A stretch of DNA of 64,000 bases, taken from NCBI GenBank assembly GCA_963664305.2, contig CAXXLV010000002.1, positions 1,696,001-1,760,000 of the forward strand. The letters run 5' to 3'. Source of the DNA: an uncultured Aliarcobacter sp. (GTDB lineage Bacteria > Campylobacterota > Campylobacteria > Campylobacterales > Arcobacteraceae). A program made the translations under genes and the position numbers. The notes under the pieces are model-generated. The model was not told the DNA's origin, made no database searches, and saw only the letters and a list, made by a program, of their open reading frames with translations. Of the stretch, positions 1 to 64,000 are shown one piece after another. Each line of letters starts with the position of its first letter. The stretch's first letter is position 1.

Positions 1-31
1 ATTTTTTTCCGTATTTTCTTCTTTCAGCCAT
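1..31 (-). CDS. rpsR: 30S ribosomal protein S18, 5' end only (runs off the window)
   Basis: Reverse strand reads ATG GCT GAA AGA AGA AAA TAC GGA AAA AAA (MAERRKYGKK); canonical rpsF-ssb-rpsR order. Confidence 0.85.
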   Translation of the reverse strand, partial: MAERRKYGKK

Positions 32-45
32 TTGATTTTCCTTTT

Positions 46-555
46 CTAAAACGGTATTTCGTCTTCGTCTATATCAATTTCAGGTATTCTTTGCTCAATC
101 TTTGGTTTAGCAGATTGACCCATACCACCATAGCTATCGTAAGAAGGCTCATCATATTGAACATTAGCTGGTTGATTATAACTTCCTTGCGGACTATAAC
201 CTTGGTTATCCCCAGCCATTTCAGGAGCACCTTTTGAATCTAACATTTTCATCGCATCAACTCTTAAAGAGTGTCTACTTCTTGTTGATCCATCTTGTGC
301 AGTCCATTGCTCAAAAACAAGTCTTCCTTCTAATAAAACTTTAGAACCTTTTTTTAAGTATTGATTAGCAACTTCGGCAGATCTTCCAAAAATATTAAAA
401 TCTAAAAAACAAACCTCATCTTTTTGTTCTCCAGTTGAAGATTTGTATTTATAAGATGTTGCGATTGCAGATTTAGCAATTGCAGAACCTGAAGGCAAAT
501 ATCTTAATTCAATATCTCTTGTTAAATTTCCTACCATTATTACTTTATTATACAT
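46..555 (-). CDS. ssb: Single-stranded DNA-binding protein
   Basis: MYNKVIMVGNLTRD OB-fold start, acidic C-terminal DEDEIPF tail. Confidence 0.98.
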   Translation of the reverse strand: MYNKVIMVGNLTRDIELRYLPSGSAIAKSAIATSYKYKSSTGEQKDEVCFLDFNIFGRSAEVANQYLKKGSKVLLEGRLVFEQWTAQDGSTRSRHSLRVDAMKMLDSKGAPEMAGDNQGYSPQGSYNQPANVQYDEPSYDSYGGMGQSAKPKIEQRIPEIDIDEDEIPF

Positions 556-574
556 ATAAGGTTCCTAATTATAT

Positions 575-931
575 TTATTTAGCAGCTTTTTTAGCAGCCT
601 CATCACTCATTTTTGTCCAAGAAACAATTTCTTTTTTGCTCTCATATTTAATGAAGATAAATCTAATAACATTTTCGTTATTTCTATAATTTCTTTCAAT
701 TTCTGCAATTCCAGATGGATTACCTTTGAAGTAAATTACATAGTAATAACCTCTTTTACATTTTTCGATTTCGTAAGCTAATTCTCTGATTCCTACGTTC
801 TCAACTGCTGCAATTTCTGCACCATTTTTTTCAAGAATTGCTTTAATTCCATCAATTTGCGCTACAGTTTCTTCTTCAGTTAATGTAGGCTTTAAGATAA
901 ACATTGTTTCATAATGTTTGATTTTTGACAT
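575..931 (-). CDS. rpsF: 30S ribosomal protein S6
   Basis: HYETMFILKP and GIRELAYEI motifs; upstream of ssb. Confidence 0.97.
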   Translation of the reverse strand: MSKIKHYETMFILKPTLTEEETVAQIDGIKAILEKNGAEIAAVENVGIRELAYEIEKCKRGYYYVIYFKGNPSGIAEIERNYRNNENVIRFIFIKYESKKEIVSWTKMSDEAAKKAAK

Positions 932-937
932 TAATTC

Positions 938-987
938 TCCTTATAGATTGTGCCGGTATTCTTTACATTTCCTAATATCAGCAAGGA
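938..987 (-). promoter_or_regulatory. Putative S6:S18 ribosomal protein leader (autoregulatory RNA)
   Basis: In the mRNA, UCCUU can pair with the SD AAGGA and GCUGAUAUU can pair imperfectly with AAUACCGGC, which contains a CCG; located in the rpsF 5' UTR. Confidence 0.6.
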
Positions 988-1013
988 TTTCTTTTTTTGT
1001 AAAGTTTGTGATT

Positions 1014-1994
1014 TTATCTAAATAAAACTGTAAACTTTCTTAGAGCAGCCTGAAGATACAAATTTTGGTCATCAATTTTTGAAGATTTAAAATCTAGCTC
1101 TATATTTAAAAGATATTCTAAAATTTTCTGAAAAACTTCAGGTTTTATATTTATTGCAAGTTTAGATTTCTTTTCCCAAATATTTTTTGGAGGAATAAAA
1201 CCTAATATCTCTTTTGGATTTGGTTGACCTATTGTTCTTGCATATGAACTTATCATAAATAATTGTTGAACAAATGATGTTACTTGATTTAATAAAAAGA
1301 TTTCATTCATTCCTTCTTCTAAAATCAAAGCCAAATCATCACTAATATCTTTTCCACTTAACAAATCATGTAAAAAATCTTCAAAATTAACAGTTCCTAT
1401 ACCAAAACAATAAGTATCAATAACATTTATTGTAATAAGTTCATTTAATATTGATAACTTTTTTAAATCATTTACACTTAATGCTAAATCATTTTTATGC
1501 ATGAAATAAAGATGATTTAATGCACTTACTTCATATTGCATTTGAAGCATTTTTGCTTCATATTCCAAAAATTTTGTAGCTTCTAAATCTGTTGGTTGAA
1601 AAAATCTAACACAAACAGAATTAGTATTTAAAGAAAAACTACTCTCCATAGTTTTAAAATCACCATCTCCCATACATGCAATTATTAATGTACTATCAGG
1701 ATTTGTATTACAAGCTTCAATTAAAGAATCTAACTCTTTTTTAGGTATCTTCTTTTCTATTTTTATCAATAATATATTATTTGAGGAAAAAAGTGATGAC
1801 TGCAATAACTTATCTTTTGCATATTTAAAATCATAATCATCAAAATAGAGTTTTTCAATCTCATCATTTTGACCAAACATTTGTGCAATTGCTAAAGAAT
1901 ATTGCTCAATCAAAAAAGTTGATTGTCCATAAAACATATATGCTTTAAATTTTTTATTTTGTTTTAAATAATTATCAAATTCATTTTTATACAT
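1014..1994 (-). CDS. holA: DNA polymerase III delta subunit (likely start MYKNEF at 1994)
   Basis: MYKNEFD..YMFYG and QSSLF motifs typical of epsilonproteobacterial HolA; near rnr. Confidence 0.88.
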   Translation of the reverse strand: MYKNEFDNYLKQNKKFKAYMFYGQSTFLIEQYSLAIAQMFGQNDEIEKLYFDDYDFKYAKDKLLQSSLFSSNNILLIKIEKKIPKKELDSLIEACNTNPDSTLIIACMGDGDFKTMESSFSLNTNSVCVRFFQPTDLEATKFLEYEAKMLQMQYEVSALNHLYFMHKNDLALSVNDLKKLSILNELITINVIDTYCFGIGTVNFEDFLHDLLSGKDISDDLALILEEGMNEIFLLNQVTSFVQQLFMISSYARTIGQPNPKEILGFIPPKNIWEKKSKLAINIKPEVFQKILEYLLNIELDFKSSKIDDQNLYLQAALRKFTVLFR

Positions 1995-2056
1995 ATTAAA
2001 ATAATATCCTAAGTTTTCTTTCAATATAATTTTTTTATTTCACAAAGGGGTTTAAC

Positions 2057-2431
2057 ATGTATAGAATTGCTCTTCCTATTTTAGGTTTCGAAAATTTTGA
2101 AAATGTAAAAATTGAAAAAATTGACGATTTCTTTTCTTTTTTAGTTTTTGATGAAAAAACTAAAATTATGGTTGTGAATATTAATGTTTTAGATAAAGTT
2201 TCATTTGATTTTACAATTGATCAAAATACTTTAGATAAATTAAAAATAAAATCAAAAGATGATTTTTCTACATATTTTACAGTAGTTTCTCAAAATCCTA
2301 TTGAATTTTCAATTGTAAATCTTATTTCACCTATATTTATAAATGAAAAAGAAAAAATAGTTGGTCAATATATAATTACTGAAAAAGTTGAACCTTTCTT
2401 TGCTTCAATAGATAAGTGTTCTACACTATAG
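2057..2431 (+). CDS. fliW: Flagellar assembly factor FliW family
   Basis: PILGFE..KIEKIDDFF and SIVNLISPIFIN..GQ motifs; SD-like GGGG upstream. Confidence 0.8.
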   Translation: MYRIALPILGFENFENVKIEKIDDFFSFLVFDEKTKIMVVNINVLDKVSFDFTIDQNTLDKLKIKSKDDFSTYFTVVSQNPIEFSIVNLISPIFINEKEKIVGQYIITEKVEPFFASIDKCSTL

Positions 2432-4271
2432 TAGCAACAATTATCTTTGTAGCAATATCGGCAGATTTTATTTTCACTTTCATTTTTGAAAATAACTTCT
2501 GTCCTTTATAATTTTCTAAAATCACTTTCATTCCAATAATTTTTTCATAACAAACAGCTTTTGCTTTTTCTGTATCAACAACTTTTACTTTAATATCTTC
2601 ATCAATATGTGATAATGCCCATCTCGCATATTTTCTATCTTCAAAATCCCAAACTAACTGGTCTACTTTTCTTTCATTTAAAGAGATATGTTCACAAATA
2701 TCATCTATATTTTTTGGTGTTTGTTTTGTTTTTAGAATTCTATGTAACACTAAATCAGAATATCTTCTAATTGGACTTGTAAAATGAGAATATGAAGAAA
2801 AACCTAAACCAAAATGCCCTAAATTTTTTGAACTATATTTAGCTTGTGTTTGAGCTTGAATAATTAGTTCATCAATTTCTGCACTCATCATAGAAGTTTT
2901 TGCTTTTTCTTGAATATGTGTAATTGTTTCATGAACATCACTTTGAAGTTTTACATTAACACCTAAAATATTTACATCATCTACAAGTTTTGATATTGCT
3001 TTGAATGGTGGTTCTTCATGAATCCTATAAATTCCAACATTGTTTACTTTTTTACTTGCTTCTATATTTGCAAGTAACATACACTCTTCAACTAATTGAT
3101 GAGAGGCTGTTGAAGTTTCAACATCGATTGATTCTAAATTATCATTTTTCAATTTTAATCTATTTTCAGTAGTTCTAAAGTCATAACCCTTTTCAAGTCT
3201 TTTTTTTCTAAACTTTTTAGTGATTTTATATAGAGGAATCAAATAATCAAATATCTCTTTTTCAATTTTTGAATATTGGTCAAGATGTCCTTCTATAACC
3301 CTATCAATTCTTCCATAAGAAAAGTTTTTATGAGAATTTATAATTGCTTCAAAAAGTTCAGCTTTTTTCACACTAAAATTTTCTAAATCTAAATACATTT
3401 TAAAAACATAAGAATATCTATCAACTCCTTCTTTAAGTGAACACATCTCTTCACTTAAAATTGGAGGAAGCATTGGTAAAACTTTTGTAGGAAGATAAAT
3501 AGAAGTTGATTTTTTAAATGCTAAAATATCAAGTTCACTACCCTCTTTTACAAAATAAGAAACATCTGCAATTGCTACATACAAAATATTTTCTTTTTTA
3601 TCAAAATAAATTGCATCATCATGGTCTTTTGCACTATTTGGGTCAATTGTACAAAAAGGAAGTTCCCGTAAATCAACTCTCTCTTTTTTATCATCCATTA
3701 AAGCTTTTACATCTAAATGTTTTTCTAGTCTGTAAAGTTCTTCGTATAAATATAAAGAGATAAATTCATCTATTTTTGCATCTTCTAAATTTCCAACATT
3801 TTTGATCAAATCAAATAATTTATTATCAACTATTAAAACATCTAATTCTTTATATTTTAAAGCATTTTTATTATCAAGTCTAATATTCTCTTTTAATGTA
3901 AAAAAAGCCTTATCTTTTACATAAACTAAAAGTTCAGCTTTCTTACTTTCAAGTATTTTTACTATTTTTGCTTTTGTTTTACTTCTTGGATTAAAAACTC
4001 TTTTTGCAATTACTAAATCGCCATTGTAAGCGCCATTTAAATCTTCTAATTCTATTTTTATATTTTTCAATTCACTTACTAAATCTTCTAAAATTACAAA
4101 ATTTTTTCCGATATTTACAATTGCAATTTTATATTTTGAATTTAACTCAAAATTATCATTTTGATTTTTTATTATAATTTCATCTTTTAAAAACTTCTCT
4201 ATTTCTACTAACTCTTCAGTTGAATAATCTTTACATTCTGTTTGAATTTTTCTAAATAGTTCTTTTAGCAA
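2421..4271 (-). CDS. rnr: Ribonuclease R (RNB family)
   Basis: TIDPNSAKDHDDA and HFTSPIRRYSDL motifs. Confidence 0.95.
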   Translation of the reverse strand: MLKELFRKIQTECKDYSTEELVEIEKFLKDEIIIKNQNDNFELNSKYKIAIVNIGKNFVILEDLVSELKNIKIELEDLNGAYNGDLVIAKRVFNPRSKTKAKIVKILESKKAELLVYVKDKAFFTLKENIRLDNKNALKYKELDVLIVDNKLFDLIKNVGNLEDAKIDEFISLYLYEELYRLEKHLDVKALMDDKKERVDLRELPFCTIDPNSAKDHDDAIYFDKKENILYVAIADVSYFVKEGSELDILAFKKSTSIYLPTKVLPMLPPILSEEMCSLKEGVDRYSYVFKMYLDLENFSVKKAELFEAIINSHKNFSYGRIDRVIEGHLDQYSKIEKEIFDYLIPLYKITKKFRKKRLEKGYDFRTTENRLKLKNDNLESIDVETSTASHQLVEECMLLANIEASKKVNNVGIYRIHEEPPFKAISKLVDDVNILGVNVKLQSDVHETITHIQEKAKTSMMSAEIDELIIQAQTQAKYSSKNLGHFGLGFSSYSHFTSPIRRYSDLVLHRILKTKQTPKNIDDICEHISLNERKVDQLVWDFEDRKYARWALSHIDEDIKVKVVDTEKAKAVCYEKIIGMKVILENYKGQKLFSKMKVKIKSADIATKIIVATIV

Positions 4272-4390
4272 AATAAATCCTTTTTAAATAATCATATAAT
4301 AGTATCCAAACTATCTCTACACTTGCCTTTAATTTTCAAGTTATCTAATATTTAGATAGTTTTTTGTATAATCAGCGAAAATTTTTTTAA

Positions 4391-5428
<1,038 letters not shown>

Positions 5429-5432
5429 AAAC

Positions 5433-5461
5433 TTTTTAAGGAAGATTTTCTTCCTTAAAAA
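5433..5461. terminator. Stem-loop after ilvC
   Basis: Perfect inverted repeat TTTTTAAGGAAGA-TTT-TCTTCCTTAAAAA. Confidence 0.7.
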
Positions 5462-5476
5462 ACTATTCTTATACTT

Positions 5477-6667
5477 ATGAACCAGAAAAAACCTAAATCA
5501 AAAAAAAGACGAATAAAAGCAAGTTTACGTTCGCAAAAAAAATTAATAAAAATTTTTCTAATAATTTTATTTCTTACATCACTAATCTCTATTAGTAGCT
5601 ATTTTTTAATTGATAACAAAAAAACTGAACCACTAGAAAATAAACAAACAACACAAGTTAAAGAAGAAAAAAGTGTCAAAAATGAAACATTTGATGAAAA
5701 GAAACTTTTTGAAACTAAAAAACCAGAAGAATATTTTGATGAAATAATTCCAAAAAATGATACATATGATAAATTTGAAGAATATACACAAGCATTAGAA
5801 AAAGATTTTTTAGAAAAAGCTTTTGAAGAAGAACAACAAATAAATGAAAAAATTGTAAAAAAAATTGAAGAGATAAAAGAAGACAAGAAAAAAGAAAAAG
5901 CTAAAGAAGAAGAAAAAGCAAAATTAGATAAAAAAGATATTGAAAAACAAACACCAAAAATTGACGAGAAATCAATTATAACTAAAAAAGATACTTTTAT
6001 TTATGATAAAAAGAATAAACCAAAAATTGCAATAATTATTGATGATGTAAGTACAAGTGCAGAAAAAGAAAAAATATTAAATATTGGTTATCCAATATCT
6101 ATGGCATTTTTACCACCTACTTCTTCTCATAAAGATTCTGCAAAAATTGCACAAAATTTACCATTTCATATGATACATTTTCCTATGCAAGCATCTAGTG
6201 CTTTTAAAAGCCCAGAAGTTGATACACTAAAAGTTACTGATTCTTATGAAACTATTGAAAATAGAGTTAAACAATTAAGAGCTTGGTATCCAAATGCTAT
6301 TTATACAAACAATCATACAGGTTCTGTTTTCACAGAAAATGAAGAAGCTATGGACAAATTATTTAGAGCATTAAAAAAATATAATTTTATATTTGTTGAT
6401 AGTAGAACCAGTTCAAAATCTGTTGCAAAACAATTTGCTAGCAAATACAATATGCCTTATATTGTAAGAAATACTTTCATTGATAATGATAGAAATTTTG
6501 CTGCTATTCAAAACCAACTAAAAAAAGCTATTGAAGTAGCTAAAAAGCAAGGTTATTCTATAGCAATTGGTCATCCTCACGACATAACTTTAAAAGTGTT
6601 AAAAGAGTCAAAACATTTGCTTAAAGATGTTGAACCTATATTTGTAAATAAACTTCCTTATTTATAA
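5477..6667 (+). CDS. Divergent polysaccharide deacetylase family protein
   Basis: N-terminal TM helix, K/E-rich linker, IAIIIDD, HFPMQ, NNHTGS, FVDSRT, AIGHPH motifs. Confidence 0.9.
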   Translation: MNQKKPKSKKRRIKASLRSQKKLIKIFLIILFLTSLISISSYFLIDNKKTEPLENKQTTQVKEEKSVKNETFDEKKLFETKKPEEYFDEIIPKNDTYDKFEEYTQALEKDFLEKAFEEEQQINEKIVKKIEEIKEDKKKEKAKEEEKAKLDKKDIEKQTPKIDEKSIITKKDTFIYDKKNKPKIAIIIDDVSTSAEKEKILNIGYPISMAFLPPTSSHKDSAKIAQNLPFHMIHFPMQASSAFKSPEVDTLKVTDSYETIENRVKQLRAWYPNAIYTNNHTGSVFTENEEAMDKLFRALKKYNFIFVDSRTSSKSVAKQFASKYNMPYIVRNTFIDNDRNFAAIQNQLKKAIEVAKKQGYSIAIGHPHDITLKVLKESKHLLKDVEPIFVNKLPYL

Positions 6668-6709
6668 AAAAATAGTTATAATAATTTTATTTATTATAAC
6701 TAGGTTCAT

Positions 6710-7483
6710 ATGATTAAACAAATAGAATTTAAAATTGAAGAATTATCTTCAATGAAAAAATATCCCAATGAAATCTTTTATATAGGAAACTTAGAACTAT
6801 TAAAAAGAAAAAAAATCTCTATTATAGGCACAAGAAGACCTAATTCTTATACTAAAGAATTTACTTATAAATTAGCATCAAAACTATCTCAAAATAATAT
6901 ATGTATTGTTAGTGGAGCAGCTATGGGTGTTGATTCTCTTGCACACCAAGGAGCAAAATCAAATAATACAATAGCTGTTGTTGCAAACGGTTTAGATATT
7001 AGATATCCAAGTGTAAATAAAAATCTTATTGTTGATATAGAAAATAATGGCTTAATTCTTTCAACATACAAAGAAAAAGAGAAAGCAAAAAATTATACCT
7101 TTGTACAAAGAAATGAACTTGTTGTTGCATTAGGAGATGTTTTAGTAGTAACAGAAGCTGATTTAAATTCAGGAAGTTTAACTTCTATAGAATTTGCTTT
7201 GAAAATGAAAAAACAGATTTATACCTTTCCTCATAGATTAAATGAAAGTTTAGGAACACAAGAGTTAATAAAAAAGAATTTAATAAATGTAATTTATGAT
7301 ATAGATGAATTTGTCGAAAAATTTACAAATAAAAAAATAACAACTTTTGAAGATGAAGTTTTACTTTTTTGTAAAAGTAATCCAACTTATGAAAGTGCCA
7401 TTTTAAAATTTCCAAACGAAATCTTAGAGTATGAACTAGATGGAAAAATTAAAATCAATAATGGCAAGATATATTTGAACTAA
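6710..7483 (+). CDS. dprA: DNA-processing protein DprA
   Basis: IIGTR, VSGAAMGVD..AH, FVQRN, SGSL motifs. Confidence 0.95.
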   Translation: MIKQIEFKIEELSSMKKYPNEIFYIGNLELLKRKKISIIGTRRPNSYTKEFTYKLASKLSQNNICIVSGAAMGVDSLAHQGAKSNNTIAVVANGLDIRYPSVNKNLIVDIENNGLILSTYKEKEKAKNYTFVQRNELVVALGDVLVVTEADLNSGSLTSIEFALKMKKQIYTFPHRLNESLGTQELIKKNLINVIYDIDEFVEKFTNKKITTFEDEVLLFCKSNPTYESAILKFPNEILEYELDGKIKINNGKIYLN

Positions 7484-8661
7484 GATATATGTTTTGTTCC
7501 TGTTTTTAATAAAACTATATAACCTAAAAGTGCAGAAGCTAAAGAACCAAATAAAATTGCTAACTTATCAGTATAAAAAAATATATTTGAATCTTCAAAA
7601 GCTAGTGAATTTATAAATAAACTCATCGTAAACCCTATACCTGTTAAAATTGCAACTCCATAAAATTGTCTCCAATTTACACCAACTGGTAACTTTGTAA
7701 ATCCCAATTTCACAGATAAAAAAACAAATAAAAATACACCAACTTGTTTACCAATAAAAAGCCCAAAAAATATCCCTAAAAATACACTATTATCAATTTG
7801 CGCTAAGGAAATATTTCTTAAATCTATTCCAGCATTTACAAATGCAAATAGAGGCAAAATAAAAAAAGCAACCCAACTATGAATATAATGTTCCAAAGTT
7901 CTTACAGGAGAAATATGTTTTCTTTTTTCATTAATTAAGTTTAATGGTATTGTAAAAGCTAAAATTATTCCTGTTAATGTAGCATGAACACCTGTTTTTA
8001 AAACACATATCCATAATAATACTCCAACTAAAATATAAAGACTTAAATATGAAATTTTTAAACGATTAAAAAGTATCAAAATTACTATACATAATGTTGC
8101 TAAGATTAAAGAGTTTAATGACAACTCAGCAGTGTAAAAAAATGCAATTATTAATATCGCCCCTACGTCATCAAAAATAGCTAAAGCCATCAAAAAAATT
8201 TTAAGTGAAGTTGGAACTCTTTTTCCAAGTAAAGATAAAATTCCCAAAGCAAATGCAATATCTGTTGCAGTTGGTATTGCCCAACCACGAAGATTAAATT
8301 CATCATTTATATTAAAAAAGAAAAATATAAGTGCAGGTACAAACATACCACCTATTGCACCAATTAAAGGTAAAGTAATATTTGAAAAACTAGATAAATG
8401 TCCTAAAATCAACTCTCTTTTTATCTCTAAACCTATCATTAAAAAGAAAATTGCCATTAAACCATCATTTACCCAAAGTATTAAGGGTTTTGATATTTCA
8501 AGTAAATTTCCTACTTTAAACTCTATTTTTGTATGTAAGAAATCTGTATAAAAAGGAGATAGAAAACTATTACTAAACAATAAAGCTATTATGGTAACAA
8601 ATATTAAAATTATTCCAGAAGATGCTTCATTTTCTAAAAATTTTCCAACCAATGTTTTCAT
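7480..8661 (-). CDS. nhaA: Na+/H+ antiporter NhaA
   Basis: WVNDGLMAIFF, GWAIPTATDIAFA, AIFDD, GIGFTMSLFI motifs. Confidence 0.98.
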   Translation of the reverse strand: MKTLVGKFLENEASSGIILIFVTIIALLFSNSFLSPFYTDFLHTKIEFKVGNLLEISKPLILWVNDGLMAIFFLMIGLEIKRELILGHLSSFSNITLPLIGAIGGMFVPALIFFFFNINDEFNLRGWAIPTATDIAFALGILSLLGKRVPTSLKIFLMALAIFDDVGAILIIAFFYTAELSLNSLILATLCIVILILFNRLKISYLSLYILVGVLLWICVLKTGVHATLTGIILAFTIPLNLINEKRKHISPVRTLEHYIHSWVAFFILPLFAFVNAGIDLRNISLAQIDNSVFLGIFFGLFIGKQVGVFLFVFLSVKLGFTKLPVGVNWRQFYGVAILTGIGFTMSLFINSLAFEDSNIFFYTDKLAILFGSLASALLGYIVLLKTGTKHIS

Positions 8662-8712
8662 AAGAAACCTTTCTTATATATATTTTATTACTTTCAAGTT
8701 TAAGGAATTATT

Positions 8713-9024
8713 ATGGGTTACCAAAGTTTAAATTTTAATGGCAATGATATTTTAGCCTATATTGATGAACCAAATGATTATCAATTAAAAGAAAATGACA
8801 TAATTTTTGTTATGCCACTAAATCAATTTTTTCAAGTAACAAATGATAAGAAAGATACTAGAAAATTAAGAGATGAAGGATTTGAAAAAATTTATAATAC
8901 TCAATTAAGAAACTATGGTGTTTTAAAATTTAAGTCAGAATTTGAGGAAATTTATATTGAAAGGAAAAGCCACCTTCTTCTTTATAAAGTAAAAGAAGAA
9001 AATGGAAAATTTATAAAAATTTAG
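8713..9024 (+). CDS. Hypothetical protein
   Basis: 103-aa ORF with AAGGA SD filling the gap between nhaA and murC; no family recognised. Confidence 0.7.
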   Translation: MGYQSLNFNGNDILAYIDEPNDYQLKENDIIFVMPLNQFFQVTNDKKDTRKLRDEGFEKIYNTQLRNYGVLKFKSEFEEIYIERKSHLLLYKVKEENGKFIKI

Positions 9025-10325
9025 TGTCTTAATTGATAAGTTATATCTCCAGCTCCAACACCAAGGAATATTCCTGCATCATAACTTTTGATGATTTTTT
9101 CATCTTTTATAATATCAATTCTTCCTTTTGTTGTAGAGATTCTATCTGCAAAAATAGGATTATAAGAAGCAAACTCTTTTTCAAAATCTATATCGATTTT
9201 TTTCTCACCAGGAATTGTCCAAATTGGTAAAATAATTAATTCATCACATCTTCTAAAACATTTTTTAAAACCTTCTAGATTATCACTTGTTCTAGAATAT
9301 TTATGTGGTTGCCAAAGAACTATTCTTTTGTTTAGATTTGTAAGATTATCATATAACTCTATTGATTTCATAGTTGCTTCAATCTCTGTTGGATGATGAG
9401 CATAATCATCAATTACAACAAATTTTTCATTTGCTTGAACAATATCAAATCTCTTTTTAATCCCTTTATAGTTTAAAAGATTTTTTCTTATTGTTTCAAC
9501 ATCAAGCTCATTTAAAGCTGCAAGTATTGCTAAAGAAGCATTTGTAGCCATATGGAAACCAAATCCCCAAACTTCAAAAGTCCCTAAATCTTTTAAATCA
9601 AATTTAGTACAAGGTTGATTATCTTTTAGTGTATAACAAAGATTTTTAATATCTTTTGATGGATAAAGATAAGTTGCATCTTCTATTTTTAATTTTTGAA
9701 CATCTTTATCTTCACCATTTACAACTCTTTTTTTTGCAAGACTTAAAAATCTTTCATATGACTCATAAAACTTATCATAATCGTAGTGATAATATTCCAT
9801 ATGTTCTGGTTCAGCATTTGTAACTATTGCACAATAAGGACTTGAAAGTAAAAATGATGCATCAGATTCATCAGCTTCAAAAGCAACTAAACCATCAACA
9901 TATCTAAAGTTTGAACCAAAATCTTTTGAAATTGCTCCAATTAGTGCTGTACTTTGTAGAATTGAAGCTAACATTGCTGTTGTTGTAGATTTTCCATGAG
10001 CTCCTGCAACACAATAGTTTTTCTTATCACCTAAAATAATAGGTAATGCTTCTTTTCTTGAAAGTGTTCTAATTTGTTTAAGTCTTGCTTCTATTAACTC
10101 TGGATTTTCATCTGTAACTGCTGCTGAATAGATAACTAAATCAATATCGTCTTTTATATTTGATGCATCTTGAGGACAAGAAACTTTAATTCCTTCCTCT
10201 TCTAAAGCTTTTGTAATTGGTGAACTTTTCATATCTGAACCACAAACTTCATGACCATCGAAGTTTAAAAATCTAGCTAAGGCAGAAAGACCTATTCCAC
10301 CAATTCCTATAAAATGTACTTTCAA
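9021..10325 (-). CDS. murC: UDP-N-acetylmuramate--L-alanine ligase
   Basis: HFIGIGGIGLS, GAHGKSTTT, EADESD, DDYAHHPTE motifs. Confidence 0.98.
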   Translation of the reverse strand: MKVHFIGIGGIGLSALARFLNFDGHEVCGSDMKSSPITKALEEEGIKVSCPQDASNIKDDIDLVIYSAAVTDENPELIEARLKQIRTLSRKEALPIILGDKKNYCVAGAHGKSTTTAMLASILQSTALIGAISKDFGSNFRYVDGLVAFEADESDASFLLSSPYCAIVTNAEPEHMEYYHYDYDKFYESYERFLSLAKKRVVNGEDKDVQKLKIEDATYLYPSKDIKNLCYTLKDNQPCTKFDLKDLGTFEVWGFGFHMATNASLAILAALNELDVETIRKNLLNYKGIKKRFDIVQANEKFVVIDDYAHHPTEIEATMKSIELYDNLTNLNKRIVLWQPHKYSRTSDNLEGFKKCFRRCDELIILPIWTIPGEKKIDIDFEKEFASYNPIFADRISTTKGRIDIIKDEKIIKSYDAGIFLGVGAGDITYQLRH

Positions 10326-10907
10326 TTAATTTCCTAATAAATGTTTTAAATTTTTATACTCTTGTTCTAAAATATTTTTATTTTCATTTAAAAATTCTTC
10401 ATTATCAAATCTGAATTTTATTATGAAATATCCATATTTTTCATCATCAACATCTGCTTCTAAATCAACTTTTGTATCATAAAAATCATCTAATTGAATA
10501 TCTGATGCTAAAAAAACTATCAAAATATTTAAAGCTTTTTCAAGAGTTTCATCTTCAATAATATTTGCTATTACAAAAAACAACTCTTTTGCACCTTTAA
10601 AATTTTCATTTGACCACTTCTCAATTGCATGCTCATATAAAGCTCTTACATAAAGAAGATTGTCTCCTTCAAGTTTCAATTTTTCATGTTTTGTTAAAAT
10701 TTTCTCAACATTTGAAAAAGATGTTTTTAAAATTTGTTCATAAAGTTTATTTATATCTTCTTCATCAAGCCCAAGAACTAACATAGAATCTAACGTTTCA
10801 TACATTAGTCCTATATCTTCAGCTTTCATTGAATTAACTCTTGTTTCTTCTAAATATTTTAAGAAATCAGGATTTGTTCTTGCTTCAAATAACGCGTCTT
10901 TATCCAT
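10326..10907 (-). CDS. Hypothetical protein
   Basis: 193-aa ORF tightly packed between dapC and murC. Confidence 0.8.
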   Translation of the reverse strand: MDKDALFEARTNPDFLKYLEETRVNSMKAEDIGLMYETLDSMLVLGLDEEDINKLYEQILKTSFSNVEKILTKHEKLKLEGDNLLYVRALYEHAIEKWSNENFKGAKELFFVIANIIEDETLEKALNILIVFLASDIQLDDFYDTKVDLEADVDDEKYGYFIIKFRFDNEEFLNENKNILEQEYKNLKHLLGN

Positions 10908-12030
10908 CTATAAAATCCTTTAATCTTTTTAATGTTTCTCTTGTTTTTTCTTCATTTTCTACAAGAGCTATTCTTACATAACCTTTTCCTAAACCATTTC
11001 TTCCTAAAAAACTTCCTGGTAGTACTTTGATATTTTTTTCTTTATATAAATTTTTTGTAAATTCAAGTTCATCTTCAACTTCTAACCAAATATAAAAAGT
11101 TGCTTCTGGAATAGTTATCCCTAAAATTTCATGTGCAATTTCAAAATTCTTTTTATAAATTTTTCTAAATTCCATAACATGTTCTTGGTCATTCCAAGCA
11201 ACAGCTGCTGCTTCTTGTAAAGGAACTGGTGAAGCACATCCAACATAAGTTCTATATTGTAAATACTCTTTTAAAATTTTTGCATCACCTGCTATAAATC
11301 CACTTCTTAATCCTGGAGCACTACTTCTTTTTGAAATAGAATTCATTACTAAAACATTTTTAAAATCTTTATTTCCAACAAAAATAGATGCTTCTAATAA
11401 TGATGCTGGCCTATTTTCTTCATCAAAAAAGATTTCACTATAACACTCATCATTTACTAAAATAAAATCAAATTCTAAAGCTTTTTTAACCCATAATCCT
11501 AACTCTTCTTTACTCATTGAAGCTGAAGTTGGATTATTTGGGAAATTTAAAATTACTAAATCACATCTTTTTAATTCATCATCACTAAGCATTGCTTTAA
11601 AATGATTTTCTTTAGTTAAATCTATATGAATAACTTCTGCCCTACTTGCGATAGCTGCACCTTCATAAATTTGATAAAAAGGATTAGTAAATGCCATAAC
11701 TGGATTTTTTTTATCAAAAAGAGCAAATTGAGGAAAGTTAAATAAAACTTCTCTTGTTCCAAATGTTGGAACAATTTGATTCATTTCTAAAGATACATTA
11801 AATCTATTTTGTACAAAATTAATCATAGATTCTCTTAAAAATGGTTCTCCAACAGTTGATGGATATTTTCTTAAACTTGAACTTGTTTCTTTTAATTTTT
11901 CTTGTATAAAATGTGGTGTTTCAAATTTTGGCTCACCTATTGTTAAAACAGATAATTCATAATTATCATTAGGAAGTATATCTGTTAATAACTCATTCAA
12001 TTTTTCAAAGGGATATTTTTCAAAATTCAT
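10900..12030 (-). CDS. dapC: Succinyldiaminopimelate transaminase (class I/II PLP aminotransferase)
   Basis: YPFEKL, IGEP, NPFYQIYEGAA, DECYSEI, SISKRSSAPGLRSG motifs. Confidence 0.92.
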   Translation of the reverse strand: MNFEKYPFEKLNELLTDILPNDNYELSVLTIGEPKFETPHFIQEKLKETSSSLRKYPSTVGEPFLRESMINFVQNRFNVSLEMNQIVPTFGTREVLFNFPQFALFDKKNPVMAFTNPFYQIYEGAAIASRAEVIHIDLTKENHFKAMLSDDELKRCDLVILNFPNNPTSASMSKEELGLWVKKALEFDFILVNDECYSEIFFDEENRPASLLEASIFVGNKDFKNVLVMNSISKRSSAPGLRSGFIAGDAKILKEYLQYRTYVGCASPVPLQEAAAVAWNDQEHVMEFRKIYKKNFEIAHEILGITIPEATFYIWLEVEDELEFTKNLYKEKNIKVLPGSFLGRNGLGKGYVRIALVENEEKTRETLKRLKDFIDG

Positions 12031-12047
12031 AATATTTATTTCCTTAT

Positions 12048-13475
12048 TTATTCTTCTGATATTGGGATTAATAACTGATTAAATTTATTCATATCAAATG
12101 CGATAAAATCGCTATTTGTATAGAAAAATTTAAATGAAAATCTTTTCTTAAACATATCTTGTTTTAAAGGTAAGATTTGTAACATATTTCTTTGTTTTTT
12201 AAGTTCTCTTATTGGATTTTCTCCACTTGTAACTACTTCTAGTTTTTCATTAAATATTTTAGCAAGATTTTCAAAGTGGTCAATCAAAGTTGATTTTCCA
12301 TCTTTTTCACCAATTGGGTCCAAATCAAATATTTTTGTTTTAATTTTTAATTGACTTGAAATATCAAAAACAATTGGAGATATTTGCTCATAAGAGTTTG
12401 TGTCATTTAATATAATTACCGTTCGTTTTACTGATTTTAATTTCTCTTTTCCAAATTTAAAAACAGGAATTTTTAGTTCCATTACACTTTTAACTCTATT
12501 TTTATCTTTAAACATTTCATGAGTTAATATAATCATACCAATATTATATTTTCTATAATCCTCTTTTATTATTTTTGTAAAACCTTTATTCGCATAATCA
12601 ATTTGTAAAATAATAGTAGGGAAATGTCTCAATTCATTTTTGATTAAATCCATAATTTCAACAGTTGTAGGTCTTGTAACTCTAACTATCAATAAATTAT
12701 TTTTTAATTTTTGGTTTAAATATTTTGTTTCATCTAAAGCTTTTTTTACACTATTTTCATCTTCAAGATATAAATCTAAATATAAATAAATATTACTTCC
12801 AAATGGCATTGGAAATTGACCTTGTGTTTTTCCAATTACATTGTAAACTTGCATTAAAACATCAGGTTTTCCAATAACTAAAATTATGTCATTTGGTTTT
12901 AAAACCAAAGATGGTTTTATATTTATCATCTTTTGATTTCTGTAAAGTCCAAAAATTTTCCACTCTTTTTGTTCAATTGAACCAATATATCTATAAGCAT
13001 AAGAACTTCCAAATGGAATTCTTATCTCCATAATTTCACCTTGTTTTAGTCCAATATTTTGTGCTAAAACTGGAACATTTGGAAGTTTTTCAACCATTCC
13101 ATTTGCTAAAACTTCAATTCCTCTATAAATTTGAACTAAAGGGTCATTTACTTTAATTCCCCAATAATCTAATACAGTCATTTGAAGATTTTTTGTATGT
13201 TCTCTAATATTTTTAATTACATTTAACATCTCATCTTTTGAGTTAAGTGCAATTAAAACTTCTGTATGAATATTCTTATCTAAAACCATTGAAAGTTTTG
13301 ATTTTGAAGTTGGATCGAACTTATAAAATGTAAAATTTGAAGGCTTTTGTACTGGTAAAATTACATCGCTCATATATATCACATCATAACTGTTATCGCC
13401 TGTATTTGCTTCAACAATTCTTTGCATTAACTTCTTTGCAACAATACCATCTAATATAATTAATATTTTTTTCAT
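12048..13475 (-). CDS. COG3400-family protein with TrkA-C (RCK_C) domain
   Basis: NIGLKQGEIMEIRIPFGSSYAYRYIGSIEQKEWKI motif. Confidence 0.8.
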   Translation of the reverse strand: MKKILIILDGIVAKKLMQRIVEANTGDNSYDVIYMSDVILPVQKPSNFTFYKFDPTSKSKLSMVLDKNIHTEVLIALNSKDEMLNVIKNIREHTKNLQMTVLDYWGIKVNDPLVQIYRGIEVLANGMVEKLPNVPVLAQNIGLKQGEIMEIRIPFGSSYAYRYIGSIEQKEWKIFGLYRNQKMINIKPSLVLKPNDIILVIGKPDVLMQVYNVIGKTQGQFPMPFGSNIYLYLDLYLEDENSVKKALDETKYLNQKLKNNLLIVRVTRPTTVEIMDLIKNELRHFPTIILQIDYANKGFTKIIKEDYRKYNIGMIILTHEMFKDKNRVKSVMELKIPVFKFGKEKLKSVKRTVIILNDTNSYEQISPIVFDISSQLKIKTKIFDLDPIGEKDGKSTLIDHFENLAKIFNEKLEVVTSGENPIRELKKQRNMLQILPLKQDMFKKRFSFKFFYTNSDFIAFDMNKFNQLLIPISEE

Positions 13476-13553
13476 GGCTAAAATTATATCCTAAAAAAAT
13501 TAATTGTAGATTTGAATTACTAGATATAAATCTAACTTTAGATACAATAATGA

Positions 13554-14712
<1,159 letters not shown>

Positions 14713-14746
14713 GATAAAATAAAATATATTAAAAATAAGGATACTT

Positions 14747-15037
14747 ATGACTGTTGATGATAAATTAATTGCAAAATTAGAAAAATTATCAAGTTTACAG
14801 GTTGATGATTCAAGAAAAGAGAAATTGAAATCAGAATTAGCTGATATTATTAACTTCGTTGAAAATTTAAATGATATTGATGTAAGTCATATCGAAGCTA
14901 CATTTACTACAATTGAAGGTGGAACACCTTTAAGAGAAGATGTATCAGTTCAAAATTTAGAATTATCAAATCAAATTTTAAAAAATGCTCCAAAATCTGA
15001 AGATGGATACTTTATCGTTCCAAAAATTATTGAATAG
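14747..15037 (+). CDS. gatC: Asp/Glu-tRNA amidotransferase subunit C
   Basis: LEKLSSL, TPLRED, NAP..GYFIVPKIIE motifs. Confidence 0.97.
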   Translation: MTVDDKLIAKLEKLSSLQVDDSRKEKLKSELADIINFVENLNDIDVSHIEATFTTIEGGTPLREDVSVQNLELSNQILKNAPKSEDGYFIVPKIIE

Positions 15038-15046
15038 GAAAATTTT

Positions 15047-15388
15047 ATGATTACAGTTTACGGTATAAAAACTTGTGGAAGTGTAAGAAATGCTTTAAAA
15101 TTTTTCAAAGATAATAATATTGAAGTTGAATTTTTTGATTTTAAAAAAGAGACTCCAAGTGCAGATAAAATAAAAACTTGGACTACTAAAGCTGATATAA
15201 ATATTCTTTTTAATAACAAAGGTACAAAATATAAAACATTAAATCTAAAAGAGTTAAATCTTGATGATAATGGAAAATATGAATGGTTATGTAAAGAACC
15301 ATTACTTTTTAAAAGACCAGTTATTGAATTTGATGATAAATTAGTTGTAGCTTGGGATGAAGAGCTTTACAAAAAAACTTTTTTATAG
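15047..15388 (+). CDS. ArsC/Spx/YffB-family thioredoxin-fold protein
   Basis: YGIKTCGSVRNA and PLLFKRPVI motifs. Confidence 0.88.
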   Translation: MITVYGIKTCGSVRNALKFFKDNNIEVEFFDFKKETPSADKIKTWTTKADINILFNNKGTKYKTLNLKELNLDDNGKYEWLCKEPLLFKRPVIEFDDKLVVAWDEELYKKTFL

Positions 15389-15410
15389 AAAGTAGAAACC
15401 TACTTTCTAT
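15385..15410. terminator. Stem-loop between convergent genes
   Basis: ATAGAAAGTAG-AAAC-CTACTTTCTAT perfect 11-bp stem. Confidence 0.7.
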
Positions 15411-15413
15411 CTA

Positions 15414-15845
15414 TCAAGACTCAATTGTAGTCTTTGTATTTAATTTTAAATCTTCTATTTGTTTTGAAGTTGAAGAAACTTTAATCCAAAATAAAATCAT
15501 ACAAACTAATAATACTAGTGCTCCTAAAATAGGAATCCATGTATAAAGTAAACCTAAAATAACTATCCAACCAATTGTTGCAGGATATTTTATTTCTTTA
15601 AAAGGTAATTTAAATTCTGATTCCAATGCTCTTGATGCAGTGTCTGCTTTAATATTAAATACAATTAAAGCAATAAAGCCCCAAAAAGGAATCACTTGAC
15701 TCCAAACCCAAATTTTACTTATAAAAGTTTGAGGTAAACCATCAACTCTCATTACATTAACTAATTTATTAAGGCTTAATAAAAATCCTAACCAAACTAG
15801 AAAAATAAATAAAAAAACAAATAATCCAGCTCCTACTGCTGCCAT
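15414..15845 (-). CDS. Hypothetical membrane protein (start MAAVG at 15845)
   Basis: Three to four hydrophobic segments, two IP-x-x-G motifs; AGGAG SD upstream of 15845. Confidence 0.75.
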   Translation of the reverse strand: MAAVGAGLFVFLFIFLVWLGFLLSLNKLVNVMRVDGLPQTFISKIWVWSQVIPFWGFIALIVFNIKADTASRALESEFKLPFKEIKYPATIGWIVILGLLYTWIPILGALVLLVCMILFWIKVSSTSKQIEDLKLNTKTTIES

Positions 15846-15874
15846 ATTTTCTCCTTGTGTATTAATGAACAAAA

Positions 15875-15906
15875 ATAATACACAAAGAATTACTCATAAA
15901 TGACTC
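15875..15906 (-). promoter_or_regulatory. Extended -10 (TGnTATTAT) plus 11-bp-period direct repeat GAGTCATTT-N2-GAGTAATTC
   Basis: -10 at 15875-15880; repeats at 15887-15895 and 15898-15906; same layout as the cas6 promoter. Confidence 0.6.
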
Positions 15907-15941
15907 ATTTTTTTATTTTAAAATAATTTTTATGAAATTAA

Positions 15942-16781
15942 TTAAAATTTATAACCTACATTAAAATAGTGTGCATATCCAGAAGTTTTTGTCTCTTTAC
16001 CATTTAAAACTTCTCCATCTTTCCATTGAGTCATATCTTTATAAACTTTTAAACCATATCCAGCTGTCCATTTTTTGTCATGTACCCAAAGTCCTAAATA
16101 TGATTGTAATGAATCACTAGTTCTATATTGTCTTTCAAAACTGTTATTATCTAAATCACTTCCAAACTCATAATCTAAATAACCTTGAAAAGATAAAAAT
16201 CTTGAATCTGTAAAATTATATAAAGGTTTAAACCAATTTATGTGAGCAACATATCCATCAAAACTATTTTCATTACTTGCACCATAATTTTCTTCTACAT
16301 ATCTCGTATAAAAATTCACACCACTTTTTCCAAGCCATGGAATATCTACATCACTTCCTAATCCCATCCAAACTATCTTTAATCCATCTCCATTTGGCTC
16401 ATCTGCATAATAGATATCAAAAGCTATAAATAACTCTTGTAAAGCACCATAAGATAAATCAGTATTTGTTAAATAATCTATTGAAATTCTTGGTTCTATA
16501 TCAGCAAAAAAGTTATTTTGTCCATGCTTATCACTTGTTGAAGTATTTAAAGCATCTATAAAATCTATATACCCATATAAATCTAACCATTCATATCTTC
16601 CACCAAACTCAAACTCCACATAATTATCATCAAATGCAAAAGGACCTGCTTTTTGATTTTCTCCATGATAAAGGTGTAAAGTTTCCCAATGTGAATTAGT
16701 AATCGAATCAATATTTTTCGCAGAAACATTGATAACTAAAACAACAAATAGAAAAAATATTTTTAACATAAAACTTTTCAT
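15942..16781 (-). CDS. Outer membrane channel, Tsx/OmpK family
   Basis: Signal peptide, YVEFEFGGR..DLYGYID, EPRISID motifs, C-terminal YKF beta-signal. Confidence 0.88.
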   Translation of the reverse strand: MKSFMLKIFFLFVVLVINVSAKNIDSITNSHWETLHLYHGENQKAGPFAFDDNYVEFEFGGRYEWLDLYGYIDFIDALNTSTSDKHGQNNFFADIEPRISIDYLTNTDLSYGALQELFIAFDIYYADEPNGDGLKIVWMGLGSDVDIPWLGKSGVNFYTRYVEENYGASNENSFDGYVAHINWFKPLYNFTDSRFLSFQGYLDYEFGSDLDNNSFERQYRTSDSLQSYLGLWVHDKKWTAGYGLKVYKDMTQWKDGEVLNGKETKTSGYAHYFNVGYKF

Positions 16782-16802
16782 AATTTTCCTTATTTTTTAA
16801 TC

Positions 16803-16834
16803 AAAAAAAAAGAGAAAGCAAAAACTTTCTCTTT
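16803..16834 (-). terminator. Intrinsic terminator downstream of the DAHP synthase gene
   Basis: AAAGAGAAAG/CTTTCTCTTT stem followed by a T run on the minus strand. Confidence 0.7.
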
Positions 16835-16864
16835 CTTATATACATAACACTTTCTACTTTAATA

Positions 16865-18226
16865 TTATGCAAGATTTTTTCTTGCTTCTTTTAAAGTATC
16901 AGCAATCATAAATGACAATTCTAAAGCTTGGTCAGCATTTAATCTTGGGTCACATTGAGTATGATATCTACTTGCAAGACTCTCTTGAGTTACAGCTGAA
17001 GATGCACTTCCTGTACATTCAGTTACATTTTGTCCTGTCATTTCAAGATGAATTCCACCTGCATAAGTCCCCTCAGCCTTATGAATTTGGAAAAATTGTT
17101 TAACTTCACTTAAAATTGCTTCAAAATCTCTTGTTTTATATCCATTGTCAGCTTTTATTGTATTTCCATGCATTGGGTCACTTGACCATAATACATTTTT
17201 ACCTTCAGCTTTTACTCTTTGTAAAAGTTTTGGGAAGAAATCACCAACTTTGTTTGCACCCATTCTAACAATAAGATTTAATCTTCCTGCTTCATTAGTA
17301 GGATTTAAAGTATCAATTAATTGAATTAATTCATCCTCTTTCATAGAAGGTCCTACTTTACATCCAATTGGATTTTTAATACCTCTAAAATATTCAATAT
17401 GAGCATCTTTTAAATCTCTTGTTCTATCACCAATCCATAACATATGAGCAGCACAGTTAAACCAATCACCAGTGATTGAATCACGTCTAGTTAATGCTTG
17501 TTCATAGTTTAATAAAAGTGCTTCATGTGAAGTAAATAGAGTTGTTTGATTTAGTTGTGGAGTATTTTCACTTGTAATTCCACAAGCTTTCATAAATGTT
17601 AAACTTTCACTAATTTTATTTGCAAGTTCTTCATATTTTGCACCTAAATAGTTATCTTTTACAAAGTCAAGATTCCATAAATGAACTTGATTTAAATCAG
17701 CCATTCCACCTCTTGAAAAAGCTCTTAAAAGGTTCATTGTTGCTGCACTTTGGTTATATGCTTTTAATAATTTTTTAGCTCTTGGATTTCTTGCTTTTTC
17801 AGTAAAATCAATATCATTTACAATATCACCTCTATATGAAGGTAAAGAAACTCCATCTATCTCTTCAAAATCAGAACTTCTTGGTTTTGCAAATTGACCT
17901 GCAACTCGTCCAACTTTTACAACTGGACAACCACCAGAAAAAGTTAAAACAACTGCCATCTGCATCATTACTTTAAATAAATCTTTTATATTTGCAGCAT
18001 TAAATGATGTAAATGATTCTGCACAATCTCCACCTTGAAGTAAAAAAGCTTTACCATTAACAACATCTGCTAACTGTTTTTTTAAATTCAGTGCTTCTCC
18101 TGCAAAAATTAAAGGAGGGTATGATGCTAATTCAGATTCTACTTTTGCAAGTTTTTCTAAATCATTATATGTTGGTTGTTGTTTTATAGGAAAATCTCTC
18201 CAGCTATTTGGAGTCCAAATATTCAT
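16865..18226 (-). CDS. aroF: Class II DAHP synthase (start MNIWTP at 18226)
   Basis: [39 protein letters not shown] motifs. Confidence 0.95.
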
Positions 18227-18291
18227 TTTTTCTACCTTTTTATATATTTTTATCATTGGAAAAATTTTATCCAATGAAGCTTAAATACTTT

Positions 18292-19284
18292 TTAATTTAT
18301 TAGTTTTGAAAGTAAATCTCTAAACGAAACTTTAAATGCTTCTAAACCATCAACTAATAGCTTATCATAAACTGATTGCATTTTGATTCCTTTTGATTTT
18401 AAAAGTTCAAAATATTTATCACAATCTACTTCACTCATTAATGGAGTTTCAACTTTAGAACCATCCATCAACCAATCTTCAATAGTTGTAAGAGGTGCAG
18501 TATTTACCGAATTTGGATAAATCAAGTTATCAATATAATAACTAGGACTTAATTCATTTCCTTTTACACCTGTACTTGCAAATAATGTTCTGATATTAGG
18601 ATTTTGGAATTTATTTACTTCATGATAACATTTTGTTGCATTTATAATACCTAGTTTAGAAGGTTGTAAACCTTTTAAAACAAAATCTGCATCCATCATT
18701 CTATCAAATCTTGAAACAAATACTGAAATAACAGCTTTTATATCTTTATTTGAATCTTTAATTCCTTCATCCAAAGCTTGTGCACATTTGATAGCTTGTT
18801 CAGGTGAGAAAATTAAAGTTGCATTTACATTGATTCCTCTTGAAGTTAACTCTCTCATTGCAATATATCCAGCTTCAGTTGCAGGAACTTTTATCATTAC
18901 ATTTTCTGCATTTATTGAGTTAAAAAGTCTAACACCTTCATCAATAGTTCCAGCTGCATCATCACATAAAAGTGGATCAACTTCAATAGAGATAAATCCA
19001 TCATCTGCATCATTTTTATGTAATTTATCTAATAAAAAAGCAGCTCTTTTGATATCTGTTAAAGCTAATTCTTCATAAATTGTTTTTGCATTGTTTGCTT
19101 GTAACATATCAAGTTGTTGTTTATAAGCAACAGAGTTTGTAATTGATGATTCAAAAATTGCAGGATTTGAAGTAGCACCTTGGATAATCCCTTTTTTAAT
19201 AATCTCTTTAAATCTATTTTCTAAAAAATCTCTTTCAATAAAATCACACCATAAAGAGTAGTTAATATCTTCTTTTAAACCCAT
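18292..19284 (-). CDS. tal: Transaldolase
   Basis: GATSNPAIF, SIEVDP, MIKVPAT, NATLIFS, LFASTG motifs. Confidence 0.96.
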   Translation of the reverse strand: MGLKEDINYSLWCDFIERDFLENRFKEIIKKGIIQGATSNPAIFESSITNSVAYKQQLDMLQANNAKTIYEELALTDIKRAAFLLDKLHKNDADDGFISIEVDPLLCDDAAGTIDEGVRLFNSINAENVMIKVPATEAGYIAMRELTSRGINVNATLIFSPEQAIKCAQALDEGIKDSNKDIKAVISVFVSRFDRMMDADFVLKGLQPSKLGIINATKCYHEVNKFQNPNIRTLFASTGVKGNELSPSYYIDNLIYPNSVNTAPLTTIEDWLMDGSKVETPLMSEVDCDKYFELLKSKGIKMQSVYDKLLVDGLEAFKVSFRDLLSKLIN

Positions 19285-19285
19285 G

Positions 19286-19912
19286 TTAAGCCTTTACATA
19301 ATCTAAAATTTTTGTTAAATCTTTTGTGTCAATAATAATACTAGCCTCTTTTTTAAGCACTTCTCTTGCACAAAAAGCAACTCTTGTATCAGCCTCAGCA
19401 AACATACTTAAGTCATTTGCTCCATCTCCACAAACTAAAGTTTCAGCTCTTGTTATTCCCATTAATGCTTGAATTCTTTGAAGCATATCCCCTTTTGAAT
19501 AACCAAACATCATATCTCCTCCAATTAATCCAGTCAATACTCCATTTTTCTCATGTAATACATTTGAAAAATCAGCATCTAAACCTAATTTTTCTCTAGC
19601 AGGAGATGTCCCTATTCTAAATCCACCAGAAAAACATACTACTTTATATCCCATTTTTTGAAGTTCTGGAACTAACTCTTTTGCACCTGGCATTAAAGGA
19701 AGATTTGCACAAATATCAACAACTTTTTTATAATCCATACCTTTTAAAAGTGCAACTCTTGTAGTTAAAGATTCAAAAAAATCAAGTCTTCCACTCATCG
19801 CTTCTTCTGTAATCTTTTTTACTTGTTCACCTATTCCTAACTCATCTGCAAGAAAGTCTATAGTCTCTCCATCCATCAAAGTTGAATCAAAATCAAAAAC
19901 AGCTAATTTCAT
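19286..19912 (-). CDS. serB: Phosphoserine phosphatase
   Basis: FDFDSTLMDGETID, SGGF, GDGANDL HAD motifs. Confidence 0.96.
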   Translation of the reverse strand: MKLAVFDFDSTLMDGETIDFLADELGIGEQVKKITEEAMSGRLDFFESLTTRVALLKGMDYKKVVDICANLPLMPGAKELVPELQKMGYKVVCFSGGFRIGTSPAREKLGLDADFSNVLHEKNGVLTGLIGGDMMFGYSKGDMLQRIQALMGITRAETLVCGDGANDLSMFAEADTRVAFCAREVLKKEASIIIDTKDLTKILDYVKA

Positions 19913-19992
19913 TAATTTTCCCTAGTTTTATTCTTTAAAGGGTATAATATTATCTAAATTTAACTAAATATATAAAAGGGATATACTTAAAT

Positions 19993-20904
19993 ATGTTTGA
20001 AACACTTATACAAAAACTTCAAGAGGACAAATATCTAACTCTTGAAACAACACCTCAACATGAACCTTCTATGCATAATATTATTGAAAGAATTAAAAAA
20101 TTTAAATTACAAGATAGAGTTGATGGTTTTTCGTGTACAGATAATCCTCTTGCAAAATTAAAATACAATGCTTTATTTGCCTCTTTAAAATTACAAATGG
20201 AATTCAATAAACCTGTAATTGCAACAATGAGTATGAGAGATAGAAATAAAATTGCATTACAATCAGATTTAATGGGGGCAAATGATTTTGATGTAAGAGC
20301 TATTCTTGCACTTACAGGAGATCCAGCTAAAATGAGTGACCAACCTCATGCCAAAGGAGTTTTTGAAGCAAACTCATTAATGCTTTTAAAAATTATCAAA
20401 TCATTTAATTATGGTATGGATATGTCTGGTCATCCTTTTAAAATAGAGCCTAAACAGATTTTTCCTTTTGCTGTTACAAACTCTTATGCAAAAAATTTCT
20501 CAAGTTTAGAGAAAAAAATGCATTTAAAAATTCAAAATGGAGCAGTGGGAATTATTTCTCAACCAGTATTTGATATAGAAAATGCAAAAAAACTTTTAGA
20601 ATCATTTAATATAGCAAAAGAAGGAGTTGAAGGAGATAAACAAAAAGCTCAACTTATTTTTGGAATTTTCCCTGTTACAAAACTTAGAACTGCTCTATTT
20701 TTATCTGCGCAAGTTCCTGGAATTCATGTACCTCAATTTTGGATTGATGCACTTGAAGCAGCTCACAACATCTCTGAAGAAGAAGAGTACAAAGTTGGAA
20801 TGCAATTAAGTCAAGATTTATTTAGAGAATTAAATAAACTTCATCCAAAAATCCATCTTATGACAGCAAATAGATTTGATGTTGCAAATGAGATTATCTC
20901 TTGA
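19993..20904 (+). CDS. metF: Methylenetetrahydrofolate reductase family protein
   Basis: TDNPLA, MRDRNKIALQSDL, ALTGDP, SQPVFD motifs. Confidence 0.85.
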   Translation: MFETLIQKLQEDKYLTLETTPQHEPSMHNIIERIKKFKLQDRVDGFSCTDNPLAKLKYNALFASLKLQMEFNKPVIATMSMRDRNKIALQSDLMGANDFDVRAILALTGDPAKMSDQPHAKGVFEANSLMLLKIIKSFNYGMDMSGHPFKIEPKQIFPFAVTNSYAKNFSSLEKKMHLKIQNGAVGIISQPVFDIENAKKLLESFNIAKEGVEGDKQKAQLIFGIFPVTKLRTALFLSAQVPGIHVPQFWIDALEAAHNISEEEEYKVGMQLSQDLFRELNKLHPKIHLMTANRFDVANEIIS

Positions 20905-21281
20905 GATTAGCTTCAATTGATATTGGACTAAAAAGAATAGGAGTTGCTATTTGTTTAACTTCAAATATTGTAACTCCTCAAACTGCCATTTTAAGAAAAA
21001 ATAGAGACCAAGCTGCAAATGATGTAAACTCTTTTTTAAAAGAGTGGGAAATCGAAAAACTAATAGTTGGATTTCCAAGTGCAAGTCTTGATATGCAAAA
21101 AAGAATTAAACATTTTGTTTCTCTTTTAGAATTACAAATCCCTTATGAATTTTGCGAAGAAAATATGAGTTCTATTGAAGCAGAAGAATTAATCAAAGGT
21201 GAAATTAAATATAAAAGAGATGGAAGAGTTGATTCACTTGCTGCTAAAATCATACTAGAGCGATATTTAGCTAAAAAATAG
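20901..21281 (+). CDS. ruvX: YqgF/RuvX family nuclease
   Basis: IDIGLKRIGVA, EENMSS, DSLAAKIILE motifs. Confidence 0.93.
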   Translation: MRLASIDIGLKRIGVAICLTSNIVTPQTAILRKNRDQAANDVNSFLKEWEIEKLIVGFPSASLDMQKRIKHFVSLLELQIPYEFCEENMSSIEAEELIKGEIKYKRDGRVDSLAAKIILERYLAKK

Positions 21282-21632
21282 TTATTTTAAAACATTAACA
21301 ACAACTGCTATTGCAAAACCTGAATCATGGGTTATTGATAAATGAGATTTTTTTATACCAAAAGCTTTTCTAACCTCTTTTTTGTATTTGATTTTAGGTG
21401 CTCCTATTTCACTTTTAGAAATTTTTATATCATGAAAACCACAAGCTGCACCAATTCCTGTACCAAGTGCTTTTGAAGCCGCTTCTTTTGCAGCCCAAAA
21501 TCCAGCTGCTGTTTCAGGTTTTTTAATCAATTCAATCTCTTTCGGATTTAAAAACTTTTCATAAGCCTTTATTCCAAACTTTTCATACATTTTTGTAATT
21601 CTTTCAACTGATGTTATATCTATTCCTATCAT
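21282..21632 (-). CDS. acpS: Holo-ACP synthase
   Basis: IGIDI, AGFWAAKEAASKALGTG, LSITHD motifs. Confidence 0.97.
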   Translation of the reverse strand: MIGIDITSVERITKMYEKFGIKAYEKFLNPKEIELIKKPETAAGFWAAKEAASKALGTGIGAACGFHDIKISKSEIGAPKIKYKKEVRKAFGIKKSHLSITHDSGFAIAVVVNVLK

Positions 21633-21661
21633 TTAAACCTATCTTTTGTATAATTTGCACC

Positions 21662-22621
21662 ATGAAACTATTTATAAAAAAGTTATTATACATTATTGTT
21701 ATGTTATTTATTATTAGCCTTATTTCATTTATTGCAATAAATGCTGCACCAAACTCTTTTTTTGCAAGTGGAGAACTAAATCCTAATATTACACCAGAAT
21801 CAATTGCTGAATTAAAAGCTATTTATGGTTTAGATAAACCTTTACATATACAGTTTTTTTCTTGGGTTACTTCGATTTTACAACTTGATTTTGGAATCTC
21901 TTTTTCTAGTGGAGAAATGGTAAAAGACGAAATATTAAGTAGAATTCCTATTACATTAATTATTAACATAGTTTCTATGATATTGATTTTTATAATATCT
22001 TTATATTTTGGAATAAAATCAGCTTTAAATAAAAACTCATTTTTTGATAAATTTACAGGCCAATTATCACTTCTAAGTTTTGCAATGCCTTCATTTTATT
22101 TGGCACTTGTTTTAGTTTTAGTTTTTGCAATTAACTTTGAGATTTTACCAATTGCAGGACTTCATAGTGTTCCAAATGATGGAAGTTTAACTTACTATTT
22201 AGATTATGCTTGGCATTTAATTCTTCCTATTTTTATCATAGTTTTTGGTGGAATTGGAAGTTTGATTTTATATATTAGAGGTTTAACTATTGAGATACTT
22301 AAGTCTGATTATATCTTTTTTGCAAAATCTCGTGGTTTAACTCAAAAACAAATACTTAGATTTTATATCTTACCAAATCTGTATCCACCAGTAATTACTT
22401 TACTTGGTCTTTCTCTTCCTGGAATTATTGGAGGTTCAGTGATTCTTGAAACTATATTTTCAATAGATGGAATGGGATTACTTTTTTATCAAAGTGCATT
22501 AAGTCATGATTATCCTGTAATTATGGGGATTTTAATAATTGGAGCCTTTTTGACACTAATTGGTAATATGATTGCTGATTTAGTTTTACTAAAACTAAAC
22601 CCAAATTATGAAGAAAAATAA
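21662..22621 (+). CDS. ABC transporter permease, DppB/NikB family (start MKLF at 21662)
   Basis: YGLDKPL, LDFGISF, DYIFFAKSRGL EAA loop, GGSVILETIFS. Confidence 0.9.
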   Translation: MKLFIKKLLYIIVMLFIISLISFIAINAAPNSFFASGELNPNITPESIAELKAIYGLDKPLHIQFFSWVTSILQLDFGISFSSGEMVKDEILSRIPITLIINIVSMILIFIISLYFGIKSALNKNSFFDKFTGQLSLLSFAMPSFYLALVLVLVFAINFEILPIAGLHSVPNDGSLTYYLDYAWHLILPIFIIVFGGIGSLILYIRGLTIEILKSDYIFFAKSRGLTQKQILRFYILPNLYPPVITLLGLSLPGIIGGSVILETIFSIDGMGLLFYQSALSHDYPVIMGILIIGAFLTLIGNMIADLVLLKLNPNYEEK

Positions 22622-22640
22622 ATTTATTAAAGGATAGATA

Positions 22641-23459
22641 TTGCAAGTTTTAAAAACAATTGAAGAATTGCAAGAAGTTAGAAAAAATTTAACTGGTAGT
22701 GTTGGTTTTGTTCCAACAATGGGAGCTTTACATAATGGACATATTTCACTTATTAAACAAGCAAGAAGTGAAAATGATATAGTAATTGTATCTATTTTTG
22801 TAAATCCAACACAATTTTTACCAGGTGAAGATTTAGATGCATATCCTCGACGTGATGAAGCTGATAAAAAGATTTGTCAAATGTGTAAAGTTGATTATGT
22901 TTTTATGCCTGAAATTTCAACTATGTACACAAAAGAAGAGGTTTTAGTAAAAGCTCCAAATAAAAGTTATATTTTAGAAGGAAAAACAAGACCTGGACAT
23001 TTTGATGGAGTGTTACAAGTTGTTTTAAAACTATTTAATTTAACACAACCAACAAATGCTTATTTTGGGAAAAAAGATGCTCAACAATTATCACTAATAC
23101 AACAAATGGTAAAAAATTTCTTTTTGCCAATAAATATTGTTCCATGTGATATTGTAAGAGAAGAAGATGGATTAGCACTTAGTTCTAGAAATGTTTATTT
23201 AGATGCAATTCAAAGAAAAGATGCCCTTTTAATTTCAAAATCACTTTATATGGCTGGTTCAATTATTTCAAAAGGTGAAAGAAGTGTTAAAGTAGTAAAA
23301 GATAAAATTTATGAAATAATGAATACTTTAGATGTTGAATATGTTGCAGTTGTAGATAGAGAATTTAATGAACTTGAAATAATTGAACCAAAAAATACAA
23401 TCATTTTAGTTGTTGCAAGATTTGGAAATACAAGATTACTTGATAATATTTGGCTTTAA
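22641..23459 (+). CDS. panC: Pantoate--beta-alanine ligase
   Basis: [34 protein letters not shown] motifs. Confidence 0.98.
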
Positions 23460-23511
23460 CAAAAGATTATGTTAAAATCACGAAAAAAATTAAGGTAAAT
23501 AAATAATATAT

Positions 23512-24846
23512 ATGAAATTTTCAACTCAAAAACCTAAAAAAACTCTACATATGGTAAGTCTTGGCTGTACAAAAAACTTAGTTGATAGTGAAGTAATGCT
23601 TGGACGGTTAAGTGAATATGAATTAACTGATGATGCACAAAATGCTGATGTTATTATTGTTAACACATGTGGATTTATTGATAGTGCAAAACAAGAAAGT
23701 ATTAATACAATTTTAAATCTACATGATGATAGAAAAGAAGAATCTGTTTTAGTTATGGCTGGATGTTTAAGTGAAAGATATAAAGAAGAATTACAAAAAG
23801 AACTTCCAGAAATCGATGTTTTCACAGGAGTTGGTGATTATGACAAAATTGATGCACTTGTAAATGAAAAAAGAAGTAATTTTACTTCAGAAGTATTTTT
23901 AGCAAGTGATAATAATGAAAGAGTAATCACAGGTTCTTCTTATCATGCTTATGTAAAACTAAGTGAAGGATGTAATCAAGCTTGTTCATTTTGTGCAATT
24001 CCTTCATTTAAAGGGAAACTTCACTCAAGAACTTTAGAATCTCTAGTTAAAGAAGTAAAATCATTAGTAGCAAAAGGTTATGTTGATTTCTCTTTTGTAT
24101 CTCAAGATTCATCATCATTTTTAAGAGATTTAGATGAAAAAAATGGTCTTGAACTTTTAATAGATGAAGTTGAAAAAATTGAAGGTATCAAAACAGCAAG
24201 AATTTTATACCTTTATCCATCAACAACAACTTTGAGTTTAATAGACAAAATTGCTGATTCAAAAGTTTTTGTAAACTATTTTGATATGCCTTTACAACAT
24301 ATAACTCCTTCAATGTTAAAAATCATGAAAAGAGGGAAAGGTGTTGAGCAATTAAATGAATTAATGAATCATATGAAATCAAAACCAAACTCTTTTGTAA
24401 GAACAACATTTATTGCTGGGCATCCAGGAGAAACTGAAGAAGATTTTGAAACACTTTGTAACTATGTAGAAAACTTTAAATTTGATAGAGCAAATGTATT
24501 CTCATACTCTGATGAAGAAGGTACAACAGCAGCAACAAGAAATGATAAAGTTGAACAAGAACTAATTGATGAAAGAGCTGAAGTTTTAGGAGAAATTATT
24601 TCTCAAACGACACAAGAATCACTTGAAAATGAAGTTGGAAAAACTTTTGAAGTTTATATTGATGGAGAAAGTGATGAACATGAGTATCTATTAAGTGCTA
24701 GAAAAACTATTTGGGCACCAAATATTGATGGTGAAATTTATATCAATGACAATGAATTAGATGAACAAATTAAATTTGGACAAATCTATACTGTAAAAGT
24801 AACTGAACTTGTTGGTGATAAACTTTTAGCAACTGTAATCAAATAA
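23512..24846 (+). CDS. rimO: Ribosomal protein S12 methylthiotransferase
   Basis: SLGCTKNLVDSE, NTCGFI, CNQACSFC radical SAM motif, YLYP, C-terminal TRAM region. Confidence 0.97.
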   Translation: MKFSTQKPKKTLHMVSLGCTKNLVDSEVMLGRLSEYELTDDAQNADVIIVNTCGFIDSAKQESINTILNLHDDRKEESVLVMAGCLSERYKEELQKELPEIDVFTGVGDYDKIDALVNEKRSNFTSEVFLASDNNERVITGSSYHAYVKLSEGCNQACSFCAIPSFKGKLHSRTLESLVKEVKSLVAKGYVDFSFVSQDSSSFLRDLDEKNGLELLIDEVEKIEGIKTARILYLYPSTTTLSLIDKIADSKVFVNYFDMPLQHITPSMLKIMKRGKGVEQLNELMNHMKSKPNSFVRTTFIAGHPGETEEDFETLCNYVENFKFDRANVFSYSDEEGTTAATRNDKVEQELIDERAEVLGEIISQTTQESLENEVGKTFEVYIDGESDEHEYLLSARKTIWAPNIDGEIYINDNELDEQIKFGQIYTVKVTELVGDKLLATVIK

Positions 24847-24848
24847 TT

Positions 24849-25829
24849 ATGAACCTAGATTTTAGTGCTGTAAAAGAGTCAAAAAACCTTCTTGCATTTT
24901 CTGCTGGTATTGACTCTACTGCACTATTCTTTTTACTTTTAAAACAAAATATTCCCTTTGATATTGCAATTGTTAATTATAATGTAAGAGTTCAATCAAA
25001 AGATGAAGTCTCTTATACAAAAGAATTAGCTTTAAAATACAATAAAAAAATCTTTATAAAAGAAGTAAAATTAGAAGCAACTTCAAACTTTGAAAAAACT
25101 GCAAGAGAAATAAGGTACTCTTTCTTTGAAGAGATTATCACTCAAAATTCCTATGATACTTTAATCACTGCTCATCAATTAAATGATAAATTAGAGTGGT
25201 TTTTGATGCAATTTACAAAAGGTGCAGGATTAATTGAATTAATTGGATTTAATGAATTTGAAGAAAAAGAAAACTACAAAATCTATAAACCTCTACTAAA
25301 AATTACAAAAAATGAATTGGAAAACTTTTTAAAACTAGAAAATATAAAATACTTTATAGATAAATCTAATTTTGATGAAAAATATAAAAGAAACTATTTT
25401 CGACATAATTTCTCAGATAAATTATTAAATGAATTTAAAAATGGAATAAAAAACTCTTTTGAATATTTAGAAAATGATTTAAACTCTTTAAATATCAATC
25501 TAAATCCTATAAAAAAAATAAATGAATTAGAAATTTTTGAAAATCAAAATGATGATAATTTAAATATAAGAATCATTGATTTATCACTGAAAAAGAGAGG
25601 TTTTTTATTAAGCTCAGCGCAAAGGCAAGAAATCTTAAAACAAAAAGAAATAACAATTTCACATAAAATTAATATTTCAATTTCAAATAATTTTATTTGG
25701 ATTGCACCTTTTGAAAATCTTATAATGGATAAAAAATTTAAAGAGTTTTGTAGAATAAATAAGATACCCAAAAATATTAGAGCTTATATTTACTCTAATA
25801 ATTTAGATTTAAATAAACTAGTTTTTTAA
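24849..25829 (+). CDS. tilS: tRNA(Ile)-lysidine synthetase
   Basis: AFSAGIDS PP-loop, AREIRY, TAHQLND, RNYFR motifs. Confidence 0.95.
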   Translation: MNLDFSAVKESKNLLAFSAGIDSTALFFLLLKQNIPFDIAIVNYNVRVQSKDEVSYTKELALKYNKKIFIKEVKLEATSNFEKTAREIRYSFFEEIITQNSYDTLITAHQLNDKLEWFLMQFTKGAGLIELIGFNEFEEKENYKIYKPLLKITKNELENFLKLENIKYFIDKSNFDEKYKRNYFRHNFSDKLLNEFKNGIKNSFEYLENDLNSLNINLNPIKKINELEIFENQNDDNLNIRIIDLSLKKRGFLLSSAQRQEILKQKEITISHKINISISNNFIWIAPFENLIMDKKFKEFCRINKIPKNIRAYIYSNNLDLNKLVF

Positions 25830-26087
25830 GAATTTTTTCATTTTTTGTATTTTGATTAACTCTAGTCTAGTATCTTCTTTGTGTTTTTTCAGAAAATTGA
25901 TATTTTTGAAAAAAAGTTCTTCAAGTTTTTTCAAATCACTTAATTCTAAGTCAAAATCTTCTATTGAACTTTCAGTCAAATAATCTTTGTACCATCTTAC
26001 TAAAGCATCTGCTTTTTCAAATGATTCAAGTGAATCAATATAAATTAATTCACTTAATGCTTTTAAAGACCTGTCTCTTCTTTCCAT
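25818..26087 (-). CDS. Small helical protein downstream of fliS (possible FliT analogue)
   Basis: 89 aa, overlaps the fliS 3' end; occupies the fliD-fliS-fliT position. Confidence 0.6.
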   Translation of the reverse strand: MERRDRSLKALSELIYIDSLESFEKADALVRWYKDYLTESSIEDFDLELSDLKKLEELFFKNINFLKKHKEDTRLELIKIQKMKKFLKN

Positions 26088-26419
26088 GCGTCAATCAATC
26101 CTTGAGTAACTTTCATAACTTGATTAACAGCATTGATATTATCATCAATTCCTGCAGCAAAAAGAGTTTCAATTTGATATAAGTATAAACCATCTAAATA
26201 GTATGCAACTTCCCCACCATCAAAATCTAATACATTTCTTAATTCATCAAAAATTGCGATAGTCTTATTAATATAAGTAAATTTTTGTTCTACTTCACCA
26301 TCTTCCATTGCACTTTTAACAAAAGACAAATATTTAATTATTCCCTCATATAGTTTTAGAACTAAAACATAAGGATCATCTGATATTGCATTTTGTTGAT
26401 TGTATACTTCTATTCCCAT
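26063..26419 (-). CDS. fliS: Flagellar export chaperone FliS
   Basis: DPYVLVLKLYEG, LDFDGGEVAYYLDGLY, AWKE motifs. Confidence 0.95.
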   Translation of the reverse strand: MGIEVYNQQNAISDDPYVLVLKLYEGIIKYLSFVKSAMEDGEVEQKFTYINKTIAIFDELRNVLDFDGGEVAYYLDGLYLYQIETLFAAGIDDNINAVNQVMKVTQGLIDAWKEETGL

Positions 26420-26459
26420 AAATTTAACTCCAAAATCGTTATTTTTAATAAGACAGTAT

Positions 26460-26495
26460 ATAACATATTTACTAAAATTGAAGTAAATATGTTAT
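26460..26495. repeat. Perfect 14-bp inverted repeat between fliD and fliS
   Basis: ATAACATATTTACT-N8-AGTAAATATGTTAT. Confidence 0.75.
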
Positions 26496-26517
26496 TTTTT
26501 AATTCTTTTAAATAGAA

Positions 26518-27864
26518 TTAATTACCACTTGTAGATTGTTGAATTAACATTTTTAAACCAGAGAAAGCTGTATCCATTTGTGTAATTATTGAGCTATATG
26601 TACTAAATTGTAAAGCTAACTGCTCATATTTTGCATCTAATGCTGCTTGAGCTTTATCTTTATCTTTATTTAATGCTGTTTCTCTATCCGTCATAGAAGT
26701 TTCATATAACTTCAAAGTTCCATCTGTAAAATTTAAATTATCAATAGTTTCTTTTAATGTTGTTCCTAAACCTTTTTTTTCTGCAGAACCTAAAAATAAA
26801 TCTTTTAAACCTGCCATATCATTTTGCACTGCTTCATTAAATTTTTTACTATCTAATGATAATAATCCATATTCATCTAACCCTAAACCATAATTAAATC
26901 CAGATTTATCATTATTTGCTCCATATGTTCCAAATAATTTTGATTTTATTTGATTTAAAGTATCTTTTAAAGCTCCTTTATCAGCTATTTTTGAATCTGG
27001 ATTATATACTTCACCATCAATTGTTGCAAGTAAATCATTATAAGCTGTAATAAAACTATTCATCTGTGTTTCTAGTTGAGTTATATCTTCAACAACATTT
27101 ATCGAAGAAGTCCCTTCTTTATTTGCTGTAATTTTTAATCCATCTACTGTAATACTATTTGAAGCAACATCATAAGCAACACCATCTACTGTTGCATTTA
27201 AATTTTTTGCTTCTAAAATATGATTCGTTGCATTAACTGCTGTTCCATCTGTTGTATATCCTAAAGCTTGACTCGCCGCTCCACTTATAGTTAAAGCATT
27301 ATCAAGTCCAGTATCTTCACTTTTAATTACTAATCTATACGAATCTGTTCCAACTTGTTCAACTGCTGCATTCATTCCAGATTTTGCAGTTATATCTGTT
27401 GCTAATTGTTCATACGTTTTATTTGTAGTATCAAAATCTATACCATTAATTGTCAATATACCTTGATTGATAGCCGTATCTTTTGTTGCTGCATTAACGC
27501 TTTCTGATTGATAAACATCTTTTTGAGCTAATTGAGTAACAGTTATACTTGTAAAACCTTTATTTAAAACTTTTACATCCGCTGCATCAAAAGTAGCTGA
27601 ATCACCTGATGTTGTAGCTGATTTTTGATCAAAGGCACTAACTCCACCAGAGACAAATAAATCAAAAGGTTTTATTGCATCTAGTAATGCACTTATTTTT
27701 GATTGTGTTGTTGAGAATACTTCTCTTTCAGCTGCTAAATTTGTTATTTTTGTTTCATATGGCTCAACAGTAGCTTTTCTTTCAGCTGTTTTTAGTTTTT
27801 CAATTAAATCACTATTTAAAGAAGCTGCTTGACCTGAACCTAATCCTAATATACCTTCAGCCAT
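26518..27864 (-). CDS. fliD: Flagellar filament cap protein
   Basis: ILGLGSG..LIEKLK, VTQLAQKD, FITAYN, C-terminal LALQFSTY. Confidence 0.93.
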   Translation of the reverse strand: MAEGILGLGSGQAASLNSDLIEKLKTAERKATVEPYETKITNLAAEREVFSTTQSKISALLDAIKPFDLFVSGGVSAFDQKSATTSGDSATFDAADVKVLNKGFTSITVTQLAQKDVYQSESVNAATKDTAINQGILTINGIDFDTTNKTYEQLATDITAKSGMNAAVEQVGTDSYRLVIKSEDTGLDNALTISGAASQALGYTTDGTAVNATNHILEAKNLNATVDGVAYDVASNSITVDGLKITANKEGTSSINVVEDITQLETQMNSFITAYNDLLATIDGEVYNPDSKIADKGALKDTLNQIKSKLFGTYGANNDKSGFNYGLGLDEYGLLSLDSKKFNEAVQNDMAGLKDLFLGSAEKKGLGTTLKETIDNLNFTDGTLKLYETSMTDRETALNKDKDKAQAALDAKYEQLALQFSTYSSIITQMDTAFSGLKMLIQQSTSGN

Positions 27865-27882
27865 GATTTATCCTTTAATATT

Positions 27883-29772
27883 TTATCTTTTCATTCCCAA
27901 TAATGTTTGTATCATTTCATCTATTGCTGTAACTATTTTTGCATTTGCTGTATATGCAGCTTGAAACTTCATTAAATCAAGCATTTCATCATCTTTATCT
28001 ACTTTTACAATATTGTCATAAGAACTCTTAACAGATTGCGTAATATTGTCTTGAGTTTCTAATAAAAAATTAGAATTTTCTTTATCTGCTGAAACACCTA
28101 CTCTTAACTCTCTATAAAATTCAAGTAATGAAGTATCATTGCTTGAAGTAGTTCCTTGTCCTTTACCTTCAAATGATAAATCCGTTTTCCATTGAATTGT
28201 AGCTAAATAATCTAATTCAAGTTGTTTTAAATCATTTACTGCATTTTTATTAAACTTCAATGTCATAACACTAGATCCACTAAACAAACCTAATGAATTT
28301 ATAACACCTAAAGATTCATCAGTAGCCGCTTCACCATAAACATAAGTATCCGTTCCAGTTTTAATATACTTATCTGTAATATCCGCTAATGTTTGTGCAA
28401 ATGCATCTAATCTATCAAAATATGTTTGAAATTTATTATTTTCAGATGTTGAAGACAAGTTATCAACTTGAGCTTTTACTATTCCTGATTTTAAATTTAC
28501 TTCTCTATCATATATTCCTATAGCAACATCACTAATTGCTTCTTTACTTTCATCTTCATTTTTATATACAGCTTCTCTACTATCAACGATTGTAGGATCT
28601 ATATTATCTCTTTTTTCAATACTTACTCTTGCATCAAATGTATTTTCAATTCCAGGGAACTTTGACTCAACTCTTAAAAAATTATCTTTAGCATCATTTG
28701 TAACTTTATTTCCATTTGGGTCAATTGAATAATCTCCATTATATGCAACAATCAAACCATTAAAATCAGGATTACTATTGATTTTATGAACTAAAGCCCT
28801 CGTAAGATTTGTATCATCAACTACTTCAGTAGTTGATGTTCCATCTCCATTCCAATCCATCGTAATTGATTCGCCTATAGTAACAGAAACTTCAAATTCA
28901 TTATTTAATTTATAAGTTACAATATCATTTAAATCAAGATTTTTAGGAGTAAAATCTTCATTATATTTTAGTGAATCATAAGTTGTAAATGTTTTTGTTG
29001 CACTATCGTAGCTAATGTGATTAAATTTATCTATCTGAGGAGTATCATCATTCATTACATTAACTGTTCTTACTATTGTATTATTACTAATTGCAACAGC
29101 ATCACCAATTTTTAATTCATAAAACTCTTCATCTCTATTAACATTTATATCTACATACTTTGATAACTCTAATTCTAATTGGTCTCTTTTATCATATAAA
29201 TCATTTGTTGCAACTGCATATTTAACAATTTTATCATTGACATCACCAATTTCTTTTAAAAGTGAATTTATCTTATCAACATTAGCACTTAATTCAGTTT
29301 TTTCTGCTTCTTGCTGTTTTTTAATTGTTGAATACATATTTTGTAATGTTTCAACTAAAATTCCACCCGTATTTTTTAATTCACTTTTATAAATTTCTGA
29401 ATTTGGATTTGTTCTTAAATTTTCGACAGATTGAAAATATCTATTTAAATCAACTGAAAAACCACTATCATCAGTTTCTTTAAAAATTGACTCAACATTC
29501 CCTAACATACCAGATAGTTTGTCATAATAATTTGATTTACTATTTTCGCTAATAACTTTGTCATACATATATTGTGATGTTACTCTATAAATACCATCAA
29601 CACCTACACCACGACCTGCAAACAGTGAATCCATTTGCCCAAGTTCACTAACACCAACTACTCTTTTTTTATAGCCAGGAGTATTTTCATTAGCTATGTT
29701 GTTAGATACATTTTCCACTGCTGTCTTTGCAGCACTAAGTCCAGTATACGATACATTTAATGTACTCAACAT
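27883..29772 (-). CDS. flgK: Flagellar hook-associated protein 1
   Basis: NNIANENTPGYK N-terminus; VDKDDEMLDLMKFQAAYTANAK C-terminus. Confidence 0.95.
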   Translation of the reverse strand: MLSTLNVSYTGLSAAKTAVENVSNNIANENTPGYKKRVVGVSELGQMDSLFAGRGVGVDGIYRVTSQYMYDKVISENSKSNYYDKLSGMLGNVESIFKETDDSGFSVDLNRYFQSVENLRTNPNSEIYKSELKNTGGILVETLQNMYSTIKKQQEAEKTELSANVDKINSLLKEIGDVNDKIVKYAVATNDLYDKRDQLELELSKYVDINVNRDEEFYELKIGDAVAISNNTIVRTVNVMNDDTPQIDKFNHISYDSATKTFTTYDSLKYNEDFTPKNLDLNDIVTYKLNNEFEVSVTIGESITMDWNGDGTSTTEVVDDTNLTRALVHKINSNPDFNGLIVAYNGDYSIDPNGNKVTNDAKDNFLRVESKFPGIENTFDARVSIEKRDNIDPTIVDSREAVYKNEDESKEAISDVAIGIYDREVNLKSGIVKAQVDNLSSTSENNKFQTYFDRLDAFAQTLADITDKYIKTGTDTYVYGEAATDESLGVINSLGLFSGSSVMTLKFNKNAVNDLKQLELDYLATIQWKTDLSFEGKGQGTTSSNDTSLLEFYRELRVGVSADKENSNFLLETQDNITQSVKSSYDNIVKVDKDDEMLDLMKFQAAYTANAKIVTAIDEMIQTLLGMKR

Positions 29773-29827
29773 AGCGACTCCTTTGTATAATTTATAAAAT
29801 TATTGCATTACATTTCTTAAAATTAGA

Positions 29828-30535
29828 TTAAAATGGCCAGATTGCCCTCATTAACCTTAAACCCCACGGTGTTTCCAATATTTCTGACTCTGTTCCATCT
29901 TTTTCATATAAAAGTTTTAAATTTGCAATTTGTGAAGAGTTTATTGAATTATCAGAAGTTATATCATATGGTCTTATTACTCCACTAATAATAATATTTT
30001 GCTTTTGACCTTCAATTAACATCTCTTTCTTACCTTTAATGTAGTAATTTCCATTTTGATAAGTTTCTTCAATTATTGCAGATATTGTTGTTTCAAAAGT
30101 TTCATCAACTTGAGTTTTAACAGAACCTTTATCAGAAGATGAACTATTAGTTCCAAAATCAACACCAAGATTTCTATTTAATTTATTTGCTATTCCACCT
30201 GCAGTTGCTCCTAAAGTATTTGTACCAGTTGCAGCTAATACTCCACCACCTAAACTATTATCTCTTGTACTTGATAATTCTCTTTTATTATTACTTTTTG
30301 ACGTTAAATCTTCACTAATTACAATTTGAATAATATCTCCAACTTGTAAATCTTTTTTATCAGCAAATAAAGATGTTCCTTGCATTGAATATAAAGAACC
30401 TTTGTTCTTTTTTGCTTCAGGAGCTTTTTTTGGAATTTGTATTTCTGGTTTTTCAAACTCTAATTCAGGGTCAGATGTACTACATCCAGAAAAAAGAGCA
30501 ACAATAATAATTATAAAAATACTATTTTTTTTCAT
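29828..30535 (-). CDS. flgH: Flagellar L-ring protein
   Basis: Lipobox FSGC, LFADKK..VGDI, SGVIRPYDI motifs. Confidence 0.95.
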   Translation of the reverse strand: MKKNSIFIIIIVALFSGCSTSDPELEFEKPEIQIPKKAPEAKKNKGSLYSMQGTSLFADKKDLQVGDIIQIVISEDLTSKSNNKRELSSTRDNSLGGGVLAATGTNTLGATAGGIANKLNRNLGVDFGTNSSSSDKGSVKTQVDETFETTISAIIEETYQNGNYYIKGKKEMLIEGQKQNIIISGVIRPYDITSDNSINSSQIANLKLLYEKDGTESEILETPWGLRLMRAIWPF

Positions 30536-30953
30536 TTAGCTTACTTTTTAAAATGAAATTTACATCAACAGCAATCACAATTTCATTTAATGTTCTTTTT
30601 ATCAAAGCCATAACCCCATACCTAACTACTAATGCATCCAAGTTAGTATCTGGTTCACAAACTATTACAATTTTATTTTCTATTAATTTAACATGTTTTA
30701 TATGTTCTTGCCCAACTAAATCAACAGCTTTTTCTACTTCTGAAAGAATAGCTCTTTCAACATCTTTTTTTGCTTTTTCTTTTTTCTCTTCTTCTATTTT
30801 TAAAGCTTGTTTTTCTGCTAACTCTTTTTTCTGTTTTTCTTCAAATGTTTTATTCATGTGGTAATAATAGCCACCAAACATTGCTATTAATACCACCAAT
30901 GATATTAATTTAATAACTTTAGATTTTCTATTTCTTTTTACAGCTACTATCAT
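30522..30953 (-). CDS. Hypothetical single-pass membrane protein in flagellar operon
   Basis: One TM helix plus coiled coil; overlaps fliL and flgH. Confidence 0.75.
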   Translation of the reverse strand: MIVAVKRNRKSKVIKLISLVVLIAMFGGYYYHMNKTFEEKQKKELAEKQALKIEEEKKEKAKKDVERAILSEVEKAVDLVGQEHIKHVKLIENKIVIVCEPDTNLDALVVRYGVMALIKRTLNEIVIAVDVNFILKSKLNEKK

Positions 30954-31480
30954 TATTTAATTACAAATGTTGTAAATAGTATAGTTTGTACACTATTTCT
31001 TGCGATTTTACTATCAGATGAAGTAACATTATTAATAACGTTATTTATATCTTGAATCAACTCATCTTTTAATAAATTTTTACCACCAACAGTTAATAAT
31101 TCTTCTGAACTTCTTGCACTTATTTGAGAAATTACTACATCAATAATTTCAGCTTTATATTGTTCAACAACAGCTGCAATTGTTGGCTCTGTACTTTTAA
31201 TTGAAAAAGATAATTTCATTAATTTCTCTTTTCCCCTTGAATCAGTTAAATTAAGTACTAAATCATTAATATCAGCTTTATAAGAATCACCTTTATCAGA
31301 TGCTTCAGGTTTAACTTCTTCTTGTGTTGCTTGATTATTACCATTTAAAACACCTTGTGAATATAAGAAATATCCTCCACCCACAACAGCTAATAATAAA
31401 ACTACAACTAGAGCAATTAATACAATAATTAAACCTTTTCCTCCACCAGAACTTTTAACTTCTTGATTCTCTTCTGCCAT
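30953..31480 (-). CDS. fliL: Flagellar basal body-associated FliL (start MAEE at 31480)
   Basis: TM helix, LVLNL, EELLTVGGKNLLKDEL, ILFTTFVIK motifs. Confidence 0.92.
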   Translation of the reverse strand: MAEENQEVKSSGGGKGLIIVLIALVVVLLLAVVGGGYFLYSQGVLNGNNQATQEEVKPEASDKGDSYKADINDLVLNLTDSRGKEKLMKLSFSIKSTEPTIAAVVEQYKAEIIDVVISQISARSSEELLTVGGKNLLKDELIQDINNVINNVTSSDSKIARNSVQTILFTTFVIK

Positions 31481-31481
31481 A

Positions 31482-31976
31482 CTAATCCTTTTTTTCACTT
31501 TCTACATTATAATTTTCAAGTTTTTGAGTAATTATAGATGCATTTGTAACACTTAAAAATTTCAATATTTGCGTTACATTACTTTCTTTTAATTTTAAAA
31601 GTATATCAAAAACATCATCAATTTTGCCTTCATTTATCATCTGATCAAAAATATCAGCTGCATTTTTTGGCTTCATCGCATTATAAATTTTAGAAGTTTT
31701 ACTTTCAACTTCAGCTTTAATATCTTGCAAAATTTGAAGATTATCATCATGTAATTTTTTTATTTGATTTTTCTCTTTTTCAATTTGAGCAAGAATATTT
31801 TCTAACTCTTTTTTTCTATCTTGATACTCTTTTTCTTTTTCATTATAAAAATTATTTAATTCTTTTTTTAATTCCATAACTTCAATTTTTTGTCTTGTTA
31901 AAGAACTACTAGTTTCTTCTGCATTTAAAAAAACTCCTAATAAAAGTAATATTATAATTTTTTTCATTAAATTCAA
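31482..31976 (-). CDS. MotE/FlbB/YlxF-like flagellar protein
   Basis: Signal-like N-terminus, coiled coil, IYNAMKPKNAADIF motif; follows fliJ. Confidence 0.7.
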   Translation of the reverse strand: MNLMKKIIILLLLGVFLNAEETSSSLTRQKIEVMELKKELNNFYNEKEKEYQDRKKELENILAQIEKEKNQIKKLHDDNLQILQDIKAEVESKTSKIYNAMKPKNAADIFDQMINEGKIDDVFDILLKLKESNVTQILKFLSVTNASIITQKLENYNVESEKKD

Positions 31977-31979
31977 TTT

Positions 31980-32396
31980 TTATCCTTTTATATATTTACT
32001 TTGCATATATTCATTTGCAGCTTCTTCTTCTGCAAGTAATACCTTTTTAAACGCTTCTTTTTTTTCTTCATCAAGAATATATTTAAATTGTTCAGCTTCT
32101 TTTTGAAGTTCTAATATCTCTTTTACTAAAATTTGAACTTGTTTAATTAGAATTTCTTCTTCTTTTCTTAATTTTTGTATGTGCATCTTCATCGTATTTT
32201 TATGTATAGTTAATATCATAAAATCTGAAATTGCACCATGTTTTTCAACACTAGCAGTATCTATTTTATTTTGAGTAAATGCAATTTCTAAATTAATTTG
32301 CTCAATTTTAGATTCTAACTGTGCTTTTTGTACTAATTTTTGATCTGTTTGATTTTTTTTTAGATTATATAGTTTTTGAATCAATTTAATTTCCAA
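31980..32396 (-). CDS. fliJ: Flagellar export protein FliJ-like
   Basis: About 140-aa coiled coil with EAEQFKYI motif; between fliQ and the motE-like gene. Confidence 0.6.
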   Translation of the reverse strand: MEIKLIQKLYNLKKNQTDQKLVQKAQLESKIEQINLEIAFTQNKIDTASVEKHGAISDFMILTIHKNTMKMHIQKLRKEEEILIKQVQILVKEILELQKEAEQFKYILDEEKKEAFKKVLLAEEEAANEYMQSKYIKG

Positions 32397-32646
32397 ATAC
32401 TAATATCAAATTCCATAAATCTTTTGTATATGTTTCAATATGATCTCCAATCCAAGGAAGAGATATCAAAATAAAAGCTGAAACAAATATCATTTTTGGA
32501 ACAAATGTTAAAGAAGCATCACTTACTTGTGTAACAGCTTGAAAAATAGAAATTATAAGTCCAATTATCATACTTACAATTAATGAAGGCAATCCTAAAA
32601 TTAGAATTATTTTTACTGTATTTTCAGAAATTGCTATTAAATCCAT
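32386..32646 (-). CDS. fliQ: Flagellar export gate protein FliQ
   Basis: IGLIISIFQAVTQVSDASLTFVPK motif. Confidence 0.96.
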   Translation of the reverse strand: MDLIAISENTVKIILILGLPSLIVSMIIGLIISIFQAVTQVSDASLTFVPKMIFVSAFILISLPWIGDHIETYTKDLWNLILVFGN

Positions 32647-32648
32647 AC

Positions 32649-33854
32649 CTAATCTTTAAGTTTTATAGTTATCTCTAACGTTTTATTATTTAATAGTTTT
32701 GAAATTAATAATGACAATTCATCGATATTAGAACTAGAAACATTTAGTGTTTCATTATTGATTTTTTGTATTTCCGTTTTTGTCTCTATTTTTTCATTAC
32801 TAATACTATTATCACTTGTAGTAATATTTAAAGCTTCTAACAAATCTTTTTCATTTAAAGAGTCTAATTCAAAAAATTCATCATCACCCATTTTTTCTCC
32901 TTTTAGAGGCTCTTTTTTCTCTATCTTAATTTCATCTTCATCTTTTTGAGAGAAGTCAAAATCTTCAAACTTTTCTTCTATTTCTTCTTCAATATCGTCT
33001 TCTATAGTATTTTTTTCTTCATCTTTTTTTGAAAAGATTTCATCTAAAAAATTCACATCATCAAATATTTCTTCAACATTATCTTCATTTTCAATATTTT
33101 CTTCATCTAGATTTTCATCAAGAAAATTTGATAAGAAATCTTCATCACTGACAACTTCTCCCTTATCATTTAAAATATCTTCGTCATCATAGTCAAATGA
33201 TATATTATTTAATCCAAAATTATCATTAAAATCAACTAGGTCACTATCTGAATTATTTTTTTCTTCTGTACCAATAAGATTTTCTAATTCATCAAGATTT
33301 ACTCCACCATTCATTGAACCAAATATATCATCTAAATTATCATCGTTATTTATCTCTGGCTCTTTTGTTTCTATATTATTTTCTTGATATTCAAAGCTTT
33401 CTAAAGGTTCTTCTTTAGCCAAAAGCATAGCTAATTCATCATCTAATTCAATTTTTTCTTTGTTTTCTTCTTCTTTAACTTCTACTTTTTCTTCTTTTTC
33501 GACTTCTAATGCCCTATCTTCTTCGTATTTTTTTAATATATATTTTGGGATTTCTTTTAGTGAATTAATTGATAAGTCAGCGATTCCACTATCAAGTAAA
33601 AACTCTTCCTCAATTGCATCTTTAGGAGTTAAAAATTTTATTTTTTTATTTAATGAATTCTTTTTAATAATTTTTTCATCATCAATTAAATATATTTCTT
33701 TAGGGTTATTTGTAATAGTTTCTTTCAATTCTCTTAAAGAATTTATCTCTTTTATATGAGAATTTCCATCAAGTTTAAATTTAATATTTGAATGTTCTAA
33801 TGTTTCTATAATCTCTTTTTTAAAACTTTGATTACCATAAATATAAATATTCAA
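32649..33854 (-). CDS. Highly acidic protein (possible ChePep-like)
   Basis: Globular N-terminus, long D/E-rich middle, short hydrophobic C-terminal motif; first gene of the fliQ operon. Confidence 0.7.
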   Translation of the reverse strand: MNIYIYGNQSFKKEIIETLEHSNIKFKLDGNSHIKEINSLRELKETITNNPKEIYLIDDEKIIKKNSLNKKIKFLTPKDAIEEEFLLDSGIADLSINSLKEIPKYILKKYEEDRALEVEKEEKVEVKEEENKEKIELDDELAMLLAKEEPLESFEYQENNIETKEPEINNDDNLDDIFGSMNGGVNLDELENLIGTEEKNNSDSDLVDFNDNFGLNNISFDYDDEDILNDKGEVVSDEDFLSNFLDENLDEENIENEDNVEEIFDDVNFLDEIFSKKDEEKNTIEDDIEEEIEEKFEDFDFSQKDEDEIKIEKKEPLKGEKMGDDEFFELDSLNEKDLLEALNITTSDNSISNEKIETKTEIQKINNETLNVSSSNIDELSLLISKLLNNKTLEITIKLKD

Positions 33855-33944
33855 TATATAAACCCTACAAAATAATTTTATTATGATTGATTATACCTTT
33901 TTTTATTAAATTTTCGATAAAATAAATCTAACTAATAATGGAGG

Positions 33945-35000
33945 ATGATATTGAAATATTTTTTCATCGTAACACTTTTTTTATCATCTTTGTATTCGCA
34001 AACTATCAAAGATATTTCAAATGTAATAGGAATAAGAGAAAATCAGCTTATTGGTTATGGCTTAATTGTTGGACTTCCAGGTACTGGAGACAAATCAAAA
34101 TTTACTATGCAATCATTACAAAATCTTTTAAGAAATTCTTATATAAAAATTCCAGCCGGGTCTATTAACTCTAAAAATATTGCTGCTGTTATGGTTACAG
34201 CTGATTTACCACCATTTTCTAGACAAGGTGATAAAATAAAAGTTAAAGTATCAACTATTGGAGATGCAAAATCTATCGATAATGGAGAACTTTTAATTAC
34301 TCAATTAAAAGGTGTTGATGGAAATGTTTATGCATTAGCACAAGGTACTATTTTGGCTAATGAAAACAATAAAACAACAGGTTTTATCTATGATGGAGCA
34401 ACTGTTGAGAATGAAATAGATTTTAATCTAAGAGATGAAACTTCTTTACAATTAAGTTTATTAAAAAATTCTGCTAAAAATGCAGATTTAATTGAAACAA
34501 AAATAAATGAAAAATTTGGTAAAAAATTAGCTACTGCACTTGATACAAGAACAATTGAAGTAAAAAAACCTACAGATATTTCAATGGTGAAATTTTTAGC
34601 ACTTGTTCAAAATATTGAGTTAGACTCTACATTTAAAAAGAAACTTATTATTGATGTTAGTAGAGAATCTGTTATAACTGGTGGTGATATTCCAATTGAT
34701 CCAGTTACAATCGTAAGAGATAAATTTACAATTAAAATTGCAAAAACGGATTTAGATAACAATCAATGGAATGACCAAAAAGAGAATCCAGGAGTTAGTG
34801 TTGATAAAAATATTAAAATTGCAGATAAACCTATAATTAATATAGACAATGCAATGATTAATACAAAAGGAACACCAACTATTTCAGATTTAGTTCGTTC
34901 TATGAAAGTAATGAAGCTTCCAATGACAGAAATAATTGACACTATAAAAATGATAAAAGAAATGGGTGCAATTGATGTTGATATTGAGGTAAGAGGATAA
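33945..35000 (+). CDS. flgI: Flagellar P-ring protein
   Basis: IRENQLIGYGLIVGLPGTGD, AAVMVTADLPPF motifs. Confidence 0.96.
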   Translation: MILKYFFIVTLFLSSLYSQTIKDISNVIGIRENQLIGYGLIVGLPGTGDKSKFTMQSLQNLLRNSYIKIPAGSINSKNIAAVMVTADLPPFSRQGDKIKVKVSTIGDAKSIDNGELLITQLKGVDGNVYALAQGTILANENNKTTGFIYDGATVENEIDFNLRDETSLQLSLLKNSAKNADLIETKINEKFGKKLATALDTRTIEVKKPTDISMVKFLALVQNIELDSTFKKKLIIDVSRESVITGGDIPIDPVTIVRDKFTIKIAKTDLDNNQWNDQKENPGVSVDKNIKIADKPIINIDNAMINTKGTPTISDLVRSMKVMKLPMTEIIDTIKMIKEMGAIDVDIEVRG

Positions 35001-35001
35001 T

Positions 35002-36099
35002 ATGGCTGAATTTTTAAGTCAAGATGAAATTGATGCACTTTTAGATATTGCAGAACAAGGGGAAGATATTGATGGTAGTAATCCTCTTGATAAAGTTGTT
35101 TCAAAAGAAAAAAATTACTCAATCTATGACTTTAAAAAACCAAATAGGATTACTGTTGAACAACTAAAAGCATTTTCAACAATGCATGATAAGATGTTGA
35201 GAGATTTTATCAACGATTTATCATCAATGCTTAGAAAACTTGTAGATGTAAAATTATATTCAATTGAACAGATGACTTATGGTGAATTTATTTTATCTAT
35301 TCCTCAAATTACATCTTTAAATACTTTATCTATCAAACCACTTGATGGAAGAATTGTAATTGAGTGTAACCCTGCCATTTCACATAAAATTATTGCTGAT
35401 TTATTAGGTTCTGGAGCTGTAAATACTACAGACAATATTGATAGAGAATTAACAGAGATTGAAGTTGAAATTCTTGAACATTTTTATAAAATGTTTATTA
35501 GAATTTTATATAAAACTTGGAGTGATATTTCAAGTCTTAATTTTAAAATTGAGTCAAGAGATACAAATGCAAATGCAATTCAAATTGTATCTGACCATGA
35601 AATTGTTCTACTTGTTGTTTTAGAAATTACAATTGATGAAGAATCTGGGTTTTTATCTATTTGTTATCCTATCTCATATTTTGAACCATTATTAAATAAA
35701 ATTGTTGAAAAGATTTTTACTGAAGGAAAAAATAGAAAAACAAGTAGAAAAAGAGATATTAAAACCTTGATTTCTGGTGCTAGAATGAGAATAGAATCAA
35801 TTATGGCAGAAACAGAACTTACAACACAAGAAATTTTAAATTTAAAAGAAGACGATGTTATCGTATTTAATAAAAATGCTACATCATCATCAGCTACAAT
35901 TTATATTAATAAAAAAGAAAAATTCTCTGCAGTATCAGGAATATCAAATAATAGAAAAGCTATTCAAATAAAAGCTAATTTAGATAGAGAAAAACAAGAA
36001 ACTTTAGATACATTAAGAGCAATGAGAGAAGAAAGAGAAATAAAAGCAAAAGAGACTGCTGAAAATATTAGAAAACTTTTAAACCAAAGAAATAGTTAA
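35002..36099 (+). CDS. fliM: Flagellar motor switch protein FliM
   Basis: LSQDEIDALL CheY-binding peptide, YDFKKP, EQMTYGEF motifs. Confidence 0.97.
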   Translation: MAEFLSQDEIDALLDIAEQGEDIDGSNPLDKVVSKEKNYSIYDFKKPNRITVEQLKAFSTMHDKMLRDFINDLSSMLRKLVDVKLYSIEQMTYGEFILSIPQITSLNTLSIKPLDGRIVIECNPAISHKIIADLLGSGAVNTTDNIDRELTEIEVEILEHFYKMFIRILYKTWSDISSLNFKIESRDTNANAIQIVSDHEIVLLVVLEITIDEESGFLSICYPISYFEPLLNKIVEKIFTEGKNRKTSRKRDIKTLISGARMRIESIMAETELTTQEILNLKEDDVIVFNKNATSSSATIYINKKEKFSAVSGISNNRKAIQIKANLDREKQETLDTLRAMREEREIKAKETAENIRKLLNQRNS

Positions 36100-36118
36100 T
36101 TTATAACTATTTCCTTTT

Positions 36119-37146
36119 TTAATTGATACTTTCAATACTCCATGAAATTGTTTCTCCTGCATACATAGGAACTACATTTTCATTTTTATATTCATAAATT
36201 GCTGGAACTACAAAATCTTTTTTAACTAGCTTAATAGTTTTTTTCTCTAAAGATAAATTATAGATTCTTTTTGCGTTTAATGATACAAAAGCATTTAATT
36301 TATCAAGTGCATTGTGTTTTTCAAAAAGTTCTGTTAAGACTTGTAAAGCAATTGGTGAAGTAAATACACCTGCTGCACAACCACAACACTCTTTTTTATG
36401 TTTTGGATGAGGTGCAGAATCGCTTCCAAACATAAGTTTTGGATGAGCTTTTAATGCTGCATTTAATAATGCACTTCTATCTTCAGGTCTTTTTGCAATT
36501 GGTTTACAGAATAGATGAGGATTTAACATTCCTCCTGCAACATCATCAAGTGTAATTATTAAATGATGAAGAGTAACTGTTGCAAATAGATTGTCGTATT
36601 TATCCAATAATTCAATAGCATCTTTTGTTGTAATATGTTCCATAATGATTTTTAAATCAGGAAATGCTTTTGCAATTGATTCATAAATTGGCATAAATTC
36701 TTTTTCTCTATCCATTACAAATCCATTTGTTTCACCATGAATACATAATGGAATACCTAACTTACTCATAGATTCTAAAGTTGGTCTTAAAACTTCAACA
36801 TCCATTGAAGCAACACCTGTTTCTGAATTAGTAGTAATTCCAGCAGGATAAAGTTTAATTCCAATAATATCATTTTTTACATCTGATAAAAATTCATATG
36901 AATAATCATTTTTAAAAAATAATGTTACAAAAGGCTCAAATTTATCATCTTTACAAGCTTCTTTAATTCTATCTTTATAAGCTAATAATGCCTCTTTTGT
37001 AGTAACTGGTGGTACTAAATTTGGCATAATTAATGCACCACTAAATGTTTTAGAAGTTAATGGACCTACTAGTTTTAACATATCTGCATCTCTTAAATGC
37101 AAATGCATATCTAATGGTTCATTAATTTCAAATGTCAATTCAGCCA

Positions 37147-37147
<1 letters not shown>
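36119..37147 (-). CDS. pyrC: Dihydroorotase (homodimeric type)
   Basis: [31 protein letters not shown] motifs. Confidence 0.97.
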
Positions 37148-37503
<356 letters not shown>

Positions 37504-37532
37504 TTAATATATTTTAACAAAAATTTATTAAA

Positions 37533-37567
37533 TTAATATTATCTAGCAAATTGTTAGATAATATTAA
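37533..37567 (-). terminator. Stem-loop after the downstream amtB
   Basis: TTAATATTATCTAGCAA-A-TTGTTAGATAATATTAA near-perfect inverted repeat. Confidence 0.65.
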
Positions 37568-37572
37568 CTATT

Positions 37573-38760
37573 TTAAAATGCACGTTTAAATTCTGGATAA
37601 GCTTCAATTCCACACTCATCAACATCTAATCCTTGCATCTCTTCATCATTACCTGCTCTTAAAGGTATAATTTTATTAATAATAAATAAAACTATATATG
37701 AACTCACAAATGCAAATATTGCTACTATTGCTATTCCTTTTAATTGACCTAGTAATGTTATATCATCTCCATTTGATGCAAAAATTCCAACAGCAATTGT
37801 TCCCCAAATTCCATTTACAAGGTGAACAGACAATGCTCCAACTGGATCATCAATTCTTAATTTATCAAATGTTGAAACTCCAATTACAACTAATACTCCA
37901 CCTATTGCACCTATTAAAATTGGTGTATAAATATCATAAAGGTCTGGACCAGCTGTTATTGCAACTAAACCACCTAATGCTCCATTTAAAATCATAGTTA
38001 AATCTAGTTTTTTATACATTATTTGCATAATTATTGCAACAATAATTGCTCCACTTAAACCAGCTGTATTTGTATTCATTATTGTAAGTGCAACTAAATC
38101 TGCATTTTCTTTTGATGCAATAGAACCTACACTTCCACCATTAAATCCAAACCAACCAATCCATAATAAAAATGCACCTAAAGTAACTAAAGGAATATTT
38201 GAAGCAGGAATAACTCTGATTCCACCTTCAGGAGTATATCTTCCACGTCTAGCACCAATAATTAATATTGCAGCTAATAGTGCCCATCCACCAGTACTAT
38301 GAATTACAGTTGAACCAGCTAAGTCATACATAGATAATTCTAAAATTGTTCCTTCTAGAAAATTTGCTCCCCAAGTAACATTTACAACTAATGGATATAA
38401 AACAGCAGCCATTACAATTGTAAATATAGCTAATGGTACTACTTTTGCTCTTTCACTTACTCCACCACTCATAATGTTTATAACTTTACCAACAAATGCC
38501 ATTTGGAATAAAAAAGCAGCATATTTACTCATTGTATCACTTCCTAATTCACCAAATGCAAGTGAATAACCAAACAATAAAAAAGATAGTGATGCGATTG
38601 CATAAATAAGTGTATTTATAGTTAATACTGCTGTAACATTTTTTGTTCGAACAATTCCTGCTTCTAACATTGCAAAACCAGGTACCATGAAAATGATTAA
38701 TGTCATTGCAAAGATTGCATACAGAGTATCAATAACGTAAGATAATGATTCTATACCCAT
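37573..38760 (-). CDS. amtB: Ammonium transporter (divergent paralog)
   Basis: DLAGSTVIH, WFGFNGGS, DDPVGALSVH motifs. Confidence 0.93.
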   Translation of the reverse strand: MGIESLSYVIDTLYAIFAMTLIIFMVPGFAMLEAGIVRTKNVTAVLTINTLIYAIASLSFLLFGYSLAFGELGSDTMSKYAAFLFQMAFVGKVINIMSGGVSERAKVVPLAIFTIVMAAVLYPLVVNVTWGANFLEGTILELSMYDLAGSTVIHSTGGWALLAAILIIGARRGRYTPEGGIRVIPASNIPLVTLGAFLLWIGWFGFNGGSVGSIASKENADLVALTIMNTNTAGLSGAIIVAIIMQIMYKKLDLTMILNGALGGLVAITAGPDLYDIYTPILIGAIGGVLVVIGVSTFDKLRIDDPVGALSVHLVNGIWGTIAVGIFASNGDDITLLGQLKGIAIVAIFAFVSSYIVLFIINKIIPLRAGNDEEMQGLDVDECGIEAYPEFKRAF

Positions 38761-38784
38761 AATATTCCTTCTTGTTTTTCGAAT

Positions 38785-38838
38785 ATTATAACAGTATATT
38801 TTTTATAATTAGAGTTTAAATTGTTTAAATTTTATACA
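38785..38838 (-). promoter_or_regulatory. sigma70 promoter (TGnTATAAT) with upstream 17-bp palindromic site TGTTTAAATTTTATACA
   Basis: -10 at 38785-38790; site at 38822-38838; 31-bp gap. Confidence 0.7.
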
Positions 38839-38839
38839 A

Positions 38840-38870
38840 TATAGTAAGGAAAGGTTATTTCCTTACTATA
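38840..38870 (-). terminator. Stem-loop after glnK
   Basis: TATAGTAAGGAAA-N5-TTTCCTTACTATA perfect 13-bp stem. Confidence 0.7.
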
Positions 38871-38880
38871 AGTAGAAAAA

Positions 38881-39222
<342 letters not shown>

Positions 39223-39232
39223 TTATCCTTAA

Positions 39233-40447
39233 TTATGCTCTTTTAAATTCTGGATAAGCTTCTAATCCAGTTTCATGAATGTCAAGACCATTTACTTCAG
39301 TTTCTTCATCAACTCTTAATCCAATAATTAGGTCTAAGATTTTCCATACAATGAACGATGAGATGAATACAAACGCACCAATAACAACTATACCTTTAAC
39401 TTGTGCTAATAAAGCAACTTCTGGATTGAAAATACCAACCGCTAATGTTCCCCAAATACCTGCAACTAAGTGAACAGATAATGCTCCAACTGGATCATCA
39501 ATTCTAATTTTATCAAAGAATGGTACTGCAAATACAACTAATGCTCCACCAATTAAACCTTCAATAAACGCAATGTTCATACCTAAATCAGGACCTGCTG
39601 TACAAGAAACAAGACCAGCTAATGCACCATTTAAAACCATAGTTAAATCAACTTTTTTATAGATAAGTTGAGTTAAAATAGCAGCCATAATAGCACCTGC
39701 ACAAGCAGCCATATTTGTACTTGCAACTACTGAAGCAATTCCATCAATATCTTCTTTTGAACCTAATGCTAATTGAGAACCACCATTAAATCCGAACCAT
39801 CCCATCCATAAAATAAATGTACCTAAAGTAGCTAATGGTAAATTAGAACCAGGCATTGGTTTTACTTGACCATCTTTAGTATATTTACCTTTTCTAGCAC
39901 CTAGAATTAATACACCAGCTAAAGCAGCCCATCCACCAACAGAGTGAACAATTGTTGAACCAGCAAAGTCAGAGAATCCAGCGATTAAACCACCTAATTC
40001 TGTTCCTCCCCATGTCCAGTGACCTTGAATTGGGTAAATTAAACCAGATAATACTACTGTAAATATTAAGAAAGGCCATAATTTCATTCTTTCAGCAATT
40101 GTTCCTGAAACAACTGATGCAGCTGTTGCAACAAACACTACTTGGAAGAAGAAATCCGCCATTACTGGATATCCTAATGCTTCACTTGTTTTACCAGAAA
40201 GCATTGCACCACTTCCAATGAATGCACTTCCTTCACCATACATGAAGTTGTATCCTACAAAGTAGAACATAATACAAGAAATTGCAAATAACACAACATT
40301 TTTAGTTAAAACTGTTGCAGTATTTTTTGTTCTTGTTAATCCTGATTCTAACATTGCAAAACCAGCTGCCATCCACATTACAAGGATTCCTGCGAACACA
40401 AACAGAAAACCATCTAAAATATATTTTACATCAGTAAAATTTTCCAT
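39233..40447 (-). CDS. amtB: Ammonium transporter
   Basis: FQVVFVATAASVVSG, DFAGSTIVH, WFGFNGGS, DDPVGALSVH motifs. Confidence 0.96.
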   Translation of the reverse strand: MENFTDVKYILDGFLFVFAGILVMWMAAGFAMLESGLTRTKNTATVLTKNVVLFAISCIMFYFVGYNFMYGEGSAFIGSGAMLSGKTSEALGYPVMADFFFQVVFVATAASVVSGTIAERMKLWPFLIFTVVLSGLIYPIQGHWTWGGTELGGLIAGFSDFAGSTIVHSVGGWAALAGVLILGARKGKYTKDGQVKPMPGSNLPLATLGTFILWMGWFGFNGGSQLALGSKEDIDGIASVVASTNMAACAGAIMAAILTQLIYKKVDLTMVLNGALAGLVSCTAGPDLGMNIAFIEGLIGGALVVFAVPFFDKIRIDDPVGALSVHLVAGIWGTLAVGIFNPEVALLAQVKGIVVIGAFVFISSFIVWKILDLIIGLRVDEETEVNGLDIHETGLEAYPEFKRA

Positions 40448-40476
40448 AAGACTCCTTTGTCAATTTATCTAATCAA

Positions 40477-40530
40477 ATTATAGGAATTTTTAAACAATAT
40501 GTAAACATATAGTTGTATAAATTTTATACA
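40477..40530 (-). promoter_or_regulatory. sigma70 promoter (TATAAT) with perfect palindrome TGTATAAA-T-TTTATACA
   Basis: -10 at 40477-40482; site at 40514-40530; 31-bp gap. Confidence 0.72.
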
Positions 40531-40618
40531 TTATGCTTGTTTTTTATTTTTATACTTTACTAATTGAAAAATTTAAATTTTTTATTATATAATATCTATA
40601 AATTAAAATTGCGAAAAA

Positions 40619-42556
40619 ATGGGAAAAATAATGTTCAGCAAACTTCTTAAGAAGACCAAAATTACCGAAGATGAATTTATAAAAGAGCTATTAAGTTCAT
40701 CTTTTAATTTAGAAAAAATAACGGAAATATATAATGAATTAAATATTGATTTAAATTCATATTATTATAAAGATGAACATATTTTACATTATTGCTGTAA
40801 AAAAGAATTATATCAATCAGTTCAATGGCTACTTGAAAAAGGAGTAAGCCCTGAAATTGAGAACGAACAAAAAGAGACCGCAATTTTTTATTCTATTCAT
40901 TCGAAAAGTAGTGCAATTATTCAACTATTAGTAGAATATAAAGCTGATATTAATCACTTAAATATGTATAGAAGAACTGCTTTACAAGACGCTGTAATAA
41001 GTGCAAATAATAGAATTGTAAACTATTTAATTGAAGTTACAAAGAATTTAGGTAATTGTGATATTCATGGGAATAATCTAATTTTTGATGCAATTGCAAA
41101 TGGAAATCTTGAAATTATAAAAAGAGTCGCTTCGTTACAAGAAGTTAATATAAATCAAGTAAATGAAGAGGGAAGTACAATTTTACATAAAGAAATTGTA
41201 TTAAAAAATAATAGCTTAGCTCTTTTATTAATGGATTTAGGAGCAGATCCTACAATATTAGATAAAAATGGTAAAAATTTTCTTTTCTATGCAATTACAA
41301 AAGGGATTGAAAATATTAGTATTCTTGAAAAAGCTGTTAGCCTTGGATGTAATATAAACAGTAAAAGTTCACAAAATACAACTTTATTAATGGAATCTAT
41401 TAACTATTTTTTAGATACTCCAAAAGAAAATGTTGAACAAAGAAATAGTCATTTTGAAATGATAAAAGAACTAATAAATCTTGGTATAAATGTTGAAGCA
41501 GTAGATAATAAAAGTGAAAATGCTTTATTTTATGCAACAAAAAGTGAAGATAGAGATTTAATAAATATATTTTTAGAAATACCTAGCTTACATCTTGACC
41601 ATGAAAATATCAATGGAGAAACTGTCTTATTGATTTTAGTTTTAAATGGTATTAGAAATGGTGATTTAATTAAACTTTATTTAGAAAAAGGTGCAAATCC
41701 AACATTAGTAAACAAATTTGGAAAATCAATTATTGAAATTCTAATTGATATTATTTTACATATTCAAAATAGAAAAGATTTAGATTTTGAATATAAAATA
41801 TTATTAAATGAAGATGCAGAATATCCTACAGTTTTAGAAAATCTTTTAAGAAATTGTAAAATAGACTTAAATCAACTAAACTCAATGGGTGAACCTATGT
41901 TCTTCCAATCAATTTTACATTTTAATTTCAAATTATTTAAAATTCTTAGAGTAAAAAACATCAATCTTAATCAAAAAGATAAAGATGGAAACAATATCAT
42001 TTTTAAATTGATGGAATATAATTATCAAGGAAGAATAAAAGATAAAAAACTATATTTAAACACATTAAAAAGTCTTATAAACTCTGGTGTTGATATAAAT
42101 GCAAAAAATAATGAAGGTTTAACTGCATTACATGTAGCTGTTACAGAAAAATGTGAATATACTATTAGATTATTATTAGAATTAAGAGCTGATTGTTATA
42201 TAACTGATACAAAAGGTCGAAGTATTATTCACAATTGTATTTGGAAAAACACAACTAAATATTTTAAATTGATTCATAACTATAATAAGGAAATAGTAAA
42301 TATTCCTGATATGTTTGGAGTTAGACCTATAAATTATGCAGCTTTTATGGGTAAAAAAGATTTAGTTATTGAAATGCTTGATGAAGGTGCTTTAGTAAAT
42401 AATCCTATGAAAAAAGACCCTAAAATACTTAAATTTTTAGAAAAATATCATGCTAATATAATAAATCTTACAAAAGGTGTTGAAAAAGAAGTTGATAAAG
42501 CTAATCTAAAACTTCTTGCAGACAATATGATTAAAGAGTTTGGCATTAAAATATAG
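40619..42556 (+). CDS. Ankyrin repeat protein
   Basis: Many G-x-T-x-L-H-like and GADIN-like repeats, e.g. GVDINAKNNEGLTALHVA. Confidence 0.92.
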   Translation: MGKIMFSKLLKKTKITEDEFIKELLSSSFNLEKITEIYNELNIDLNSYYYKDEHILHYCCKKELYQSVQWLLEKGVSPEIENEQKETAIFYSIHSKSSAIIQLLVEYKADINHLNMYRRTALQDAVISANNRIVNYLIEVTKNLGNCDIHGNNLIFDAIANGNLEIIKRVASLQEVNINQVNEEGSTILHKEIVLKNNSLALLLMDLGADPTILDKNGKNFLFYAITKGIENISILEKAVSLGCNINSKSSQNTTLLMESINYFLDTPKENVEQRNSHFEMIKELINLGINVEAVDNKSENALFYATKSEDRDLINIFLEIPSLHLDHENINGETVLLILVLNGIRNGDLIKLYLEKGANPTLVNKFGKSIIEILIDIILHIQNRKDLDFEYKILLNEDAEYPTVLENLLRNCKIDLNQLNSMGEPMFFQSILHFNFKLFKILRVKNINLNQKDKDGNNIIFKLMEYNYQGRIKDKKLYLNTLKSLINSGVDINAKNNEGLTALHVAVTEKCEYTIRLLLELRADCYITDTKGRSIIHNCIWKNTTKYFKLIHNYNKEIVNIPDMFGVRPINYAAFMGKKDLVIEMLDEGALVNNPMKKDPKILKFLEKYHANIINLTKGVEKEVDKANLKLLADNMIKEFGIKI

Positions 42557-42650
42557 AGTTGTAACTGATTAGTTAATAAACAATCAATTCTCTTTCATAA
42601 GGTAAATTTTTTATATAATTACATAAAAAATATACAATTAGGAATATATT

Positions 42651-43538
42651 ATGAAAGAATTTTTTGAAACCTATATACAACACCAAGAAGATATTGAATA
42701 TTTTTTACAAGAGAGTTTAAAAAATATTGGGAGTTTATCATCTCATAAAAAAAATGATTTTAAACAACTTTATAAAATATTCCCTTCTTTAGAATTAGTT
42801 TATATCATCAATAAAGATACAAAAATCCAAACATCAAACAATTTTTATAGATACAAGATTGATGAAAATGCGAAAAATAAAGATAGATCACACTTAATTT
42901 CAAAACTACACTTTAAAGAATCAAATATGGCTTTTTCAAAACCATATATAAGTAGTGCAACAAGAAGTACATGTGTAACTGTTACAATAAAAGAAGGAGA
43001 AGAAATCTTTTTTCTAGATTTTCAGATTGATGTTTTATTACAAAAATTAAATTTAATTGAACTAAATAAACCATTTCATAGTGTAACAAAAAGCTTTTAC
43101 ATTTTAGCTGGTTTTTCAATGATGATTTTAGCACTAGCTACTATAATCTTCTCATTATATGATTTTGTTATTTACATCTTTTCTAAACATGATATCGTTT
43201 TAGAAATGATATTTAAACCAATAATTGCATTAACACTTAGTATTGCTATATTTGACTTGGCAAAAACCATTTTGGAACAAGAAGTATTTTTTAAATCATA
43301 TTCAAAAAATTCAAAAGTCGAAACAAAACTTTTAACAAAATTTTTGACAACAATTATTATTGCATTATCTATTGAAGCATTGATTGTTGTATTTAAAATT
43401 GCAATTAATGACTACGACCAAATGATTAACGCATTTTATCTAATCGCTGGAATTGCTTTAATTTTAATTTCATTAACAGTATTTATCTATTTTTCATCAA
43501 AAAGATATAAACAAACTACTGATTCTCAAAATTTATAA
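42651..43538 (+). CDS. PDC/Cache-like domain membrane protein, PglG-like
   Basis: N-terminal domain with SKPYISSAT; C-terminal TM block LTLSIAIFDLAKTILEQEV..IIALSIEAL. Confidence 0.7.
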   Translation: MKEFFETYIQHQEDIEYFLQESLKNIGSLSSHKKNDFKQLYKIFPSLELVYIINKDTKIQTSNNFYRYKIDENAKNKDRSHLISKLHFKESNMAFSKPYISSATRSTCVTVTIKEGEEIFFLDFQIDVLLQKLNLIELNKPFHSVTKSFYILAGFSMMILALATIIFSLYDFVIYIFSKHDIVLEMIFKPIIALTLSIAIFDLAKTILEQEVFFKSYSKNSKVETKLLTKFLTTIIIALSIEALIVVFKIAINDYDQMINAFYLIAGIALILISLTVFIYFSSKRYKQTTDSQNL

Positions 43539-43548
43539 TTCTCATTTT

Positions 43549-43585
43549 TAGCAATGGCTTTTGAATAAAACCATTGCTACTTTTA
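43549..43585 (+). terminator. Intrinsic terminator
   Basis: TAGCAATGG...CCATTGCTA stem followed by CTTTT. Confidence 0.7.
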
Positions 43586-43630
43586 GCTTTATTAAATCTT
43601 TAAAATTACAATTTCATTAATTATTACAAT

Positions 43631-43683
43631 TGTTTATTTTTTATACATTTTTTTAGTTTTTTTTCATTTTTATACAGTATAAT
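43631..43683 (+). promoter_or_regulatory. sigma70 promoter (TATAAT) with upstream site TGTTTATTTTTTATACA and a second half-site
   Basis: Site at 43631-43647; -10 at 43678-43683; 30-bp gap; extra TTTATACA ending at 43676. Confidence 0.68.
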
Positions 43684-43739
43684 ATTTTAATAACGGATTT
43701 TCTATTCAAAATTTTCAGATTCAGTAGAGGTAATATAGT

Positions 43740-44492
43740 ATGCAAGAATATATCGCAAAAGATAGTATTTCCAAAGAAATTTTAAACTCAGCAAAACTTT
43801 TACAAGCAGTAGAAGTAAATGCTTTAATTCTTGGAGAAAATGGTGTTGGGAAAAAATCTTTAGCTAAATATATTTTACCCCAGTCTGAAATTTATGATGC
43901 AAAAAGTCTTCAAAAAGATATCATGGATGATGTATTAACTTTACAAAATGAAGCTATTATTATTGATAAAATAAATGAAATCACAAATATAGACTTATTT
44001 TTAAAATGGATAGAAGAAAATTCAATAAGAATTATTGCTATTTCACCTACTGAAAATCTAAATCAAAAATTAAAAGATATTTTCTCTATTAATTTAGAAA
44101 TTCCAATTTTAAGTAAAAGAGAAGAAGATACAAAAGCTTTAGTAAATAAATTTTCTCAAGAAGCTAGTTCTATTTTAGATATGCCATTAATTCCACAATC
44201 AAAATTAATTATAAATATCTCAAATAACTCTCATAGTTTAAGAAAATCTATCTATTTTTCATATTTATTTGAAACAATTGGGGAACATGAAATTTTAATG
44301 TTTTTAGAAAAATATATAAGTGAAAATTTATATGGAGAAAATTCATATAAAGATTTATCTTATATTTTTGAAGTTCCTTTATTAAAAGCTGCAACAAAAA
44401 AATATAAATCTCAAGTTCAAGTAGCAAAACATTTAGGTTTAAATAGAATTACATTAAGAAAAAAATTGGAAATTTATAAAGATTTATTATGA
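43740..44492 (+). CDS. NtrC-like regulator: degenerate AAA+ domain and Fis-type HTH, no receiver domain
   Basis: Walker A LILGENGVGK, IPILSKREED sensor region, HTH LGLNRITLRKKL; no GAFTGA. Confidence 0.85.
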   Translation: MQEYIAKDSISKEILNSAKLLQAVEVNALILGENGVGKKSLAKYILPQSEIYDAKSLQKDIMDDVLTLQNEAIIIDKINEITNIDLFLKWIEENSIRIIAISPTENLNQKLKDIFSINLEIPILSKREEDTKALVNKFSQEASSILDMPLIPQSKLIINISNNSHSLRKSIYFSYLFETIGEHEILMFLEKYISENLYGENSYKDLSYIFEVPLLKAATKKYKSQVQVAKHLGLNRITLRKKLEIYKDLL

Positions 44493-47029
44493 CAGAACTT
44501 AATATACAAATTGAAGAGTTAATTTCAAATAATGCAACAGACTTTCAAATCTCAAAAGTTTTTAAAACTTATTATAAAAATTATTTAGAATCTATTGATA
44601 CAACTGTTGAAACAACTGGCGGAAAAGATTTTTTCATCAAACACACAAAACACACTGACAAATTTTTAATCCTTTTATACAAATATATCTTAAGAAAAAA
44701 CTTTGGTTCTCATCAACCAATGAGTACATCAATTCCTATTAGTTTAGTTGCTCTTGGATCTTACGGTAGAGAGCAATTATGTATCTATTCAGATATTGAT
44801 ATTATGATTTTATATGAGGATATTAAAGGTTATAATCTAAAAGATATTATGGAAGAGTTTATTACTCTTGCATGGGATTGTGGACTAAAACTTGGTTCTC
44901 GTGTTCATGAATTAAAAGAAATTACAGAAGTTGTAAAAGAAGATATAACTATAAAAAGTTCTATTTTAGAATCAAGAATGATTTATGGTTCAAAAATTTT
45001 ATGGTTTAGATATGAAAATGTTTTAAAAATCGTAAGAAAAACTGGACAAAAAGAGTTTATACTAGAAAAACTTGAAGAACATAAACAAAGATTACTAAAA
45101 TATCCACTAAAAATGGAACCAAATATTAAAGAAGGTTATGGTGGACTTAGAGAAACAAATCTAATGTATTGGATGGCAAATGTCTTATATGGTGTTACAA
45201 ATACTAAAGATTTAATTGGGACTCAATTTACGGAAGAAGAGTATAGAAAATATAGACAAGCTTTAGAATTTATTTTTCAAGTAAGAAATGCTTTACATAA
45301 TATTGCTAGAAAAAAATTAGACCAAGTAACTTTTGATATTTTACCTGATTTAAGTTCTAAACTAGGATTTAAAAATAGTTCAAGATATACAAAAGATAGA
45401 CTTTGTATGTCAAAAATCATCTCTTGTTTACACATAATTCATAACTTTACTGCAACAATGGTAAAAAAATTTACAAGAATTGCTTTTTTTGAAGCATCAA
45501 ATATCTCAAAATTAAAAAAACAAAGATATAAAAAGAATCTTTATATTATTGATAATGAACTTTATTGTTCATTTAGTGCAAAACCTCAATCTTTAAATTA
45601 TATGCTTAAAGAACTTATTGAATTACCAACAAACGTAGAAAAATTTGATAGGTCATATATTTACTATTTAAGTAAAGCTAAACTTCCAAAAGTTCAAACA
45701 AAAGAGTTGAAAAAAACTGTAAAAACACTTTTATGTAAACCTAATTTGTATCCATTAATAAAACTTATTTACAATGCAGGACTGTTTAGAGCTGTTCTTC
45801 CTAGTACTAAAACTATGATTGATTTACCGCAATTTGATGGATATCATAAACATCCTGTTGATATTCACTCTATAAAAACATTAAAATTTTCACAAAATAT
45901 TGAAAATGAACATGTAAAATCAATCTATAATGAATTAACAAATGAACAAAAAATTCTTGTAAGATTGGTATCTTTTTTCCATGATATTGGAAAAGGAAGA
46001 AAAGAGGATCATCATATTGTAGGAGAAAAACTATTTAAAAGTATGATGAAGTCATTTGATTTTGATGAAGAATTTATTAAAATTGGTGCAAATTTAGTTA
46101 GATATCACAATATGATGTCATACATGGCAACGCATGAAGATATTTATTCTGAAAAAACTATTTTAAACTTTACAGGGCTTATTAAAACAAAAGAGTCTTT
46201 AAATATGCTATATGTGATAACTTATTGTGATATTTCAGCTGTTGCAAAAAATATTTTCAATAGCTCTATTTCATCACTATTAAGACAGTTATATTATCAA
46301 TCATTACCAGCATTTGAAGATGAAGAATTTTTAAATGAAAGTAAAAGAAGAATTGCTAAACAAAATACAATTAAAAATCTTGAAAGATACAAAGAACTAC
46401 CTACAATTTTACAAAAGAAAATTATGTATATAGCTTCAAACCAAATCTTTTTAAGATTAAAAGCAGAAGATATTTTAGATATTGCGATTAAAGCAAAAGA
46501 TGTTGATACGTATATTTATAAAATTACAAATGAGCCTCAATTAACTATTAGAATTATTAGAAAATCTCCTCTAAATCTTGGTTATTTATTGGGTAAATTA
46601 GAGTTTTTAAATATTGCATATATGAATATTTTTAAATTGTATGATAATAAAAAAGCTTTTGAAATTTCTTTTTCAGAAAAAGTTGACAATGAAGATATTT
46701 ATTTTATTGAAGAGATTATAAAAGACTCTTTTGATATGAATAAAACAACAAATTTATTAACTCCAATTATTAAAAAAGAGAACATAAAAATAGATTGTAA
46801 CCATACAGCATATCTAGCTTCTATGCATATTGTGGCAAAAGACCAAAAAGGTTTATTTGCTTATATTGCTAAAATTTTTGATGATTTTAATGTTGAAATA
46901 GAGAGTGCAAAACTTCACACACTTAAAGGTTATGCAAGAGATTTAATTTTGATTGAGAAAAATGGAAATTTCTGTTCAAATCAAGATGAAATTGTAAATC
47001 TTATGTGTAGAGGTGATAAAACAGAATAA
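44489..47029 (+). CDS. glnD: PII uridylyltransferase / uridylyl-removing enzyme
   Basis: ALGSYGREQL..SDIDI, EPNIKEGYGGLR, QFDGYH, HDIGKGR HD domain, C-terminal ACT domain (DQKGL). Confidence 0.93.
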   Translation: MTELNIQIEELISNNATDFQISKVFKTYYKNYLESIDTTVETTGGKDFFIKHTKHTDKFLILLYKYILRKNFGSHQPMSTSIPISLVALGSYGREQLCIYSDIDIMILYEDIKGYNLKDIMEEFITLAWDCGLKLGSRVHELKEITEVVKEDITIKSSILESRMIYGSKILWFRYENVLKIVRKTGQKEFILEKLEEHKQRLLKYPLKMEPNIKEGYGGLRETNLMYWMANVLYGVTNTKDLIGTQFTEEEYRKYRQALEFIFQVRNALHNIARKKLDQVTFDILPDLSSKLGFKNSSRYTKDRLCMSKIISCLHIIHNFTATMVKKFTRIAFFEASNISKLKKQRYKKNLYIIDNELYCSFSAKPQSLNYMLKELIELPTNVEKFDRSYIYYLSKAKLPKVQTKELKKTVKTLLCKPNLYPLIKLIYNAGLFRAVLPSTKTMIDLPQFDGYHKHPVDIHSIKTLKFSQNIENEHVKSIYNELTNEQKILVRLVSFFHDIGKGRKEDHHIVGEKLFKSMMKSFDFDEEFIKIGANLVRYHNMMSYMATHEDIYSEKTILNFTGLIKTKESLNMLYVITYCDISAVAKNIFNSSISSLLRQLYYQSLPAFEDEEFLNESKRRIAKQNTIKNLERYKELPTILQKKIMYIASNQIFLRLKAEDILDIAIKAKDVDTYIYKITNEPQLTIRIIRKSPLNLGYLLGKLEFLNIAYMNIFKLYDNKKAFEISFSEKVDNEDIYFIEEIIKDSFDMNKTTNLLTPIIKKENIKIDCNHTAYLASMHIVAKDQKGLFAYIAKIFDDFNVEIESAKLHTLKGYARDLILIEKNGNFCSNQDEIVNLMCRGDKTE

Positions 47030-47040
47030 AAACTGTTTTA

Positions 47041-47784
47041 TTATGCGCCTCTTCCGAAACAAAATCCTCCACCTAAACTACTTTTTTCACCTAAACCAAC
47101 AGCAAGTGATAAAAAAGCTAGTTTTTGTGATATTTCATCTTTATTAGGTACTATTCTTAATTTATTCCCTATTAATCTTACAATTCTTTCTTTACTATTT
47201 TTAGTAGTTTTAAAATATATTGATTGAGGTTTTTCATTTTTTAATTCAATTTCTTGAATAAAATTATTTGAATCATTAACCTCTTCTTTATAAAATTGTT
47301 TTAACTTCTTTTCTAAATTATTTTGAAGTCTTTTTTGTAAAGATAAAATATCACCATTATAATATAGTGACCAAAATAGTTGTCTACCTTCAGAATCTCT
47401 TCTATCAGAAACAATAACAGGTGATGCACTATATAACTCTTTGATAAAATATTGTTCTATCTCTTTTTTTTCTACATTTATTACTTGTAAAAAGTTATTA
47501 TTTACATTTTGATAAAGTAAAATTTCTAATTCGTTTATTAATTCTTTATCAATACTTCTGATTACAAATTTATAAACTTTGTCTTTTTTATAAATTCTAT
47601 CACTCTCTGTTGGATAGAAGTTCCCAAAACAGTAATTATTCATAGATTTATCTTTATTTTCTAAATCTAATTTTTTACTTTGGTATATAGAAAAATTTAT
47701 ATATTTTGATAAAACATCAAAACTCTCTTTTAATTCTATAAAATCTTTTAAATATGCTTCGCATTTTAGTTCAAATAAAGTCAT
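47041..47784 (-). CDS. cas6: Solitary CRISPR-associated endoribonuclease Cas6 family protein
   Basis: YCFGN..Y.FVIRS N-terminal RAMP motifs, SPVIV, C-terminal glycine loop GLGEKSSLGGGF. Confidence 0.85.
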   Translation of the reverse strand: MTLFELKCEAYLKDFIELKESFDVLSKYINFSIYQSKKLDLENKDKSMNNYCFGNFYPTESDRIYKKDKVYKFVIRSIDKELINELEILLYQNVNNNFLQVINVEKKEIEQYFIKELYSASPVIVSDRRDSEGRQLFWSLYYNGDILSLQKRLQNNLEKKLKQFYKEEVNDSNNFIQEIELKNEKPQSIYFKTTKNSKERIVRLIGNKLRIVPNKDEISQKLAFLSLAVGLGEKSSLGGGFCFGRGA

Positions 47785-47821
47785 TTACAACTCTTTGTTA
47801 CAATTTATTTACAAAGTAAAA

Positions 47822-47853
47822 ATTCTAACAAACAAATGACTCGCAAATGACTC
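47822..47853 (-). promoter_or_regulatory. Extended -10 (TGnTAGAAT) plus tandem direct repeat GAGTCATTTG-C-GAGTCATTTG
   Basis: -10 at 47822-47827; CAAATGACTC at 47833-47842 and 47844-47853 on the plus strand. Confidence 0.65.
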
Positions 47854-47874
47854 TTTTTTAAATTTTGAAAATTA

Positions 47875-50800
47875 TTACTCTCTAGCTTTTAATTTTGCTG
47901 CATTAAAATCTTTTTTCCCACTACCAAGTTTTGGTATTTCATTAACAATTTTTATATCAGTTGGAATCATTAATTTATTTTCAAAATTCTTCAAAATTTT
48001 GTCTTTTAATATTAAAAGATACTCTTCATTTACATGAGAGATTAACAATACTATTTTTTCACCTTTTTTTTCATCTTCAACACTTGTAACAATAAAATCA
48101 ACTAAACTATCATCTTTCAAATCTAATAATCTTGAAATCTTCTCTTCAATAGCACCAAGACTTATCATCTCTCCACCAAGTTTAGCGAATCGTGAATATC
48201 TATCAACTATAGTTAAAAAACCATCTTCATCTATTTTTCCCTTATCTCCAGTTATATAATAAGTTTTTCCTTTTATAGTTTTTAAAACTTCTTTTGTTTT
48301 TTCTTCATTTTTTAGGTATCCCTTCATTACTTGAATACCTGAAATTAAAATCATTCCTTCTTCATTTGGTTCTAATTCTTTATATGTTTCTGGATTTACA
48401 ATTTTAATTGTTGTTCCTGGAATTGCCATACCAACTGTTCCAGTTTTCTGCCCAACTTGAACAGTAAAATCTGAAGCTAAAACATCAGGAAGATTACAAC
48501 TTGCAACCGGTGAAGTTTCAGTTGCACCAAAACCTTCAAGAATATCTTTTCCAAATCTTTTTTTGAATTCAAATTTTACATCTTCTCTTAATTTTTCAGC
48601 ACCTGCAACTACAAGTCTTAAACTCTCAAACATTAAAGGATGAATTTTTTGATTTTTTGCATATAATCTAAAGAAAGTTGAAGTTCCGCACATAATTGTT
48701 GCTTTATACGAACTAACTAATTTTGCTATTCCCAGACCATCTGTTGGGTCTGGATGTGCAACACATTTTATACCTTCAATTAACGGTAAATATGTTGTAA
48801 CTACTATTCCAAAAGCATGAAATAATGGTAAAGAACCAACTATTGTATCTTCATTACTTACATTTATAATATTTGCAATTTGTTGTGCATTTCCTAAAAT
48901 ATTATCTCCACTTAGTTCTACACCTTTTGGTTTCCCTTCACTTCCAGAAGAGAACAATATCATCACCGTGTCATCTTTATTTGTTTTTGTTAAATGTATC
49001 AATTTTAAAATACAATTTGGTAAGAACTTAACACTTAAATATGTAAATAAGCCTTTATTTTTAGAAATCTTAGTTTTTAATTCCTCTAAATAAATTACCT
49101 CAACCAATTCTAAAATCTCTTTTATATTTATACCTTTTGATTCAAGTTTTTCAACAAACTTTTTTGAAGCTATTATTGTTTTTATTTCTGCTAATTCTAT
49201 AGAAGATTTTAAAGAGTTTATCTCACTTGTATAGTTTAGATTTATTGCTGTTTTTCCCATCATTAATACTGTGTAATTTATAAATGCACCACTTGCAGTC
49301 GAAGGAACTAACAGACCTATATTTTGACCTTTTATCTCTTTTTTTAATAAATCTTTAAAAAGTATTGAAGCAGTTAAAAACTTACTTCCTGTCATCTCTA
49401 AGCCTGTTGAGTCAGCAAAAACAATCTCTGAAGAAACTTCTTTTAATCTATCAAATATAGTTTCATTTAAAGGTTTTAGATTTCTTATATGCTCTTTCCA
49501 AGATTTTGAAGAAAGTTCGAAAACTTCTTTTTTTATACTAACAATATTTGCTCTTTCTTTCGTCATACTTCTTGCAAAAGATACCGTAACACTATTAGTT
49601 TTCTTTGATTTTTTGAACTTTTTATTAGCTCTACTAAACATAGATTCCCAAAGTCCTCTAATATAAAAAGGTATTACTTTTATCTCTGTTTGTGTTAATT
49701 CTAATACTTTTTCAAAACCTTTTTTAAACTCACCTAAATGCCCATTTCTTGTAATACTTCCTTCAGGGAAAAGTACAACAACACTACCATTGTCCAACTC
49801 ATTTGCAATAAGTTGAATAGTTGATTTACTTGAAGCATTTGATATAGGAATTGCTTTAAACATTTTTAATATCCAATTAATATACCATTTACTATAAATT
49901 GTTTTATCCATAACAAACTTAACTTCTCTTGGAACAGCCATTAATATAATTGCCCAATCAAGCCAAGAAATGTGATTTCCTAAAAGTAAAACTCCTCCTG
50001 ATGAAGGTATATTTTTTATTCCATCAACTTCTAATTTATATTTTAATCCCACAATACTTTTTAAGAATAGCAAAATCAAAGATTGAGGTAATTTATAAAT
50101 TGTATATGCTGTTCCTATTACAATTATTAGCAATATTAAATATATAGTTTTTAATGGATCTAAATCAAAATAAGATACGATTGTTGTCATACAAAGCATC
50201 AAAAACATTGATAAAGAGTGAAACCAATTATTACCTGCTAATATTGTTCCTAAAACTTTTTTCTTTGCATTAAATTGAATTAGAGCATTTAAAGGAACAA
50301 CAAACATTCCACCAAAAACTCCAAACATCAAAAATGAAATTGCCAATAAAAATGGAGTTTGAACAACTGTTGAAACATATAAAGAAAATGCCATACCAAA
50401 AGATGCTAAAGGAATAGTTCCTACTTCAATATAATGTTTTGATATTCTTGAATATAATACTGAACCTATAGCTATTCCAATTCCAGAAGCTGCAATTACA
50501 CCATTTATTAAAAATACATCTGTAATATTTAAATATTGTTTTACAAAAGATGGAAAAACTGCCATTGTAGCTTGAGAAACTCCCCAAAATACAGATAAAC
50601 CTATAACTGATAAAAAAATCACATCATGTGAAAAAATCGTTCTTATATTTTTAACTAATAACTTACCTTTAAAAAATTCATCTTTGTCTAAAGTCAAATT
50701 TTCATCTTTTACATAAACTGTATTTATTCTTCTTAAAAATAAAAATGAAACAACCATTTCTAAAAAAGCAACTGGTAATATATAGTAAGTCAATGGCAAA

Positions 50801-51354
50801 ATTGCAGTTAATAGTTCTTCTTTTGAAGTTAAATTTTGAAGATTATTTATATTGTAAAAGTTTTCAAAAACAAAAGAGGCAACTCCAATTGAAAATAATA
50901 TAGCAATTATTGAAATTGCTTGTAAAGCTGCATTTCCTCGTGAAAGATTTTTTTTGCCATAAATATCAAGAATAAGACCAAATTTTGCAGGACTATAAAT
51001 AGCACTTTGAACAGCTAATAAAACTAAAGAAAACATTGCAAAATAGAAATTCTCACTCATATATGAAATTATCATCAAAACTGATAATAAAAAAGATGAT
51101 AAAGCCCCATAAACCATAATATTCTTTTTATTATATTTATCAGACAAATATCCACTTAGAGTAAATAGAAGTAAAAAAGGAATTATAATCATTGCATTGA
51201 TTATTGAAATCCAAATTACTTGTGTTGTTCCATCAAAAACTTTAAAAGCTATATTTTGTAATAAAACTTTGTGAGCAACATCAACAACAGCATTACAAAA
51301 AACTACAAATAAAAATGCAATTTTTATTGATAAAAGATTATTTATTTTTGTCAT
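47875..51354 (-). CDS. aas: Aas-type fusion: LplT-like MFS + acyltransferase + acyl-ACP synthetase
   Basis: QSAIYSPAK MFS motif, NHISWLD/FPEG acyltransferase, FSSGSEGKPKG and EGFGATETSP AMP-binding motifs. Confidence 0.93.
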   Translation of the reverse strand: MTKINNLLSIKIAFLFVVFCNAVVDVAHKVLLQNIAFKVFDGTTQVIWISIINAMIIIPFLLLFTLSGYLSDKYNKKNIMVYGALSSFLLSVLMIISYMSENFYFAMFSLVLLAVQSAIYSPAKFGLILDIYGKKNLSRGNAALQAISIIAILFSIGVASFVFENFYNINNLQNLTSKEELLTAILPLTYYILPVAFLEMVVSFLFLRRINTVYVKDENLTLDKDEFFKGKLLVKNIRTIFSHDVIFLSVIGLSVFWGVSQATMAVFPSFVKQYLNITDVFLINGVIAASGIGIAIGSVLYSRISKHYIEVGTIPLASFGMAFSLYVSTVVQTPFLLAISFLMFGVFGGMFVVPLNALIQFNAKKKVLGTILAGNNWFHSLSMFLMLCMTTIVSYFDLDPLKTIYLILLIIVIGTAYTIYKLPQSLILLFLKSIVGLKYKLEVDGIKNIPSSGGVLLLGNHISWLDWAIILMAVPREVKFVMDKTIYSKWYINWILKMFKAIPISNASSKSTIQLIANELDNGSVVVLFPEGSITRNGHLGEFKKGFEKVLELTQTEIKVIPFYIRGLWESMFSRANKKFKKSKKTNSVTVSFARSMTKERANIVSIKKEVFELSSKSWKEHIRNLKPLNETIFDRLKEVSSEIVFADSTGLEMTGSKFLTASILFKDLLKKEIKGQNIGLLVPSTASGAFINYTVLMMGKTAINLNYTSEINSLKSSIELAEIKTIIASKKFVEKLESKGINIKEILELVEVIYLEELKTKISKNKGLFTYLSVKFLPNCILKLIHLTKTNKDDTVMILFSSGSEGKPKGVELSGDNILGNAQQIANIINVSNEDTIVGSLPLFHAFGIVVTTYLPLIEGIKCVAHPDPTDGLGIAKLVSSYKATIMCGTSTFFRLYAKNQKIHPLMFESLRLVVAGAEKLREDVKFEFKKRFGKDILEGFGATETSPVASCNLPDVLASDFTVQVGQKTGTVGMAIPGTTIKIVNPETYKELEPNEEGMILISGIQVMKGYLKNEEKTKEVLKTIKGKTYYITGDKGKIDEDGFLTIVDRYSRFAKLGGEMISLGAIEEKISRLLDLKDDSLVDFIVTSVEDEKKGEKIVLLISHVNEEYLLILKDKILKNFENKLMIPTDIKIVNEIPKLGSGKKDFNAAKLKARE

Positions 51355-51366
51355 TAGTTATCCTTT

Positions 51367-51993
51367 TTAATTAAATTGATTTAAATTTGTTTCAAAAAAT
51401 TCTTTTAAATTTTCATTTAATATTTGAGAATTTTCTGGAATACTGATTTGCTCACCTATAAATACTTGACAATTAAAAGGAACAAATAAAGCTTCTCCTT
51501 TTGGTAAAGAATTACCTAAACCTTGCATTGCTATAGGAGTAATAGGTATATCTTTTTTATCTTTTAATAAATAATATAACCCTTTTTTTAATCTTGTCAT
51601 TTGTTCTGGTTTTCCCCTACTTCCTTCTGGAAATAATATTAAAATATCTCCATTATCTAAAGCTTCATGTGGCTTTTTAAATAACTCTTCTTGAGAACTC
51701 GCACCCGTTCTATCTAAAGGAATTATTCCTATACAATAAGTTGAAATCCAAGATATAAATTTATTTCTCATAAAATAATCTGCTGCTGCAACTGGACGAA
51801 TTTTATCTATCATAGACAAAGGATATAGACTCATAATTACTAAAGTATCTAAATGACTATTATGATTAGGAGTAATAACAGCACCACCCTTTAAAGGTAG
51901 ATTTTCTCTTCCTCTAATATTTAATCCTAAAATAACAAATACAATAGGTTTTACTATAAAAGCAAAAAATAAAATTTTAATAACTCTTTTCAT
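51367..51993 (-). CDS. Lysophospholipid acyltransferase (PlsC family)
   Basis: NHNSHLD and FPEGSRG motifs. Confidence 0.92.
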   Translation of the reverse strand: MKRVIKILFFAFIVKPIVFVILGLNIRGRENLPLKGGAVITPNHNSHLDTLVIMSLYPLSMIDKIRPVAAADYFMRNKFISWISTYCIGIIPLDRTGASSQEELFKKPHEALDNGDILILFPEGSRGKPEQMTRLKKGLYYLLKDKKDIPITPIAMQGLGNSLPKGEALFVPFNCQVFIGEQISIPENSQILNENLKEFFETNLNQFN

Positions 51994-51994
51994 A

Positions 51995-52927
51995 TTAATA
52001 ACTCACATAATATAAGAAATGGAAAAATGCTGGTGCTGTATACATTAAACTATCTATTCTATCTAAAATTCCACCATGACCAGGGATAAATGTACCTGTA
52101 TCTTTTATTCCGATATCTCTTTTTACACTTGAGATTACAACATCTCCAAAAAATCCGATACAAGATATAATAAATCCTGCCATAAATCCATAAGACATAT
52201 CTAAAGGTGTTAAATAAGGAGCTATTATTCCAGAGATTAAAGTAACACTAAAAACTCCACCTAAAAAACCTTCCCATGTTTTATTTGGACTAACTTTTGG
52301 AATAATCTTATGTTTTCCAAATAATTTTCCAAAAACATATTGAGAAACGTCATTAAACTGTGTCATTATCAATAAAAATAAAACTGGACCAATATTCCCA
52401 GCTAAACTATTATGAACTGGCAATGCCATAAGATAAGCTATATGACTTATACTAAAAACTGTTAACATTGTTGCCCATTGAATTATACTTGCTGATTTTA
52501 TAAAACCACTTGTTTCTCCAATCAAAACTAATCTTATAGGTATAAATAAAAACAGATAAACAGGAATGAAAATTATAAACATTCCATACCAACCAATACT
52601 AATCCAATAATATTGTAAAGGTATAGATAAATAAGCCCAAAAAATAGCTCTTCTATCTACATATCTAACAGAAACAATTGATAAAAACTCTTTTAAAGCT
52701 AAAAATGATAAAAAAGCAAAAAATATTAAAGCCGATTTTAGACTAATACTTAATGCTAAAAAAACAATAGCAATCATCCACCACCAAGATTTTATTCTTA
52801 ATCCTAATTCATTAAAATCCTTATTTGGATTTTTAACTTTTTTGTATTGATATATCAAAGTTGATATAACTAAAACAACAATGGTAAAAGCCATTGCATA
52901 CAATGAATTTTGTGCAATATCAAACAT
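51995..52927 (-). CDS. Phosphatidate cytidylyltransferase family (YnbB-like)
   Basis: VSPNKTWEG, KRDIGIKD, IPGHGGILDRIDS motifs. Confidence 0.93.
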   Translation of the reverse strand: MFDIAQNSLYAMAFTIVVLVISTLIYQYKKVKNPNKDFNELGLRIKSWWWMIAIVFLALSISLKSALIFFAFLSFLALKEFLSIVSVRYVDRRAIFWAYLSIPLQYYWISIGWYGMFIIFIPVYLFLFIPIRLVLIGETSGFIKSASIIQWATMLTVFSISHIAYLMALPVHNSLAGNIGPVLFLLIMTQFNDVSQYVFGKLFGKHKIIPKVSPNKTWEGFLGGVFSVTLISGIIAPYLTPLDMSYGFMAGFIISCIGFFGDVVISSVKRDIGIKDTGTFIPGHGGILDRIDSLMYTAPAFFHFLYYVSY

Positions 52928-53574
52928 TATTTTCCTTCTAAAGTGTTGTAAATAGTTTTTATTCTATTGATTATTGTTAAAAATGAACCAATTGTTATGA
53001 TAAATAAAGTAACAGTCAAAATATAATCTGAATTTAAATATGAAAATTCAAATGGAGTTAATATTAAAGCTGTTGTTAAAATTGCCATTCTATGTTGTTT
53101 TGCCATTGGTCCTTTAAAACAACTTCCAGCTTGCATACTTGTACCTAAAACTCTTACATAAGCTGTTAAAGCTGCAAAAAGTGCTGCTAAATATCCAAGT
53201 TCTATTCCAAAAGAAATATTTGTTATTGAATATCCCAAAGCTATAAAAAGTAAACTATCAGAAACTCTATCTGGAATATCATTAAATAACTCCCCTGATT
53301 TTGTACTCTTACCACCTTCAAGTGCAACCATTCCATCAAATAAATTACATAATAACCTCATTTGTATAAATAATGCAGCTAATATTGGAGAAATCCAAAT
53401 AGTAAAAAAATTATCATTTGAAATTAACAATATAAAAATTGAAGCTATAAAAGAAGCAGCTATACTACCTATTGATATTTGATTTGGAGTAATATCTTTT
53501 TTGCTTAAATAACTTGCAAACTTTTGGCTCCAAACACTTCCTCTAACTTTTAATGGTCTTCTATTATCATTCAT
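52927..53574 (-). CDS. CDP-alcohol phosphatidyltransferase family
   Basis: TPNQIS and DGMVA..G..FNDIPDRVSD motifs. Confidence 0.92.
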   Translation of the reverse strand: MNDNRRPLKVRGSVWSQKFASYLSKKDITPNQISIGSIAASFIASIFILLISNDNFFTIWISPILAALFIQMRLLCNLFDGMVALEGGKSTKSGELFNDIPDRVSDSLLFIALGYSITNISFGIELGYLAALFAALTAYVRVLGTSMQAGSCFKGPMAKQHRMAILTTALILTPFEFSYLNSDYILTVTLFIITIGSFLTIINRIKTIYNTLEGK

Positions 53575-53587
53575 ATTCTTTCCTTCT

Positions 53588-53941
53588 TTAACTAATTTTA
53601 GATACTTTTTTTGCCATAAAAACAGAAAATAATAAAGATACTACAACTGTTGGAGCAATAGTATAAAAAATATTTTGTGTATTTATCAACAAATGTCCAA
53701 TAAAAACTATACTTGAAGTAATTATTACAGTTAATATTGCAACAATATAAGATGAACTATTTATAAATAATCTATTAAAAACTATTATCAAACGAACCAT
53801 AAAAATAGTTATCAAAAAACTTGCAGAAGCTTGAAAAAAAGATGATATAAATCTATTTTCATCTTTTATATTTATAAAATACGACCAAGTTCCCCATAAA
53901 ATAAAAGCAAAAATTGCTGATATATATTTCTCTTTTTTCAT
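53588..53941 (-). CDS. Hypothetical 4-TM membrane protein
   Basis: Four hydrophobic segments; 1-nt overlap with the regulator gene. Confidence 0.75.
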   Translation of the reverse strand: MKKEKYISAIFAFILWGTWSYFINIKDENRFISSFFQASASFLITIFMVRLIIVFNRLFINSSSYIVAILTVIITSSIVFIGHLLINTQNIFYTIAPTVVVSLLFSVFMAKKVSKIS

Positions 53942-54579
53942 TATTTAGCCTTTTTAAACTCAATGATTGTGTGTCGATTGAAAATATATGGTTTAAATGA
54001 ATTAAGTATATCAAGTACTAAAACTTCAGGTAAAAATCCATTTTTTTCTAAAACTTTACTTGTTAACTCTTTCTCAAGTAATGCAAGTTTTTTACTTGTA
54101 TTTACATATTCACTTATAAGTTCAGTTGAGATGTCATATTTTCTTAACTCATTAAAAGTGTTTAAAACTTCTATTTCTGTTTTAAAAAATACTTCTTTAT
54201 CATCTAGTAAATCAAGTTTTATAGCTTCATCTATATTTTGATTTATTAAATCTTTTTTTAAAATTGGATTTTTAATCTCACTACTTAACATTTGAATTGA
54301 TTGTAAAATTAAATCTGATCTATCATCAAAATTTATTTTGTAATAATCAAAAAGTTCTTTTATATAATCAATTGAAAAGTTTAGGTTATCTTTGAAGTAT
54401 TTAATTAGATTTAAAACAGTGATTGTAATTTCAGGATAATATTTCATATTTTTTGATGTGCTTAAAGTGTTTGGTAATAAACCTTTTTTATCATAAAATG
54501 AAATCGTATGATTACTTAGATTTGATAATTCTACTAACTCTGACATTTTATAATAGTTTTTATTCTCTATTATTTTCAT
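53941..54579 (-). CDS. MerR-family transcriptional regulator
   Basis: YKMSELVELSNLSNHTISFYDKKGLLP..NMKYY wHTH. Confidence 0.85.
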   Translation of the reverse strand: MKIIENKNYYKMSELVELSNLSNHTISFYDKKGLLPNTLSTSKNMKYYPEITITVLNLIKYFKDNLNFSIDYIKELFDYYKINFDDRSDLILQSIQMLSSEIKNPILKKDLINQNIDEAIKLDLLDDKEVFFKTEIEVLNTFNELRKYDISTELISEYVNTSKKLALLEKELTSKVLEKNGFLPEVLVLDILNSFKPYIFNRHTIIEFKKAK

Positions 54580-54590
54580 TATTTTCCTTT

Positions 54591-54669
54591 AAAGTATAAA
54601 GTACAACTCTTTACTTTTGAAAGTTTATAAAAATTAATTTAAAAAGTCAAGAGTTTAACTCTTTACTTT
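54591..54669 (-). promoter_or_regulatory. sigma70 promoter TTGACT-N17-TAAACT flanked by two 27-bp palindromic operators
   Basis: Operators at 54591-54617 and 54643-54669 share AACTCTTTACTTT; -35 at 54645-54650, -10 at 54622-54627. Confidence 0.72.
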
Positions 54670-54750
54670 TTATTTATCAACTATTAACCACTTATTGGAT
54701 AAAATCTGATTATCTATCAAAATAAAAAATAATCATTATTAAGGAATTAT

Positions 54751-56241
54751 ATGTACCAAACCATGAAAAAAGAGTGGTTTTCAAATATTAGAGCTGATTT
54801 TTTATCAGGTCTTGTAGTTGCACTTGCACTTATCCCTGAAGCAATTGCTTTTTCAATTATTGCAGGAGTTGACCCAAAAGTTGGACTTTATGCTTCATTT
54901 TCTATGGCAGTTGTAATTGCATTTGTTGGAGGACGACCTGCAATGATTAGTGCAGCTACTGGTGCTATGGCTCTTGTGATGGTGACATTAGTAAAAGAAC
55001 ATGGTTTACAATATCTACTAGCTGCTACACTTTTAACTGGTGTTATTCAAATATTTTTATCATATATTGGTATTCATAAACTTATGAGTTTTGTTGCACG
55101 TGCTGTTGTTGTTGGATTTGTAAATGCACTAGCAATTTTAATCTTTATGGCTCAATTACCTGAACTAACTAACGTAACATGGCATGTTTATGCTTTAACT
55201 GCGGTTGGTCTTGGTATTATTTATCTATTTCCTTATGTGCCAAAAATTGGAAAACTTTTGCCCTCACCTCTTGTAACAATTGTAGTTCTTACTATATTTG
55301 TATATTTTGTTGGTTGGGATGTAAGAAATGTTGGAGATATGGGTGAATTACCAAACACTTTACCAATATTTTTATTTCCAGAAATTCCTCTAAATTTTGA
55401 AACTTTACAAATCATTTTTCCATACTCTTTTGCTTTGGCAATTGTTGGACTTTTAGAATCATTTATGACAGCAACTATAATTGATGATTTAACAGATACT
55501 AAAAGTAATAAACAAACGGAAGCCAGAGGTCAAGGTATTGCAAATATAGCAACAGGTTGTATTGGTGGAATGGCAGGTTGTGCTATGATTGGTCAATCAA
55601 TTATCAACTTTAAATCAGGTGGAAGAGGAAGATTATCTACTTTTATTGCTGGTTTTTTACTTTTGATAATGGTTGTATTTTTAAGTGATATTATCTCTAT
55701 AATTCCTATGGCAGCATTGGTTGCAGTTATGATAATGGTTTCTATTAGTACATTTAACTGGGCTTCAATTGGTGAATTAAAAACTCTTCCATTTTCAACA
55801 AATCTTGTGATGTTATCAACTGTTTGTGTTACAGTTTATACACACAATCTTGCGATGGGAGTAATCACAGGAGTATTACTTGCTTCTTTATTTTTTGCAA
55901 ATAAGATTTCACACTTTATGTACAATGAAACTTTTTATAATGAAAATAAAACTATAAAAACTTATAAATTCGTAGGGCAAGTCTTTTTTAATAGTGCTGA
56001 TAAATTTTATGAAATGATTGATTTTAAAGAAGACATTAAAAAAGTTATTATTGATGTATCAAGGGCTCATTTTTGGGATATTTCTGCTGTTTATGCTTTA
56101 GATAAATCAGTAATAAAACTTAGACGTGAAGGTAAAGAAGTTGAAGTTATCGGACAAAATGAAGCAAGTAAAACTATCATAGATAGATTTGGAATTCATG
56201 ATAAACCTGAAGAAATAGAAAAAGTGATGGGTGGTCATTAA
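54751..56241 (+). CDS. SulP family anion transporter with STAS domain
   Basis: [22 protein letters not shown]-terminal WDISAV STAS motif. Confidence 0.95.
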
Positions 56242-56301
56242 GACTACCTAATAAACCATATATTAACTTTTCGCTAACATACCAAGAAAAAAAGGATTAA
56301 A

Positions 56302-56706
56302 ATGGAATTAGATTTATACGTAGGATTTATAAGTTTCTTTTTTACGGCCGTTGCTTTAGTTGTAGTTTTTCTTTATTTATATGCGATTGTTACACCTTAT
56401 GATGACTATAAACTTATCTTTGAAGATAATAACATTGCAGCATCTTTAGGTTTTGGAGGAGCAATTATTGGAGTTGCAATTCCACTTTACAGCGCTTTAG
56501 TTAACTCTATATCATATAATGATTTTGTAATTTGGGGAGGAGTTGCAATATTTATTCAATTAATTTTTGCATTTATCGTAACTAGACTTGGGGGAAAATA
56601 CTCTTTTAAAACAAAAATCTCTCAAGGTGTTATTCCAGTTGGAATTCTAATGGCATTTTTATCAATTGCAATTGGTTTATTAAATGCAGGGTCAATGAGT
56701 TATTAA
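56302..56706 (+). CDS. DUF350 family membrane protein
   Basis: VTPYDDYKLI..NIAA and GLLNAGSMSY motifs. Confidence 0.88.
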   Translation: MELDLYVGFISFFFTAVALVVVFLYLYAIVTPYDDYKLIFEDNNIAASLGFGGAIIGVAIPLYSALVNSISYNDFVIWGGVAIFIQLIFAFIVTRLGGKYSFKTKISQGVIPVGILMAFLSIAIGLLNAGSMSY

Positions 56707-56719
56707 AAACTCATTGATT

Positions 56720-57049
56720 TTAAACTTTCTGATTTCCAAATAAAATTACAAAAACTCCAAAAATACATAAACTAGAACCTAGTAAGTCCCATCTATTAAA
56801 CTCTTGTTTTTCTACAAAATATAACCAAAGTAGAGATGAAACAATATAAATCCCACCATAAACAGCATAAGCTCGTCCAGCAAACTCTAAATTTACTTTG
56901 GTTAAAGCATAAGCAAAAGCAATCAAAGAAAAAACTCCAAGAATTAAGAACCAATAACTTTTGCCAACTTTAAAATAAACCCAAAAACTATAACAACCAA
57001 GTATCTCAAAAAAGGCTGCTAAAAAATATAAACTAAACTCTTTTATCAA
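56720..57049 (-). CDS. YnfA/UPF0060 family (SMR-like) protein (likely TTG start at 57049)
   Basis: AAFFEILGCY and AGRAYAVYGGIYI motifs. Confidence 0.9.
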   Translation of the reverse strand: MIKEFSLYFLAAFFEILGCYSFWVYFKVGKSYWFLILGVFSLIAFAYALTKVNLEFAGRAYAVYGGIYIVSSLLWLYFVEKQEFNRWDLLGSSLCIFGVFVILFGNQKV

Positions 57050-57071
57050 AACTCTTCCTAACAATTTAAAA

Positions 57072-57866
57072 CTAATTATCTATTTTAAAAACTTTCCATG
57101 CAGAAATAAGAAGAATGATACCTAAGATTATAGAGATAAACTCTGAATTTACAAAATCTAATAACAATGAACCTACAAATACACCAACAAAAGAGCCAAA
57201 AATCATATATATTAAAAATTTTTTCTCTTTAATAATTTGTTTATATTGCTGACTTTTAGAATATCTATAAAATGCCATAAGCATTGTTGGTAAACTTATA
57301 CACAAAGATATACTCCCTGCTATTTTTGGTTCTATTCCAAAAAGTAAAATTAGAGTTGGAATAATAAACTCTCCACCAGCAACTCCTAAAATAGCTGAAA
57401 TAACACCTATTAAAACACCAGACATTACACCAACTATAAAAAGAATTATTTTATTTGAAAAAAAAGCTTCTCCATAACTCAAATAATTATACCCAATTAA
57501 CATACTTAAGGCTAGGATTATTAATAATACAAATATAATTTTATTTAAGATGCTTTCTCTTAGATTCATTGCATAATTAGCACCTATATATGCACCAATT
57601 AAACTACCAATTAAAATATTTATTATGATGGAAGAATAAGGGATAATTTCTTCAAAACCTATAGTATGACTTCTAAAAAAGAGTGAAAAAATCACTACGG
57701 CCAAAGAAACTATTTTATTTATGATTATTGCACTTAAAGTTGCAAAACCAAAAAACTTAACCAAAATAGGAAGTCTAAATTCAGCACCACCTAAGCCTAT
57801 TAATCCACCTAACGTTGCTACACTTCCACCTGTCAAAAAGGAAAAGAAATTTTTATTTTTGTACAT
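57072..57866 (-). CDS. Sulfite exporter TauE/SafE family (start at 57866)
   Basis: GGLIGLGGAEFRLP and GVAGGEFIIPT repeats; GGAGG SD. Confidence 0.88.
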   Translation of the reverse strand: MYKNKNFFSFLTGGSVATLGGLIGLGGAEFRLPILVKFFGFATLSAIIINKIVSLAVVIFSLFFRSHTIGFEEIIPYSSIIINILIGSLIGAYIGANYAMNLRESILNKIIFVLLIILALSMLIGYNYLSYGEAFFSNKIILFIVGVMSGVLIGVISAILGVAGGEFIIPTLILLFGIEPKIAGSISLCISLPTMLMAFYRYSKSQQYKQIIKEKKFLIYMIFGSFVGVFVGSLLLDFVNSEFISIILGIILLISAWKVFKIDN

Positions 57867-57919
57867 AAATCCCTCCAATAATGGATTTGTATATACAGTT
57901 ATTATTCCTTTGAAAGATT

Positions 57920-58162
57920 TTAGTTATTTTTTTCTGTAAGTAAATTTACTACTTCATCAACATTTAACTGTTTTCCAGTACTTTTTACTATTCCATCAAC
58001 AACAAGTGCAGGTGTACTCATCACTCCATAATTCATTATTTCTACAATATCTTCAACTTTTTTAACTTCATGAAAACCACCAATTTTTGCAACTGCTTGT
58101 TTTACAGCTTCTTCTAAAGCTTTACATTTTAAACATCCAGTTCCTAAAACTTCTATCTTCAT
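57920..58162 (-). CDS. Small redox-active disulfide protein, thioredoxin-like (start MKIEV at 58162)
   Basis: LGTGCLKC and YGVMSTPALVVDG motifs; AAGGA SD. Confidence 0.9.
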   Translation of the reverse strand: MKIEVLGTGCLKCKALEEAVKQAVAKIGGFHEVKKVEDIVEIMNYGVMSTPALVVDGIVKSTGKQLNVDEVVNLLTEKNN

Positions 58163-58281
58163 TTTTAATCCTTTTAAAATGTCCCATTTCAAAAGGGACC
58201 AAAATTTATAACTACTTTTATCACAATTTATAAAAATTGTTAAAGTAGCAAACACTGAAGAGAACAACGAGTTGTTCTTTT

Positions 58282-59244
58282 TTATAAAATAGTATTAAAT
58301 AAATAACCTGTCATTAAAATTGAAACACCAACTATTCCAAAGAATATTGAAATAAGTTTTAAGCTTAATACTCTTTTTAAAATCATAGCTTCAGGAAGAC
58401 TTAGAGCAACAACTGCCATCATAAATGATAATGCTGTTCCTAAAAGCATTCCTTTTTGTGTTAAAACTTCAACAAGTGGTAAAATTCCTGCTGCGTTTGA
58501 ATACATTGGTATTCCCATAATAACAGCAACTATTGGAGCATACCAAACATCACCACCTGCATAAAGACTTATAAAATCAGCTGGTATATATCCATGAATA
58601 AATGCACCTATTCCAACTCCAATTATCACATAAAGATAAATCTTCTTAAAAATATCTGCTGTATTATCCCAAGACTCTTTTAATCTTTGATTAAATAAAG
58701 TTTCATCACTATTTGAACCATTGCAACAACTATTTACAGGTTTTACTTCTATTAAAACCTCTTTTTCTAAATTCATACTTCCAATAACAAGTCCCGCAAT
58801 AATAGCTATTAATAAACCTATTCCTACATATAATAAAGCTATTTTCCAACCAAAAAGTGAAAACAACATAGCAATTACAACAGCATCACTTAGTGGTGCA
58901 GAAATCAAATATGAAAAGGTTACTCCTAATGGAATTCTAGCTTGTAAGAAACCTAAAAAAAGTGGAATTGCACTACATGAACAAAATGGTGTTATAACTC
59001 CAAAAATAGCAGCCATTACATGACCTACAAGTTTATGTTTACCACTTATATAATCTCTTGCTTTTTCTATTGGGAAATAACTTCTTAAAAATGTAACTAT
59101 ATAAATAATTGTAATTAATAGAATAAATATTTTAATCGTATCATAAATAAAAAAATGTAAAGCATCACCTAAATGACTACCTTTAATCAATCCTAAAATA
59201 TCAAATACAAATATCGAAGTTAAATTTACAAGCCAATCAAACAT
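58282..59244 (-). CDS. arsP: ArsP/DUF318 permease
   Basis: TPFCSCSAIP, GIPMYSN, ALSLPE motifs; inside the ars operon. Confidence 0.85.
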   Translation of the reverse strand: MFDWLVNLTSIFVFDILGLIKGSHLGDALHFFIYDTIKIFILLITIIYIVTFLRSYFPIEKARDYISGKHKLVGHVMAAIFGVITPFCSCSAIPLFLGFLQARIPLGVTFSYLISAPLSDAVVIAMLFSLFGWKIALLYVGIGLLIAIIAGLVIGSMNLEKEVLIEVKPVNSCCNGSNSDETLFNQRLKESWDNTADIFKKIYLYVIIGVGIGAFIHGYIPADFISLYAGGDVWYAPIVAVIMGIPMYSNAAGILPLVEVLTQKGMLLGTALSFMMAVVALSLPEAMILKRVLSLKLISIFFGIVGVSILMTGYLFNTIL

Positions 59245-59655
59245 CTATTTTAATACCTCAACAATTTTTGGAAGAAGTTTTTCTTCTATCTCTTTATATG
59301 TTTCTTCAAAAGCCTCAAAACCTTTTCCGGCTGGGTCTTCAAATCCCACATGAATAACTTTTACAGCTTTTGGAAACATTGGACAAGTTTCATTTGCATG
59401 GTCACAAACTGTTACTACTAAATCATACTCATTATCTATTACTTTATCAATTGTTTTTGAATGATATTCTTCTTTCCAAATTCCTTTTTCTTCAAGAAGT
59501 TTTTTTGCATTTGGATTTACTTTTCCACTAGCTCTTACTCCTGAACTATCTGCTTGAATTCCTTCTAACTTTGCATTTATAAGTGCTTCAGCAATAATAC
59601 TTCTACAAGAATTCCCAGTGCATAAAATCAAAACTCTTTTTTCTAAAATACTCAT
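59245..59655 (-). CDS. arsC: Arsenate reductase (thioredoxin-coupled, LMW-PTP fold)
   Basis: CTGNSCRS P-loop, TVCDHANETCP, EDP motifs. Confidence 0.92.
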   Translation of the reverse strand: MSILEKRVLILCTGNSCRSIIAEALINAKLEGIQADSSGVRASGKVNPNAKKLLEEKGIWKEEYHSKTIDKVIDNEYDLVVTVCDHANETCPMFPKAVKVIHVGFEDPAGKGFEAFEETYKEIEEKLLPKIVEVLK

Positions 59656-59665
59656 TTTTTATCCT

Positions 59666-60139
59666 TTAATTATTCACATGCCAAGCTTCTGGAAAACCTG
59701 CTTTTATATGTTGATTTTTTACTAATTCAATAAATTTTAAAATATTAGTTTTTATCTCTTCTTTTGATACTCTAATTTTTGCTTTTTTCTCTTCATCACT
59801 TCCATTACTTGCTGGACTTGTAATATTCCAATGTAAAACTCCATCAAGACTTGGAAAAATAGGACAAGGTTCTTTTGCAGCTTCATCACACACTGTTATC
59901 ACATAATGATAATGTCGTCCTTCTTTAAAATAGTCCAAAACTTTGTTTGTTGAGTAAGAAGAGATATCCTTATTTTCATCTTCTTTTAGCACTTCAACTG
60001 CAAGTGGATTTAATACACCTGGATTTATTCCAGCACTATCCACTTCAAAATCTTCCCCACCAAACTTTCTTAATAATGCTTGTGCTATTTGACTTCTTGT
60101 TGTGTTAGCACTACAAACAAATAAAACTTTTGTTTTCAA
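59666..60139 (-). CDS. arsC: Second arsenate reductase-like protein
   Basis: CSANTTRS P-loop, TVCDEAAKEPCP motif. Confidence 0.8.
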   Translation of the reverse strand: MKTKVLFVCSANTTRSQIAQALLRKFGGEDFEVDSAGINPGVLNPLAVEVLKEDENKDISSYSTNKVLDYFKEGRHYHYVITVCDEAAKEPCPIFPSLDGVLHWNITSPASNGSDEEKKAKIRVSKEEIKTNILKFIELVKNQHIKAGFPEAWHVNN

Positions 60140-60159
60140 TCATCTCTCCTAAATAAAAT

Positions 60160-61410
60160 TTAAACTGCTAAAAGTACTATAAATAGTACTGGTGGTGTTA
60201 TTATTAAACCAAATTTACTATATTGCCAAAAGCTAATTTTCACACCTTTTTTTGCTAAAACGTGTAGCCATAATAACGTAGCAAGGCTACCAAATGGTGT
60301 CATTTTTGGTCCAAGATTACATCCGATAATATTTGCATAAGCTAAAGCTTGATTTGGTATATCAGTTAAAGCAATATCCATAATCATAACTGTTGGCATG
60401 TTGTTCATTATTGCACTTAAAAATGCTGATATAAATCCTGTACCAATTATTGCTATACTGTCACCTCTTGATGCCAAATCTTTTAATATTATTGTTAAAT
60501 AGTCAGTTAATCCTGCATTTTTTAATCCGTAAACAACTATATAAAGTCCTATACTAAACCATACAACTTGCCATGGTGCCTCTTTTATAATATGTTTTGG
60601 TTCAACTGTTTTAGTAATACTTGCAATAATCAAAAAAATAATTCCTCCACCTAAAGCAAAAACAGATATTGGTAAATCAAAAGCATCACCTATAAAATAT
60701 CCAACTAAAAGCAATCCTAAAAATATCCAAGAAAAATAGAATAAATTCATATTTTTTATTACACTTTTTGGCTCTTTTAAAAGTGTTACATCAACTGTAG
60801 TTGGAATATCTTTTTTTAAAAGTAACCACAAAAAAACTATCGAAGTAATTACACTTACAATAAATGGAACAATCATATTAAAAAAGTATTCCACAAATCC
60901 AATACTAAAATAGTTTGCCGTTACGATATTTGTTAGATTTGAAAATACAAATGGTAAAGAAGCACTATCACTTATAAATCCACCTGCAAGTAAAAAGGCA
61001 ACTATTGTTTTTGTATTTAGTTTTAGTATTCTCATCTTTGCTAATAAAATTGGAGTCAAAATAAGTGCTGCCCCATCATTTGCAAAAAGTGCAGATACAA
61101 AAGCCCCTAATAAAATAGAATAGATAAACATTTTCAAACCACTTCCATTTGAAAACTTTGCCATTTTAAGTGCAGCCCATTCAAAAAATCCAATTTCATC
61201 TAAAACCATAGATAAAATTATAATTCCAATAAAAGCCAAAGTTGCATCCCAAACTATATTTGTTACAGCAAGTACATCATCAAAATTTACAACTTGAAAA
61301 ATCAAAGCAACAATTGCACCTAAGATTGCAGTTGTTCCTATTTGTAAACCTCGTGGTTGCCAAATTACAAATATCAAAGTGATTAAAAAAATCAAACTAG
61401 CAATTAACAT
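60160..61410 (-). CDS. arsB: Arsenite efflux pump ArsB
   Basis: VIWQPRGL, ALFANDGAALILTP, LGPKMTPFGSLATLLW motifs. Confidence 0.95.
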   Translation of the reverse strand: MLIASLIFLITLIFVIWQPRGLQIGTTAILGAIVALIFQVVNFDDVLAVTNIVWDATLAFIGIIILSMVLDEIGFFEWAALKMAKFSNGSGLKMFIYSILLGAFVSALFANDGAALILTPILLAKMRILKLNTKTIVAFLLAGGFISDSASLPFVFSNLTNIVTANYFSIGFVEYFFNMIVPFIVSVITSIVFLWLLLKKDIPTTVDVTLLKEPKSVIKNMNLFYFSWIFLGLLLVGYFIGDAFDLPISVFALGGGIIFLIIASITKTVEPKHIIKEAPWQVVWFSIGLYIVVYGLKNAGLTDYLTIILKDLASRGDSIAIIGTGFISAFLSAIMNNMPTVMIMDIALTDIPNQALAYANIIGCNLGPKMTPFGSLATLLWLHVLAKKGVKISFWQYSKFGLIITPPVLFIVLLAV

Positions 61411-61767
61411 CTACTTTTCCTCATGCATATCTAATATTTCTGATTTTAAAGTATAAATATAAGTATCAACTTCAATTTCATCAAATCTTTCTACTGTTAC
61501 AGGTGTTCTTTCAAACTCGGCACCTTCAAACTCATCTAAACTATCCCAATGGTTTATTAAATTATCTGAATAAAATAAAAATCCATGAATAGTATCATTT
61601 CCTGCATCAAGCCTAATTCCAGGATAACCCATACTTGCACTCCAACCGGCATCGATTAATTTTCCTTTTACAGTTGCAGGTACAAATTTTCCAACTATAT
61701 TTTCTAATACATATGCATTTGGACAATTTGGCATAAGCGTTCCATATACAAAAAGTGTCTCTTTCAA
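61411..61767 (-). CDS. Gamma-glutamylcyclotransferase (AIG2-like) family protein
   Basis: LFVYGTL, GYPGI, LDEFEG motifs. Confidence 0.88.
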   Translation of the reverse strand: MKETLFVYGTLMPNCPNAYVLENIVGKFVPATVKGKLIDAGWSASMGYPGIRLDAGNDTIHGFLFYSDNLINHWDSLDEFEGAEFERTPVTVERFDEIEVDTYIYTLKSEILDMHEEK

Positions 61768-61769
61768 TT

Positions 61770-62084
61770 CTATTCCTTAGTTTCACAAGCTTTTTTTAGA
61801 GTTGGTAACTCTATTTGAAGCGTCATTATCTCTTTTATACAACTTTGTCTAAATTCATCAAGAGGTGAACGAATACTATAATAAGCCCATCTTCCATCTC
61901 GTTCTAATTTTAAAAATCCAGCTTCTTTTAAAATCTTTAAATGACGTGAAAGTCTTGATTGAATCATTTCAAATGAGTTTTCCAAATCACAAACACAACA
62001 TTTTCCATAAATATTTATAAACTTAATTATCTTTACTCTTGTCTCATCATTTAAAGCACTAACTGTTTTTAAAAATATATCCAT
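61770..62084 (-). CDS. arsR: ArsR-family repressor
   Basis: CCVCDL metalloid site, QSRLSRHLKILKEAG, RDGRWAYY motifs. Confidence 0.93.
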   Translation of the reverse strand: MDIFLKTVSALNDETRVKIIKFINIYGKCCVCDLENSFEMIQSRLSRHLKILKEAGFLKLERDGRWAYYSIRSPLDEFRQSCIKEIMTLQIELPTLKKACETKE

Positions 62085-62108
62085 ACTTGCTCCTCAATGA
62101 TTTTTGAA

Positions 62109-62156
62109 AGTTTAACATAAAAATATTAATATATCAACATATCTTGATATATTAAT
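62109..62156 (-). promoter_or_regulatory. ars promoter TTGATA-N17-TAAACT overlapped by an ArsR-type operator
   Basis: ATTAATATATCAA-N6-TTGATATATTAAT perfect inverted repeat at 62125-62156; -10 at 62109-62114. Confidence 0.8.
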
Positions 62157-62170
62157 TATAAAAATAGTAA

Positions 62171-62884
62171 TTACTTAAAAAAAGTAATTACTATTGGAAG
62201 AAAAATTGCAGTAAATATTCCACTTAAACCCATTGCAAGTGCTGCAAATGCTGCTGCTTTTTCACTTATTTCTATTGCCCTTGCTGTTCCAATTCCATGT
62301 GATACAAGTCCAAGAGCAAAACCTTTTGAAGTTTCATATTTTACTTTAAAAATTTTAAACACTATTGTTCCAAATAAAGCTCCTACAATTCCAGTAATTA
62401 AAACAAATCCAACAGCAAGTGAAGGAATAGCTCCAATTTGTTCTGACGTAATAATTGCAATTGGGGCAGTTATAGATTTTGTAGTCATAGATAAAATTGT
62501 TGGAAGATGTGCTCCAAAAATATAAAGTAAACTAACTGCAATTACTATTGAAAAAACTCCAGCTATAAATAGAGTTAAAACTATTGGTAAGAAAAGTGAT
62601 TTTATATATTTCAAATTTTTATAAAGTGGAAGGGCAAGTGCAACAGTTGCAGGTCCAAGGAAAAAATGAATTATTTCAACACTTTTAAAATACTTTTCAA
62701 ATGATGTATTTGTATAAACAATCAAAGATAAGATAATCACATAAGCTATAATAATTGGTTGTAATAAAGTATGTTTATTAAACTTTTCATAAATTATTAT
62801 CCCTAATTTAAATGCTGCTAATGTGATAATTAGCCAAGTAAGTGGTGTTGAACTAATATAATTTGTTAATGCTTCATAATTCAT
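62171..62884 (-). CDS. lrgB: LrgB family protein
   Basis: LGPATVALALPLY, KSITAPIA, SHGIGTARA motifs. Confidence 0.93.
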   Translation of the reverse strand: MNYEALTNYISSTPLTWLIITLAAFKLGIIIYEKFNKHTLLQPIIIAYVIILSLIVYTNTSFEKYFKSVEIIHFFLGPATVALALPLYKNLKYIKSLFLPIVLTLFIAGVFSIVIAVSLLYIFGAHLPTILSMTTKSITAPIAIITSEQIGAIPSLAVGFVLITGIVGALFGTIVFKIFKVKYETSKGFALGLVSHGIGTARAIEISEKAAAFAALAMGLSGIFTAIFLPIVITFFK

Positions 62885-63227
62885 CTTTATTCACCTTTGA
62901 AGTTAAAAAATCCATAAATTTAGCTGCAAAAACCAAAGCTATTAAAGTTCCAAAAAATAGAGCTATAAATATAGCCCAAAACTCTTTTGTAATAATATCT
63001 ATTTGAGTAATTATTCCCATTGCTGCTGGAATAAAAAGTAGTGGAAGATATCTTAAATGAAGTGCAACTGCATTATCAAGACTTGCAAAACTTCCTTTTT
63101 TAATAAGTAAAAAAACTAAAAGCAAAATCATTCCAATTACAGGTCCAGGAACCAATAAAGTAAAAAGTTTTGCTATACACTCACCTAAAAATTGAAAAAA
63201 CAATAAAATAATTATTCCTCTTAACAT
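62874..63227 (-). CDS. cidA: CidA/LrgA family protein
   Basis: VPGPVIGMILL and LPLLFIPAAMG motifs. Confidence 0.9.
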   Translation of the reverse strand: MLRGIIILLFFQFLGECIAKLFTLLVPGPVIGMILLLVFLLIKKGSFASLDNAVALHLRYLPLLFIPAAMGIITQIDIITKEFWAIFIALFFGTLIALVFAAKFMDFLTSKVNKDEL

Positions 63228-63336
63228 ATAAACGCCTTTTTGTAAAAGCTGTACTATACTAAAATTTTTCTTAGGAGAAAAAGTAAAATATTAAAAAGAT
63301 TGTTATATAATCAAATACAAACTAGAAGGATACAGG

Positions 63337-64000
63337 ATGTATAACTTTTTATTTAAACTTTCAATATTAATTTTATTGGCATTAAATCTAAATGCATCCA
63401 AAACTGAAGTATTAAATAATAACATCAGTACAAATCTAGAACAACTATCTAATCAGTTGAAATATCTTCTTCCAAATTATAAAGATTCTTCAAATGATAT
63501 TTCTAATCTTTTAAATATTTATTATCAACACTATGAAAAAATCCAAGCTTTTGAAATAGTATTTAATAATAAAACAATTTACAGTTCTTATAAAAATGAT
63601 TCAAATATTTTTATTTTAAAGGATGAATCTTTACCTATTGAGATAAAAAAAACTCCTGAAATCTATGAAAAAAATATTTTAGATGAAGATAAATCTTTAG
63701 GAAAATTAATTGTTTATTTTATAAATGAAATTGACTTTACGCAAGAAGAGTTAGATTATTTAAAAAATAAAAAAATCTTAAAAATACAAAATGATTCAAA
63801 TCTTACTCCATATAACTTCAATGAAAATGGGATTGCAAAAGGTTATTCTATTGATTATATGAATTTAATTGCTAATAAATTAGCTTTAAGAGTTGAGTAT
63901 ATTCCTGGTATTTGGGATGATTTTTTAAATATGTTAGAAAATAATCAATTGGATTTGATGCTAAATGTTTTAAAATCAAAAGAGAGAGAAGAGAGATTTT
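63337..64000 (+). CDS. Exported substrate-binding-domain protein, probably a sensor; truncated by the window end
   Basis: Open frame MYNFLFKLSILILLALNLNA...DFTQEELDYLK...PYNF..GYSIDYMNLIA..WDDFL..LDLM to the window edge. Confidence 0.8.
   Translation, partial: MYNFLFKLSILILLALNLNASKTEVLNNNISTNLEQLSNQLKYLLPNYKDSSNDISNLLNIYYQHYEKIQAFEIVFNNKTIYSSYKNDSNIFILKDESLPIEIKKTPEIYEKNILDEDKSLGKLIVYFINEIDFTQEELDYLKNKKILKIQNDSNLTPYNFNENGIAKGYSIDYMNLIANKLALRVEYIPGIWDDFLNMLENNQLDLMLNVLKSKEREERF

Follow-up and report, generated by a model that had tools for sequence, protein, structure and literature searches.

A putative phosphorylation-free nitrogen regulator derived from NtrB-NtrC in free-living Campylobacterota

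The window considered here, a 64,000-nt stretch of DNA from an uncultured Aliarcobacter sp., encodes a 250-aa protein that, judged by profile and alignment comparisons, is a descendant of NtrC, shorn of its receiver, GAFTGA loop, and catalytic ATPase residues. Elsewhere in the genome is a gene for what, by similar comparisons, is an NtrB descendant without its phospho-histidine. The pair likely turns on nitrogen-uptake genes by protein contact, without phosphorylation. More broadly, we lean toward a picture in which free-living Campylobacterota have a global nitrogen regulon under an NtrB-NtrC pair minus its phosphorelay and ATPase motor, on both sides, with signalling rebuilt as a new protein-protein interface (PII on a dead kinase domain), independently of NifL-NifA. 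If true, this would clearly exemplify a classic two-component system that shed phosphorylation on both sides and kept its regulon, a parallel to NifL-NifA with another ancestor.

A comparative regulon study (PMC5343134) omitted Epsilonproteobacteria for having no orthologues of the target regulators, NtrC included, and our literature search found no earlier description of an NtrB-NtrC relic pair. The pair would fill the place of a nitrogen control system missing from Campylobacterota, supplying a candidate global regulator for the free-living members together with its partner, binding site, and targets, and making control of nitrogen assimilation and of nifA in this phylum directly testable. 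A first-pass annotation of the window had proposed a novel nitrogen-control system, in the form of a one-component regulator coupled to glnD. A phosphorylation- and sigma54-independent NtrC-derived regulator survives from that proposal (rpoN was not found in 20/79 carriers, and the dyad spacing described below is conserved); the one-component character and the coupling to glnD are not supported, and the former is probably wrong. The relevant features of the window are:

37147..37485, minus strand: PII with Tyr51, second pair
37573..38760, minus strand: amtB, second copy, predicted target
38785..38790, minus strand: TATAAT -10 hexamer, 31 nt below the second amtB dyad
38822..38838, minus strand: 17-bp dyad with one mismatch, preceding the second amtB-PII pair
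38881..39219, minus strand: PII with Tyr51, first pair
39233..40447, minus strand: amtB, first copy, predicted target
40477..40482, minus strand: TATAAT -10 hexamer, 31 nt below the first amtB dyad
40514..40530, minus strand: 17-bp dyad without mismatch, preceding the first amtB-PII pair
42651..43538, plus strand: 295-aa protein, no known family
43631..43647, plus strand: 17-bp dyad with one mismatch, preceding the regulator-glnD operon and predicted to be autoregulatory
43678..43683, plus strand: TATAAT -10 hexamer, 30 nt below the regulator dyad
43740..44492, plus strand: NtrC relic (the regulator), 250 aa
43767..43820, plus strand: its N-terminal helix, residues 10-27, a predicted partner contact together with strand 116-120
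43833..43853, plus strand: Walker A, residues 32-38 (family conservation)
43956..43973, plus strand: degenerate Walker B, residues 73-78 (alignment)
44346..44468, plus strand: HTH region, residues 203-243 (profile and alignment)
44489..47029, plus strand: glnD, PII uridylyltransferase/uridylyl-removing enzyme, 846 aa, with a 4-nt ATGA overlap with the regulator

Ancestry of the two relic proteins

The motif description in the first-pass annotation holds up well. A Pfam scan of the 250-aa regulator finds no receiver domain, just a weak match to Sigma54_activat at residues 6-54 and, at 200-246, HTH_8/HTH_50, the NtrC/Fis-type C-terminal HTH that had been proposed; the gap upstream of the gene, at 200 nt, leaves insufficient room for a hidden receiver. 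The match to E. coli NtrC (hhalign probability 98.2) begins at NtrC residue 136. The GAFTGA loop, reported absent, falls in a gap of this alignment and is missing throughout the 71-sequence family alignment; the arginine-finger segment is a gap as well. Walker A (GENGVGK) is kept and Walker B altered, also as described: G32 and G37 are each conserved in 70/71 sequences and K38 in 65/71, while Walker B is degenerate across the family (D76 is replaced by E in 17, Y in 12, and T in 11; K77 by N in 39 and D in 16), with no conservation at the catalytic Glu position. The sensor II arginine is missing from the family, position 165 being H, Y, or I. What is left is a degenerate AAA+ domain (approximately residues 1-179) and an HTH (approximately 203-245), the best-conserved part, with recognition helix NRITLRKK. 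In the 80 strong matches the open frame spans 214-335 aa. A search of longer proteins, outside lengths 439-475, for receiver-bearing or fused forms gave only partial matches to ordinary activators, and one of all lengths for fused forms gave a single 472-aa protein in which the first 105 residues are joined to a chemoreceptor.

The HTH is of the NtrC type. The protein's top NCBIfam match is TIGR01818, over residues 187-244; it misses the NCBIfam ntrC cut-off (29.3 vs. 558.6 bits). With an HTH-only profile, alphaproteobacterial and Nitrospirota NtrC proteins, the closest type, score 39-51 bits, vs. 13 for a NifA-like protein, and with the regulator profile over 3659 ORFs all ten reference NtrC proteins outrank the NifA and NtrX of this genome. 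Taken alone, the AAA+ part is also compatible with a FlgR/FlgS origin: it does not set NtrC apart from FlgR, one of which reaches 50.8 bits against 22-49 for the ten reference NtrC proteins, so the NtrC assignment depends on the HTH together with the partner and regulon.

The partner gene encodes 226 aa and lies outside the window, directly behind rpoD (G000:C2:375353-376030, minus strand). Its structure model is a PAS domain plus a kinase-type ATP-binding fold, without the DHp histidine; weak Pfam PAS matches agree with the model and the profile alignment, and five PAS residues are invariant (P14, F18, N28, A51, G56). Against the NtrB profile (probability 96-97.5) the DHp segment, including the histidine, falls in a gap, and His occurs at any one alignment position in at most 24/104 sequences. 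Residues aligned with the G1 box are non-glycine, and the G2 motif is missing from the consensus; N152 is kept in 76/104, in a register that is gapped against the NtrB N-box. D134, P138, and G173, which belong to the NtrB-type YDxSxP loop and beta-hairpin, are invariant (104/104).

Profiles are required to see this relationship, since single-sequence comparison with E. coli NtrB is weak (probability 3.2) and a PDB sequence search gives nothing significant. With the partner profile, 10/10 NtrB proteins outrank all other ORFs, including the 58 other ATPase-domain proteins of the genome, and in NCBIfam 8 of 17 family members match NR(II), with no other kinase family matched. Fold comparison does not single out NtrB: with VIA-align the model matches 1R62 (Z 13.9, rmsd 2.7, 119 aligned), level with other kinases. 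Atlas clusters matching the partner come from Campylobacterota and are labelled "hypothetical" or PAS only.

Distribution and gene neighbourhoods

Among 301 genomes searched, regulator and partner occur together in 80/80 of those matching strongly. Nine weak matches are discordant (E about 1e-4 to 8e-4) and look like noise; the two inspected (in genomes G197 and G068) are unrelated ORFs. Carriers and non-carriers track lifestyle and kinship, so these counts are not independent. Among the free-living members, named relatives include Arcobacter, Sulfurimonas, Sulfurospirillum, Sulfurovum, Hydrogenimonas, Nitratifractor, and Nitratiruptor.

In 62 loci, picked for spread rather than at random and differing in length, the two genes are adjacent in 27, often beside amtB-PII, and unlinked in 35; where they are linked, the regulator comes first. 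The local picture in Aliarcobacter is as first annotated: the regulator (43740-44492) and glnD (44489-47029) share an ATGA, and both amtB-PII pairs are present, the nearest amtB starting 3.3 kb away (at 40447). The synteny check took away the generality of the glnD link. All 80 carriers have glnD, which is also found without the pair in four genomes of the same genus and, weakly, in 34 of family f3; within 4.5 kb of the regulator, it is found in just 9/62 loci, which rules out coupling as a defining trait. In 27/62 loci the regulator is flanked by slyD and fabD, and nitrogen genes are absent from the vicinity. The 295-aa protein of no known family is a possible accessory; Arcobacteraceae and family f5 have it in the interval from amt to the regulator.

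The 17-bp dyad and its predicted regulon

A 17-bp dyad, TGTATA-N5-TATACA, precedes glnA, gltB, both amtB genes, nifA, nitrate, urea, and amine genes, and the regulator gene itself. It has the geometry of the 17-bp NtrC-type sites at E. coli glnA and glnL, and the predicted regulon coincides with the core NtrC regulon and the additions to it described in PMC5343134: glnA, amtB, glnBK, gltB, and the genes for nitrate/nitrite and urea. There are 23 intergenic dyads in the genome, vs. 0-6 in 12 shuffles, although in this AT-rich DNA spacers of 3, 7, and 9 also yield 8-11 sites; clear nitrogen genes are downstream of 16 of the 23. A matching dyad precedes glnA in 42/47 genomes with the pair and in 0/13 without it (one of the five failures is due to a mis-called start), and perfect dyads number 0, 0, and 0 genome-wide in three non-carriers and 6 and 8 in two carriers.

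The dyads lie outside the core promoter and keep a fixed distance from sigma70-type -10 hexamers of nitrogen genes: for glnA, 33 of the 42 are 31-32 nt above a TATAAT-like hexamer. A search with a single sigma54 pattern, over the 75 nt that follow each of the 23 sites, found no sigma54 motif. We are fairly confident that the regulator activates rather than represses. By its sequence the dyad upstream of the regulator-glnD operon is a predicted autoregulatory site, and since the predicted regulon takes in nifA, the regulator would stand above the sigma54-dependent nif genes.

Which protein reads the dyad? The genome, searched less 8000 bases, contains a single intact sigma54-activator domain, that of NifA, so no canonical NtrC explains the regulation, an alternative that the first-pass annotation had itself raised. 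Carriers without rpoN still have the dyad, so NifA is not its reader either. The 250-aa regulator very probably is. Half-site sequence varies with recognition-helix residue 237, TGTAT making up 11/16 half-sites with Ile, 3/10 with Val, 2/6 with Ala, and 1/44 with Asn; this covariation, involving about five changes on the tree, is suggestive only.

The regulator might instead be a Fis-like general DNA-binding protein or repressor, with the dyad read by some other factor lost in the same lineages. Its HTH does match Fis structures (E 7e-10), the C-terminal helices being similar as well, and the location between the housekeeping genes slyD and fabD in 27/62 loci would suit such a role; so would the Fis-like motif bound by Caulobacter NtrC (bioRxiv 10.1101/2023.06.06.543975). 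We consider this very improbable, given the nitrogen genes at 16/23 dyads, the fixed spacing clear of the core promoter, the dyad before the regulator's own gene, and the half-sites that follow the helix residue. Fis, at 98 aa, has no AAA+ domain, and it is not known to have a dedicated partner or nitrogen-specific regulon.

Another parallel for a sigma70 activator of this descent is the NtrC of Caulobacter crescentus and Rhodobacter capsulatus, which also lacks GAFTGA and serves sigma70 promoters. Those proteins keep a receiver and a kinase NtrB, however, and the relic pair has neither; in the same bioRxiv paper, Caulobacter NtrC requires intact Walker A and B residues.

Predicted partner contact and the proposed nitrogen signal

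The complex of regulator and partner is predicted with an ipSAE of 0.74, vs. 0.00 for the best of three controls, contacts agree 100% between runs, and the partner has a pLDDT of at least 80. The ipSAE mark is met by 116/157 solved complexes and 2/215 mismatched pairs, counts that are only rough for the alignments used here. In the model, the regulator's N-terminal helix (residues 10-27) and strand 116-120 lie against the partner's ATPase-like domain, the N-terminal helix touching two of its helices; the predicted interface takes in regulator residues 13-24 and partner residues 112-123 and 144-152. The solved NifL-NifA complex (PDB 9QQ6) was among the structure-search matches, and the score may partly reflect it; the 9QQ6 interface also uses the NifL DH helices, which the partner lacks. 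It is probable that the partner works through direct binding.

This bears on the one-component activator first proposed, in which the dead AAA+ domain would itself bind PII, PII-UMP, or 2-oxoglutarate and the NtrB relic be irrelevant. The glnD overlap and two nearby amtB-PII pairs in Aliarcobacter fit that idea, as does the unlinked partner in 35/62 loci, but a dedicated NtrB-derived partner co-occurring in 80/80 genomes even where the genes are unlinked, adjacent to the regulator in 27/62, and predicted to bind it makes the idea highly doubtful.

The sign of the partner's effect is a separate matter. The NtrB relic could be a co-activator, dimerizing the regulator or positioning it on DNA, with unmodified PII removing or locking it under nitrogen excess. 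Neither gene is found alone in 301 genomes, and a dispensable inhibitor might at times be lost singly; the ring-forming residues are gone from the regulator, so an outside scaffold could be needed; and the predicted interface is compatible with either sign. On the other hand, the pseudokinase precedent, NifL, inhibits, and the Fis-like C-terminus could presumably dimerize unaided. Overall we regard co-activation as unlikely.

The relic pair would most likely work, by analogy, like NifL-NifA-GlnK of Azotobacter vinelandii, in which a non-phosphotransfer kinase homologue controls a receiver-less AAA+ regulator by stoichiometric, PII-gated binding (PMC9866876, PMC12998190). In both systems the partners have no phosphotransfer parts. 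The differences are considerable: NifL retains a nucleotide-binding GHKL domain, a PAS that binds FAD, and the DH helices, while the NtrB relic has neither DH helices nor G1 and G2 boxes; NifA retains GAF, GAFTGA, and ATPase activity, depends on sigma54, and has nif as its sole target. Derived from NtrBC, the relic pair is half as large and would regulate globally through sigma70, with nifA itself under its control. From the NtrB-NtrC (NRII-NRI) system of Proteobacteria, the ancestor of both relics, it differs in lacking the receiver, DHp histidine, G1 and G2 boxes, GAFTGA, catalytic Walker B, arginine finger, and sensor II arginine, in not being sigma54-dependent, and in being often unlinked, with the regulator first where linked. 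ATP hydrolysis by the regulator and autophosphorylation of the partner are both predicted to be absent.

As a whole, then, we narrowly favour a sigma70 activator on the dyad kept inactive by a PII-gated pseudokinase, as in NifL-NifA. The regulator would activate sigma70 promoters of nitrogen genes from the 17-bp dyad; the NtrB relic would bind it and keep it off, with unmodified PII, the nitrogen-excess signal, acting on that relic; and PII-UMP made by GlnD would lift the block, the regulator-glnD operon itself being within the predicted regulon. If so, the dyad would also be a sequence marker of nitrogen-starvation genes in Campylobacterota metagenomes.

The last step, in which PII binds the partner and GlnD-made PII-UMP frees the regulator, seems somewhat probable to us. 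A directly binding pair might instead take its signal through the partner PAS, which would sense a metabolite (glutamine or 2-oxoglutarate, for instance), or through a nucleotide at the regulator P-loop. The PAS domain is retained with its five invariant residues, Walker A is conserved where the hydrolysis residues are not, and glnD is near the regulator in only 9/62 loci. We nevertheless think this improbable, as 80/80 carriers keep glnD and the partner retains the YDxSxP loop and beta-hairpin of NtrB (D134, P138, G173), which sit outside the predicted regulator interface; in E. coli NtrB, this surface probably binds PII. GlnK binding to NtrB (PMC12942738) is a precedent for PII contact. In the window, the NTase and HD motifs of GlnD are retained, and both PII proteins have Tyr51.

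The regulator and its surroundings

The first-pass annotation described the 250-aa regulator, accurately, as beginning directly at an AAA+-like domain with Walker A kept, Walker B altered and GAFTGA lacking, ending in an HTH and overlapping glnD. Pfam and NCBIfam recognise an HTH and fragments of a sigma54-activator domain, with ntrC the top match at the C-terminus (score far under the cut-off). The family profile aligns with E. coli NtrC from residue 136 to the end (probability 98.2), with gaps opposite GAFTGA and the segment bearing the arginine finger; across 71 diverse family members, conservation covers Walker A and the HTH but neither Walker B nor the arginine of sensor II. The structure model (pLDDT 96.5) resembles sigma54-activator AAA+ structures. 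Ranked by this profile, all ten reference NtrC proteins score above NifA and NtrX; the signal stems from the HTH, and the AAA+ part by itself does not separate NtrC from FlgR. Arcobacter/Aliarcobacter proteins are the close named homologues (identity up to 97%). One protein from the homologue search (P0236, 472 aa) has the first 105 regulator residues fused to a chemoreceptor signalling domain, and may be an assembly chimera.

Genes around the regulator (window coordinates)
40619-42556, +, ankyrin-repeat protein, 645 aa, divergent from amtB
42651-43538, +, 295-aa protein, no Pfam or NCBIfam family
43740-44492, +, regulator ORF, 250 aa
44489-47029, +, glnD, sharing an ATGA overlap with the regulator ORF
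47041-47784, -, Cas6-like gene, convergent with glnD

The proposed coupling of the regulator to glnD does not extend far: among 62 loci picked for spread, glnD lies within 4.5 kb in just nine, which makes the overlap a local feature of Arcobacteraceae. An amt gene is found within the same distance in 23 of the 62; slyD and fabD flank the regulator in 27, and a conserved ~230-aa ORF adjoins it in 27. Two same-genus non-carriers (genomes without the regulator-partner pair) that were inspected still have the amt-ankyrin-glnD locus but neither the regulator nor the 295-aa gene; in these two, the 645-aa ankyrin gene directly abuts a more divergent glnD. The 295-aa gene sits between amt and the regulator in seven Arcobacteraceae and three f5 genomes (f5 being another family of the panel); its product, with C-terminal segments that are hydrophobic as judged by eye, may serve the nitrogen cluster as an accessory. 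The Cas6-like gene may be an orphan, since a rough search for repeats in all but 8000 bases of the genome turned up no CRISPR array.

The partner and the descent of the pair

The ~230-aa partner family, mostly annotated as "hypothetical," is a relic of NtrB. Among NCBIfam kinase families it matches NR(II) alone (8 of 17 members), and its profile places all ten reference NtrB proteins above every other one of 3659 ORFs, including 58 other ATPase-domain proteins of the source genome. Single-sequence comparison with NtrB is weak; profile-profile comparison with ten NtrB sequences gives probabilities of 96-97.5, with a gap at the DHp helices and phospho-His, and with G1 replaced. In the model, residues 1-90 form a PAS domain and residues 105-226 a kinase catalytic fold, and its VIA list is led by 1R62, the NtrB C-terminal domain, tied with other kinases. 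The catalytic-domain positions that are invariant (D134, P138, and G173) fall in a YDxSxP loop and beta-hairpin that the partner has in common with NtrB; in E. coli NtrB, the YDPS loop is probably part of the PII site.

Among 301 Campylobacterota genomes the regulator has matches in 81, 80 of them strong, and the genomes with a strong partner match are precisely these 80. The source genome has one partner copy, directly behind rpoD and 1.36 Mb from the regulator. GlnD (84 strong and 34 weak matches) tracks the regulator less tightly than the partner does. The regulator is single-copy and near-universal in 11 smaller families, is present in 9 of the 16 from the window's own family, and is missing from nearly all panel genomes of two large ones, f2 and f3; a profile re-search of five same-genus non-carriers gave weak matches only (E 1e-4 or worse). 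Among the matches listed, full-length ones in titled genomes are all Campylobacterota, and those in other phyla are partial. Genomes G130 and G153 each carry the NtrB relic twice and the regulator once, and 34 of 124 f3 genomes encode a weakly matching GlnD-like protein (~770-870 aa) without the pair.

The pair descends from NtrBC, and by definition of those families the regulator fails as an NtrC and the partner as an NtrB. NtrC proteins lacking GAFTGA are known from Caulobacter and Rhodobacter, but there the receiver and kinase are kept, and Caulobacter NtrC is reported to require its Walker residues (10.1101/2023.06.06.543975). As NifA, ~16 kb from rpoN, is the sole intact activator domain in all but 8000 bases of the source genome, no canonical NtrC was found there.

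The dyad and its predicted regulon

A 17-bp dyad, TGTATA-N5-TATACA, was first seen upstream of amt genes in carriers (genomes with the pair). Allowing one mismatch, it occurs 34 times in the source genome; 23 of these sites are intergenic, although intergenic DNA makes up just 6.5% of the genome. When that DNA was shuffled 12 times, 0-6 sites appeared vs the 23 observed, and other spacer lengths gave 0-11. The window has exactly three (0.47 expected), before its two amtB genes and the regulator. Clear nitrogen genes lie downstream of 16 of the 23:

Nitrogen genes downstream of intergenic dyads
Assimilation/regulation: glnA, gltB, amtB (twice), nifA, regulator-glnD operon
Nitrite/nitrate: nirB, narK-type transporter, nitrate-ABC-type transporter
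Urea: urtA, ureD, second urea-type ABC binding protein
Amine/amino acid: eutB, two quinohemoprotein amine dehydrogenases, amino-acid ABC ATPase

Two more precede amidoligase genes and five precede genes without a clear nitrogen link. The former (L126, G000:C1:690946, and L127, 703939) are at genes for DUF2126 amidoligase/transglutaminase and circularly permuted ATP-grasp proteins; these clusters, themselves poorly understood, would thus belong to the predicted nitrogen regulon.

A generic rule was built from the amt and source-genome sites; in the 200 nt preceding glnA, examined in 60 genomes, it found a dyad in 42 of 47 carriers vs 0 of 13 non-carriers (shuffled means 3.1 and 0.9); in one of the five failing carriers the start is mis-called. 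Genome-wide, three non-carriers have no perfect dyads, and two carriers have 6 and 8; pair and dyad have thus been lost jointly. The geometry matches NtrC-type dyads at E. coli glnA and glnL, and half-site sequence covaries with recognition-helix residue 237, over only ~5 changes on the tree. Regulator, partner and dyad form a real, conserved system. A full-text literature search covering few subscription journals found no description of pair or dyad; PMC5343134 reports no Epsilonproteobacterial orthologues of the regulators targeted in that study.

In 33 of 42 glnA promoters a TATAAT-like hexamer follows the dyad at 31-32 nt, and an automatic pick places one at that distance for 13 of 23 source-genome sites; the dyad therefore lies near -52, upstream of the core promoter. 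In established promoter architecture such a site is an activator position, and we infer the same here. No rpoN was found in 20 of 79 carriers, several assembled in one or two contigs, and the glnA dyad is kept in carriers without detected rpoN. At two quinohemoprotein amine dehydrogenase alpha genes (L133 and L138), perfect dyads lie 41 nt from the -10 hexamer, which exceeds the usual distance by one helical turn.

The predicted complex and a possible mechanism

Regulator and partner are predicted to be in direct contact (ipSAE 0.74, best control 0.00; 100% contact agreement between runs; partner pLDDT at least 80). Of 157 solved complexes 116 attained this mark, as did 2 of 215 mismatched pairs; with the self-built alignments used here, these rates apply only roughly. 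In the model, the first regulator helix (10-27) and strand 116-120 would pack against partner helices 106-123 and 144-152, with the invariant loop and hairpin predicted to lie outside the interface. The score may partly reflect likeness, because a similar complex, NifL-NifA (9QQ6), has been solved; in that structure the GHKL and DH domains are what the AAA+ domain touches (PMC12998190), and the partner has no DH.

The pair most likely works as NifL-NifA does. The regulator would read the dyad and recruit sigma70 polymerase, and the partner, bound by unmodified PII, would hold it off; the main rival reading has the partner as a co-activator of the regulator. Under repression by the partner, nitrogen limitation would lead GlnD to uridylylate PII and so release the regulator, which would raise expression of nifA, glnA, both amtB-PII operons and the operon that it shares with glnD. 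A role for PII is proposed because GlnK binds NtrB (PMC12942738) and the NifL GHKL domain is its probable binding site (PMC9866876), and because all carriers keep glnD. GlnD of the source genome retains its catalytic motifs, and both PII proteins retain Tyr51. Just upstream of the -10 hexamer of the regulator gene there is a second half-site-like run (window 43660-43683), which could give autorepression at high occupancy.
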